Shown: in pieces, positions 1-64,000 of the stretch | How positions within the stretch are numbered: position 1 is the stretch's first letter | Layout of the letters: the number at the start of each line of letters is the position of its first letter | Origin: Escherichia coli | Lineage (GTDB): Bacteria; Pseudomonadota; Gammaproteobacteria; Enterobacterales; Enterobacteriaceae | Strand: one strand, 5' to 3' | Assembly (NCBI RefSeq): GCF_016026235.1 | Contig: NZ_CP065613.1 | Length of the DNA stretch: 64,000 nucleotides | Translations under genes and position numbers: made by a program | Notes under the pieces: generated by a model | What the model was told of the DNA's origin: nothing | The model's database searches: none | What the model saw: the letters and a program-made list of their open reading frames with translations, nothing else

Positions 1-9993: not shown

Positions 9994-11376
9994 ATGTCTC
10001 CTTGTAAACTTCTGCCATTTTGTGTGGCCCTTGCGCTAACCGGTTGTTCACTGGCACCGGATTATCAGCGTCCGGCAATGCCCGTTCCTCAGCAGTTCTC
10101 ACTCAGCCAGAACGGCCTCGTTAACGCAGCAGATAACTATCAGAACGCGGGCTGGCGCACCTTTTTTGTTGATAATCAGGTGAAGACGCTGATTAGCGAG
10201 GCGCTGGAGAATAACCGGGATTTGCGCATGGAGACGCTGAAAGTGCAGGAGGCACGGGCGCAATATCGTCTGACTGATGCCGACCGCTACCCACAGCTCA
10301 ATGGTGAGGGCAGCGGCAGCTGGAGCGGCAATCTTAAAGGCGATTCAGCCACGACGCGGGAGTTTTCTACTGGCCTTAACGCCAGCTTTGACCTCGATTT
10401 TTTCGGGCGCTTAAAGAACATGAGCGAAGCCGAGCGACAAAATTATTTAGCCACTGAGGAAGCTCAGCGCGCGGTGCATATTCTGCTGGTTTCTAATGTC
10501 GCGCAAAGCTATTTCAATCAGCAGCTGGCGTATGCGCAATTGCAAATAGCCGAAGAAACGCTGCGTAATTATCAGCAGTCATATGCGTTTGTCGAAAAAC
10601 AACTGTTGACAGGTAGCAGTAATGTTCTGGCGCTGGAACAGGCTCGCGGGGTGATTGAAAGTACCCGCAGCGACATCGCTAAACGTCAGGGGGAACTGGC
10701 GCAGGCGAATAATGCATTGCAACTGTTATTGGGAAGCTACGGCAAGCTGCCGCAAGCGCAGACAGTAAACGGCGGCAGTCTGCAAAGCGTTAAATTACCG
10801 GCGGGCTTGTCGTCGCAAATCTTATTGCAGCGCCCGGATATTATGGAAGCTGAACACGCGTTAATGGCGGCTAATGCCAATATTGGCGCTGCACGCGCGG
10901 CATTTTTCCCATCTATAAGCCTGACCAGCGGAATATCAACCGCCAGCAGCGATCTGTCGTCATTATTTAACGCCAGCAGCGGGATGTGGAATTTTATTCC
11001 TAAAATTGAGATCCCCATTTTTAATGCCGGACGCAACCAGGCCAATCTGGATATCGCCGAAATTCGCCAGCAGCAGTCGGTGGTGAATTATGAACAGAAA
11101 ATCCAGAACGCCTTTAAAGAAGTGGCAGATGCGCTGGCATTACGTCAAAGCCTGAACGATCAAATTAGCGCCCAGCAGCGTTATCTGGCATCGCTGCAAA
11201 TTACTTTGCAACGGGCGCGGGCATTATATCAGCACGGAGCAGTAAGTTATCTGGAAGTGCTGGATGCCGAGCGTTCGTTATTTGCAACCCGACAAACTTT
11301 ACTTGACCTGAATTATGCCCGTCAGGTTAACGAAATTTCTTTATATACCGCACTTGGTGGCGGTTGGCAGCAATAA
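9994..11376 (+). CDS. cusC: Outer-membrane efflux channel CusC (TolC-like lipoprotein)
   Basis: 460-aa ORF with a lipoprotein signal (LALTGCSLAP); first gene of cusCFBA, divergent from cusRS. Confidence 0.9.
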   Translation: MSPCKLLPFCVALALTGCSLAPDYQRPAMPVPQQFSLSQNGLVNAADNYQNAGWRTFFVDNQVKTLISEALENNRDLRMETLKVQEARAQYRLTDADRYPQLNGEGSGSWSGNLKGDSATTREFSTGLNASFDLDFFGRLKNMSEAERQNYLATEEAQRAVHILLVSNVAQSYFNQQLAYAQLQIAEETLRNYQQSYAFVEKQLLTGSSNVLALEQARGVIESTRSDIAKRQGELAQANNALQLLLGSYGKLPQAQTVNGGSLQSVKLPAGLSSQILLQRPDIMEAEHALMAANANIGAARAAFFPSISLTSGISTASSDLSSLFNASSGMWNFIPKIEIPIFNAGRNQANLDIAEIRQQQSVVNYEQKIQNAFKEVADALALRQSLNDQISAQQRYLASLQITLQRARALYQHGAVSYLEVLDAERSLFATRQTLLDLNYARQVNEISLYTALGGGWQQ

Positions 11377-11399
11377 CTTTTAACTCCAGGAGAGAATAA

Positions 11400-11732
11400 A
11401 TGAAAAAAGCACTGCAAGTCGCAATGTTCAGTCTGTTTACCGTTATTGGCTTTAATGCCCAGGCTAACGAACATCATCATGAAACCATGAGCGAAGCACA
11501 ACCACAGGTCATTAGTGCCACCGGCGTGGTAAAAGGTGTTGATCTGGAAAGCAAAAAAATCACCATCCATCACGATCCGATTGCTGCCGCGAACTGGCCG
11601 GAGATGACCATGCGCTTTACCATCACTCCGCAGACGAAAATGAGTGAAATTAAAACTGGCGACAAAGTGGCGTTTAATTTTGTCCAGCAGGGCAACCTTT
11701 CTTTATTACAGGATATTAAAGTCAGCCAGTAA
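11400..11732 (+). CDS. cusF: Periplasmic Cu(I)/Ag(I) metallochaperone CusF
   Basis: 110-aa ORF with a signal peptide and His/Met-rich mature region. Confidence 0.9.
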   Translation: MKKALQVAMFSLFTVIGFNAQANEHHHETMSEAQPQVISATGVVKGVDLESKKITIHHDPIAAANWPEMTMRFTITPQTKMSEIKTGDKVAFNFVQQGNLSLLQDIKVSQ

Positions 11733-11747
11733 CCCAGGTTTAATGAG

Positions 11748-12971
11748 ATGAAAAAAATCGCGCTTATTATCGGCAGCATGATCGCGGGCGGTATTATTTC
11801 TGCGGCAGGTTTTACCTGGTTTGCAAAGGCTGAACCACCCGCAGAAAAAACGTCGACCGCAGAACGTAAAATCTTATTCTGGTACGACCCGATGTACCCC
11901 AATACGCGGTTCGATAAACCTGGTAAATCGCCGTTTATGGATATGGATCTGGTGCCGAAATATGCCGATGAAGAGAGTTCTGCGTCTGGTGTGCGCATTG
12001 ACCCGACTCAGACGCAGAATCTGGGGGTGAAAACGGCTACCGTCACGCGCGGGCCGCTGGCTTTTGCCCAGAGTTTCCCGGCGAATGTCAGTTACAACGA
12101 GTATCAGTATGCCATTGTGCAGGCTCGCGCCGCCGGGTTTATCGACAAGGTGTATCCGCTTACCGTGGGCGATAAAGTGCAAAAGGGCACACCGCTTCTC
12201 GACCTGACCATTCCCGACTGGGTGGAAGCGCAGAGTGAGTATTTACTGCTGCGCGAAACCGGCGGTACGGCGACCCAGACTGAAGGCATTCTTGAGCGGC
12301 TGCGACTGGCGGGAATGCCGGAGGCGGATATTCGCCGCCTGATCGCCACGCAAAAAATCCAGACTCGCTTTACGCTCAAAGCGCCCATTGATGGCGTGAT
12401 CACCGCGTTTGATCTGCGCGCGGGAATGAATATCGCCAAAGATAACGTGGTAGCGAAAATTCAGGGTATGGACCCGGTGTGGGTCACTGCTGCGATCCCG
12501 GAGTCCATCGCCTGGCTGGTGAAAGATGCCTCGCAGTTTACGCTCACCGTTCCGGCGCGACCTGATAAAACACTCACCATCCGCAAATGGACGCTACTAC
12601 CTGGCGTGGATGCCGCGACCCGCACGCTGCAGCTGCGTCTGGAAGTCGACAACGCCGACGAGGCGCTAAAACCGGGAATGAACGCCTGGTTGCAACTCAA
12701 TACCGCCAGCGAACCGATGCTGCTCATTCCGTCACAGGCGCTGATTGATACCGGCAACGAACAGCGGGTGATTACCGTTGATGCCGACGGGCGCTTTGTA
12801 CCGAAACGCGTTGCCGTTTTCCAGGCATCGCAAGGTGTCACCGCGTTACGCTCTGGTCTGGCGGAAGGTGAAAAGGTGGTTTCCAGCGGCCTGTTCCTGA
12901 TTGATTCCGAAGCCAATATTTCTGGCGCACTGGAGCGGATGCGCTCTGAAAGTGCTACCCATGCGCATTGA
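11748..12971 (+). CDS. cusB: Membrane-fusion (periplasmic adaptor) protein CusB
   Basis: 407-aa ORF between cusF and cusA. Confidence 0.9.
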   Translation: MKKIALIIGSMIAGGIISAAGFTWFAKAEPPAEKTSTAERKILFWYDPMYPNTRFDKPGKSPFMDMDLVPKYADEESSASGVRIDPTQTQNLGVKTATVTRGPLAFAQSFPANVSYNEYQYAIVQARAAGFIDKVYPLTVGDKVQKGTPLLDLTIPDWVEAQSEYLLLRETGGTATQTEGILERLRLAGMPEADIRRLIATQKIQTRFTLKAPIDGVITAFDLRAGMNIAKDNVVAKIQGMDPVWVTAAIPESIAWLVKDASQFTLTVPARPDKTLTIRKWTLLPGVDAATRTLQLRLEVDNADEALKPGMNAWLQLNTASEPMLLIPSQALIDTGNEQRVITVDADGRFVPKRVAVFQASQGVTALRSGLAEGEKVVSSGLFLIDSEANISGALERMRSESATHAH

Positions 12972-12982
12972 GGGAATAACCA

Positions 12983-15900
12983 ATGATTGAATGGATTATT
13001 CGTCGCTCGGTGGCGAACCGTTTTTTGGTGCTGATGGGCGCGTTGTTTCTAAGTATCTGGGGCACCTGGACCATCATTAACACGCCAGTGGATGCGTTGC
13101 CGGATCTCTCCGATGTGCAGGTGATTATTAAAACCAGCTATCCCGGTCAGGCACCGCAAATCGTTGAAAATCAGGTGACTTATCCGCTAACTACCACCAT
13201 GTTGTCGGTGCCTGGCGCGAAGACTGTGCGTGGTTTCTCGCAGTTTGGCGACTCTTATGTGTATGTCATTTTCGAAGATGGCACCGATCCGTACTGGGCG
13301 CGCTCGCGGGTGCTGGAGTACCTCAACCAGGTACAGGGTAAGCTGCCTGCGGGAGTCAGCGCCGAGCTGGGACCAGATGCCACGGGTGTTGGCTGGATCT
13401 ATGAATATGCACTGGTGGATCGCAGCGGTAAGCACGATCTGGCCGATTTACGCTCATTGCAGGACTGGTTTCTCAAATATGAGCTAAAAACCATCCCTGA
13501 CGTTGCGGAAGTGGCGTCGGTGGGCGGTGTGGTGAAAGAGTATCAGGTGGTTATCGATCCTCAGCGCCTGGCGCAATATGGCATCAGTCTCGCCGAAGTA
13601 AAAAGCGCGCTGGATGCTTCAAACCAGGAAGCGGGCGGTTCGTCGATCGAACTGGCGGAAGCGGAATATATGGTGCGCGCCAGCGGCTATCTGCAAACGC
13701 TCGACGACTTTAATCACATCGTTTTAAAAGCCAGTGAAAATGGCGTGCCCGTTTATCTGCGCGATGTTGCGAAGGTCCAGATTGGCCCGGAGATGCGCCG
13801 GGGCATTGCCGAACTAAACGGCGAAGGCGAAGTGGCGGGCGGGGTGGTGATCCTGCGCTCCGGCAAAAACGCCCGAGAAGTAATCGCCGCCGTGAAGGAC
13901 AAACTGGAAACGCTGAAAAGTAGTCTGCCGGAAGGCGTGGAGATAGTTACAACATACGATCGCAGCCAGCTCATTGACCGCGCCATCGACAACCTCAGCG
14001 GCAAGTTGCTGGAAGAGTTTATTGTGGTGGCGGTAGTCTGTGCGCTGTTTCTCTGGCATGTGCGCTCGGCGCTGGTGGCGATTATTTCGTTGCCGCTGGG
14101 GTTGTGTATTGCTTTTATTGTCATGCACTTCCAGGGACTGAATGCCAATATTATGTCGTTGGGTGGCATTGCGATTGCCGTCGGGGCGATGGTCGATGCC
14201 GCTATCGTCATGATCGAGAATGCACATAAACGGCTGGAAGAGTGGCAGCACCAGCATCCTGACGCCACGCTGGATAATAAAACGCGCTGGCAGGTGATTA
14301 CCGATGCATCTGTTGAAGTGGGGCCGGCGCTGTTTATCAGTCTGCTGATTATCACGCTGTCGTTTATCCCGATCTTCACCCTGGAAGGGCAGGAAGGGCG
14401 TCTGTTTGGCCCGCTGGCGTTCACTAAAACCTATGCGATGGCGGGTGCGGCGCTGCTGGCGATCGTAGTGATCCCTATCCTGATGGGTTACTGGATCCGT
14501 GGCAAAATTCCGCCGGAAAGCAGTAACCCGCTCAATCGCTTTTTGATTCGTGTTTATCATCCTCTATTGCTGAAAGTACTGCACTGGCCGAAAACCACGC
14601 TGTTGGTGGCAGCGCTTTCGGTGCTGACGGTTCTCTGGCCGCTCAATAAAGTTGGCGGGGAATTTTTACCGCAGATCAATGAAGGCGACTTGTTGTATAT
14701 GCCATCGACGCTGCCGGGGATTTCCGCAGCAGAGGCGGCGAGTATGCTGCAAAAAACCGACAAGCTAATTATGAGCGTACCTGAAGTGGCGCGGGTATTT
14801 GGCAAAACCGGGAAAGCGGAAACCGCCACCGACTCTGCTCCGCTGGAGATGGTGGAAACGACCATCCAGCTTAAGCCACAGGATCAGTGGCGGCCAGGCA
14901 TGACGATGGACAAAATCATTGAGGAACTGGATAACACCGTGCGTCTGCCGGGGCTGGCGAATCTGTGGGTGCCGCCAATTCGTAACCGTATCGATATGCT
15001 CTCAACCGGCATTAAAAGCCCCATCGGCATTAAAGTTTCCGGCACTGTGCTGGCGGATATCGACGCGATGGCGGAGCAAATTGAAGAGGTGGCACGAACG
15101 GTGCCAGGCGTGGCTTCTGCGCTTGCCGAGCGTCTGGAAGGTGGGCGCTATATCAACGTTGAGATTAACCGTGAAAAAGCCGCACGTTACGGTATGACGG
15201 TGGCGGATGTGCAGTTGTTTGTGACTTCTGCGGTGGGCGGGGCGATGGTTGGCGAAACGGTGGAAGGGATTGCCCGTTATCCCATTAATCTGCGTTATCC
15301 GCAAAGCTGGCGCGATAGTCCGCAGGCACTGCGCCAGTTGCCGATCCTGACGCCGATGAAGCAGCAAATCACTCTGGCAGACGTGGCCGATGTTAAAGTC
15401 TCTACCGGACCGTCGATGCTGAAAACCGAGAATGCGCGCCCGACGAGCTGGATTTATATCGATGCCCGCGATCGTGACATGGTGTCGGTGGTTCACGATT
15501 TGCAAAAAGCGATAGCTGAAAAAGTGCAGTTAAAACCGGGCACCAGTGTGGCATTCTCCGGGCAGTTCGAGCTACTGGAGCGCGCCAACCATAAGCTTAA
15601 ACTCATGGTGCCGATGACGTTGATGATTATCTTCGTGCTGTTGTATCTGGCGTTCCGTCGGGTGGGCGAAGCGTTGCTGATTATTAGCAGCGTACCGTTT
15701 GCGCTGGTGGGCGGCATCTGGTTGCTGTGGTGGATGGGCTTTCATCTTTCCGTGGCGACGGGCACCGGTTTTATTGCCCTTGCCGGGGTCGCCGCCGAAT
15801 TTGGCGTGGTGATGCTGATGTATTTACGTCACGCCATAGAGGCCGAGCCGTCGTTGAATAATCCGCAAACATTCAGCGAGCAGAAGCTGGATGAGGCGTT

Positions 15901-16126
15901 GTATCACGGCGCGGTACTGCGCGTGCGCCCGAAAGCGATGACGGTGGCGGTGATTATCGCTGGTCTGCTGCCGATTCTGTGGGGAACAGGAGCAGGGTCA
16001 GAGGTGATGAGCCGGATTGCCGCGCCGATGATTGGCGGCATGATCACCGCACCTTTGCTGTCGCTGTTTATTATCCCGGCGGCGTATAAGCTGATGTGGC
16101 TGCACCGACATCGGGTACGGAAATAA
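12983..16126 (+). CDS. cusA: RND heavy-metal efflux pump CusA
   Basis: 1047-aa ORF with multiple transmembrane segments and two large periplasmic loops typical of RND transporters. Confidence 0.95.
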
Positions 16127-16227
16127 AAGCAGGATACCCCGTTTAACCGTGTGGATTGTGTCTTGCGACGATGGGCACTAAATGTTAAAAGGTGCCCCTC
16201 AACAAAAAAGACACACAGGGGAAAGGC

Positions 16228-17604
16228 GTGAAAAACGCGTCAATCGTATCGGAAGATACTGCGTCGAATCAAGAGCCGACGCTTCATCGCGGATTACATA
16301 ACCGTCATATTCAACTGATTGCGCTGGGTGGCGCCATTGGTACTGGTCTGTTTCTTGGCATTGGCCCGGCGATTCAGATGGCGGGTCCGGCTGTATTGCT
16401 GGGCTACGGCGTCGCCGGGATCATCGCTTTCCTGATTATGCGCCAGCTCGGCGAGATGGTGGTCGAAGAGCCTGTATCCGGTTCATTTGCCCACTTTGCC
16501 TATAAATACTGGGGACCGTTCGCCGGGTTCCTCTCCGGCTGGAACTACTGGGTGATGTTCGTGCTGGTGGGAATGGCAGAGCTGACCGCTGCGGGCATCT
16601 ATATGCAGTACTGGTTCCAGGATGTTCCAACGTGGATTTGGGCTGCCGCCTTCTTTATTATCATCAACGCCGTTAACCTGGTAAACGTGCGCTTATATGG
16701 CGAAACTGAGTTCTGGTTTGCGCTGATTAAAGTGCTGGCAATCATCGGTATGATCGGCTTTGGTCTGTGGCTGCTGTTTTCTGGGCACGGCGGCGAGAAA
16801 GCCAGTATCGACAACCTCTGGCGCTACGGTGGTTTCTTCGCCACCGGCTGGAATGGGCTGATTTTGTCGCTGGCGGTAATTATGTTCTCCTTCGGCGGTC
16901 TGGAGCTGATCGGGATTACTGCCGCTGAAGCGCGCGATCCGGAAAAAAGCATTCCAAAAGCGGTAAATCAGGTGGTGTATCGCATCCTGCTGTTTTACAT
17001 CGGTTCACTGGTGGTTTTACTGGCGCTCTATCCGTGGGTGGAAGTGAAATCCAACAGTAGCCCGTTTGTGATGATTTTCCATAATCTCGACAGCAACGTG
17101 GTAGCTTCTGCGCTGAACTTCGTCATTCTGGTAGCATCGCTGTCAGTGTATAACAGCGGGGTTTACTCTAACAGCCGCATGCTGTTTGGCCTTTCTGTGC
17201 AGGGTAATGCGCCGAAGTTTTTGACTCGCGTCAGCCGTCGCGGTGTGCCGATTAACTCGCTGATGCTTTCCGGAGCGATCACTTCGCTGGTGGTATTAAT
17301 CAACTATCTGCTGCCGCAAAAAGCGTTTGGTCTGCTGATGGCGCTGGTGGTAGCAACGCTGCTGTTGAACTGGATTATGATCTGCCTGGCGCATCTGCGT
17401 TTTCGTGCTGCGATGCGACGTCAGGGACGTGAAACACAGTTTAAGGCGTTGCTTTATCCGTTCGGCAACTATCTTTGCATTGCCTTCCTCGGCATGATTT
17501 TGCTGCTGATGTGCACGATGGATGATATGCGCTTGTCAGCGATTCTGCTGCCGGTGTGGATTGTATTCCTGTTTGTAGCATTTAAAACGCTGCGTCGGAA
17601 ATAA
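16228..17604 (+). CDS. pheP: Phenylalanine-specific permease PheP (APC family)
   Basis: The ORF track starts at a GTG at 16192 (470 aa); the GTG at 16228 preceded by AGGGGAAAGG gives the 458-aa form (VKNAS...). Confidence 0.88.
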   Translation: MKNASIVSEDTASNQEPTLHRGLHNRHIQLIALGGAIGTGLFLGIGPAIQMAGPAVLLGYGVAGIIAFLIMRQLGEMVVEEPVSGSFAHFAYKYWGPFAGFLSGWNYWVMFVLVGMAELTAAGIYMQYWFQDVPTWIWAAAFFIIINAVNLVNVRLYGETEFWFALIKVLAIIGMIGFGLWLLFSGHGGEKASIDNLWRYGGFFATGWNGLILSLAVIMFSFGGLELIGITAAEARDPEKSIPKAVNQVVYRILLFYIGSLVVLLALYPWVEVKSNSSPFVMIFHNLDSNVVASALNFVILVASLSVYNSGVYSNSRMLFGLSVQGNAPKFLTRVSRRGVPINSLMLSGAITSLVVLINYLLPQKAFGLLMALVVATLLLNWIMICLAHLRFRAAMRRQGRETQFKALLYPFGNYLCIAFLGMILLLMCTMDDMRLSAILLPVWIVFLFVAFKTLRRK

Positions 17605-17635
17605 GGCATTCACGCTACATCCGACAAAACGATGT

Positions 17636-17669
17636 CCGCTCTCATCCATTCGATGAGAGCGTTTTTTTT
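17636..17669. terminator. Rho-independent terminator between convergent pheP and ybdG
   Basis: Stem GCTCTCATC / GATGAGAGC with a 5-nt loop followed by a run of eight T; lies between the pheP stop (17604) and the ybdG stop (17672). Confidence 0.6.
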
Positions 17670-17671
17670 AA

Positions 17672-18967
<1,296 letters not shown>

Positions 18968-19030
18968 TTATGCAAATCAGGAGAATCTGAGGGGGGATTT
19001 CCTGCGAGGGCTGATGGCAAATACAAAATT

Positions 19031-19116
19031 GCCTGATGCGCTACGCTTATCATGCCTACCTGAATGAATTGGCACGAACTTGTAGGCAGGATAAGGCGGT
19101 CACGCCGCATCCGGCA
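19031..19116. repeat. BIME: two inverted REP elements flanking an approximately 20-bp spacer
   Basis: GCCTGATGCGCTACGCTTATCATGCCTAC and TGTAGGCAGGATAAGGCGGTCACGCCGCATCCGGCA, both REP-like, between ybdG and nfsB. Confidence 0.6.
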
Positions 19117-19176
19117 TAAACAAAGCGCACTTTGTCAGCAATCTGAGCCGGGATGGGGTCCCGGCTGTCAGGAGAA

Positions 19177-19830
19177 TTACACTTCGGTTAAGGTGATGTT
19201 TTGCGGCAGACGAGATTTCGGCAGCGTAGCGTTAAAATCTTCAACGCTGTGATGACCTACCGGAACAACCACCAGACTGGTGTAGCCTTTCTCTTTCAGA
19301 CCAAATTCTGCATCGAGGATGGCGGCGTCAAAACCTTCGATGGGTACCGCGTCCAGACCCAGAGCCGCCACGCCGAGCAGGAAGTTACCGACGTTGAGAT
19401 AAACCTGTTTTGCCATCCACTCTGCATCATCATGCAGATCTTTACGGTGCATATCAGCGAAGAACTTGCGACCTTTATCGTTCGCGGCTTTCGCTTCCGG
19501 CGTGGCAAAGCGGCCATCAGCATCTTCCTGGTCAACAACCAGCTTCAGCCAGGCATCGTCCATCGCGGTTTTTGCACAGAACACCACGACGTGCGAGGCA
19601 TCAAGTATTTTACGTTCGTTGAACACATAATTACCGGCAGCGGATTTGGCAACACGCGCTTTACCTTCTTCCGTGCTGGCAACAATAAAATGCCACGGCT
19701 GGGAGTTGGTGCTGGATGGGCTGTATTGCAGGAGAGTTTTGATCTGCTCGGCCTGTTCCGGGGTAAGTTTTTTGCTGGCATCAAATGCCTTAGTGGAATG
19801 ACGCTTTAAGGCGACAGAAATGATATCCAT
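19177..19830 (-). CDS. nfsB: Oxygen-insensitive NAD(P)H nitroreductase NfsB
   Basis: 217-aa reading from [16 protein letters not shown]... (the ORF track extends 17 codons further upstream). Confidence 0.9.
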
Positions 19831-19923
19831 AAAGACTCCATGTGAAAGTAATTTTGCGTGCCAGCAGATTACAAGGTTCAACGAGAAATGGTAAGCGAGA
19901 AAAATGCGCTATAGATTTCCGCT

Positions 19924-20292
19924 TTAGCCTGGACGCACTCTTTTTTGATCGCGTTTAGCCAGACCATCAACCACCAGATTCCACGAATCGTTGATCAGAT
20001 CGCGAAGTAACGCTTCGGAGATTTCCTCGCCGGGATACACCGAAATCCAGTGCTTTTTATTCATGTGATACCCTGGCTTAATGCTCGGGTATATCTGCTG
20101 ATTTAACAGGGATTTTTGTGGATCGGACTTCAGATTGATAAAGGGGACGCCGCGTAGCTCCGACGACAGCATAAAAATCTTGCCGCCAATTTTAAAAACA
20201 TCGAACTCCGGGCCAAAAGGCCAGCAAAGCTCGACAAAGGGTAACTCAAGGGCCAGGCGTTTCGCCGTTTCGTGCAGTGATTGTTTATCCAT
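19924..20292 (-). CDS. ybdF: Uncharacterised protein YbdF
   Basis: 122-aa reading from [16 protein letters not shown]... within the 162-aa ORF; conserved position between nfsB and ybdJ. Confidence 0.75.
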
Positions 20293-20356
20293 AAACGTTC
20301 CTTTAGGCGAAGGAGAATAAGCAAAGTATGCCGCGAAGTACGGCGATAATCGACGT

Positions 20357-20605
20357 TTAATCCGCCAGCGAGAACCAGCGTCGCCAGATAAAGCGCAGAA
20401 CAAAATACTCAATAGCGCCCAGCACTAAAAACCACAGACAAAACAATAAAGTGTAAAGCTGACTAAGATCCATCAGATGGAACGTGGTCACCAGTTTTTG
20501 TGCCAGCGTCAGCCCCAGTGCGGGGGCGGGCAGCAGCAGGCAAGAGAGGAAAGCCATCAGCAAAATGCCTGCTGCGGTGGTCAAGGTTTCTAAAGGGTGT
20601 TTCAT
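20357..20605 (-). CDS. ybdJ: Small inner-membrane protein YbdJ
   Basis: 82-aa ORF with two hydrophobic segments. Confidence 0.7.
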
Positions 20606-20670
20606 AACATTGTTAAATGTAAGTTAAAACACCATTGTCAGGGATATTCTTCTGTAAGGCAATTCCCGAC

Positions 20671-21798
<1,128 letters not shown>

Positions 21799-22016
21799 TT
21801 ATGTTGGCGTTTTCTATTCAGTATAGAAGTCGGAGCGGCTGGGCGAGATGCGGAAGTTCTGGAATGTTTCTTTTTTTGATGATGGTGACTGAAGCAAATT
21901 GGCTACATTTTGCAATGTGACCAGTTGCGTCATAGTTGGCTGGCGGCGAAGAATTTTGACGATTGCGGCATGCAGAAAAAAACGGGTTCAGCTTCAGTTG
22001 ATTAAATGAGGAGTGA

Positions 22017-22404
22017 GAAGTCCGAAACAGGATTCACTGTATAAATAAACAGCCATTTTGTTGAGGAAGGGTAAGATAACGGCGGGTGCCTGAAGCTTTC
22101 CGGTTTCAGGTTTACTCTGAGGTCTGGAAAGATGAAGCCCCAGGAGATATTTCTATCAACCCTGGGGCTGCCACTCCAAACCAGACAATTTGGATGGTAG
22201 TTCCTTCTTCGCATGGAGGCAATATAAACATGCTGACGAAATATGCCCTTGTGGCAGTCATAGTGCTGTGTTTGACGGTACTGGGATTTACGCTTCTGGT
22301 CGGAGACTCGCTGTGTGAGTTTACGGTGAAGGAACGTAATATTGAGTTCAGGGCTGTTCTCGCTTACGAACCGAAGAAGTAGCCGTTGTGCGGGGAGTAA
22401 TCCC
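22017..22404 (+). repeat. hok-type locus, tandem copy 1 (5' part and CDS); its 3' end continues at 23699-23796 after the IS
   Basis: Near-identical to 23824-24290 over both coding and non-coding sequence. Confidence 0.75.
22230..22382 (+). CDS. hokE: Hok-family type I toxin (50 aa), copy 1
   Basis: [50 protein letters not shown], with the Hok single-transmembrane signature. Confidence 0.8.
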
Positions 22405-23698
22405 CTGAGGGATCCCCAGAAAATTTAGTAAACCATTATCATATTGGTATACCGTTGCTGTAGAACTTTCAGCCCTGCGTCAAGTGACAGTGTGTTTAGT
22501 ATGAGTGGAGAATGTCGAATCACATTCTCCGCCAGTTTTAATAACGAGATGACTCGCCTGTGCTTCACTGTATTTGCCTGATATTTATGATGTATCCCTT
22601 TGTTTTCCAGGCTGAAACCGCTTAACCACATAATGATACTGGCTAATGTTGCGATCAGACTCAATACCGTGACCCGCCCGGATGAATGACTGGCACCAAA
22701 CCGTAGTCCAAATCCCCAGCGAGGATTTTTTTCATCCCTGAAATTTTGCTCAATTTGCATTCTACGGCTGTATAATTTCATTACCTGTTTTGGCGAGAAC
22801 TCAGTACTGTTTGTGAAAATAAACCATGGTGATTTCCCGGCAGTACGAGCTTTAGCCGTCACCGATGGTCTGGTTGCTCTTTCCTTCGAGCGTTTAAATC
22901 TACGACCTTTAGGCTTACTTTTATAAAGATAAAAATGCCCTTCATGTTGTGCATTTTTATCTCGACCCAGCAGGCCTTCACCTAAATAAATTGCTGTCGT
23001 TGATGCTTTTGTGCCTGAGTCCGACACCTTTTCCCAGCCATTACCAACATTGTAATAATGATTGCCCAGTACCCGGCAAATATAGGTCCAGCCACGGGAG
23101 CGGAGCTGTTGGAACCATCGCCCCTGAAAACCGGCATCTGTAATAACAATGACATCAGTCCCGGGGGAAAAGCACTCAGCAAGCGATTCCAGAAAACGCT
23201 CATGTACATCTGCATTCGCTGTCTGTGATGATGGAACGACACAACTCATCAACGGTAAAGAACGCCCGTCACATGCCAGGCTTGCCCGCAAAAGCTGAAA
23301 ACGAGAGGCATGATAAGCACTCCAGTCAATGAGTATCACAACACGAGACATTCCCCGCGTAATCTTTTGGGTAATTCGCTGAAAAATGGTGGAAACCTCA
23401 TTTTGCAAATGTCGATTCCCCAACAGTCGATCCACCCGCTTTATTTTGTTTTTAACTGATGCCGTACCGGTTAAATGACGCCCGATACTGGTAAGTGTGA
23501 GGGAAGCGCCATTTATTACAGCATTAGTTGCGTCAATCAGTGATTTTTGACGGTAAAGATGCAAAGGGGCCAGTATATTGTTAAGGAAATTTTGGCATAA
23601 TGAACGTGCAGGCATAGTGGTGATCTCCTTGAAATTGTTAGCACAATCAATTAGATCACATCTCACTATGCCTGTCTTGTTTTCTGGGGATTCCTCAG
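22405..23698 (-). mobile_element. IS4-family insertion sequence, probably IS186 (about 1.29 kb)
   Basis: Imperfect terminal inverted repeats CTGAGGGATCCCCAGAAAA and CTGAGGAATCCCCAGAAAA; flanked by a 10-11 bp direct repeat GAGTAATCCC(C); inserted in a GGGG-N6-CCCC target 22 bp after the hok copy 1 stop; one DDE transposase ORF. Confidence 0.8.
22425..23615 (-). CDS. IS4-family DDE transposase
   Basis: 397 aa from the ATG at 23613-23615 (MPARSLCQNF...). Catalytic-region motifs IDWSA, TDAGF and YSRRMQIEQNFRD resemble IS10-type transposases. The 568-aa ORF in the track is read-through into flanking DNA. Confidence 0.85.
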   Translation of the reverse strand: MPARSLCQNFLNNILAPLHLYRQKSLIDATNAVINGASLTLTSIGRHLTGTASVKNKIKRVDRLLGNRHLQNEVSTIFQRITQKITRGMSRVVILIDWSAYHASRFQLLRASLACDGRSLPLMSCVVPSSQTANADVHERFLESLAECFSPGTDVIVITDAGFQGRWFQQLRSRGWTYICRVLGNHYYNVGNGWEKVSDSGTKASTTAIYLGEGLLGRDKNAQHEGHFYLYKSKPKGRRFKRSKERATRPSVTAKARTAGKSPWFIFTNSTEFSPKQVMKLYSRRMQIEQNFRDEKNPRWGFGLRFGASHSSGRVTVLSLIATLASIIMWLSGFSLENKGIHHKYQANTVKHRRVISLLKLAENVIRHSPLILNTLSLDAGLKVLQQRYTNMIMVY

Positions 23699-23758
23699 GA
23701 GTAATCCCCGCATATCCGGTTGTCAGGTCAGGATGGTAAGGCACCTGCTTTACACTTT

Positions 23759-23796
23759 CGCCCGCGGTCAGTGATGGCTGCGGGCGATTTCGTTTT
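23759..23796 (+). terminator. Stem-loop plus T-rich tract: 3' terminator of the hok copy 1 transcript, displaced by the IS
   Basis: GCCCGCGG / CTGCGGGC stem followed by ATTTCGTTTT. Confidence 0.45.
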
Positions 23797-23823
23797 AAGA
23801 GCAATGATGAGTTTTGCCGACAG

Positions 23824-24290
23824 AAGTCCGAAACAGGACTCACTGTATAAATAAACAGCCATTTTGCTAAGGAAGGGTAAGATAACGGCGGGTGCCTGAA
23901 GCTTTCCGGTTTCAGGTTAACTCTGAGGTCTGGAAAGATGAAGCCCCAGGAGATATTTCTATCAATCCTGGGGCTGCCACTCCGAGCCTCAACAACTCGG
24001 ATGGTAGTCCCTTCTTCGCATGGAGGCAATATAAACATGCTGACGAAATATGCCCTTGTGGCAGTCATAGTGCTGTGTTTGACGGTGCTGGGATTTACGC
24101 TTCTGGTCGGAGAGTCGCTGTGTGAGTTCACCGTAAAGGAACGTAATATTGAGTTTAAGGCTGTTCTCGCTTACGAACCGAAGAAGTAGTCGTTGTGCGG
24201 GGAGCAATCCCCGCATATCCGGTTGTCAGGTCAGAGTGGTAAGGCACCTGCTTTACACTTTCGCCCGCAGTCAGTGATGGCTGCGGGCGA
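23824..24290 (+). repeat. hok-type locus, tandem copy 2 (uninterrupted)
   Basis: Aligns to copy 1 and to the displaced copy 1 3' end at 23699-23796, including the terminal hairpin at 24263-24289. Confidence 0.75.
24037..24189 (+). CDS. Hok-family type I toxin (50 aa), copy 2
   Basis: [50 protein letters not shown]; differs from copy 1 at two residues (D/E and R/K). Confidence 0.8.
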
Positions 24291-24310
24291 ATCGTACCAG
24301 ATGTTGTCAA

Positions 24311-24940
24311 TTAATCGTGTTGGCACAGAGTTATGACTATTTTTTCTTTTATCTGCCAGTGCACAGCAAACATCTCATTCTCACGATGAATGATGACCTG
24401 CTGTTTATTCCAGCTAATTATCTGATAGTCCAGAAAACCTGCATCAGTTTGGATCTCACTTGCCTTAAATGCGCTCTCTTTGGCGGAAAATGCCAGTGTC
24501 AGCGCCAGAGAAAAGGCTAAACCGCAGTCTGCGAGTCGCTCGTGTTCTGCTGGTGTAATAATGTTGTCTGCCAATTCGGTCGCTGTTTGCGCAGAAAAAA
24601 TTTCTTCGATATCAACGCCAATCGGTTGACGGGAAACCACGGCCAATGCCGTAGCCCCGCAGTGGCTAATACTGCCGTATACCTCCGCAGGCCACACCGG
24701 TTGGCGTAGCTCGCCGATTGCGGGCACACATTTATAGCCATATTCCCGCAAGGCATAAACAGCAGCGATCCGTCCGGCTAAATGCTCTGTTTTACGTTTA
24801 CGTCCAGCGTGTTGCAGTTGTGCGTAGTGCGGCAGCCAGAGTAAATCCTGCTCACAAAAATTCGCCGGATCGAACTCAACAAAATGCAGCGTATGTCCGG
24901 CAAAGGGGAGGGAGGTATGCGTAGTTTTCATATCGACCAT
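24311..24940 (-). CDS. entD: 4'-phosphopantetheinyl transferase EntD
   Basis: 209-aa reading from MVDMKTTHTSLPF...; the 256-aa ORF in the track extends upstream into the REP element. Confidence 0.85.
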   Translation of the reverse strand: MVDMKTTHTSLPFAGHTLHFVEFDPANFCEQDLLWLPHYAQLQHAGRKRKTEHLAGRIAAVYALREYGYKCVPAIGELRQPVWPAEVYGSISHCGATALAVVSRQPIGVDIEEIFSAQTATELADNIITPAEHERLADCGLAFSLALTLAFSAKESAFKASEIQTDAGFLDYQIISWNKQQVIIHRENEMFAVHWQIKEKIVITLCQHD

Positions 24941-24967
24941 ATCCGAGACTGATGACAAACGCAAAAC

Positions 24968-25067
24968 TGCCTGATGCGCTACGCTTATCAGGCCTACATG
25001 GTCCTGCAATATATTGAATTGGCAAGATTTTTGTAGGCCGGATAAGGCGTTCACGCCGCATCCGGCA
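24968..25067. repeat. BIME: two inverted REP elements, between fepA and entD
   Basis: TGCCTGATGCGCTACGCTTATCAGGCCTAC and TGTAGGCCGGATAAGGCGTTCACGCCGCATCCGGCA; same architecture as the BIME at 19031-19116. Confidence 0.6.
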
Positions 25068-25105
25068 TGAACGACGCGCACTTTGTCAACAATCTGACGT
25101 TAGCA

Positions 25106-27346
25106 TCAGAAGTGAGTGTTTACGCTCATATACCACGTACGTCCCGGTTCGTTATAGGTATACGCCCCGGCACCGGCGATATAGTTGGCCCCTGCCAAAT
25201 CGCCCGTGGTCTGGGCATTACCCGCACGCCACAAACGTTTGTCGAACAGATTGTCCACGCCGCCGGTCAGACTGACATTCTTCGTCACATCCCACGTCGC
25301 GCTCAGCCCAACAATGCTGTAAGGACTAATTTCTTTGGTTTCCGGTCCAACCGCTGGCTGACCTTTATAGTTGTACTTCTTCGGCTGCTGCTTACCGTAC
25401 CAGGTGAAGGTCGTTTGCATCGACAAATCTTCTCGTGCCTGCCAGCTCAGCGTTGAGTTCAACGTATACTCCGGGATGATCGACAAACGGTCGCCCGTGG
25501 TTTTGTTTTCACTCTTCAGCATATAAGTGATGTTATTAGTCCACATCACCGTTTCGCTAACCGGTACGTTTAACGATCCTTCCAGACCTTCAACCACCGC
25601 TTTCGGCACGTTATCCCACTGATAGAGATCGGTGCCGACTGCGTTTTGCCCTACAGCCACATAGCCCGCTTCAATCTTATTGCGATAATCGTTACGGAAC
25701 CAGGTGACGCCCGCCAGCCAGCCGTCGCGTTTGAACTCCAGACCAATCTCCTTGTTGATGCTGGTTTCTGCTTTCAGGTCATCGTTACCTTGCAGATAGC
25801 AGCCGCCCGTGCTGGCATAGCAGCCCTGGCCTTTACTGTAGAGAATGTAGTTCGGGTTAGTCTGGTACAGGCTCGGCGCTTTATAAGCACGGGCAATGCC
25901 CATTTTCAGCGTGAAGTCATCGCCTAAACCTTGCGATATGTTCAGCGCCGGGCTCCAGTTATTGCCGACAATGCTGTGATGATCGAAACGCAGCCCCGGC
26001 GTTACGATGGTGCTGTCAGTCAGCTCCATGTTGTTTTCGGCAAATAGCGAGAAAATTTCTGCTTTTGAATACGGGCTACGGTCGGTGGCACTCACACCAT
26101 CAATAGCGCCGCCGGTGTTCGTCCCGGTCAGAGCCTGGGTATTGGAACTCAAGTCCTTCATCCGCTGCTGATTCCACTCCGTACCCAGCGTCAGCGTCTG
26201 GTTAACGAGGAAATCAATCGGCAGGTTAACTTCACTGTGCAGCATCACGTCATCAAGATCGATATCGACGAAATCCTGTGTCGCTTTTTCGTTAAATTTC
26301 CCTTCGGTACCGCCCGCCAGACCTTCCGGAATACGCGAGTTACGGGTGTGTTCGTACTGCACCCAGTTGCTGGTGGTCACGCCGTTATCCCAGCCACCGT
26401 TCCAGGTCAGCGAGTAGTTCTGGCGATACAGGCGGTTGGTTTCATCGCCATATTTCGAGCGAGTGTAAGCGTCAGAGTTGGTGTTCTGGGTATCGCCTGC
26501 ATACAGGTTACCCTGGCGGCTGTAACCCGCTTCCAGTTCGAGTGATTGCAGAGGCGCAAAGTCCCAGCGCACCACGCCGTTAATATCTTTATTGATCACC
26601 CCTTCGCGCCCGGCTGGTAACGTCGTGGCATACGTTCCGGCACGCGCGGACTGATGGCCCTGGTTGATATCCCACGCGTCAGCCTGAGTTTTGTCGAGGT
26701 TGCCATACAAGCGGAAGCTGAATTCGTCGCCCAGCGGACCGGTCAGGCTAAAGTTAGTGCGTTTGGTGGCACCTTCCTCTTTATGTTCTGGCGCATTGAA
26801 ATATGCGTCCCAGGAGCCGTGCCACTCGCCGCTGCCTTTTTTGGTAATGATGTTAACCACGCCGCCCGCCGCGCCGTTGCCATAACGCGCAGCTGCCGGA
26901 CCACGCAGAACTTCAATACGTTCAATCATTTCAGGTGGCACCCAGGAGGTATCACCACGGGTATCGCGCTCGCCACGCCAGCCCTGACGCACCGAGTTAC
27001 GGCTGCTTACCGGCTTGCCGTCAATCAAAATCAGCGTGTTTTCCGGACCCATACCGCGAATATCAATCTGTCGGTTATTCCCTCGCTGACCACTGGTGGA
27101 GTTACCGGTCAGGTTAACGCCTGGCATGGTACGGATGATCTCCGACACATCGCGGGCAACGGGGTTTTTGCGGATTTCATCTGCGGTGATGGTCGAAACG
27201 CCAGGCGCCTGTAAGTTCTGCTCGGCGGCGGTAACGACAATAGTATCGTCATGTGAAACAGGAGTATCGGTCGGCTCTTGTGCCTGCGCTACCCCATAAA
27301 TCCCCAGATTGACCAACAAGGCCAGGGAATGAATCTTCTTGTTCAT
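25106..27346 (-). CDS. fepA: TonB-dependent ferric enterobactin outer-membrane receptor FepA
   Basis: 746-aa reading from MNKKIHSLALLVNLGIYGVAQA (signal peptide), with TonB-box region and C-terminal aromatic residue; the track ORF extends 20 codons upstream. Confidence 0.95.
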   Translation of the reverse strand: MNKKIHSLALLVNLGIYGVAQAQEPTDTPVSHDDTIVVTAAEQNLQAPGVSTITADEIRKNPVARDVSEIIRTMPGVNLTGNSTSGQRGNNRQIDIRGMGPENTLILIDGKPVSSRNSVRQGWRGERDTRGDTSWVPPEMIERIEVLRGPAAARYGNGAAGGVVNIITKKGSGEWHGSWDAYFNAPEHKEEGATKRTNFSLTGPLGDEFSFRLYGNLDKTQADAWDINQGHQSARAGTYATTLPAGREGVINKDINGVVRWDFAPLQSLELEAGYSRQGNLYAGDTQNTNSDAYTRSKYGDETNRLYRQNYSLTWNGGWDNGVTTSNWVQYEHTRNSRIPEGLAGGTEGKFNEKATQDFVDIDLDDVMLHSEVNLPIDFLVNQTLTLGTEWNQQRMKDLSSNTQALTGTNTGGAIDGVSATDRSPYSKAEIFSLFAENNMELTDSTIVTPGLRFDHHSIVGNNWSPALNISQGLGDDFTLKMGIARAYKAPSLYQTNPNYILYSKGQGCYASTGGCYLQGNDDLKAETSINKEIGLEFKRDGWLAGVTWFRNDYRNKIEAGYVAVGQNAVGTDLYQWDNVPKAVVEGLEGSLNVPVSETVMWTNNITYMLKSENKTTGDRLSIIPEYTLNSTLSWQAREDLSMQTTFTWYGKQQPKKYNYKGQPAVGPETKEISPYSIVGLSATWDVTKNVSLTGGVDNLFDKRLWRAGNAQTTGDLAGANYIAGAGAYTYNEPGRTWYMSVNTHF

Positions 27347-27504
27347 TGTTTTATTCCTGCATTTTTGCCACGAATTGCAACTGTCGGGCATGGTCGTCAT
27401 CAACACGACGCATCCCGCTACCGCGAAAACCTTTGATCCTGAAAGACACGCAGTGCAGTTGGTTAATTAATGTCCGCGCTTCCCACGGCGCACCATTACG
27501 CTAT

Positions 27505-27545
27505 TGCAAATGCAAATAGTTATCAATAATATTATCAATATATTT
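27505..27545. promoter_or_regulatory. Fur box(es) in the divergent fepA / fes promoter region
   Basis: ATTGCAAATGCAAATAGTTATCAATAATATTATCAATAT contains overlapping GATAAT-like hexamer repeats. Confidence 0.55.
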
Positions 27546-27588
27546 CTGCAATCAATGAAAAATTGCACAGTAAACATGGGGTTATGGT

Positions 27589-28791
27589 GTGACGGCGTTA
27601 AAAGTAGGAAGTGAGAGCTGGTGGCAGTCGAAACATGGCCCGGAATGGCAGCGTCTGAATGACGAAATGTTTGAGGTCACTTTCTGGTGGCGTGATCCCC
27701 AAGGTTCTGAAGAATACTCGACGATAAAGCGCGTATGGATCTACATCACTGGTGTGACCGATCATCATCAGAACAGCCAGCCCCAGTCGATGCAGCGAAT
27801 TGCAGGTACTGATGTCTGGCAGTGGACGACACAACTCAATGCCAACTGGCGCGGCAGCTACTGCTTTATTCCCACCGAACGCGATGACATTTTTTCTGCA
27901 CCATCCCCCGATCGCCTCGAATTACGTGAAGGCTGGCGAAAACTATTACCCCAGGCAATAGCCGATCCGCTGAATCCACAAAGCTGGAAAGGCGGGCGAG
28001 GGCACGCTGTTTCTGCACTCGAAATGCCGCAAGCGCCTCTGCAACCGGGATGGGATTGTCCGCAAGCGCCAGAAATACCAGCCAAAGAAATTATCTGGAA
28101 AAGTGAACGGTTGAAAAATTCACGTCGTGTATGGATTTTTACCACCGGCGATGTAACAGCAGAAGAACGCCCGCTGGCAGTTTTGCTCGATGGCGAATTT
28201 TGGGCGCAAAGTATGCCCGTCTGGCCTGTGCTGACTTCGCTGACCCATCGTCAGCAACTTCCTCCCGCCGTGTATGTGTTGATCGACGCTATCGACACCA
28301 CGCACCGCGCCCACGAACTGCCGTGTAATGCGGATTTCTGGCTGGCAGTACAGCAAGAGTTATTACCCCTGGTGAAAGCTATTGCCCCTTTTAGCGATCG
28401 CGCCGATCGCACCGTGGTCGCCGGGCAGAGTTTTGGTGGGCTGTCCGCGCTGTATGCCGGACTGCACTGGCCTGAACGCTTTGGCTGTGTATTAAGCCAG
28501 TCAGGATCGTACTGGTGGCCGCATCGGGGCGGGCAGCAAGAGGGCGTGTTACTTGAAAAGCTAAAAGCTGGTGAAGTTAGCGCCGAAGGTCTACGCATTG
28601 TGCTGGAAGCGGGTATTCGCGAGCCGATGATCATGCGGGCCAATCAGGCGCTGTATGCGCAATTACACCCTATAAAAGAATCCATTTTCTGGCGTCAGGT
28701 TGACGGCGGACATGATGCGCTTTGTTGGCGCGGTGGCTTGATGCAGGGGTTAATCGACCTCTGGCAACCACTTTTCCATGACAGGAGTTGA
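27589..28791 (+). CDS. fes: Ferric enterobactin esterase Fes
   Basis: 400-aa ORF from a GTG start, with an esterase region containing GQSFGG. Confidence 0.9.
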   Translation: MTALKVGSESWWQSKHGPEWQRLNDEMFEVTFWWRDPQGSEEYSTIKRVWIYITGVTDHHQNSQPQSMQRIAGTDVWQWTTQLNANWRGSYCFIPTERDDIFSAPSPDRLELREGWRKLLPQAIADPLNPQSWKGGRGHAVSALEMPQAPLQPGWDCPQAPEIPAKEIIWKSERLKNSRRVWIFTTGDVTAEERPLAVLLDGEFWAQSMPVWPVLTSLTHRQQLPPAVYVLIDAIDTTHRAHELPCNADFWLAVQQELLPLVKAIAPFSDRADRTVVAGQSFGGLSALYAGLHWPERFGCVLSQSGSYWWPHRGGQQEGVLLEKLKAGEVSAEGLRIVLEAGIREPMIMRANQALYAQLHPIKESIFWRQVDGGHDALCWRGGLMQGLIDLWQPLFHDRS

Positions 28792-28793
28792 AT

Positions 28794-29012
28794 ATGGCAT
28801 TCAGTAATCCCTTCGATGATCCACAGGGAGCGTTTTACATTTTGCGCAATGCGCAGGGGCAATTCAGTCTGTGGCCGCAACAATGCGCCTTACCGGCAGG
28901 CTGGGACATTGTGTGTCAGCCGCAGTCACAAGAGTCCTGCCAGCAGTGGCTTGAAGCCCACTGGCGTACTCTGACACCGGCGAATTTCACCCAGTTGCAG
29001 GAGGCACAATGA
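28794..29012 (+). CDS. ybdZ: MbtH-like protein YbdZ (NRPS partner of EntF)
   Basis: 72-aa reading MAFSNPFDDPQGAFYILRNAQGQFSLWP... with the conserved MbtH Trp residues; its stop overlaps the entF start (ATGA). Confidence 0.85.
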   Translation: MAFSNPFDDPQGAFYILRNAQGQFSLWPQQCALPAGWDIVCQPQSQESCQQWLEAHWRTLTPANFTQLQEAQ

Positions 29013-32000
29013 GCCAGCATTTACCTTTGGTCGCCGCACAGCCCGGCATCTGGATGGCAGAAAAACTGTCGGATTTACCCTCCGCCTGGAGCGTGGCGCA
29101 TTACGTTGAGTTAACCGGAGAGGTTGATGCGCCATTACTGGCCCGCGCGGTGGTTGCCGGATTAGCGCAAGCAGATACGCTGCGGATGCGTTTTACGGAA
29201 GATAACGGCGAAGTCTGGCAGTGGGTCGATGATGCGCTGACGTTCGAACTGCCAGAAATTATCGACCTGCGAACCAATATTGATCCGCACGGTACTGCGC
29301 AGGCATTAATGCAGGCGGATTTGCAACAAGATTTGCGCGTCGATAGCGGTAAACCACTGGTCTTTCACCAGCTGATACAGGTGGCAGATAACCGCTGGTA
29401 CTGGTATCAGCGTTATCACCATTTACTGGTCGATGGCTTCAGTTTTCCGGCCATTACCCGCCAGATCGCCAACATTTACTGCGCATTGCTGCGTGGCGAA
29501 CCAACGCCTGCTTCGCCGTTTACGCCTTTCGCTGATGTAGTGGAAGAGTACCAGCAATACCGCGAAAGCGAAGCCTGGCAGCGTGATGCGGCATTCTGGG
29601 TGGAACAGCGTCGCCAACTGCCACCGCCCGCGTCACTTTCTCCGGCACCTTTACCGGGGCGTAGCGCCTCGGCAGATATTCTGCGCCTGAAACTGGAATT
29701 TACCGACGGGGAATTCCGCCAGTTGGCTGCGCAACTTTCAGGTGTGCAGCGTACCGATTTAGCCCTTGCGCTGGCAGCCTTGTGGCTGGGGCGATTGTGC
29801 AATCGCATGGACTACGCCGCCGGATTTATCTTTATGCGTCGACTGGGCTCGGCGGCGCTGACGGCTACCGGACCCGTGCTCAACGTTTTACCGTTGGGTA
29901 TTCACATTGCGGCGCAAGAAACGCTGCCGGAACTGGCAACCCGACTGGCAGCACAACTGAAAAAAATGCGTCGCCATCAACGTTACGATGCCGAACAAAT
30001 TGTCCGTGACAGTGGGCGAGCGGCAGGTGATGAACCGCTGTTTGGTCCGGTACTCAATATCAAGGTATTTGATTACCAACTGGATATTCCTGATGTTCAG
30101 GCGCAAACCCATACCCTGGCAACTGGGCCGGTTAATGACCTTGAACTGGCCCTGTTCCCGGATGAACACGGTGATTTGAGTATTGAGATCCTCGCCAATA
30201 AACAGCGTTACGCTGAGCCAACGTTAATCCAGCATGCTGAACGCCTGAAAATGCTGATCGCCCAATTCGCCGCGGATCCGGCGCTGTTGTGCGGCGATGT
30301 CGATATTATGCTGCCAGGTGAGTATGCGCAGCTGGCGCAGATCAACGCCACTCAGGTTGAGATTCCAGAAACCACGCTTAGCGCGCTGGTGGCAGAACAA
30401 GCGGAAAAAACACCGGATGCTCCGGCGCTGGCAGATGCGCGTTACCAGTTCAGCTATCGGGAAATGCGTGAGCAGGTGGTGGCGCTGGCGAATCTGCTGC
30501 GTGAGCGCGGCGTTAAACCAGGGGACAGCGTGGCGGTGGCACTACCGCGCTCGGTCTTTTTGACCCTGGCACTCCATGCGATAGTTGAAGCTGGCGCGGC
30601 CTGGCTACCGCTGGATACCGGCTATCCGGACGATCGCCTGAAAATGATGCTGGAAGATGCGCGTCCGTCGCTGTTAATCACCACCGACGATCAACTGCCG
30701 CGCTTTGTTGATGTTCCAGATTTAACCAGCCTTTGCTATAACGCCCCGCTTACACCGCAGGGCAGTGCGCCGCTGCAACTTTCACAACCGCATCACACGG
30801 CTTATATCATCTTTACCTCTGGCTCCACCGGCAGGCCGAAAGGGGTAATGGTCGGGCAGACGGCTATCGTCAACCGCCTGTTGTGGATGCAAAATCATTA
30901 TCCGCTCACAGGCGAAGATGTCGTTGCCCAAAAAACGCCGTGCAGTTTTGATGTCTCGGTGTGGGAGTTTTTCTGGCCGTTTATTGCCGGGGCTAAACTA
31001 GTGATGGCTGAACCGGAAGCGCACCGCGACCCGCTTGCTATGCAGCAATTCTTTGCCGAATATGGCGTAACGACCACGCACTTTGTGCCGTCGATGCTGG
31101 CGGCATTTGTTGCATTGCTGACTCCGCAAACCGCTCGCCAGAATTGCGCGACGTTGAAACAGGTTTTCTGTAGTGGTGAGGCCTTACCGGCTGATTTATG
31201 CCGCGAATGGCAACAGTTAACGGGCGCGCCGTTGCATAATCTATATGGCCCGACGGAAGCGGCGGTAGATGTGAGCTGGTATCCGGCTTTTGGCGAGGAA
31301 CTGGCACAGGTGCGCGGCAGCAGTGTGCCGATTGGTTATCCGGTGTGGAATACGGGCTTGCGCATTCTCGATGCGATGATGCATCCGGTGCCGCCGGGTG
31401 TGGCGGGAGATCTCTATCTCACCGGTATTCAACTGGCGCAGGGGTATCTTGGACGACCCGATCTGACCGCCAGCCGCTTTATTGCCGATCCTTTTGTCCC
31501 TGGTGAACGGATGTACCGTACCGGAGACGTTGCCCGCTGGCTGGATAACGGCGCGGTGGAGTACCTCGGGCGCAGTGACGATCAGCTAAAAATTCGCGGG
31601 CAGCGTATTGAACTGGGCGAAATCGATCGCGTGATGCAGGCGCTGCCGGATGTCGAACAAGCCGTTACCCACGCCTGTGTGATTAACCAGGCGGCAGCCA
31701 CCGGTGGTGATGCGCGTCAGTTGGTGGGCTATCTGGTGTCGCAATCAGGTCTGCCGTTGGATACCAGCGTATTACAGGCACAGCTTCGCGAAACATTGCC
31801 GCCGCATATGGTGCCGGTCGTTCTGCTGCAACTTCCACAGTTACCTCTTAGCGCCAACGGCAAGCTGGATCGCAAAGCCTTACCGTTGCCTGAACTTAAG
31901 GCACAAACGCCGGGGCGTGCGCCGAAAGCGGGCAGTGAAACGATTATCGCTGCGGCATTCGCGTCGTTGCTGGGTTGTGACGTGCAGGATGCCGATGCTG

Positions 32001-32890
32001 ATTTCTTCGCGCTTGGCGGTCATTCGCTACTGGCAATGAAACTGGCAGCGCAGTTAAGTCGACAGTTTGCTCGTCAGGTGACGCCGGGGCAGGTGATGGT
32101 CGCGTCAACCGTCGCCAAACTGGCAACGATTATTGATGGTGAAGAAGACAGCTCCCGGCGCATGGGATTCGAAACCATTCTGCCGTTGCGTGAAGGTAAT
32201 GGCCCGACGCTGTTTTGTTTCCATCCGGCATCCGGTTTTGCCTGGCAGTTTAGCGTGCTCTCGCGTTATCTCGATCCACTATGGTCGATTATCGGCATTC
32301 AGTCGCCGCGCCCTCATGGCCCCATGCAGACAGCGACGAACCTGGATGAAGTCTGCGAAGCGCATCTGGCAACGTTACTTGAACAACAACCGCACGGCCC
32401 TTATTACCTGCTGGGGTATTCCCTTGGCGGTACGCTGGCGCAGGGCATTGCGGCGCGACTACGTGCCCGTGGCGAACAGGTGGCATTTCTTGGCTTGCTG
32501 GATACCTGGCCGCCAGAAACGCAAAACTGGCAGGAAAAAGAAGCTAATGGTCTGGACCCGGAAGTGCTGGCGGAGATTAACCGCGAGCGCGAGGCCTTCC
32601 TGGCGGCACAGCAGGGAAGTACTTCAACGGAGTTGTTTACCACCATTGAAGGCAACTACGCTGATGCTGTGCGCCTGCTGACGACTGCTCATAGCGTACC
32701 GTTTGATGGTAAAGCGACGCTGTTTGTTGCTGAACGTACGCTTCAGGAAGGTATGAGCCCCGAACGCGCCTGGTCGCCGTGGATTGCGGAGCTGGATATC
32801 TATCGTCAGGATTGTGCGCATGTGGATATTATCTCTCCAGGGGCATTTGAAAAAATTGGGCCGATTATTCGCGCAACGCTAAACAGATAA
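29009..32890 (+). CDS. entF: Enterobactin non-ribosomal peptide synthetase EntF (C-A-T-TE)
   Basis: 1293-aa ORF with HHLLVDG (condensation), FTSGSTGRPKG (adenylation), FFALGGHSL (carrier) and GYSLGG (thioesterase) motifs. Confidence 0.95.
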   Translation: MSQHLPLVAAQPGIWMAEKLSDLPSAWSVAHYVELTGEVDAPLLARAVVAGLAQADTLRMRFTEDNGEVWQWVDDALTFELPEIIDLRTNIDPHGTAQALMQADLQQDLRVDSGKPLVFHQLIQVADNRWYWYQRYHHLLVDGFSFPAITRQIANIYCALLRGEPTPASPFTPFADVVEEYQQYRESEAWQRDAAFWVEQRRQLPPPASLSPAPLPGRSASADILRLKLEFTDGEFRQLAAQLSGVQRTDLALALAALWLGRLCNRMDYAAGFIFMRRLGSAALTATGPVLNVLPLGIHIAAQETLPELATRLAAQLKKMRRHQRYDAEQIVRDSGRAAGDEPLFGPVLNIKVFDYQLDIPDVQAQTHTLATGPVNDLELALFPDEHGDLSIEILANKQRYAEPTLIQHAERLKMLIAQFAADPALLCGDVDIMLPGEYAQLAQINATQVEIPETTLSALVAEQAEKTPDAPALADARYQFSYREMREQVVALANLLRERGVKPGDSVAVALPRSVFLTLALHAIVEAGAAWLPLDTGYPDDRLKMMLEDARPSLLITTDDQLPRFVDVPDLTSLCYNAPLTPQGSAPLQLSQPHHTAYIIFTSGSTGRPKGVMVGQTAIVNRLLWMQNHYPLTGEDVVAQKTPCSFDVSVWEFFWPFIAGAKLVMAEPEAHRDPLAMQQFFAEYGVTTTHFVPSMLAAFVALLTPQTARQNCATLKQVFCSGEALPADLCREWQQLTGAPLHNLYGPTEAAVDVSWYPAFGEELAQVRGSSVPIGYPVWNTGLRILDAMMHPVPPGVAGDLYLTGIQLAQGYLGRPDLTASRFIADPFVPGERMYRTGDVARWLDNGAVEYLGRSDDQLKIRGQRIELGEIDRVMQALPDVEQAVTHACVINQAAATGGDARQLVGYLVSQSGLPLDTSVLQAQLRETLPPHMVPVVLLQLPQLPLSANGKLDRKALPLPELKAQTPGRAPKAGSETIIAAAFASLLGCDVQDADADFFALGGHSLLAMKLAAQLSRQFARQVTPGQVMVASTVAKLATIIDGEEDSSRRMGFETILPLREGNGPTLFCFHPASGFAWQFSVLSRYLDPLWSIIGIQSPRPHGPMQTATNLDEVCEAHLATLLEQQPHGPYYLLGYSLGGTLAQGIAARLRARGEQVAFLGLLDTWPPETQNWQEKEANGLDPEVLAEINREREAFLAAQQGSTSTELFTTIEGNYADAVRLLTTAHSVPFDGKATLFVAERTLQEGMSPERAWSPWIAELDIYRQDCAHVDIISPGAFEKIGPIIRATLNR

Positions 32891-32905
32891 ATTAACATTA
32901 TCTAT

Positions 32906-32950
32906 AAACCCATAATTGCAGGAAATAATTATGGGTTTATCATTTATTTA
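32906..32950 (+). terminator. Rho-independent terminator downstream of entF
   Basis: AAACCCATAATT / AATTATGGGTTT stem followed by a T-rich tract. Confidence 0.6.
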
Positions 32951-33105
32951 ATTTATAAGTTTGCTGGTTATTTTTCTTAAATAGAGTGAATGTTGCATTC
33001 AGTGGAATGAATTTACAAACTTCAGCTTCGGATAATTCTCACCAACTGGTAAAGTGAGCGCCGTGGAGATTTCCCCCTATTGGACTCATTTTCAGGTTAT
33101 ACCCC

Positions 33106-34239
33106 ATGTCATCACTGAATATTAAACAGGGAAGTGACGCTCATTTTCCCGATTATCCTCTGGCGTCGCCCAGTAATAATGAAATTGATTTACTTAATCT
33201 AATCTCAGTTTTATGGCGGGCCAAAAAAACGGTCATGGCGGTCGTTTTTGCGTTTGCCTGCGCAGGCTTGCTGATCTCTTTCATCCTGCCGCAAAAATGG
33301 ACCAGCGCGGCGGTTGTCACGCCTCCAGAACCTGTTCAGTGGCAAGAGTTGGAGAAAACATTCACTAAGCTTCGTGTGCTGGATCTGGATATCAAAATTG
33401 ATCGTACAGAAGCATTTAACCTGTTTATCAAGAAGTTTCAGTCGGTTAGCTTGCTGGAAGAGTACCTGCGTTCATCACCTTATGTGATGGACCAATTAAA
33501 AGAGGCGAAAATCGACGAACTGGATTTGCATCGCGCAATTGTCGCATTGAGCGAAAAAATGAAAGCGGTTGATGACAATGCCAGTAAGAAAAAAGATGAA
33601 CCGTCACTGTATACCTCCTGGACGCTAAGTTTTACCGCGCCAACCAGTGAAGAGGCGCAGACCGTTTTGAGCGGGTATATCGATTATATCTCTGCGTTGG
33701 TGGTGAAAGAGTCGATAGAAAACGTCCGTAATAAACTGGAGATCAAAACCCAGTTTGAAAAAGAAAAACTGGCTCAGGACCGCATTAAAATGAAAAATCA
33801 ACTTGATGCAAACATTCAGCGCCTCAATTATTCACTCGACATTGCCAACGCGGCAGGAATTAAAAAGCCCGTTTACAGTAATGGTCAGGCCGTTAAAGAT
33901 GACCCCGATTTCTCTATTTCTCTCGGCGCAGACGGTATTGAACGCAAACTGGAAATTGAAAAAGCGGTCACTGACGTTGCGGAACTGAACGGTGAATTAC
34001 GTAATCGTCAGTATCTTGTTGAGCAGTTAACAAAAGCAAATATCAACGATGTGAATTTTACGCCGTTTAAATATCAGTTAAGCCCGTCATTGCCAGTGAA
34101 AAAAGACGGTCCGGGTAAGGCGATTATTGTGATCCTTTCCGCGCTGATCGGCGGGATGGTGGCTTGTGGTAGCGTGTTATTGCGCTATGCGATGGCATCC
34201 AGAAAACAGGATGCCATGATGGCAGACCACTTAGTTTAA
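33106..34239 (+). CDS. fepE: Polysaccharide co-polymerase (Wzz-family) FepE
   Basis: 377-aa ORF with N- and C-terminal transmembrane segments. Confidence 0.9.
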   Translation: MSSLNIKQGSDAHFPDYPLASPSNNEIDLLNLISVLWRAKKTVMAVVFAFACAGLLISFILPQKWTSAAVVTPPEPVQWQELEKTFTKLRVLDLDIKIDRTEAFNLFIKKFQSVSLLEEYLRSSPYVMDQLKEAKIDELDLHRAIVALSEKMKAVDDNASKKKDEPSLYTSWTLSFTAPTSEEAQTVLSGYIDYISALVVKESIENVRNKLEIKTQFEKEKLAQDRIKMKNQLDANIQRLNYSLDIANAAGIKKPVYSNGQAVKDDPDFSISLGADGIERKLEIEKAVTDVAELNGELRNRQYLVEQLTKANINDVNFTPFKYQLSPSLPVKKDGPGKAIIVILSALIGGMVACGSVLLRYAMASRKQDAMMADHLV

Positions 34240-35051
34240 CTATTTGCGGTTGAAGGTGCCGTTCGTCCGAGCGGCACCACGAGCGGCGTTCCGGCTACCG
34301 GATCGTCAATGATCATGCAGCGGAGACCATAAATGCGCTCAATCAGTTCAGCAGTGACAATCTCCTTCGGCGCTCCCTGAGCAACAATTTTCCCTTCTCG
34401 CAATGCAATCAAATGGCTGGCGTAACGACAGGCCTGATTAAGATCGTGCAGCACCGCCGCCAGGGTATAGCCTTTCTCGCGGTTCAGTTCGCTTAACAGT
34501 TCCAGCAAATCAATCTGATGACTGATATCCAGCCAGGTCGTGGGTTCGTCGAGCAGCATAATTGCCGTTTCCTGGGCCAGCACCATCGCGATCCACGCTC
34601 GCTGGCGTTGCCCACCGGAAAGGGTATCCACGCTTTGATCTGCCAGATGAGTTATTCCCGTGGCCTGCATCGCTTTCGTTACCGCTTCTTCATCCTCTTT
34701 GCGCCAGCGGGTAAACAGCGGTTGATGCGGGTAACGTCCACGCGCCACCAGCTCCTGCACGGTGATATCTCCCGGCGTGGTAGCATTCTGCACCAACAGA
34801 CCAATCCGGCGTGCAACCTCTTTACTGGCGTAATGTTGAATGTGCTCGCCATCCAGCCAGACATGCCCATGAGCAGGCGTCATCAGGCGGCTTAAGGTAC
34901 GCAGTAACGTGGATTTACCGCAGCCATTTGGCCCGATAATTGCCGTGAAGTGACCATCAGGTATTTCTACAGTCAGATTTTCCGCAACGGTATATTTGCC
35001 ATATCCGAGGGTTAACTGTTCGCCGCGCAAACGGGCTACTGATTCGGTCAT
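34236..35051 (-). CDS. fepC: Ferric enterobactin ABC transporter ATPase FepC
   Basis: 271-aa reading from MTESVARLRG... with Walker A GPNGCGKST and signature LSGGQRQR. Confidence 0.9.
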   Translation of the reverse strand: MTESVARLRGEQLTLGYGKYTVAENLTVEIPDGHFTAIIGPNGCGKSTLLRTLSRLMTPAHGHVWLDGEHIQHYASKEVARRIGLLVQNATTPGDITVQELVARGRYPHQPLFTRWRKEDEEAVTKAMQATGITHLADQSVDTLSGGQRQRAWIAMVLAQETAIMLLDEPTTWLDISHQIDLLELLSELNREKGYTLAAVLHDLNQACRYASHLIALREGKIVAQGAPKEIVTAELIERIYGLRCMIIDDPVAGTPLVVPLGRTAPSTANS

Positions 35052-36040
35052 TTTTTGCGAGACTCCTGAATTAACAAGACGATAAGGTAAATACCGCCGA
35101 GGCTGACGGTAACGACGCCAACCGGAAGTTGATATGGCATAAACAGTTGCTGAGCGCAAAGATCGGCCGCCAGCAGTAACAACGCCCCGCACAGCGCCGC
35201 CTGGGTTAGCCCCCAGCGAGCGGTGCCGCTAATGCGTCGGGCAATGTGCGGCGCGACTAAAGCAATAAAGGAAATCGGCCCGGCAAGCGCTGTTGCCGCA
35301 GCGGTAAGCACCACTGCAACCAGCATCATTAACAGACGCGAACGTTCGACGCTGACGCCCAGCGCACACGCGGTATCATCGCCCATTTCCAGCAAGCGCA
35401 TCCGGCGTACCAGTAAGGCGGCGGCAATTAGCATCAATATAATGATGGGTGCGGAAGGCGAGGTTTTTGCCCACGTCAGGCCGTTGAGCGATCCGGCATT
35501 CCACAAACCTGCTGTTAGCGCCGTTTCTAAAGACGCTTTCAGCAACAGCCAGGTATTAAAGGCCACCAGCATGGCGCGAACGCCGATACCGATAATAATC
35601 AACCGAAAGGTGTCGATACCGTTACGCCAGGCGAGCAGCCAGACCAACAGCGAAGTGATAATGCCGCCCACCATTGCTGCCAGCGCGATAGCCGTCAGGT
35701 CCTGACCAAACAGCACCATCGCCACCAGCACGCCGCTCCACGCCCCGGTGTTAAAACCCATTACGTCAGGGCTGCCGAGCGGGTTACGCATCAGCGACTG
35801 AAAAATCGCGCCACTGACGCCCAGTGCTGCGCCAATCAACAGCGCCATCAGCACGCGTGGTAAACGCCATTCGGTGACCACCATCGTCATACTGCGCGGC
35901 GCATCGCCCATCAGCGCGGCGAATACCTGCGAGATTTCCAGCGTGACGGCACCGCTGCGTAATCCCCAGATACCTGCAACCACACAGGCGGAAACCAGCA
36001 GCAAACAGGTGATGAGTAATCGGCGAGAGACGTAAATCAT
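35048..36040 (-). CDS. fepG: Ferric enterobactin ABC transporter permease FepG
   Basis: 330-aa polytopic ORF; its stop overlaps the fepC start (ATGA). Confidence 0.9.
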   Translation of the reverse strand: MIYVSRRLLITCLLLVSACVVAGIWGLRSGAVTLEISQVFAALMGDAPRSMTMVVTEWRLPRVLMALLIGAALGVSGAIFQSLMRNPLGSPDVMGFNTGAWSGVLVAMVLFGQDLTAIALAAMVGGIITSLLVWLLAWRNGIDTFRLIIIGIGVRAMLVAFNTWLLLKASLETALTAGLWNAGSLNGLTWAKTSPSAPIIILMLIAAALLVRRMRLLEMGDDTACALGVSVERSRLLMMLVAVVLTAAATALAGPISFIALVAPHIARRISGTARWGLTQAALCGALLLLAADLCAQQLFMPYQLPVGVVTVSLGGIYLIVLLIQESRKK

Positions 36041-37041
36041 GCACCACCTCGCGTTTTACGTCGCACGAGGAAGATCAGCACCGGTGCACCAATAAACGCA
36101 CTGACCACAGAAACGCGCAGTTCACCGGGCACAATCACCCGCCCGATGATATCGGCAAACAGCAGCAGGGCAGGGGTAGCAAGTAGCGTGACGGGCAGCG
36201 ACCAGCGATGATCGGCACCCACCAGCCAACGCGCCATATGCGGCATCATCAGGCCAATAAAGGCAATCGGGCCAACTACTGCCGTCGCACTACCACAAAG
36301 CACGGTAATCGCCAGCAGACCAATCAACTGTGTGCGCGCCACGCGACTGCCCAGCGCCGTCGCGGTGTCACTGCCGAGGCTCAAACTGTTCAGCGCGCGA
36401 CTCAGTAATAGCGCAGTTGCTCCGGCGATCAGCACCGGGATCAGCACCACCTTTAAGGTATGTAGATTGCGAATATCCAGCGAACCGGCTTGCCAGAAAC
36501 GCAGTTGATCGTAGACGTCAGGATTAAGCAGGGCTATGCCGCTGGTCAGCCCTTCCAGCACCGCCGCCAGCGCCACGCCCGCCAGGGTTAAACGCACCGG
36601 ACTTAACTGCCCGCCGCCCTGGCTGCCGGTAAAGGCAACAATCAACGAGGCCACCAGCGCCCCGGCGAAGGCCATCGCCAGTTGTTCCTGTGCGGAAGAG
36701 TAACCAAACAGCGCCGCACCCAGCACAATGGCAAAGCTGGCTCCGGCGTTCACGCCAAGCAAGCCGGGGTCGGCAAGTGGGTTTCGGGTGAGGGTTTGCA
36801 TTAACGCCCCGGCAAGGCCAAGCGCGCCGCCTGCCAGTAAACCGGCAAGGGTGCGCGGCAGTCGCGCGTCAAGCACGATGGTGCAGTCGGCGCTCTGGCA
36901 GGTGCCGGAGAGCGCCTCCAGCACTACGGAAGCGGGGAGTGATTTTGCCCCAATGAGCAGGCTTAATGCCGTCGCGATAATCAGTAATAACAGCAATCCG
37001 GGCACGGCAATGGCGCGTGTCACGGCAACAGAACCAGACAT
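36037..37041 (-). CDS. fepD: Ferric enterobactin ABC transporter permease FepD
   Basis: 334-aa reading from MSGSVAVTRA...; its stop overlaps the fepG start (ATGA). Confidence 0.9.
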   Translation of the reverse strand: MSGSVAVTRAIAVPGLLLLLIIATALSLLIGAKSLPASVVLEALSGTCQSADCTIVLDARLPRTLAGLLAGGALGLAGALMQTLTRNPLADPGLLGVNAGASFAIVLGAALFGYSSAQEQLAMAFAGALVASLIVAFTGSQGGGQLSPVRLTLAGVALAAVLEGLTSGIALLNPDVYDQLRFWQAGSLDIRNLHTLKVVLIPVLIAGATALLLSRALNSLSLGSDTATALGSRVARTQLIGLLAITVLCGSATAVVGPIAFIGLMMPHMARWLVGADHRWSLPVTLLATPALLLFADIIGRVIVPGELRVSVVSAFIGAPVLIFLVRRKTRGGA

Positions 37042-37053
37042 ACGAACTTCCAT

Positions 37054-37081
37054 GATAATGAAATTAATTATCGTTATCGAT
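37054..37081. promoter_or_regulatory. Fur box in the divergent fepD / entS promoter region
   Basis: GATAATGAAATTAATTATCGTTATCGAT, a close match to the GATAATGATAATCATTATC consensus. Confidence 0.65.
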
Positions 37082-37151
37082 CTTATTTGGATATGTTAGC
37101 ATGTGCAGCCTAAGAATAGGTATTTAAAATATTTGATGGCAAGGCATTGTA

Positions 37152-38402
37152 ATGAATAAACAATCCTGGCTGCTTAACCTCAGCCTGTTGAAAACGCACC
37201 CGGCGTTTCGCGCAGTATTCCTCGCTCGTTTCATCTCTATTGTTTCTCTGGGTTTGCTCGGCGTCGCGGTGCCGGTGCAGATCCAGATGATGACACATTC
37301 CACCTGGCAGGTGGGGCTTTCGGTGACGCTGACCGGCGGCGCGATGTTTGTTGGCCTGATGGTCGGCGGTGTGCTGGCGGATCGCTATGAGCGCAAAAAA
37401 GTGATTTTGCTGGCGCGCGGCACCTGTGGCATTGGCTTCATTGGACTGTGCCTGAACGCGCTGCTGCCGGAGCCGTCATTGCTGGCAATCTATTTACTTG
37501 GTTTATGGGATGGTTTTTTCGCATCGCTTGGCGTTACGGCGCTATTGGCGGCGACACCAGCACTGGTAGGGCGTGAAAACTTAATGCAGGCCGGGGCGAT
37601 CACCATGTTGACCGTGCGTCTGGGGTCGGTGATTTCGCCCATGATTGGCGGTTTATTGCTGGCGACCGGTGGCGTAGCCTGGAACTACGGGCTGGCGGCG
37701 GCGGGCACGTTTATTACCTTGCTACCGTTGTTAAGCCTTCCGGCGTTGCCACCGCCACCACAGCCGCGCGAGCATCCGTTGAAATCATTACTGGCAGGAT
37801 TTCGTTTTCTGCTCGCCAGCCCGCTGGTAGGAGGGATTGCGTTGCTGGGTGGTTTATTGACGATGGCGAGCGCGGTGCGGGTACTGTATCCGGCGCTGGC
37901 TGACAACTGGCAGATGTCGGCGGCACAGATTGGTTTTCTCTATGCGGCGATCCCGCTCGGTGCGGCTATTGGCGCGTTAACCAGCGGGAAGCTGGCACAT
38001 AGCGCGCGACCAGGGTTATTGATGCTGCTCTCCACGCTGGGATCGTTCCTCACCATTGGTCTGTTTGGCCTGATGCCGATGTGGATTTTAGGCGTGGTTT
38101 GTCTGGCGCTGTTCGGCTGGCTGAGCGCGGTTAGTTCGTTGCTGCAATATACAATGCTGCAAACGCAAACTCCGGAAGCGATGTTAGGGCGGATTAACGG
38201 TTTGTGGACGGCGCAAAACGTGACGGGCGATGCCATAGGCGCGGCGCTGCTGGGCGGTTTGGGCGCGATGATGACACCGGTTGCTTCCGCAAGCGCAAGC
38301 GGTTTTGGTTTGTTGATTATCGGCGTGTTGTTATTGCTGGTGCTGGTGGAGTTGCGACGTTTTCGCCAGACGCCGCCGCAGGTGACAGCGTCCGACAGTT
38401 AA
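37152..38402 (+). CDS. entS: Enterobactin exporter EntS (MFS)
   Basis: 416-aa ORF with 12 predicted transmembrane segments. Confidence 0.9.
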
Positions 38403-38405
38403 TGC

Positions 38406-39362
38406 TTAAAACAGCGCCTTAAGCCGTTCCAGCACTTGCATGGCGCTGTAGTAATCCAGACGGAACGTCTCGGTTCCCAGCGCATAAACCTGCTTGTTTT
38501 GTACTGCGGGCAGGTGCGCGAGCAGTGGATTGGCATAAATCGCATCGGCATCTTTCTGATCACCAGCGAACAGGAATAGCGATTCACCGTTTAACCCAGC
38601 AGCCAGATTTTCCCCACCAAGCTGAATGATGTCATGGCGTTTACCCTGGCTTTGGCTGGCATTTAACCCTGCGGGTAACTTCGCCAGCGTAAAGCCGAGT
38701 TGTTCCAGCATCTGCCCTTGTGCTGATTCCGGCGTCCAGAGATTGGCACTGTGTGCAGCGGCGGTATAGACAATGGCAGTGACCGGCTGCGGCGGTAATT
38801 TGATTTGCTCTTTCGCCGCGGCCAGTTGCTTATCAAACTGCGCAATCCGCTCTGCCGCTTGTTTCTCATGCCCGGTAATTTCGCCAAGTTGCGTTAACAG
38901 CGCCTGCCAGCTTTTGTCGTCGTAATTGATGATTAATGTCGGGGCGATGGTGGAAAGCTGATCATACAGTGCCAGCGCCGAATCGCCGCCGGTTGCGCTA
39001 ATTAAAATCAGATCCGGCATTTGCGCGGCAACGGCTTCGGCGCTCGGTTCGCCGATATAGAGCCGTTGCAGTTTGCGTTCTTTCGCCACCTTGCTCCACT
39101 GGCGTAAAAAGCCCTGGTCATCCGCGACGCGGTTATTCGGCGTGGTCGCGCCGCTGGCGATCACCGGAACATCAATCGCCAGCAGTGAGCCGGTCAGGGT
39201 GACGCTGGTGGAAACAATACGCTGCGGCTGGCTTTCCAGGGTATGAATGCCACGGCTGTCAGTAATCTGACGCGGCCAGTCGGCGGCCTGAACTGCGGCT
39301 ATTCCTGAAAGCAAAAGTCCTGTTAATAGAAGGGCGTTGCGGTAGAGCGGGGCGAGTCTCAC
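38406..39362 (-). CDS. fepB: Periplasmic ferric enterobactin-binding protein FepB
   Basis: 318-aa ORF with a signal peptide; convergent with entS. Confidence 0.9.
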
Positions 39363-39502
39363 AAATCAGCTTCCTGTTATTAATGAAGTTAATGCTTCTC
39401 ATTTTCATTGTAACCACAACCAGATGCAACCCCGAGTTGCAGATTGCGTTACCTCAAGAGTTGACATAGTGCGCGTTTGCTTTTAGGTTAGCGACCGAAA
39501 AT

Positions 39503-39523
39503 ATAAATGATAATCATTATTAA
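39503..39523. promoter_or_regulatory. Fur box in the divergent fepB / entC promoter region
   Basis: ATAAATGATAATCATTATTAA, a near-consensus Fur box. Confidence 0.7.
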
Positions 39524-39550
39524 AGCCTTTATCATTTTGTGGAGGATGAT

Positions 39551-40726
39551 ATGGATACGTCACTGGCTGAGGAAGTACAGCAGACCATGGCAACACTTGC
39601 GCCCAATCGCTTTTTCTTTATGTCGCCGTACCGCAGTTTTACGACGTCAGGATGTTTCGCCCGCTTCGATGAACCGGCTGTGAACGGGGATTCGCCCGAC
39701 AGTCCCTTCCAGCAAAAACTCGCCGCGCTGTTTGCCGATGCCAAAGCGCAGGGCATCAAAAATCCGGTGATGGTTGGGGCGATTCCCTTCGATCCACGTC
39801 AGCCTTCGTCGCTGTATATTCCCGAATCCTGGCAGTCGTTCTCCCGTCAGGAAAAACAAGCTTCCGCACGCCGTTTCACCCGCAGCCAGTTGCTGAATGT
39901 GGTGGAACGTCAGGCAATTCCGGAACAAACCACGTTTGAACAGATGGTTGCCCGCGCCGCCGCACTTACCGCCACGCCGCAGGTCGACAAAGTGGTGTTG
40001 TCACGGTTGATTGATATCACCACTGACGCCGCCATTGATAGTGGCGTATTGCTGGAACGGTTGATTGCGCAAAACCCAGTTAGTTACAACTTCCATGTGC
40101 CGTTGGCAGATGGTGGCGTTCTGCTGGGGGCCAGCCCGGAACTGCTGCTACGTAAAGACGGCGAGCGTTTTAGCTCCATTCCGTTAGCCGGTTCCGCGCG
40201 TCGTCAGCCGGATGAAGTGCTCGATCGCGAAGCGGGTAATCGTCTGCTGGCGTCAGAAAAAGATCGCCATGAACATGAACTGGTGACTCAGGCGATGAAA
40301 GAGGTACTGCGCGAACGCAGTAGTGAGTTACACGTTCCCTCCTCTCCACAATTGATTACCACGCCGACGCTGTGGCATCTCGCAACTCCCTTTGAAGGTA
40401 AAGCGAATTCGCAAGAAAACGCACTGACTCTGGCCTGTCTGCTGCATCCGACCCCCGCGCTGAGCGGTTTCCCGCATCAGGCCGCGACCCAGGTTATTGC
40501 TGAACTGGAACCGTTCGACCGCGAACTGTTTGGCGGCATTGTGGGTTGGTGTGACAGCGAAGGTAACGGCGAATGGGTGGTGACCATCCGTTGCGCGAAG
40601 CTGCGGGAAAATCAGGTGCGCCTGTTTGCCGGAGCGGGGATTGTGCCTGCGTCGTCACCGTTGGGTGAGTGGCGCGAAACAGGCGTCAAACTTTCTACCA
40701 TGTTGAACGTTTTTGGATTGCATTAA
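39551..40726 (+). CDS. entC: Isochorismate synthase EntC
   Basis: 391-aa reading from [11 protein letters not shown]... (the track ORF starts four codons upstream). Confidence 0.9.
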
Positions 40727-40735
40727 GGAGCGAGG

Positions 40736-42346
40736 ATGAGCATTCCATTCACCCGCTGGCCGGAAGAGTTTGCCCGTCGCTATCGGGAAAAAGGCTACTG
40801 GCAGGATTTGCCGCTGACCGACATTCTGACTCGCCACGCTGCGAGTGACAGCATCGCGGTTATCGACGGCGAGCGACAGTTGAGTTATCGGGAGCTGAAT
40901 CAGGCGGCGGATAACCTCGCGTGTAGTTTACGCCGTCAGGGCATTAAACCTGGTGAAACCGCGCTGGTACAACTGGGTAACGTTGCTGAATTGTATATTA
41001 CCTTTTTCGCGCTGCTGAAACTGGGCGTTGCGCCGGTGCTGGCGTTGTTCAGCCATCAGCGTAGTGAACTGAACGCCTATGCCAGCCAGATTGAACCCGC
41101 ATTGCTGATTGCCGATCGCCAACATGCGCTGTTTAGCGGGGATGATTTCCTCAACACATTTGTTGCAGAGCATTCTTCCATTCGCGTGGTGCAGCTACTC
41201 AACGACAGCGGTGAGCATAACTTGCAGGATGCGATTAACCATCCGGCAGACGGTTTTACTGCTACGCCGTCACCTGCTGATGAAGTGGCCTATTTCCAGC
41301 TTTCCGGCGGCACCACCGGTACACCAAAGCTGATCCCGCGCACTCATAACGACTACTACTACAGCGTGCGTCGTAGCGTCGAGATTTGTCAGTTCACACA
41401 ACAGACACGCTACCTGTGCGCGATCCCGGCGGCTCATAACTACGCTATGAGTTCGCCAGGATCGCTGGGCGTCTTTCTTGCCGGAGGAACGGTTGTTCTG
41501 GCGGCCGATCCCAGCGCCACGCTTTGCTTCCCATTGATTGAAAAACATCAGATTAACGTTACCGCGCTGGTGCCGCCGGCAGTCAGCCTGTGGTTGCAGG
41601 CGCTGACCGAAGGCGAAAGCCGGGCGCAGCTTGCCTCGCTGAAACTGTTACAGGTCGGTGGCGCACGTCTTTCTGCCACGCTTGCGGCGCGTATTCCCGC
41701 TGAGATTGGTTGCCAGTTGCAGCAGGTGTTTGGTATGGCGGAAGGGCTGGTGAACTATACCCGTCTTGATGATAGCGCGGAGAAAATTATCCATACCCAG
41801 GGTTACCCAATGTGTCCGGATGACGAAGTATGGGTTGCCGATGCCGAAGGAAATCCACTGCCGCAAGGGGAAGTCGGACGACTGATGACGCGCGGGCCGT
41901 ATACCTTCCGTGGCTATTACAAAAGCCCGCAGCACAATGCCAGCGCCTTTGATGCCAACGGTTTTTACTGTTCCGGCGATCTGATCTCTATTGATCCAGA
42001 GGGTTACATCACCGTGCAGGGGCGCGAGAAAGATCAGATCAACCGTGGCGGCGAGAAGATCGCTGTCGAAGAGATCGAAAACCTGTTGCTGCGCCATCCG
42101 GCGGTGATCTACGCCGCACTGGTCAGTATGGAAGATGAGCTGATGGGCGAAAAAAGCTGTGCTTATCTGGTGGTAAAAGAGCCGCTGCGCGCGGTGCAGG
42201 TGCGTCGTTTCCTGCGTGAACAGGGTATTGCCGAATTTAAATTACCGGATCGCGTGGAGTGTGTGGATTCACTTCCGCTGACGGCGGTCGGGAAAGTCGA
42301 TAAAAAACAATTACGTCAGTGGCTGGCGTCACGCGCGTCAGCCTGA
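40736..42346 (+). CDS. entE: 2,3-dihydroxybenzoate-AMP ligase EntE
   Basis: 536-aa ORF with adenylation motifs (SGGTTGTPK). Confidence 0.95.
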
Positions 42347-42359
42347 AGGAGAGAACACG

Positions 42360-43217
42360 ATGGCTATTCCAAAATTACAGGCTTACGCACTGCCGGAGTC
42401 TCACGATATCCCTAAGAATAAAGTCGACTGGGCCTTTGAACCGCAACGTGCCGCGTTGTTAATCCATGATATGCAGGACTATTTTGTCAGCTTCTGGGGT
42501 GAGAACTGCCCGATGATGGCGCAGGTGATCGCGAATATTGCTGCGCTGCGCGACTACTGCAAACAGCACAATATCCCGGTTTATTACACCGCCCAGCCGA
42601 AAGAGCAAAGCGATGAAGATAGGGCGCTGTTGAATGATATGTGGGGGCCGGGCCTGACCCGTTCGCCGGAACAGCAAAAGGTGGTGGATCGCCTGACGCC
42701 AGATGCCGACGACACGGTGCTGGTGAAGTGGCGCTACAGCGCGTTTCATCGTTCTCCGCTGGAGCAAATGCTCAAAGAGAGTGGACGTAACCAGCTGATT
42801 ATTACCGGGGTATATGCCCACATTGGCTGTATGACCACCGCAACCGACGCATTTATGCGCGATATTAAACCGTTTATGGTGGCGGATGCGCTGGCCGATT
42901 TCAGCCGTGACGAGCATTTGATGTCGCTGAAATATGTGGCCGGACGTTCTGGCCGGGTGGTGATGACCGAAGAATTACTGCCAGCACCTATCCCCGCCAG
43001 CAAAGCGGCGCTGCGTGAGGTGATCCTGCCGTTGCTGGACGAGTCCGATGAACCGTTCGATGACGACAACCTGATCGACTACGGTCTGGATTCGGTGCGC
43101 ATGATGGCGCTGGCGGCGCGCTGGCGCAAAGTGCATGGCGATATCGACTTTGTCATGCTGGCGAAAAACCCGACCATCGACGCCTGGTGGAAGCTACTCT
43201 CCCGCGAGGTGAAATAA
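42360..43217 (+). CDS. entB: Isochorismatase / aryl carrier protein EntB
   Basis: 285-aa ORF with an isochorismatase domain and a C-terminal carrier domain (GLDSVRMM). Confidence 0.95.
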   Translation: MAIPKLQAYALPESHDIPKNKVDWAFEPQRAALLIHDMQDYFVSFWGENCPMMAQVIANIAALRDYCKQHNIPVYYTAQPKEQSDEDRALLNDMWGPGLTRSPEQQKVVDRLTPDADDTVLVKWRYSAFHRSPLEQMLKESGRNQLIITGVYAHIGCMTTATDAFMRDIKPFMVADALADFSRDEHLMSLKYVAGRSGRVVMTEELLPAPIPASKAALREVILPLLDESDEPFDDDNLIDYGLDSVRMMALAARWRKVHGDIDFVMLAKNPTIDAWWKLLSREVK

Positions 43218-43963
43218 TGGATTTCAGCGGTAAAAATGTCTGGGTAACCGGCGCAGGTAAAGGTATCGGCTACGCCACGGCGCTGGCGTTTGTTGAGGCG
43301 GGAGCGAAAGTTACAGGTTTTGATCAAGCGTTCACTCAGGAGCAATATCCCTTTGCGACCGAAGTGATGGATGTTGCCGACGCTGCGCAGGTGGTGCAAG
43401 TGTGTCAGCGACTGTTAGCTGAAACGGAGCGACTGGACGCGCTGGTCAATGCGGCGGGAATTTTACGCATGGGCGCGACAGACCAACTGAGCAAAGAGGA
43501 CTGGCAGCAGACTTTTGCGGTTAACGTCGGCGGTGCGTTTAACCTGTTTCAGCAAACCATGAACCAGTTTCGCCGTCAGCGGGGCGGGGCGATTGTCACT
43601 GTGGCGTCCGACGCCGCACACACGCCGCGTATTGGTATGAGTGCTTATGGCGCATCGAAAGCGGCGCTGAAAAGCCTGGCGTTGAGCGTCGGGCTGGAAC
43701 TGGCGGGTAGCGGCGTGCGCTGTAATGTGGTTTCGCCTGGCTCCACCGACACCGATATGCAACGCACGCTGTGGGTGAGCGATGACGCCGAAGAACAGCG
43801 TATTCGCGGCTTTGGCGAGCAGTTTAAACTCGGCATTCCGCTGGGGAAAATCGCCCGTCCACAAGAGATCGCCAACACGATTTTGTTCCTCGCCTCTGAC
43901 CTCGCCAGCCATATCACCCTACAGGATATTGTGGTCGATGGCGGCTCAACGCTGGGGGCATAA
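43217..43963 (+). CDS. entA: 2,3-dihydro-2,3-dihydroxybenzoate dehydrogenase EntA (SDR)
   Basis: 248-aa reading from [18 protein letters not shown]; the start overlaps the entB stop by 1 nt. Confidence 0.9.
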
Positions 43964-43965
43964 GC

Positions 43966-44379
43966 ATGATCTGGAAACGCCATTTTACGCTCGACGAACT
44001 GAACTCTACCAGCGATAACACAATGGTAGCGCATCTGGGAATTGTGTATACCCGTCTGGGCGATGATGTGCTGGAAGCCGAAATGCCGGTTGATACCCGT
44101 ACTCATCAGCCGTTTGGCCTGCTGCATGGCGGTGCGTCGGCGGCGCTGGCTGAAACGCTGGGATCGATGGCCGGATTTATGATGACCCGCGACGGGCAGT
44201 GTGTGGTGGGCACGGAACTTAACGCCACACATCATCGCCCGGTGTCTGAAGGCAAGGTACGCGGCGTCTGCCAGCCGCTGCATCTTGGGCGGCAAAATCA
44301 GAGCTGGGAAATCGTCGTTTTCGATGAACAGGGGCGGCGTTGCTGCACTTGTCGGCTGGGTACGGCAGTTTTGGGATGA
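43966..44379 (+). CDS. entH: Hotdog-fold proofreading thioesterase EntH (YbdB)
   Basis: 137-aa ORF immediately after entA. Confidence 0.85.
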
Positions 44380-44424
44380 GCCCGACAGAATTAAATGAGA
44401 TTGCAGGAAAACTCGGTTAACGGA

Positions 44425-44439
44425 GTGATCGAGTTAACA
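44425..44439. promoter_or_regulatory. Candidate CRP half-site pair upstream of cstA
   Basis: GTGATCGAGTTAACA resembles TGTGA-N6-TCACA; cstA is a carbon-starvation gene, so a CRP site is plausible. Confidence 0.3.
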
Positions 44440-44559
44440 TTGTTAAGTTAAATATTGGTTTCAACTCCGATTTACATGGTTGCCGTGTTGTTAAATCGTA
44501 CAAAGATGTTATAGAAACAAAATGTAACATCTCTATGGACACGCACACGGATAACAACT

Positions 44560-46665
44560 ATGAACAAATCAGGGAAATACCTCGTCTGGACAGTGCTCTC
44601 TGTAATGGGAGCATTTGCTCTGGGATACATTGCTTTAAATCGTGGGGAACAGATCAACGCGCTGTGGATTGTGGTGGCGTCGGTCTGTATCTATCTGATC
44701 GCTTACCGTTTTTATGGCCTGTATATCGCCAAAAATGTGCTGGCGGTTGACCCGACGCGTATGACGCCAGCGGTGCGCCATAACGACGGGCTGGACTATG
44801 TGCCGACGGACAAGAAAGTGCTGTTCGGTCACCATTTTGCGGCCATTGCCGGAGCAGGTCCGTTGGTTGGGCCGGTACTGGCGGCGCAAATGGGTTACCT
44901 GCCAGGGATGATCTGGCTACTCGCCGGGGTGGTTCTCGCCGGTGCGGTGCAGGATTTCATGGTGCTGTTTGTTTCTACGCGCCGTGACGGTCGTTCGCTG
45001 GGTGAGCTGGTCAAAGAAGAGATGGGGCCAACCGCCGGGGTGATCGCGCTGGTGGCCTGCTTTATGATCATGGTCATTATCCTTGCAGTACTGGCGATGA
45101 TCGTGGTGAAAGCCCTGACTCATAGCCCGTGGGGAACGTATACCGTTGCGTTCACCATTCCGCTGGCGCTGTTTATGGGGATCTACCTGCGCTATCTGCG
45201 TCCGGGGCGTATTGGTGAAGTGTCGGTCATCGGTCTGGTATTCCTGATTTTCGCCATTATCTCTGGCGGCTGGGTGGCAGAAAGTCCGACCTGGGCACCG
45301 TACTTTGACTTTACCGGCGTGCAGCTGACCTGGATGCTGGTGGGTTACGGTTTTGTGGCGGCGGTGCTGCCGGTGTGGTTGCTGCTGGCTCCGCGTGACT
45401 ACCTCTCTACCTTCCTGAAAATCGGGACGATCGTCGGTCTGGCGGTAGGCATTTTGATTATGCGCCCGACGCTGACCATGCCTGCACTAACTAAATTTGT
45501 TGATGGTACTGGCCCGGTATGGACCGGTAACCTGTTCCCGTTCCTGTTTATCACCATCGCCTGTGGCGCGGTGTCAGGCTTCCATGCGCTGATCTCTTCC
45601 GGCACCACGCCGAAGATGCTGGCGAACGAAGGGCAGGCGTGCTTTATCGGCTACGGTGGAATGTTAATGGAATCCTTCGTGGCGATTATGGCGCTGGTTT
45701 CCGCCTGTATCATCGATCCGGGCGTTTACTTTGCCATGAACAGCCCAATGGCGGTGCTGGCTCCGGCAGGGACGGCGGATGTGGTCGCTTCTGCCGCGCA
45801 GGTGGTGAGTAGCTGGGGCTTTAGCATTACACCAGATACGCTCAACCAGATTGCCAGCGAAGTGGGTGAACAGTCGATCATTTCCCGTGCGGGCGGTGCG
45901 CCGACGTTGGCGGTGGGGATGGCTTACATCCTGCACGGTGCGCTGGGTGGTATGATGGATGTAGCGTTCTGGTATCACTTCGCCATTCTGTTTGAAGCAT
46001 TGTTTATTCTGACGGCGGTGGATGCAGGTACGCGTGCTGCGCGCTTTATGTTGCAGGATCTGCTGGGCGTGGTTTCTCCGGGCCTGAAACGGACCGATTC
46101 ACTGCCTGCTAACCTGCTGGCAACGGCGCTGTGCGTGCTAGCGTGGGGCTACTTCCTGCATCAGGGTGTGGTCGATCCGCTGGGCGGTATTAACACTCTG
46201 TGGCCGCTGTTTGGTATTGCCAACCAGATGCTGGCAGGGATGGCGCTGATGCTCTGTGCCGTGGTGCTGTTCAAAATGAAACGTCAACGTTACGCCTGGG
46301 TGGCGCTGGTACCAACGGCCTGGCTGCTGATTTGTACCCTGACCGCAGGCTGGCAGAAAGCGTTTAGCCCGGATGCGAAAGTCGGCTTCCTGGCCATTGC
46401 TAATAAGTTCCAGGCAATGATCGACAGCGGTAATATTCCGTCGCAGTATACTGAGTCACAGCTGGCGCAACTGGTGTTCAACAACCGTCTGGATGCCGGG
46501 TTAACCATCTTCTTTATGGTGGTCGTGGTGGTTCTGGCACTGTTCTCGATTAAGACGGCACTGGCGGCATTGAAAGAGCCGAAGCCAACGGCGAAAGAAA
46601 CGCCGTATGAGCCGATGCCGGAAAATGTTGAGGAGATCGTAGCGCAGGCGAAAGGTGCGCACTAA
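44560..46665 (+). CDS. cstA: CstA-family transporter (carbon starvation protein A; peptide/pyruvate uptake)
   Basis: 701-aa polytopic membrane ORF. Confidence 0.9.
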   Translation: MNKSGKYLVWTVLSVMGAFALGYIALNRGEQINALWIVVASVCIYLIAYRFYGLYIAKNVLAVDPTRMTPAVRHNDGLDYVPTDKKVLFGHHFAAIAGAGPLVGPVLAAQMGYLPGMIWLLAGVVLAGAVQDFMVLFVSTRRDGRSLGELVKEEMGPTAGVIALVACFMIMVIILAVLAMIVVKALTHSPWGTYTVAFTIPLALFMGIYLRYLRPGRIGEVSVIGLVFLIFAIISGGWVAESPTWAPYFDFTGVQLTWMLVGYGFVAAVLPVWLLLAPRDYLSTFLKIGTIVGLAVGILIMRPTLTMPALTKFVDGTGPVWTGNLFPFLFITIACGAVSGFHALISSGTTPKMLANEGQACFIGYGGMLMESFVAIMALVSACIIDPGVYFAMNSPMAVLAPAGTADVVASAAQVVSSWGFSITPDTLNQIASEVGEQSIISRAGGAPTLAVGMAYILHGALGGMMDVAFWYHFAILFEALFILTAVDAGTRAARFMLQDLLGVVSPGLKRTDSLPANLLATALCVLAWGYFLHQGVVDPLGGINTLWPLFGIANQMLAGMALMLCAVVLFKMKRQRYAWVALVPTAWLLICTLTAGWQKAFSPDAKVGFLAIANKFQAMIDSGNIPSQYTESQLAQLVFNNRLDAGLTIFFMVVVVVLALFSIKTALAALKEPKPTAKETPYEPMPENVEEIVAQAKGAH

Positions 46666-46778
46666 AGTCAGAGTGAGGGGGGATGTTGGCGAATGTTGGC
46701 ATAGTGCCGAGGGTTCCCCCTCACCCTAACCCTCTCCCCGATGGGGCGAGGGGACTGACCGAGCGCGTTGATAGCATT

Positions 46779-46814
46779 TGTAGGCCGGATAAAGCGTTCA
46801 CGCCGCATCCGGCA
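46779..46814. repeat. REP element between cstA and ybdD
   Basis: TGTAGGCCGGATAAAGCGTTCACGCCGCATCCGGCA; a GC-rich imperfect palindrome lies just upstream at 46716-46754. Confidence 0.55.
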
Positions 46815-46846
46815 CTCATTCAGCAACATGGTTAGCGGAGGCCAAG

Positions 46847-47044
46847 ATGTTTGATTCACTGGCAAAAGCCGGAAAATATTTAGGTCAGGCGGCGAAGCTG
46901 ATGATTGGTATGCCTGATTACGACAACTATGTCGAACATATGCGGGTTAACCATCCCGATCAAACGCCGATGACCTACGAAGAGTTTTTCCGTGAGCGGC
47001 AGGACGCGCGCTACGGTGGAAAAGGCGGCGCGCGCTGCTGCTAA
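46847..47044 (+). CDS. ybdD: Small protein YbdD (YjiX family; partner of CstA-type transporters)
   Basis: 65-aa [35 protein letters not shown]... immediately downstream of cstA. Confidence 0.75.
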
Positions 47045-47053
47045 ATTTGCACG

Positions 47054-48142
47054 TCAGGCTTTAAACGATTCCACTTTTTCGAACGCTGCACGCAACGTAT
47101 CTGGTGTCAGCGTGACTGGCAGGTAATGAATGGACTCCACCGGGCGCAAGGTGTGGGCAATCACTTTGTCGATCTCCGCCTGATTATTGATATCCACTTC
47201 CAGCTCCGCCAGCGTAGTCGGCAGATGAAAACGCTGATACGCTCCAGTTAATTGCGCCAGAACATCATTCTGACCCAGCAAGGCGCTTTGCACCAGAATT
47301 CCGTAGGCGACTTTGGTGCCGTGGAGAAACTTCTCGGTTTGTGGCAGGACAGTCAGACCGTTATGTACGGCATGGGCCGCCGCTACACGCGTAAAACGAT
47401 CGCCCAGACCACCGACCATTCCACCTCCGGCGATAATCGCATCCACCACATCGCAAAATGATTGCGTTAACTGTTGATTTTGCTGATCGCTCAGCGCCTG
47501 TTCGCTACTGTTTAACAAGACGTCGCGAATGGCCTGCGCATTATTGATTCCCAGCCGCACGGTTAGCGGCAACGTTTCTGGTTGCGGAGCCAGCACCACC
47601 GCTTCATACCATTTCGCCAGCGTGTCACCGATCCCCGCCAGCAGATATTGTTGCGGCGCATTGAGGATAATCTCTGGTTCCACCAGCACCATAAAATTGG
47701 CGTCGTCGAAAATCTCATAATGCAGCGCCTGTCCGGCATCGTTATACCAGACGGAGAGCGGTGTCCAGGCGGCGCAGGTGGCGGCGATCGTTGGAGCGGC
47801 AACAAATGGCAGACCGAGACGGCGGGCGAGGGCTTTCGCGGTGTCGAGTAGTGCGCCGCCGCCGACGCCAATCACCACGCTGCGATCGTCACCGGACTCA
47901 GCCGCCAGTTGCTGTACATCGCTTTCGCTGCAATGACCACGAAACAAAATATGCTTTGCCCCTGGAAGTCCAAACGCTGGCGGAAGTTTGGTTTGCGCCG
48001 CAGCAATGGCGCGTTCGCCGTAGATCCACACCGCGCGAGAAAGTTGTTCATCAGTGAAAAAATCGTGCAGGTGATTGAAACTTCCTGGATGTGAAAAGTA
48101 GTTAGCCGGGCCGACGACCACGCGGATAGGATTGTGAGGCAT
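47054..48142 (-). CDS. ybdH: Iron-containing alcohol dehydrogenase-family protein YbdH (hydroxycarboxylate dehydrogenase)
   Basis: 362-aa ORF with a glycerol-dehydrogenase-like fold. Confidence 0.85.
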   Translation of the reverse strand: MPHNPIRVVVGPANYFSHPGSFNHLHDFFTDEQLSRAVWIYGERAIAAAQTKLPPAFGLPGAKHILFRGHCSESDVQQLAAESGDDRSVVIGVGGGALLDTAKALARRLGLPFVAAPTIAATCAAWTPLSVWYNDAGQALHYEIFDDANFMVLVEPEIILNAPQQYLLAGIGDTLAKWYEAVVLAPQPETLPLTVRLGINNAQAIRDVLLNSSEQALSDQQNQQLTQSFCDVVDAIIAGGGMVGGLGDRFTRVAAAHAVHNGLTVLPQTEKFLHGTKVAYGILVQSALLGQNDVLAQLTGAYQRFHLPTTLAELEVDINNQAEIDKVIAHTLRPVESIHYLPVTLTPDTLRAAFEKVESFKA

Positions 48143-48250
48143 GTTGTGTTGTCCTTATTGTTTTATTTAGACATCTAAACGTCTTGATTGCCAAATACTA
48201 GCATCGTGTTATAGTGCCTTCAACACGCAACTTCGTCAGGTACAATAAAA

Positions 48251-49411
48251 ATGACAAATAACCCTCTGATTCCACAAAGCAAACTTCCACAACTTGGCAC
48301 CACTATTTTCACCCAGATGAGCGCGCTGGCGCAGCAACACCAGGCGATTAACCTGTCGCAAGGCTTTCCTGATTTTGATGGTCCGCGCTATTTACAGGAG
48401 CGGCTGGCGTACCACGTTGCCCAGGGGGCAAACCAATACGCGCCCATGACCGGCGTGCAGGTCTTGCGCGAGGCGATTGCTCAGAAAACGGAACGTTTGT
48501 ATGGCTATCAACCAGATGCCGATAGCGATATCACCGTAACGGCAGGGGCGACGGAAGCGTTATACGCGGCGATTACCGCACTGGTGCGCAATGGCGATGA
48601 AGTGATTTGTTTTGATCCCAGCTATGACAGTTACGCCCCCGCCATCGCGCTTTCTGGGGGAATAGTGAAGCGTATGGCACTGCAACCACCGCATTTTCGC
48701 GTTGACTGGCAGGAATTTGCCGCATTGTTAAGCGAGCGCACCAGACTGGTGATCCTCAACACTCCGCATAATCCCAGTGCAACTGTCTGGCAGCAGGCTG
48801 ATTTCGCCGCTTTGTGGCAGGCGATTGCCGGGCACGAGATTTTTGTCATTAGCGATGAAGTCTACGAGCACATCAACTTTTCACAACAGGGCCATGCCAG
48901 TGTGCTGGCGCATCCGCAGCTGCGTGAGCGGGCAGTGGCGGTGTCATCGTTTGGCAAGACCTATCATATGACCGGCTGGAAAGTGGGTTATTGCATAGCG
49001 CCAGCGCCCATCAGTGCCGAAATTCGCAAGGTACATCAGTATCTGACATTTTCGGTAAATACCCCGGCACAGCTGGCAATTGCGGATATGCTACGTGCAG
49101 AACCTGAGCATTATCTTGCGTTACCGGACTTTTATCGCCAGAAGCGCGATATTCTGGTGAATGCTTTAAATGAAAGCCGGCTGGAGATTTTACCGTGTGA
49201 AGGTACATACTTTTTGCTGGTGGATTACAGCGCCGTATCTACCCTGGATGATGTTGAGTTTTGCCAGTGGCTGACGCAGGAGCACGGCGTAGCGGCGATT
49301 CCGCTATCGGTGTTTTGCGCCGATCCCTTCCCTCATAAACTGATTCGTCTCTGTTTTGCCAAGAAGGAATCGACGTTGCTGGCAGCCGCTGAACGCCTGC
49401 GCCAGCTTTAG
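48251..49411 (+). CDS. ybdL: PLP-dependent aminotransferase YbdL (methionine aminotransferase)
   Basis: 386-aa ORF with the class I aminotransferase lysine region (SFGKTYHMTGWKVGY). Confidence 0.85.
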   Translation: MTNNPLIPQSKLPQLGTTIFTQMSALAQQHQAINLSQGFPDFDGPRYLQERLAYHVAQGANQYAPMTGVQVLREAIAQKTERLYGYQPDADSDITVTAGATEALYAAITALVRNGDEVICFDPSYDSYAPAIALSGGIVKRMALQPPHFRVDWQEFAALLSERTRLVILNTPHNPSATVWQQADFAALWQAIAGHEIFVISDEVYEHINFSQQGHASVLAHPQLRERAVAVSSFGKTYHMTGWKVGYCIAPAPISAEIRKVHQYLTFSVNTPAQLAIADMLRAEPEHYLALPDFYRQKRDILVNALNESRLEILPCEGTYFLLVDYSAVSTLDDVEFCQWLTQEHGVAAIPLSVFCADPFPHKLIRLCFAKKESTLLAAAERLRQL

Positions 49412-50041
49412 CTATTTAACCGTCCAGGCGCGGGAATATTGACGGTCGGCAAACAACTCTTGCAGGCCGTTAATTTGCTTCAGGCGCAGCACTTCGTCGC
49501 TGTCCATTCCCAGCTCTTTGCCAATTTTATTATCGTCCCATCCCAACTGGCTAAGTTCACGGACGATTTCCGACATGGCGGTGATTTGATGGCGTCCACG
49601 AGCGCGATTATGACGAATAGTCGCGGCGATGCGTTGATTACGCGTACCTTCCAGACAGGTCACCGGCAAATAACCTTTTAAGCGTAATTTTAATGATGAT
49701 GAGCCTTTACCAATTTCATGGCGGTGAAAACCATCCACGATTTCCAGGGCATTTTTATCCGTATGCGTGACCACAATGGGTTGGGTAAAACCATCTATTT
49801 CAATGGATTTTTTCAGCAGTTTTTTTTCGGGTGGTGCCACGTTGTTTGGGTTGTAATCATTAGGCATAAGTTGGCTGTTTTTAACCCACAGAACGCAATC
49901 CACTGGCTCTTCACGAAAGGGGCTAACCTGATGGATCGCCATGCGGATTTCATTAATCGCTTTGATGCGATCATCTTCCGGCAAGCTGGCGAGAAATTGG
50001 GTTAAATCCTGCGTTAATCGTTGTTGCATAGTATCCCCCAT
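49412..50041 (-). CDS. ybdM: ParB/Srx-fold protein YbdM with a DGFHR motif (DndB/DGQHR-like)
   Basis: 209-aa ORF containing EIVDGFHRHEIGK; its start lies 28 nt inside the 3' end of ybdN. Confidence 0.8.
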   Translation of the reverse strand: MGDTMQQRLTQDLTQFLASLPEDDRIKAINEIRMAIHQVSPFREEPVDCVLWVKNSQLMPNDYNPNNVAPPEKKLLKKSIEIDGFTQPIVVTHTDKNALEIVDGFHRHEIGKGSSSLKLRLKGYLPVTCLEGTRNQRIAATIRHNRARGRHQITAMSEIVRELSQLGWDDNKIGKELGMDSDEVLRLKQINGLQELFADRQYSRAWTVK

Positions 50042-51234
50042 TCCTGACGTTTTCCTTTTATCCGTTCGTTATAACGCTGATAGTTCTTCGCTTTCGTAGG
50101 ACTAAATGATAATGCCCGACACCAGTAATCGTTATTGAGTAAAACTTTGCATATCCGCCGCCAGGAGGGGATATCTTTCGCGCCAATGTCCCCTTGCTGG
50201 GTTTGTGGAACCTCGATGCCTTTTTTCTGATACCAGTGCAAATAAATGGCGATTTTATTGCGGTAATGCTCAGCTGTTTTCTCCGGCATGCTATTGAGCA
50301 GCAATAATGCATATTCTTGCCAGTCTAAATGTTCTGGCTTGAGGATTTTCCGATGCCCATAGAAATGATTGTCATGTCCGGCGTAAATGCCGCCACTTTT
50401 TACCCCGCTGACTCGTGCGCACATAGCAGCCCAGCGATCCGGTTCGATAACGTGATAGAGCCATAATCCTTGTCGTTGCTCCGGGCCAAAAGGTTCGCAA
50501 ATTCGCATATGACGCAGAGGAACGCCTGCCTGATACATTAGGTTATACAGTGGGTTGCAGAGACTTTGATGATTTGCATACCAGGTCCAGATATCAGCCA
50601 CTTTCCAGTCGTAAATGGGGTAAATGTACCAGCTATGACCGCCTGGTGCGGCCGTAGTCCAGGGTTTATCGTCGGCAAAACGTTGTTTATTTAAACTGGC
50701 GATGGCGACAAAACGGTTGTAGGACTCATCCGCACGGATGCCGATCATCATCGCCGCCGGACGTTTTTGTGAAAACCATTCGGCAAACTCACGTACAAAT
50801 TGTTCGAAGGTCATGCCTGGCTGGTAAAAGCAGAAAAAGTCAGGATCGGTTATCGCATCTTGCGGGGGCTGACGCACCCATTCGACATCAGGTTCCCAGC
50901 ACTGCCATTCGGGTTGGTATTGTGAAAGGGAATTTTGCGTCGTAAGCGGGAGCGCAACCCAGTAAAACTCTTCGATGACATCGGTGTACAACTCGCGCAG
51001 GGACTGAACATAGTTAATGGTGCAAGAGAATTGCGCCTCCCAGTCGATAAACAAAACGCAGATTTTTTTGCCCATTTGTCGGGCAAGTTCGGCTGTCAGA
51101 TGCAGCATTAAACCAGAGTCTTTGCCGCCAGAAAATGAGACACAAACGCGGGGTAGGGTGTTGAGTGTCCAGGTAATACGCTCTCGTGCAGCTTCCAGAA
51201 TATTGAGCGGAAGAGGAATTTTATAAATAGACAT
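50014..51234 (-). CDS. ybdN: PAPS-reductase-like PP-loop ATP pyrophosphatase-family protein YbdN
   Basis: 406-aa ORF with the PP-loop SFSGGKDS near the N-terminus. Confidence 0.8.
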   Translation of the reverse strand: MSIYKIPLPLNILEAARERITWTLNTLPRVCVSFSGGKDSGLMLHLTAELARQMGKKICVLFIDWEAQFSCTINYVQSLRELYTDVIEEFYWVALPLTTQNSLSQYQPEWQCWEPDVEWVRQPPQDAITDPDFFCFYQPGMTFEQFVREFAEWFSQKRPAAMMIGIRADESYNRFVAIASLNKQRFADDKPWTTAAPGGHSWYIYPIYDWKVADIWTWYANHQSLCNPLYNLMYQAGVPLRHMRICEPFGPEQRQGLWLYHVIEPDRWAAMCARVSGVKSGGIYAGHDNHFYGHRKILKPEHLDWQEYALLLLNSMPEKTAEHYRNKIAIYLHWYQKKGIEVPQTQQGDIGAKDIPSWRRICKVLLNNDYWCRALSFSPTKAKNYQRYNERIKGKRQEWGILCNND

Positions 51235-51380
51235 CTGAAGACGCTCTCTGAACGTTACAGGGTGAACAGTGAGATAAGACTGTTAATTATAAAGTAAACA
51301 CTGTAAAGCAGAGTGTTTTATTTTTCATTCGCGCTGTGAATAAATAGATGAAAGTTATAGTAGCTGTCTGTAGTTATATA

Positions 51381-52283
51381 TCAAAAACTCTCATTTAGAC
51401 GGTCAATAAATCGGGAGAACACCAAATTATTTAAAGAAGATTTATTATAGGAAATGTAAAGCTTTATTGAAGGTAACGGATGTTCTAGTTTTATCTCTTT
51501 TAAATTAAGAAAGTCACGGTGGGAGTTATAAAGTTCATAGGGGACTATTCCCAGTAAATCTGTAACTGCAATGCTATTAATTATTGTCAGCAAAGAGGAA
51601 CCACGAAATGAAATTTTGCGATTCATAAACTTCTCGTCTATTTCCATTTGAATATCATCAACTCCTGCTGATTTGGATATTAATTGGGTGAACTCTTCTG
51701 CCATAATTTGTTCATAAGTGCTATTGTCAGTAATTCGCGGATGCTTATTACTACAAATTAGAGTATTGCGAATTGTATGCAATGGCATGCAAATGACGGA
51801 ACGGCTGATCACTGGCATTTGGGTGATCACCAGATCGGCTTTGCGGTGAACCAACAGTTCTTCAGCATTCTCTGCTGACATGAGGATATCATGGCACTCA
51901 ATCTCGACAGAGGCATCTTGCCGTAGGCAGCGGATCAGCATACTATTATTAGAGCAAGAAATGAGCTGAGGGCCGTAGATAATAAAGTTTTTCTTTAGTT
52001 CGGACTTATTGACTATATTAATTGTTTGTTCAAGGCCTTTGAGGTTTTTCTCAAGATGGTGATGCAGATTCAACCCTGTTGTCGTCGGCGCGATACCTTT
52101 TCCTGAGCGAATGAATAAAGGGTCATTAAATTGCGCACGTAAGCGTTGTAACGACTGGCTCACGGCTGATGGGGTGATATATAGTGATTCAGCAGCTTTG
52201 CTAATGCTTAAATGCTGGTAAATACACTCAAATATGACAAGAAGATTTAAGTCGAACTTTTTCAAGTCGTAGAGATTGGCCAT
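51381..52283 (-). CDS. ybdO: LysR-type transcriptional regulator YbdO
   Basis: 300-aa ORF with an N-terminal LysR helix-turn-helix region; the coding sequence is conspicuously AT-rich. Confidence 0.8.
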   Translation of the reverse strand: MANLYDLKKFDLNLLVIFECIYQHLSISKAAESLYITPSAVSQSLQRLRAQFNDPLFIRSGKGIAPTTTGLNLHHHLEKNLKGLEQTINIVNKSELKKNFIIYGPQLISCSNNSMLIRCLRQDASVEIECHDILMSAENAEELLVHRKADLVITQMPVISRSVICMPLHTIRNTLICSNKHPRITDNSTYEQIMAEEFTQLISKSAGVDDIQMEIDEKFMNRKISFRGSSLLTIINSIAVTDLLGIVPYELYNSHRDFLNLKEIKLEHPLPSIKLYISYNKSSLNNLVFSRFIDRLNESF

Positions 52284-52492
52284 ACACTACTCCGGTTATA
52301 TTTTTCTTCCATGATATATTCACTTAATCAATGTTTTTTTGCGTATATATTTTTATTGATTATGTTTTTTTGCTTAACTCAGGATTAAGTTTTTCTAAAA
52401 TAGCACAGCCACTTAGGGCAGAGCGAGCAATTCATGCTTTTTTAGGATGGTTGAAAAGCAGAGATATAGTTCAACCATCCATGAATTACCTT

Positions 52493-53239
52493 TTATTTAT
52501 TCCCCATAATGATATTAAGCGTTTTCTGATCGGGCAACCCCACGGCCTGTTGTAACGTATTTTCCTTACTCATGTAATAGATAGCCGGCGTGACATTTGC
52601 CCCCAGATCGTCCATCAGTTTCTCATTGTCACTTAACACTTTCATTTGCTCTGTACTTACGTTTGCAGGCACGTTTAGCTTAAGCTTGCCACCAGAGGCT
52701 TCATATTGTTGCCAGGTTTTTGCGGGATCTTTGGAGGCAAGAATTGCCGCTGCTGTCGCCGGGCTTTCTGGCTTGATAACCCCAACCAACAATGTTCTTA
52801 ATTGCACTTTGCCAGAATCTACCCACGGGCGCGCCTGCTGCCAGAACTGTTTACAATATGGGCAGAACGGATCGGCGAAGACGTAGACAATGACCGGCGC
52901 ATCTTTTTTACCGTCGAGGAGCCAGTGGGATTGTTCCATCCGTTGCCACATTTCGCGTCCGGCTGGTGCGTAAATTTCTTTTTCGATAAGTGTGTTACTC
53001 AGGTTTTCACCTTTCTCGTTGTACATGTAACCAGAGATAGCGTGCTTACCATCTGGAGTCAGGTAGATGGTGACGCCCATATCCTGATACTTTCCGAGAT
53101 AACCTTTCATTCCTCCGGGGGCATCGAACGTTTTGATGATTGTAATGCCCTGTTTTTCAATCGCTTTTACTGGAGCAGGAAGTTCCTCTGCGAAGGCGAT
53201 TGCAGGAAGCAGAGCCAGTAAAAGTATCTTTTTTAACAT
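52493..53239 (-). CDS. dsbG: Periplasmic thiol:disulfide oxidoreductase DsbG
   Basis: 248-aa reading from [17 protein letters not shown] with the CPYC active site; the track ORF is 20 codons longer. Confidence 0.85.
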
Positions 53240-53520
53240 TAATTTGTCCTTTTCAGTCAGTGCAAAAGTCGAGTAAAAGGCATAACCTATCACTGTCATA
53301 GGTAAGAGCTTAGATCAGGTGATTGCCCTTTGTTTATGAGGGTGTTGTAATCCATGTCGTTGTTGCATTTGTAAGGGCAACACCTCAGCCTGCAGGCAGA
53401 CGCTGAAGATACCAAAGGGTAGTTCAGATTACACGGTCACCTGGAAAGGGGGCCATTTTACTTTTTATCGCCGCTGGCGGTGCAAAGTTCACAAAGTTGT
53501 CTTACGAAGGTTGTAAGGTA

Positions 53521-53566
53521 AAACTTATCGATTTGATAATGGAAACGCATTAGCCGAATCGGCAAA
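53521..53566. promoter_or_regulatory. Putative OxyR-responsive operator region of the divergent dsbG / ahpC promoters
   Basis: ATCGATTTGATAATGGAAACGCATTAGCCGAATCGG carries four spaced ATCG/ATAG-like elements about 50-90 bp upstream of ahpC; not verified against a footprint. Confidence 0.3.
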
Positions 53567-53610
53567 AATTGGTTACCTTACATCTCATCGAAAACACGGA
53601 GGAAGTATAG

Positions 53611-54174
53611 ATGTCCTTGATTAACACCAAAATTAAACCTTTTAAAAACCAGGCATTCAAAAACGGCGAATTCATCGAAATCACCGAAAAAGATACCGAA
53701 GGCCGCTGGAGCGTCTTCTTCTTCTACCCGGCTGACTTTACTTTCGTATGCCCGACCGAACTGGGTGACGTTGCTGACCACTACGAAGAACTGCAGAAAC
53801 TGGGCGTAGACGTATACGCAGTATCTACCGATACTCACTTCACCCACAAAGCATGGCACAGCAGCTCTGAAACCATCGCTAAAATCAAATATGCGATGAT
53901 CGGCGACCCGACTGGCGCCCTGACCCGTAACTTCGACAACATGCGTGAAGATGAAGGTCTGGCTGACCGTGCGACCTTCGTTGTTGACCCGCAGGGTATC
54001 ATCCAGGCAATCGAAGTTACCGCTGAAGGCATTGGCCGTGACGCGTCTGACCTGCTGCGTAAAATCAAAGCAGCACAGTACGTAGCTTCTCACCCAGGTG
54101 AAGTTTGCCCGGCTAAATGGAAAGAAGGTGAAGCAACTCTGGCTCCGTCTCTGGACCTGGTTGGTAAAATCTAA
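53611..54174 (+). CDS. ahpC: Alkyl hydroperoxide reductase, peroxiredoxin subunit AhpC
   Basis: 187-aa ORF with the peroxidatic region (FTFVCPTE). Confidence 0.95.
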
Positions 54175-54312
54175 ATTTCCTTCGTTTTTCACGCCATAGC
54201 GGCGTTGGCGTCGCCCGCTCACCCCGGTCACTTACTTGTGTAAGCTCCCGGGGATTCACAGGCTAGCCGCCTTGCTCTGACGCGAAATACTTCGGAAATT
54301 CACCTAATTCTT

Positions 54313-54340
54313 CGGGTGCTGCGGCACCCGATTTTCTTCC
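54313..54340 (+). terminator. Stem-loop plus U-tract in the ahpC-ahpF intergenic region (candidate partial terminator/attenuator)
   Basis: CGGGTGC-TGC-GGCACCCG followed by ATTTTCTT; a second long hairpin lies at 54221-54253. Confidence 0.35.
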
Positions 54341-54418
54341 CCGCACCATGATGCAAGCTGCATCCAGGTAGCCGTAGAGGCCGCTTGCATGATGATGTTT
54401 AAAGCCCAGGAGATAAAC

Positions 54419-64000: not shown

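What the first reader, a model, noticed from the sequence alone, without database searches (positions are those of the whole stretch)
49412..52283. ybdM-ybdN look like a DndB/DndC-type pair (DGQHR-like ParB fold plus PP-loop PAPS-reductase fold) in an AT-rich block with the LysR regulator ybdO
The translations show a DGFHR motif in YbdM (the DGQHR signature of DndB-like ParB-fold proteins) and SFSGGKDS in YbdN (the PP-loop of PAPS-reductase/DndC-type ATP pyrophosphatases). The genes overlap by 28 nt and sit co-directionally after an AT-rich LysR regulator. As far as I know this module has no assigned function in E. coli. The same domain pairing occurs in DNA phosphorothioation and 7-deazaguanine modification/defence systems, so this could be a minimal or degenerate nucleic-acid modification or phage-defence module.
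Basis: partly seen in the sequence, partly recalled or inferred. Interest (0 to 1): 0.6.

Follow-up and report, generated by a model that had tools for sequence, protein, structure and literature searches.

The report
ybdNM is an IbrA/IbrB pair
The two overlapping E. coli genes are real and intact, but they belong to the already named, mechanistically unsolved IbrA/IbrB family (an ATP-using enzyme always paired with a ParB-like DNA-binding protein, common in phages), not to the DndB/DndC, Dpd or sulfate-reduction families.

Summary
ybdM (49412-50041, -) carries DGFHR, ybdN (50014-51234, -) carries SFSGGKDS, they overlap by 28 nt, and they follow the AT-rich LysR gene ybdO/citR.

No DndB, DGQHR, DpdB or defence-catalogue profile matches YbdM. 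DndC and CysH models score about 22-35 bits against cut-offs of 154-290. The YbdN family has no invariant cysteine.

Both proteins match phage families strongly (E 4e-69 and 1e-76). RefSeq already names YbdM 'IbrB-like'. E. coli island and plasmid IbrAB-like pairs are 58%/56% identical over the full length.

The pair is an obligate module. The two genes were adjacent in 79 of 80 genome loci from many phyla, in 75 of 80 viral contigs, and in about 225 phage genomes with matching genus counts.

YbdN folds like the FAD-synthase/CysD/CysH PP-loop domain plus an unmatched helical domain. YbdM folds like ParB/Noc/KorB (nucleotide-binding domain plus HTH).

ybdNM is core in E. coli, under strong purifying selection, and reported to be repressed by CitR.

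My best guess at mechanism is an inference: a DNA-directed, nucleotide-gated adenylating complex that alters DNA or expression of silenced genes. The family is already known; its chemistry is open.

The parts
50014..51234 (-). ybdN: IbrA-family protein (406 aa)
   Evidence: ORF. Pfam PAPS_reduct 1.2e-13 plus DUF3440 5e-23. phrog_2302 1.4e-76 and phrog_15645 1.2e-86. AF2 model pLDDT 91.
50533..51147 (-). YbdN PP-loop / PAPS-reductase-superfamily domain (residues 30-234)
51115..51138 (-). PP-loop SFSGGKDS (residues 33-40)
   Evidence: Translation. G37, K38 and S40 invariant; S35, G36 and D39 at least 90% conserved in 63 homologues.
50086..50526 (-). YbdN DUF3440 helical C-terminal domain (residues 237-383)
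50014..50041 (-). 28-nt overlap of the ybdN 3' end with the ybdM 5' end (translational coupling)
   Evidence: Coordinates. The same tight A-to-B juxtaposition is seen in most homologous loci.
49412..50041 (-). ybdM: IbrB-family protein (209 aa)
   Evidence: ORF. phrog_2159 3.9e-69. RefSeq name 'IbrB-like domain-containing protein'. AF2 model pLDDT 89.5.
49655..49906 (-). YbdM ParB/Srx-type nucleotide-binding N-domain (about residues 46-129)
   Evidence: Pfam ParB_N 2.8e-4. Profile hits to Noc 1e-6 and ParB 5.5e-5. Foldseek hits to Noc, ParB-CDP, ParB-CTPgammaS and KorB.
49721..49735 (-). DGFHR motif (residues 103-107), at the position of ParB box II GERR and Srx GCHR
   Evidence: Translation. 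D, G and R invariant, H in 61/62, F/Y in 61/62, never Q. Aligned to Noc 'GerR'.
49454..49642 (-). YbdM RHNRARGxH motif plus helical HTH-like C-terminal region (residues 134-196)
   Evidence: R143-G149 and H151 invariant; G178, M179, E183, Q189, G192 and F197 invariant. Foldseek alignments of about 160 columns cover the N-domain plus the HTH of ParB/Noc/KorB.
51235..51380 (-). citR-ybdN spacer (GC 0.34), presumed ybdNM promoter/operator region
   Evidence: Sequence; GC. PMC9068703 reports a CitR ChIP-exo peak upstream of citR-ybdNM and ybdN up 5.5 log2 in a citR deletion. The consensus promoter scan is not above chance.
51381..52283 (-). ybdO/citR: LysR-type repressor of ybdNM
   Evidence: NCBIfam NF047710 CitR 7.5e-140, 465 bits against a cut-off of 400. 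PMC9068703. H-NS-bound and repressed, PMC4720273. Linked to ybdNM only in Escherichia, Citrobacter, Pseudocitrobacter and Superficieibacter loci.
52284..52492 (-). dsbG-citR spacer (GC 0.32) holding the published ybdO promoter and H-NS upstream element
   Evidence: Sequence. PMC4720273 places the TSS 107 bp upstream of the ybdO start codon.

Best explanation
ybdN-ybdM is the chromosomal, normally silenced E. coli copy of the IbrA-IbrB module. This is an obligate two-protein machine that probably acts on DNA.

Shown:
- YbdN is a PP-loop ATP pyrophosphatase of the PAPS-reductase superfamily. Its nearest solved relatives are the adenylyltransferases CysD and FAD synthase. It has no invariant cysteine and carries a private helical domain, DUF3440.
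- YbdM is a ParB/Noc/KorB-like protein with a nucleotide-binding N-domain and an HTH-like region. Its pocket motifs DG(F/Y)HR and RHNRARGxH are invariant.
- The two genes are almost never found apart.
- The pair is abundant in phages, islands and plasmids.
- Expression in E. coli is repressed by CitR, according to the literature.

Inferred:
- YbdM binds DNA in a nucleotide-dependent way and positions YbdN.
- YbdN uses ATP to adenylate a target, most likely a DNA base or phosphate. Less likely targets are a small-molecule ligand or a protein.
- The adenylation either leaves an adduct or primes substitution by a non-sulfur nucleophile.
- The consequence is altered expression of silenced, horizontally acquired genes (as reported for IbrAB and the prophage eib genes) and, in phages, marking of their own DNA.

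My split of confidence: IbrA/IbrB family membership about 0.95; DNA as the site of action about 0.6; covalent DNA modification about 0.3.
For: Family:
- PHROG hits are 3.9e-69 and 1.4e-76.
- The Pfam architecture is PAPS_reduct plus DUF3440.
- RefSeq uses the name 'IbrB-like', and phage records annotate the pair as IbrA/IbrB.
- An E. coli plasmid pair followed by perC is 58%/56% identical over the full length. The same ibrB-perC adjacency appears in PMC7649339.

Obligate pairing:
- The genes are adjacent in 79/80 genome loci from Proteobacteria, Verrucomicrobiota, Bacteroidota, Firmicutes and a Heimdallarchaeote.
- They are adjacent in 75/80 viral contigs.
- 224 and 226 phage records match, with near-identical genus counts.

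Enzyme character:
- The YbdN family keeps invariant SGGKDS, D64, E66, D214 and Y230, plus the highly conserved GIRxDES motif (G165, R167, E170, S171 at 90% or more).
- The YbdM family has 33 invariant residues at 40-63% identity.
- dN/dS is 0.015-0.035.

Chemistry:
- There is no invariant Cys.

DNA link:
- YbdM superposes on ParB/Noc/KorB over the N-domain plus HTH.
- A compact SNF2-like ATPase sits directly upstream of ibrA in 19/80 genome loci, and is adjacent in 15/80 viral loci and in Streptococcus and Lactobacillus phages.
- The YbdM N-domain also matches the ParB-like part of phage DNA methyltransferase families (phrog_498 1e-10; PADLOC MTase_II).
- In phages the pair lies next to terminase or replication/recombination genes.

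Regulatory theme:
- E. coli paralogues sit beside fimbrial operons, PapI/FaeA and PerC regulators, and surface-polysaccharide genes.
- CitR represses ybdNM.
Against: - No biochemical activity was tested for any member. The original IbrAB paper (Sandt et al. 2002) could not be read here, and its result is known only through citing papers.
- No modified base is known in E. coli K-12 DNA (my knowledge). The operon is silent under laboratory conditions, so this is weak evidence either way.
- The near-invariant HTH-like region is unlike a sequence-specific regulator. It could instead be the YbdN-binding surface.
- Most loci have no SNF2-like or other DNA-handling partner.
- The Foldseek matches for YbdM have modest TM-scores (0.33-0.54).
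- The YbdN substrate could be RNA, a protein or a small molecule.
Confidence: 0.55

Rival explanations
1. One reading: a minimal Dnd- or Dpd-like DNA modification module (phosphorothioation or 7-deazaguanine) that serves as anti-phage defence.
For: The same two superfamilies are paired in Dnd (DndB with DndC), and a ParB-like ATPase (DpdB) works in Dpd (PMC12839542). There are weak local hits to DndC (E 5.5e-5 NCBIfam, 2e-5 PADLOC) and to BrxP (1.2e-4). A 2026 preprint lists candidate PANGU-like defence clusters that pair a nucleoid-associated protein with a PAPS reductase and a ParBc protein.
Against: No DndB, DGQHR or DpdB profile hit appears at E up to 0.1-10. The motif never has Gln. The DndC score is 22 bits against a cut-off of 290. 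There is no invariant Cys for Fe-S or persulfide chemistry. No cysteine desulfurase, DndD/E, TGT or nuclease effector recurs next to the pair. The genes are core in 5422/5426 E. coli genomes with housekeeping flanks. The family is common in phage genomes, many of which I believe are virulent (my knowledge of these phage groups, not tested here).
Confidence: 0.06
2. A pure transcription or anti-silencing factor. YbdM acts like VirB or KorB, as a nucleotide-dependent ParB-type DNA clamp that remodels H-NS-bound promoters. YbdN is an accessory that makes or consumes a nucleotide ligand or modifies a protein, with no covalent change to DNA.
For: The only phenotype reported for the family is activation of prophage eib genes. 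The fold is closest to Noc/ParB/KorB. E. coli paralogues lie beside PapI/FaeA and PerC regulators and horizontally acquired surface-structure operons. The neighbouring ybdO/citR is H-NS-bound and AT-rich.
Against: It does not explain why a conserved PP-loop enzyme is obligatory in phages of many phyla, including phyla that, to my knowledge, lack H-NS. The HTH-like region is nearly invariant across phyla, unlike site-specific regulators. YbdM lacks the ParB C-terminal dimerisation domain. The SNF2-like and other accessory partners suggest enzymology on DNA.
Confidence: 0.2
3. An RNA-directed enzyme: a tRNA or rRNA base modification of the TilS/TtcA type, with YbdM as a nucleic-acid-binding specificity subunit.
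Against: These are lower-ranked than the CysD/FAD-synthase/CysH group. The partner is a ParB/HTH protein, and in a fifth or more of loci an SNF2-type dsDNA translocase. No tRNA genes or RNA-binding domains were noted in the neighbourhoods.
Confidence: 0.08
4. A sulfate-assimilation enzyme or phage auxiliary metabolic gene: a CysH-type PAPS/APS reductase, as the product name suggests.
For: RefSeq names ybdN 'phosphoadenosine phosphosulfate reductase'. The fold is similar to CysH. Virome studies count such genes as CysH AMGs and note a DUF3440 clade. cys genes rise in the citR mutant.
Against: It scores 25-35 bits against CysH cut-offs of 154-254. The family has no invariant Cys, so the C-terminal catalytic cysteine of CysH is missing. 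It is obligately paired with a ParB-like protein and not with cys genes. E. coli has its own cysH elsewhere (my knowledge).
Confidence: 0.03

Closest known systems
[quoted passage not shown] 2002; PHROG 2302/15645 and 2159)
   Same: Same two-gene order and the same architectures (PAPS_reduct plus DUF3440; ParB_N plus HTH-like). E. coli island and plasmid IbrAB-like pairs are 58%/56% identical over the full length. The phage families match strongly. RefSeq uses the IbrB-like name.
   Different: ybdNM is a core chromosomal copy under a dedicated LysR repressor (CitR). It is not on an island, prophage or plasmid and is not next to perC, papI or fimbrial genes. Whether it activates any gene is untested.
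DndB/DndC of the DNA phosphorothioation system (and SspD, BrxP)
   Same: A ParB/Srx-superfamily protein is paired with a PP-loop PAPS-reductase-superfamily ATP pyrophosphatase, with plausible action on DNA.
   Different: No profile-level membership. The motif is DG(F/Y)HR, not DGQHR. There are no invariant cysteines or Fe-S ligands and no DndA/D/E or restriction partner. DUF3440 is present in its place.
ParB-CTPase clamps: ParB/Spo0J, Noc, KorB (and VirB, from my knowledge)
   Same: These are the best structural and profile matches to YbdM across the N-domain plus HTH. The GxxR and NxxR positions of the nucleotide pocket are kept.
   Different: There is no C-terminal dimerisation domain, no ParA partner and no GERR box. 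YbdM has an invariant RHNRARGxH motif of its own and an obligate enzymatic partner.
CysD (ATP sulfurylase small subunit) and eukaryotic FAD synthase PAPS domain
   Different: Identity is only 18-21%. YbdN has the extra DUF3440 domain and a ParB-like partner, and shows no link to CysN/CysC or flavin genes.
DpdA/DpdB 7-deazaguanine DNA modification
   Same: A ParB-like NTPase assists an enzyme that alters DNA bases (PMC12839542).
   Different: No TGT/DpdA, DpdC or QueC-type genes are linked, and YbdM does not match DGQHR/DpdB-type profiles.

Membership tests
IbrA/IbrB | IbrA architecture: PAPS-reductase-type PP-loop domain followed by DUF3440 | tested here: met
   Pfam PF01507 1.2e-13 plus PF11922 5e-23; phrog_2302 1.4e-76 and phrog_15645 1.2e-86.
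IbrA/IbrB | IbrB partner: small ParB_N-type protein encoded immediately next to ibrA | tested here: met
   28-nt overlap in the window. Adjacent in 79/80 genome loci and 75/80 viral loci. phrog_2159 3.9e-69.
IbrA/IbrB | Full-length homology to E. coli accessory IbrAB-type pairs (island or plasmid, next to perC) | tested here: met
   58% (405 aa) and 56% (216 aa) identity to the pSTEC719_3 pair. RefSeq name 'IbrB-like'. The ECOR-9 reference sequences themselves were not available.
IbrA/IbrB | Activates expression of prophage eib (or other) genes | not testable with these tools
   Known only from citations of Sandt et al. 2002. The paper is not held.
DndB / DGQHR-domain proteins | Match to DndB or DGQHR profile models (Pfam DndB family, and the NCBIfam DndB and DGQHR-domain models as I recall them) | tested here: not met
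   No such family is listed at E up to 0.1 (NCBIfam), up to 10 (Pfam) or up to 1 (PADLOC). The only hits are Noc, ParB and an MTase ParB-like part.
DndB / DGQHR-domain proteins | DGQHR signature with Gln | tested here: not met
   Position 105 is F in 50, Y in 11 and V in 1 of 62 family members; Q never occurs.
DndC | Score above the DndC equivalog cut-off | tested here: not met
   TIGR03183 gives 22.2 bits against a cut-off of 290.4, covering only residues 145-223. PADLOC DndC 21.8 bits.
DndC | Conserved cysteines for the [4Fe-4S] cluster and sulfur transfer (my knowledge of DndC) | tested here: not met
   No invariant Cys. The best-conserved Cys column (89%) is Ala in YbdN and in six others. 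Other Cys positions swap with Ala.
DndC | PP-loop SGGKDS ATP pyrophosphatase motif | tested here: met
   The motif is shared by the whole superfamily, so it does not discriminate.
Dnd / Dpd / Ssp systems | Operon partners (DndA/IscS, DndD, DndE, or DpdA-TGT, or SspABC) and a restriction effector | tested here: not met
   The window neighbours are ybdL, citR, dsbG and ahpCF. Across 80 loci the only recurrent non-syntenic neighbours are an SNF2-like ATPase (19 loci) and a 142-aa protein (12 loci).
CysH PAPS/APS reductase | Score above the family cut-offs, and the C-terminal catalytic Cys (ECGLH-type; my knowledge) | tested here: not met
   24.9-34.8 bits against cut-offs of 154-254. No invariant Cys.
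ParB-CTPase clamps (ParB/Noc/KorB) | ParB N-domain plus HTH fold | tested here: met
   Foldseek E 1.7e-7 to 8e-7 over 153-166 columns to Noc, ParB-CDP/CTPgammaS and KorB. Profile hits to Noc 1e-6 and ParB 5.5e-5.
ParB-CTPase clamps (ParB/Noc/KorB) | Canonical GERR box and CTP binding or hydrolysis | tested here: inconclusive
   DGFHR aligns with GERR, so G and the last R are kept. An NxxR motif is kept as N145-R148. Nucleotide specificity cannot be inferred.
ParB-CTPase clamps (ParB/Noc/KorB) | C-terminal dimerisation domain and a ParA/parS partner; score above the ParB model cut-offs | tested here: not met
   The protein ends at residue 209, just after the HTH-like helices. TIGR00180 gives 15.8 bits against 58.45 and Noc gives 20.4 against 315. 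No ParA gene is nearby.
Known or candidate anti-phage defence systems (PADLOC-DB v2) | Significant match of either protein to a catalogued defence component | tested here: not met
   Only marginal domain-level hits were found: MTase_II 6.6e-4, DndC 2e-5, BrxP 1.2e-4.

The most novel reading that the evidence does not exclude
IbrA/IbrB, including ybdNM, may be a previously unrecognised, sulfur-independent DNA modification system. In this reading, a ParB-like nucleotide-gated loader delivers a cysteine-less PP-loop adenylating enzyme to DNA, sometimes helped by an SNF2-like translocase or by the uncharacterised 'X' protein. The enzyme installs a new base or backbone adduct. Phages would use it to mark or protect their genomes. 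Enterobacteria would have domesticated it as an epigenetic switch for H-NS-silenced genes.
Probability: 0.25. Interest if true: 0.8.

Novelty: already known. Interest (0 to 1): 0.42.

Why it matters
ybdN and ybdM are core E. coli genes with no known chemistry. Their family is one of the more widespread unexplained gene pairs in phage genomes. It appeared in about 225 sequenced phages here, in many virome contigs, and in 1,005 protein clusters (50% identity level) with E up to 1e-10 (1,685 with E up to 1e-3).

Virome studies currently count the IbrA half as a 'CysH' sulfur-metabolism auxiliary gene. The lack of any invariant cysteine and the obligate ParB-like partner argue that this is a mis-annotation.

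If the pair proves to modify DNA or to act as a nucleotide-driven anti-silencer, several things would follow. It would add a new enzyme-plus-loader principle. It would explain the old IbrAB/eib observation. It would also give a function to a CitR/H-NS-controlled operon. As a scan finding, though, the gene pair and its family are already catalogued.

Tried and rejected
- DndB/DGQHR/DpdB membership: searched in Pfam, NCBIfam and PADLOC and found nothing. Rejected.
- DndC and CysH membership: only sub-threshold local hits and no invariant Cys. Rejected.
- Solved structures by sequence: nothing close for either protein. Profiles reach only ParB/Noc and CysD/FAD synthase.
- Domain fusions among long homologues: none informative. 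One ABC_tran hit is probably a gene-call fusion.
- Promoter and terminator scan of 49200-52700: counts are no higher than in shuffles. No terminator lies between the convergent ybdL and ybdM.
- The 80-90% identity class of E. coli genomes looked like a divergent ybdNM allele. It comes from citR, not ybdNM.
- The 'Escherichia phage ECO95' fragment with a 77% YbdM match looked like an E. coli IbrB. It is a ybdL-ybdM-ybdN fragment from another enterobacterium.
- Literature: searches for ybdN/ybdM, IbrA/IbrB, DUF3440 and PAPS reductase with ParB found no mechanistic study. Sandt et al. 2002 is not held.
- The 142-aa Bacteroidota neighbour and the ~140-aa viral 'X' protein have no Pfam or PHROG match.
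- No structure of the YbdN-YbdM complex could be predicted, because only single-chain jobs are available and both were used.


Full report
**Observation.**
The region holds three co-directional minus-strand ORFs:
- ybdO/citR, 51381-52283
- ybdN, 50014-51234, 406 aa
- ybdM, 49412-50041, 209 aa

ybdN and ybdM overlap by 28 nt. DGFHR is encoded at 49721-49735 and SFSGGKDS at 51115-51138.

AT-richness is strong for citR (GC 0.386) and its spacers (0.32-0.34). It is mild for ybdN (0.478) and ybdM (0.470) against a window mean of 0.523.

YbdM:
- Pfam gives only ParB_N (E 2.8e-4).
- NCBIfam gives only Noc and ParB at sub-threshold scores.
- PADLOC gives only the ParB-like part of a methyltransferase model.
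- No DndB, DGQHR or DpdB model appears at any permissive threshold.

YbdN:
- Pfam gives PAPS_reduct plus DUF3440.
- The DndC model scores 22 bits against a cut-off of 290.
- CysH models score 25-35 bits against cut-offs of 154-254.
- PADLOC gives 21.8 bits for DndC and 18.5 for BrxP.

PHROGs, in contrast, match both proteins strongly:
- phrog_2159 for YbdM, E 3.9e-69
- phrog_2302 for YbdN, E 1.4e-76
- phrog_15645 for the YbdN C-terminus, E 1.2e-86

**What family it is.**
- RefSeq annotates ybdM as 'IbrB-like domain-containing protein'.
- One enterobacterial orthologue is named 'IbrA family prophage gene co-activator'.
- Phage records annotate the homologous adjacent genes as IbrA and IbrB.
- E. 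coli carries extra copies on islands and plasmids: 8087 places in 5420 genomes, 116 of them on plasmids.
- The pair on pSTEC719_3 is 58% and 56% identical to YbdN and YbdM over the full length. It is followed by perC. A STEC transcriptome paper reports the same adjacency for ibrB.
- The only phenotype on record for the family is activation of prophage eib genes by ibrAB (Sandt et al. 2002). I could see this only through citing papers, because the paper is not held.

**An obligate pair.**
- In 80 genome loci found with the YbdN family profile, a YbdM homologue lies next to the YbdN homologue in 79. The exception is a contig end.
- These loci come from Proteobacteria, Opitutales, Akkermansia, Bacteroidota, Firmicutes, Mollicutes-like MAGs and a Heimdallarchaeote.
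- In 80 IMG/VR loci, 75 have both genes.
- In the phage collection, YbdN and YbdM find 224 and 226 records. The main genus counts are identical: Flavobacterium 90, Mycobacterium 60, Streptococcus 21, Arthrobacter 12, Bacillus 8.
- IbrB is the more conserved partner, at 45-55% identity across phyla against 30-40% for IbrA.
- The LysR neighbour is confined to Escherichia, Citrobacter, Pseudocitrobacter and Superficieibacter.

**YbdN.**
- An alignment of 63 homologues (28-50% identity) has invariant G37, K38, S40, D64, E66, W119, D214 and Y230, plus a highly conserved GIRxDES motif (G165, R167, E170, S171 at 90% or more).
- No cysteine is invariant. The best-conserved Cys column (89%) is Ala in YbdN and in six other members. 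C246 and C362 alternate with Ala.
- This excludes a CysH-type catalytic thiol. It also excludes a DndC/TtuA-type Fe-S site as a family feature.
- The AlphaFold model is confident, with pLDDT 91.
- By sequence profile, the adenylyltransferases rank first: CysD 5e-10 and FAD synthase 6e-9, ahead of CysH at 2.6e-6.
- The helical DUF3440 domain has no structural match in the PDB.
- Inference: YbdN is an ATP alpha-phosphate-transferring (adenylating) enzyme with an unknown acceptor.

**YbdM.**
- An alignment of 62 homologues has 33 invariant residues. They include N61, N64-P65-N66, D103, G104, R107, the block R143-H-N-R-A-R-G149 with H151, and G178, M179, E183, Q189, G192 and F197 in the C-terminal helices.
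- Position 105 is F or Y in 61 of 62 members and never Q.
- DGFHR aligns with the GERR box of Noc and ParB. An NxxR motif is kept.
- The model has pLDDT 89.5. It superposes over about 160 columns on Noc, ParB bound to CDP or CTPgammaS, and KorB. Sulfiredoxin and SbnI rank lower.
- It lacks a ParB C-terminal dimerisation domain.
- The near-invariance of the HTH-like region across phyla argues against a classical site-specific regulator. It favours a common ligand: DNA in general, or IbrA. This is an inference.

**Context.**
- In phages the pair lies directly before the large terminase in mycobacteriophage Gadjet (gp4, gp5, then gp6).
- It lies before the small terminase in Faecalibacterium phage Taranis.
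- It lies between RecT and DnaB in a lambdoid-like contig.
- It lies beside a methyltransferase in a Bacillus phage.
- A compact SNF2-like ATPase sits directly upstream of ibrA in 19/80 genome loci, and is adjacent in 15/80 viral loci and in Streptococcus and Lactobacillus phages. It has GTGKT, DESxxIKN and GTP motifs, scores E 1.5e-5 on Pfam SNF2-rel_dom, and matches phrog_62.
- A ~140-aa protein with no family match sits between ibrB and ibrA in 54/80 viral loci.
- One locus has a GNAT gene between the two.
- Other loci are bare pairs in ordinary chromosomal surroundings.
- No nuclease, cysteine desulfurase, TGT or DndD/E-like partner recurs.
- E. coli accessory copies lie beside fimbrial operons, PapI/FaeA and PerC regulators, a DsbA-like gene, YaiO/polysaccharide genes, an inverse autotransporter or a TonB receptor.

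**The E. coli locus.**
- ybdNM is present in 5422 of 5426 complete genomes.
- It is 94-99% identical between a K-12-like strain and a B2 strain, with dN/dS 0.015-0.035.
- citR, in contrast, has two deeply diverged alleles at 75-84% identity. This fits its published status as an H-NS-bound, fast-evolving horizontally transferred gene.
- PMC9068703 reports a CitR ChIP-exo peak upstream of citR-ybdNM. In a citR deletion it reports ybdN up 5.5 log2 and ybdM up 2.5 log2.

**Mechanism.**

Shown:
- a cysteine-less PP-loop enzyme
- a ParB/KorB-like partner with an invariant nucleotide-pocket-like site
- obligate genetic coupling
- frequent DNA-handling neighbours
- repression by CitR (from the literature)

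Inferred:
- YbdM engages DNA in a nucleotide-dependent manner and recruits YbdN.
- YbdN adenylates a target on DNA (or, less likely, on another substrate).
- The outcome is changed expression of silenced genes in bacteria and genome marking in phages.

I put about 0.95 on family membership, about 0.6 on DNA as the site of action, and about 0.3 on covalent DNA modification.

Rivals, with the confidence I give each:
- a VirB/KorB-style anti-silencer without DNA chemistry (0.2)
- RNA modification (0.08)
- Dnd/Dpd-like defence (0.06)
- CysH-type sulfur metabolism (0.03)

**Comparison and novelty.**
The pair resembles DndB/DndC only through shared superfamilies, and it fails every tested Dnd, Dpd and CysH membership feature. 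It meets the testable IbrA/IbrB features.

The family and the E. coli genes are already annotated, so the finding is 'already known' as an object. The chemistry remains open, and the 'PAPS reductase/CysH AMG' label used for the phage genes is probably misleading.

Interest is moderate at 0.42. The interest would come from solving the mechanism, for which the residues, partners and experiments are listed in the next steps.

Noticed in passing
window 51100-52600 (citR/ybdO and flanking spacers): E. coli carries two deeply diverged alleles of citR. They are 75-84% identical at nucleotide level, with dS about 2.2 and dN/dS 0.03. The neighbouring ybdNM and dsbG are 94-99% identical. This explains the 1768 genomes in the 80-90% identity class. 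It matches the published H-NS-bound, fast-evolving status of ybdO (PMC4720273).
   Followed up: partly
L103-L180 (e.g. L124:2510-2935, L108:5601-5993); also L019, L024, L037: An uncharacterised protein of about 130-145 aa sits between ibrB and ibrA in 54 of 80 viral loci and in 3 genome loci. It has the motif NRIAWLGQ and several conserved Cys, and no Pfam or PHROG match. It is absent from the window.
   Followed up: partly
L001:2752-3996, L048:6770-8029, L086:1042-2211 and 16 other genome loci: A compact SNF2-like ATPase of about 415 aa (GTGKT, DESxxIKN and GTP motifs) lies directly upstream of, and often overlaps, ibrA in 19/80 genome loci. It is also adjacent in 15/80 viral loci and in Streptococcus and Lactobacillus phages. 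This suggests a three-gene variant of the module.
   Followed up: partly
L089-L093 (E. coli islands and plasmid pSTEC719_3): Accessory IbrAB-like pairs in E. coli sit next to fimbrial operons, FaeA/PapI and PerC regulators, a DsbA-like gene, yaiO/wecB polysaccharide genes, an inverse autotransporter or a TonB receptor. Only five places were sampled out of roughly 2600 extra copies.
   Followed up: partly
window 56697-57485: ybdR (zinc-dependent alcohol dehydrogenase) appears shortened in this strain, to a 262-aa ORF. Other E. coli strains span about 500 bp more here, and the B2 strain examined lacks the region.
   Followed up: partly
window 49411/49412: The convergent genes ybdL (+) and ybdM (-) end on adjacent bases with no spacer. 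The scan found no terminator-like site between them.
   Followed up: no
[not shown]
   Followed up: partly
window 54100-54399 (ahpC-ahpF spacer): This 300-bp block is only 72% identical between the window and the B2 strain, although the flanks are at least 98% identical. The longest ahpF ORF here starts at 54389 and gives 531 aa, against the 1566-nt annotated gene in the B2 strain.
   Followed up: no

Follow-up and report, generated by a model that had tools for sequence, protein, structure and literature searches.

A probable three-part RNA-level junction in the ahpC-ahpF spacer of Escherichia coli: an ERIC repeat, a partial terminator and an RNase III hairpin

Anatomy of the ahpC-ahpF spacer

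AhpC is among the most abundant proteins of Escherichia coli and works as a decamer together with a dimer of AhpF. One operon must therefore somewhere arrange an unequal output of the two proteins, and we place this arrangement in the spacer between ahpC and ahpF. The spacer is most probably a three-part junction at the RNA level inside the ahpCF operon, consisting of an ERIC repeat, a partial terminator and a hairpin cut by RNase III. The three elements (ERIC, leaky terminator and RNase III site) are already documented in the literature or are members of well-known families. What our analysis corrects is the anatomy: the first of the two hairpins in the first-pass annotation of this DNA belongs to a repeat that most strains lack, and that annotation did not include the RNase III hairpin, for which experiments directly support an effect on mRNA stability.

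The window, i.e. the whole stretch of DNA analysed (64,000 nt), comprises the dsbG / ahpC / ahpF / uspG region around the spacer in a K-12-like E. coli. The spacer occupies positions 54175-54418 (244 nt), as had been annotated, and adding 585334 to a window position gives the coordinate in MG1655 (NC_000913.3). Compared with MG1655, the spacer carries two substitutions, T for C at both 54186 and 54375, the latter towards the apex of the RNase III hairpin. The window is matched exactly by strain FDAARGOS_943. The features discussed below are:

53611-54174, plus strand: ahpC, peroxiredoxin coding sequence and upstream gene of the operon (open reading frame list; MG1655 annotation b0605)
54174-54300, plus strand: full-length ERIC/IRU repeat of ~127 nt (primer match, alignment, copy number, fold)
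54222-54253, plus strand: hairpin 1, the core palindrome at the tip of the ERIC repeat (inverted-repeat search)
54312-54338, plus strand: hairpin 2, an internal intrinsic terminator (pattern scan, fold, conservation, Term-seq)
54343-54398, plus strand: hairpin 3, long and imperfect, ~20 pairs with small internal loops (inverted repeat, fold, published cleavage)
54408-54421, plus strand: ahpF Shine-Dalgarno sequence AGGAGA (54408-54413) and ATG (54419-54421) (sequence; MG1655 ahpF start 639753)

The RNA of the whole spacer had a predicted folding energy of -87.4 kcal/mol (z -3.45), and none of 200 shuffled sequences folded as well. A promoter scan found no sigma-70-like match in the spacer. The Shine-Dalgarno/start region of ahpF was conserved in the spacer alignment between genera. 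In the minimum free energy fold of the whole spacer, the left end of ERIC (AUUUCCU, 54175-54181) pairs with this Shine-Dalgarno region (AGGAGAU, 54408-54414) and not with the right end of ERIC. The same pairing was predicted in the collapsed E. coli allele described below and was absent in E. albertii and Citrobacter. We set it aside as a functional feature because it is not conserved in these two.

A conserved, probable internal terminator

The hairpin annotated at 54313-54330, together with its U-tract, was recovered to within 1 nt. Its arms (54312-54319 and 54324-54331) pair at all eight positions, six of them G-C, around the tetraloop UGCG, and are followed by UUUUCUU. Hairpin 2 by itself had a predicted energy of -16.6 kcal/mol (z -5.1; 0 of 200 shuffles as good). 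A plain pattern scan for terminators was not enriched in the region (6 found, 3.5 ± 1.9 expected), so that the significance of this site comes from its energy, its conservation and published 3'-end data.

Hairpin 2 is invariant across the three E. coli spacer alleles and is fixed in this species. A search with AhpC, run on one genome per species, gave 80 loci, from which ahpC-ahpF spacers were extracted. Among 23 Enterobacterales spacers, 21 contained the hairpin with a T-tract. The stem CGGGTGC/GCACCCG was changed on both sides to CGGATGC/GCATCCG in Erwinia, to CGGCTGC/GCAGCCG in Enterobacter sp. Ag1 and to TGGGTGC/GCACCCA in E. asburiae, and these three double-sided changes are independent of one another. 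The U-tract is interrupted in the window (UUUUCUU) and weak in some genera, e.g. Leclercia (UUAUCCCC); the stem is imperfect in the metagenome-assembled genome (MAG) CTSoil. The spacing between hairpin and ahpF ATG was bimodal, falling at 21-31 nt in a short class and at 84-93 nt in a long class. Spacers of the short class have the Shine-Dalgarno sequence right behind the T-tract and leave no room for a separate ahpF promoter, so that ahpF must be expressed by read-through there.

Published Term-seq data have shown 3' ends of MG1655 transcripts at 639668 (LB at OD 0.4, and M63) and at 639670 (LB at OD 2.0) (Adams 2021, PMC7815308, supplementary file 1). These positions correspond to 54334 and 54336 in the window, the third and fifth bases of the U-tract. 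Term-seq had been named as a check on the proposed termination in the spacer, and the published ends do map there. The TERMITe supplements contain no entry for this site. Transcripts that read through the terminator must also exist, since RNase III cuts downstream of it in vivo (Gordon 2017, PMC5371410). Partial termination at hairpin 2, as the first-pass annotation had suggested, is thus supported by the Term-seq ends, the conservation between genera, the compensatory changes in the stem and the evidence of read-through.

The site resembles other internal partial terminators in having a G+C-rich stem-loop and a U-tract between co-transcribed genes, 3' ends within the U-tract and a downstream gene, ahpF, without a promoter-like site of its own. 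Unlike these, it has an RNase III site directly downstream, so that processing and termination are superimposed at ahpCF.

The RNase III hairpin

A third hairpin, overlooked in the first-pass annotation, lies downstream of the terminator. Its arms (54344-54364 and 54377-54397) form an inverted repeat with a predicted folding energy of -23 kcal/mol (z -2.7). Its ~20 predicted pairs amount to roughly two helical turns of double-stranded RNA, the length expected of an RNase III substrate. RNase III has been shown to cleave an ahpCF substrate in vitro, with a site at MG1655 639695 (Gordon 2017, PMC5371410); according to the legend of Fig. 4 of that study, novel RNase III sites were also mapped by 5' RACE. 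In the window this site is position 54361, inside hairpin 3. The same study found an ahpC mRNA half-life of ~14 min in the wild type and ~6 min in an rnc deletion strain, with the stability of ahpF unchanged, and its authors proposed that cleavage leaves a protective hairpin at the 3' end of ahpC which blocks exonucleases. The table of Adams 2021 (PMC7815308) lists no Term-seq 3' end at the RNase III site.

Hairpin 3 accounts for the extra 65 nt of the long hairpin-to-ATG class. Its arms, CACCATGATGCAAG and CTTGCATGATGATG, hardly varied among 14 sequences from Escherichia, Citrobacter, Enterobacter, Leclercia and Superficieibacter, and the hairpin was absent from Pantoea, Erwinia, Providencia and Brenneria. 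It is limited to one clade of the Enterobacteriaceae, whereas the terminator is much older. Double-sided changes were found in none of 13 pairs in the 14 sequences, and a few changes break pairs. Because the arms are conserved as sequence in this way, selection on hairpin 3 may act on a property other than pairing, or on more than pairing alone.

The RNase III site between pflB and pflA, reported in the same study, is similar in that cleavage of a long imperfect intercistronic hairpin, seen both in vitro and in vivo, stabilises the upstream mRNA. In contrast to such sites, the arms of hairpin 3 are conserved as sequence without covariation.

The 3' arm of hairpin 3 is formed by three consecutive ATG codons (54389-54397), which lie 30 nt before the ahpF start and in its frame. 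We considered the in-frame ATGATGATG upstream of ahpF as an alternative start and rejected it, as both Citrobacter and Enterobacteriaceae RIT691 have the run in another frame. Its conservation is therefore not coding.

Proposed termination and processing at the junction

There are data in support of termination, of read-through and of cleavage, and together they suggest the following order of events. Transcription from the OxyR-controlled ahpC promoters would cross the ERIC repeat; lying directly after the ahpC stop codon, this repeat adds ~127 nt of 3' untranslated region in the form of a long hairpin. A fraction of the polymerases would stop at the terminator (54332-54338) and release a monocistronic ahpC mRNA ending at 54334-54336. 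We infer the efficiency of this step to be partial, so that the remaining polymerases would read through and produce ahpCF mRNA, and ahpF would receive fewer transcripts than ahpC. In the group of Escherichia, Citrobacter and Enterobacter, RNase III then cuts the read-through RNA within hairpin 3, 25-30 nt downstream, and separates the ahpC half from the ahpF half. The ahpC half would presumably be trimmed back to the protective terminator hairpin, a step that we also infer, and give a longer-lived ahpC mRNA.

The Term-seq ends at 54334 and 54336 could partly or wholly result from exonuclease trimming after RNase III cleavage. Taken further, hairpin 2 would be mainly a 3' stabiliser: nearly all transcripts would reach ahpF, RNase III would cut them in hairpin 3, 3'-to-5' exonucleases would shorten the product as far as hairpin 2, and the AhpC:AhpF ratio would be set by differential mRNA decay and translation. 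The increase of the ahpC half-life from ~6 to ~14 min upon RNase III cleavage and the exonuclease-blocking hairpin proposed by the authors (PMC5371410) fit this explanation, as does the lack of a Term-seq end at the cleavage site in the published table (PMC7815308), which is expected of a trimmed product. However, a pure exonuclease block needs no T-tract, and a T-tract is present in 21 of the 23 species, including seven genera without hairpin 3, where it is usually longer (6-8 T). Moreover, the mapped ends lie 3-5 nt into the U-tract, which is the usual position of intrinsic termination. We therefore regard a mainly stabilising role of hairpin 2 as unlikely and prefer partial termination followed by RNase III processing.

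Hairpin 1 belongs to an ERIC repeat

The first hairpin, annotated at 54221-54253, was likewise found to within 1 nt, with arms at 54222-54235 and 54240-54253. It occurs as a single copy in the 64-kb window and is missing from the W-type and O157-type spacer alleles. We considered a BoxC repeat as its identity and rejected it, as two papers describe BoxC as a triplex-forming motif of ~56 bp; primer matches then identified the hairpin as part of an ERIC repeat. ERIC1R and ERIC2 are the standard primers of ERIC-PCR, and we checked their sequences against published printings. The reverse complement of ERIC2 matches 54216-54237 with one mismatch, and ERIC1R matches the abutting site 54238-54259 with two, i.e. 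three mismatches in 44 positions overall. ERIC repeats (enterobacterial repetitive intergenic consensus), also called IRU, were reportedly described by Sharples and Lloyd in 1990 and by Hulton and co-workers in 1991.

The repeat forms one long imperfect hairpin from 54174 to 54300, the base of which takes in the final A of the ahpC stop codon. End to end, over ~126 nt from the base after the stop codon to ~54300, it aligned with five other copies, among them those in the aceF-lpdA, hsdR-hsdM, rpsB-tsf and ybhI-ybhJ spacers. When the spacer was used as query against 5426 complete E. coli genomes, it matched at a median of 9 places per genome, and a match covering 80% or more of the query was present in only 1762 of the 5426; the spacer is therefore in part a dispersed and polymorphic repeat. 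In ten ERIC copies, compensatory changes occurred in 17 of 34 consensus pairs. The flanks of the repeat read TAA|A...T|T, and even the shortest alleles still resemble remnants of the termini, giving no clean empty site at which a MITE-like TA target-site duplication could be read.

On the plus strand, ERIC had a predicted energy of -46.5 kcal/mol (z -3.7; 0 of 200 shuffles as good), compared with -70.5 kcal/mol on the minus strand. ERIC is thus transcribed here in its weaker-folding orientation. The table of Adams 2021 (PMC7815308) contains no Term-seq 3' end at the ERIC core. The copy between aceF and lpdA (compare L006:1185-1311) has the opposite, stronger-folding orientation, and a Term-seq 3' end lies just past its core palindrome at MG1655 127845 on the plus strand; unlike that copy, the one between ahpC and ahpF has no comparable end in the same table.

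The repeat shares with other ERIC/IRU elements its length of ~127 nt, the core palindrome, the location in a transcribed spacer within an operon and the many copies per genome, as well as the compensatory changes that keep the long hairpin and the internal deletions that yield shortened derivatives; we found no defining difference. Peculiar to this copy are its start at the stop codon of a gene with very high expression, a polymorphism with three alleles and an unusual conservation between genera. A structured repeat right after a stop codon is also reminiscent of the REP/BIME elements in 3' untranslated regions of highly expressed genes, but ERIC is another repeat family that differs in sequence and size.

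Spacer alleles in E. coli

An alignment of K-12, W, 83972 and O157 distinguished three forms of the spacer, with 244, 170 and 128 nt. The first has the full ERIC repeat, the second its outer parts only and the third little beyond the ERIC termini. We counted full alleles as spacer matches over at least 80% of the length and the other alleles by junction-specific searches. Among the 5426 complete genomes, 1762 had the full form (32%), 2545 the collapsed form (47%) and 1114 the ends only (21%), together 5421; hence ~68% are without an intact ERIC repeat. The collapsed allele is still predicted to fold into a stable hairpin (locus L002). The 3' half (54301-54418), with the terminator and hairpin 3, is a single-copy sequence fixed in E. 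coli and was present over at least 80% of its length in 5421 of the 5426 genomes; 5421 of 5422 matching genomes were at least 95% identical in it.

Hairpin 1 is not a dedicated regulatory hairpin but the palindrome at the core of an ERIC repeat, of which some two-thirds of E. coli genomes have no intact copy here. Since most strains have deleted most or all of it, ERIC at ahpC-ahpF is best seen as an old passenger that is dispensable. The census also offers a ready natural experiment on the long-standing question of whether ERIC repeats have any effect.

ERIC between genera

ERIC was found at the same site in Citrobacter werkmanii, Enterobacter sp. Bisph1, Superficieibacter and a MAG. In Enterobacteriaceae RIT691, REP-like palindromes occupy exactly this position behind the ahpC stop codon; the hairpins of E. 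asburiae and Leclercia are of other kinds, and Pantoea, Erwinia, Providencia and Brenneria have nothing there. At three of the loci compared (L019:2065-2276, L017:2065-2209 and L022:2065-2224), REP/BIME-like palindromes or other G+C-rich hairpins replace ERIC. This distribution suggests that the site after the ahpC stop codon may have accepted structured repeats repeatedly, upstream of a conserved terminator.

The window ERIC (54175-54300) was 94% identical to the copy of Superficieibacter (L025:2065-2190), compared with 67% at the third codon positions of ahpC and 69% in the rest of the spacer. A metagenome locus from another genus (L094, ~2440-2570, reverse strand; ahpC 88% identical) carries the same ERIC subtype with 89% identity, the rest of its spacer being 53% identical. 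The copy of Citrobacter, a closer relative, was just 79% identical. Conservation above that of synonymous sites argues against a neutral passenger and for some constraint. Given the 94% against 67% at third positions, we considered that the K-12 ERIC may have been transferred horizontally from a Superficieibacter-like donor. The presence of the same subtype at the same site in a further genus (89%) would favour slow evolution of an old insertion. The high identity between genera may reflect selection, gene conversion or transfer.

The repeat, including hairpin 1, might be an active regulator of ahpC as proposed for Yersinia, with the three E. coli alleles giving different AhpC levels. According to the summary given in PMC2229807, the Yersinia proposal is that the base of the repeat is opened by ribosomes stopping beside it, so that an RNase E site becomes accessible and the stability of the upstream message is altered. 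This precedent would fit a repeat whose base abuts the ahpC stop codon, whose identity between genera exceeds that of synonymous sites and of the rest of the spacer, and whose collapsed form retains a predicted stable hairpin. Against it, ~68% of E. coli genomes do without the intact repeat, other genera have REP elements, other hairpins or nothing in its place, it is transcribed in the weaker-folding orientation, and no 3' end has been mapped inside it (PMC7815308). We consider such an active role doubtful and prefer to see ERIC as a dispensable passenger upstream of the terminator. There is likewise only a slim chance that presence, collapse or absence of ERIC alters ahpC mRNA stability or read-through of the terminator, in which case the conservation between genera would reflect selection on that role. 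If so, E. coli lineages would differ heritably in AhpC:AhpF dosage and in peroxide scavenging.

Small RNAs

The first-pass annotation had also raised the possibility of a stable RNA derived from the 3' untranslated region. It is very improbable that this region of ahpC is released as a regulatory small RNA ending at the terminator. A strong 3' end does exist there (PMC7815308), and an ahpC-ahpF entry on a Salmonella microarray was induced 4.6-fold by bile salt, which shows only that the region is transcribed. However, no Rfam family matched the plus strand of the spacer, the unique sequence between ERIC and the terminator amounts to ~11 nt and is not conserved between genera, leaving no conserved single-stranded seed upstream of the terminator, the U-tract is interrupted and the literature searched mentions no such RNA. 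Two Rfam matches on the minus strand, V_AS5 (22.9 bits; threshold 96) and CssrA (20.1 bits; threshold 93), were rejected as noise or shared repeat content.

Outside the spacer, between dsbG and ahpC, the enterobacterial small RNA STnc70 gave a near-threshold Rfam match at 53373-53466 on the plus strand (38.8 bits, gathering score 40; E 6e-06). A Term-seq 3' end at MG1655 638796, i.e. 53462 in the window, lies at the end of this STnc70-like match (Adams 2021, PMC7815308).
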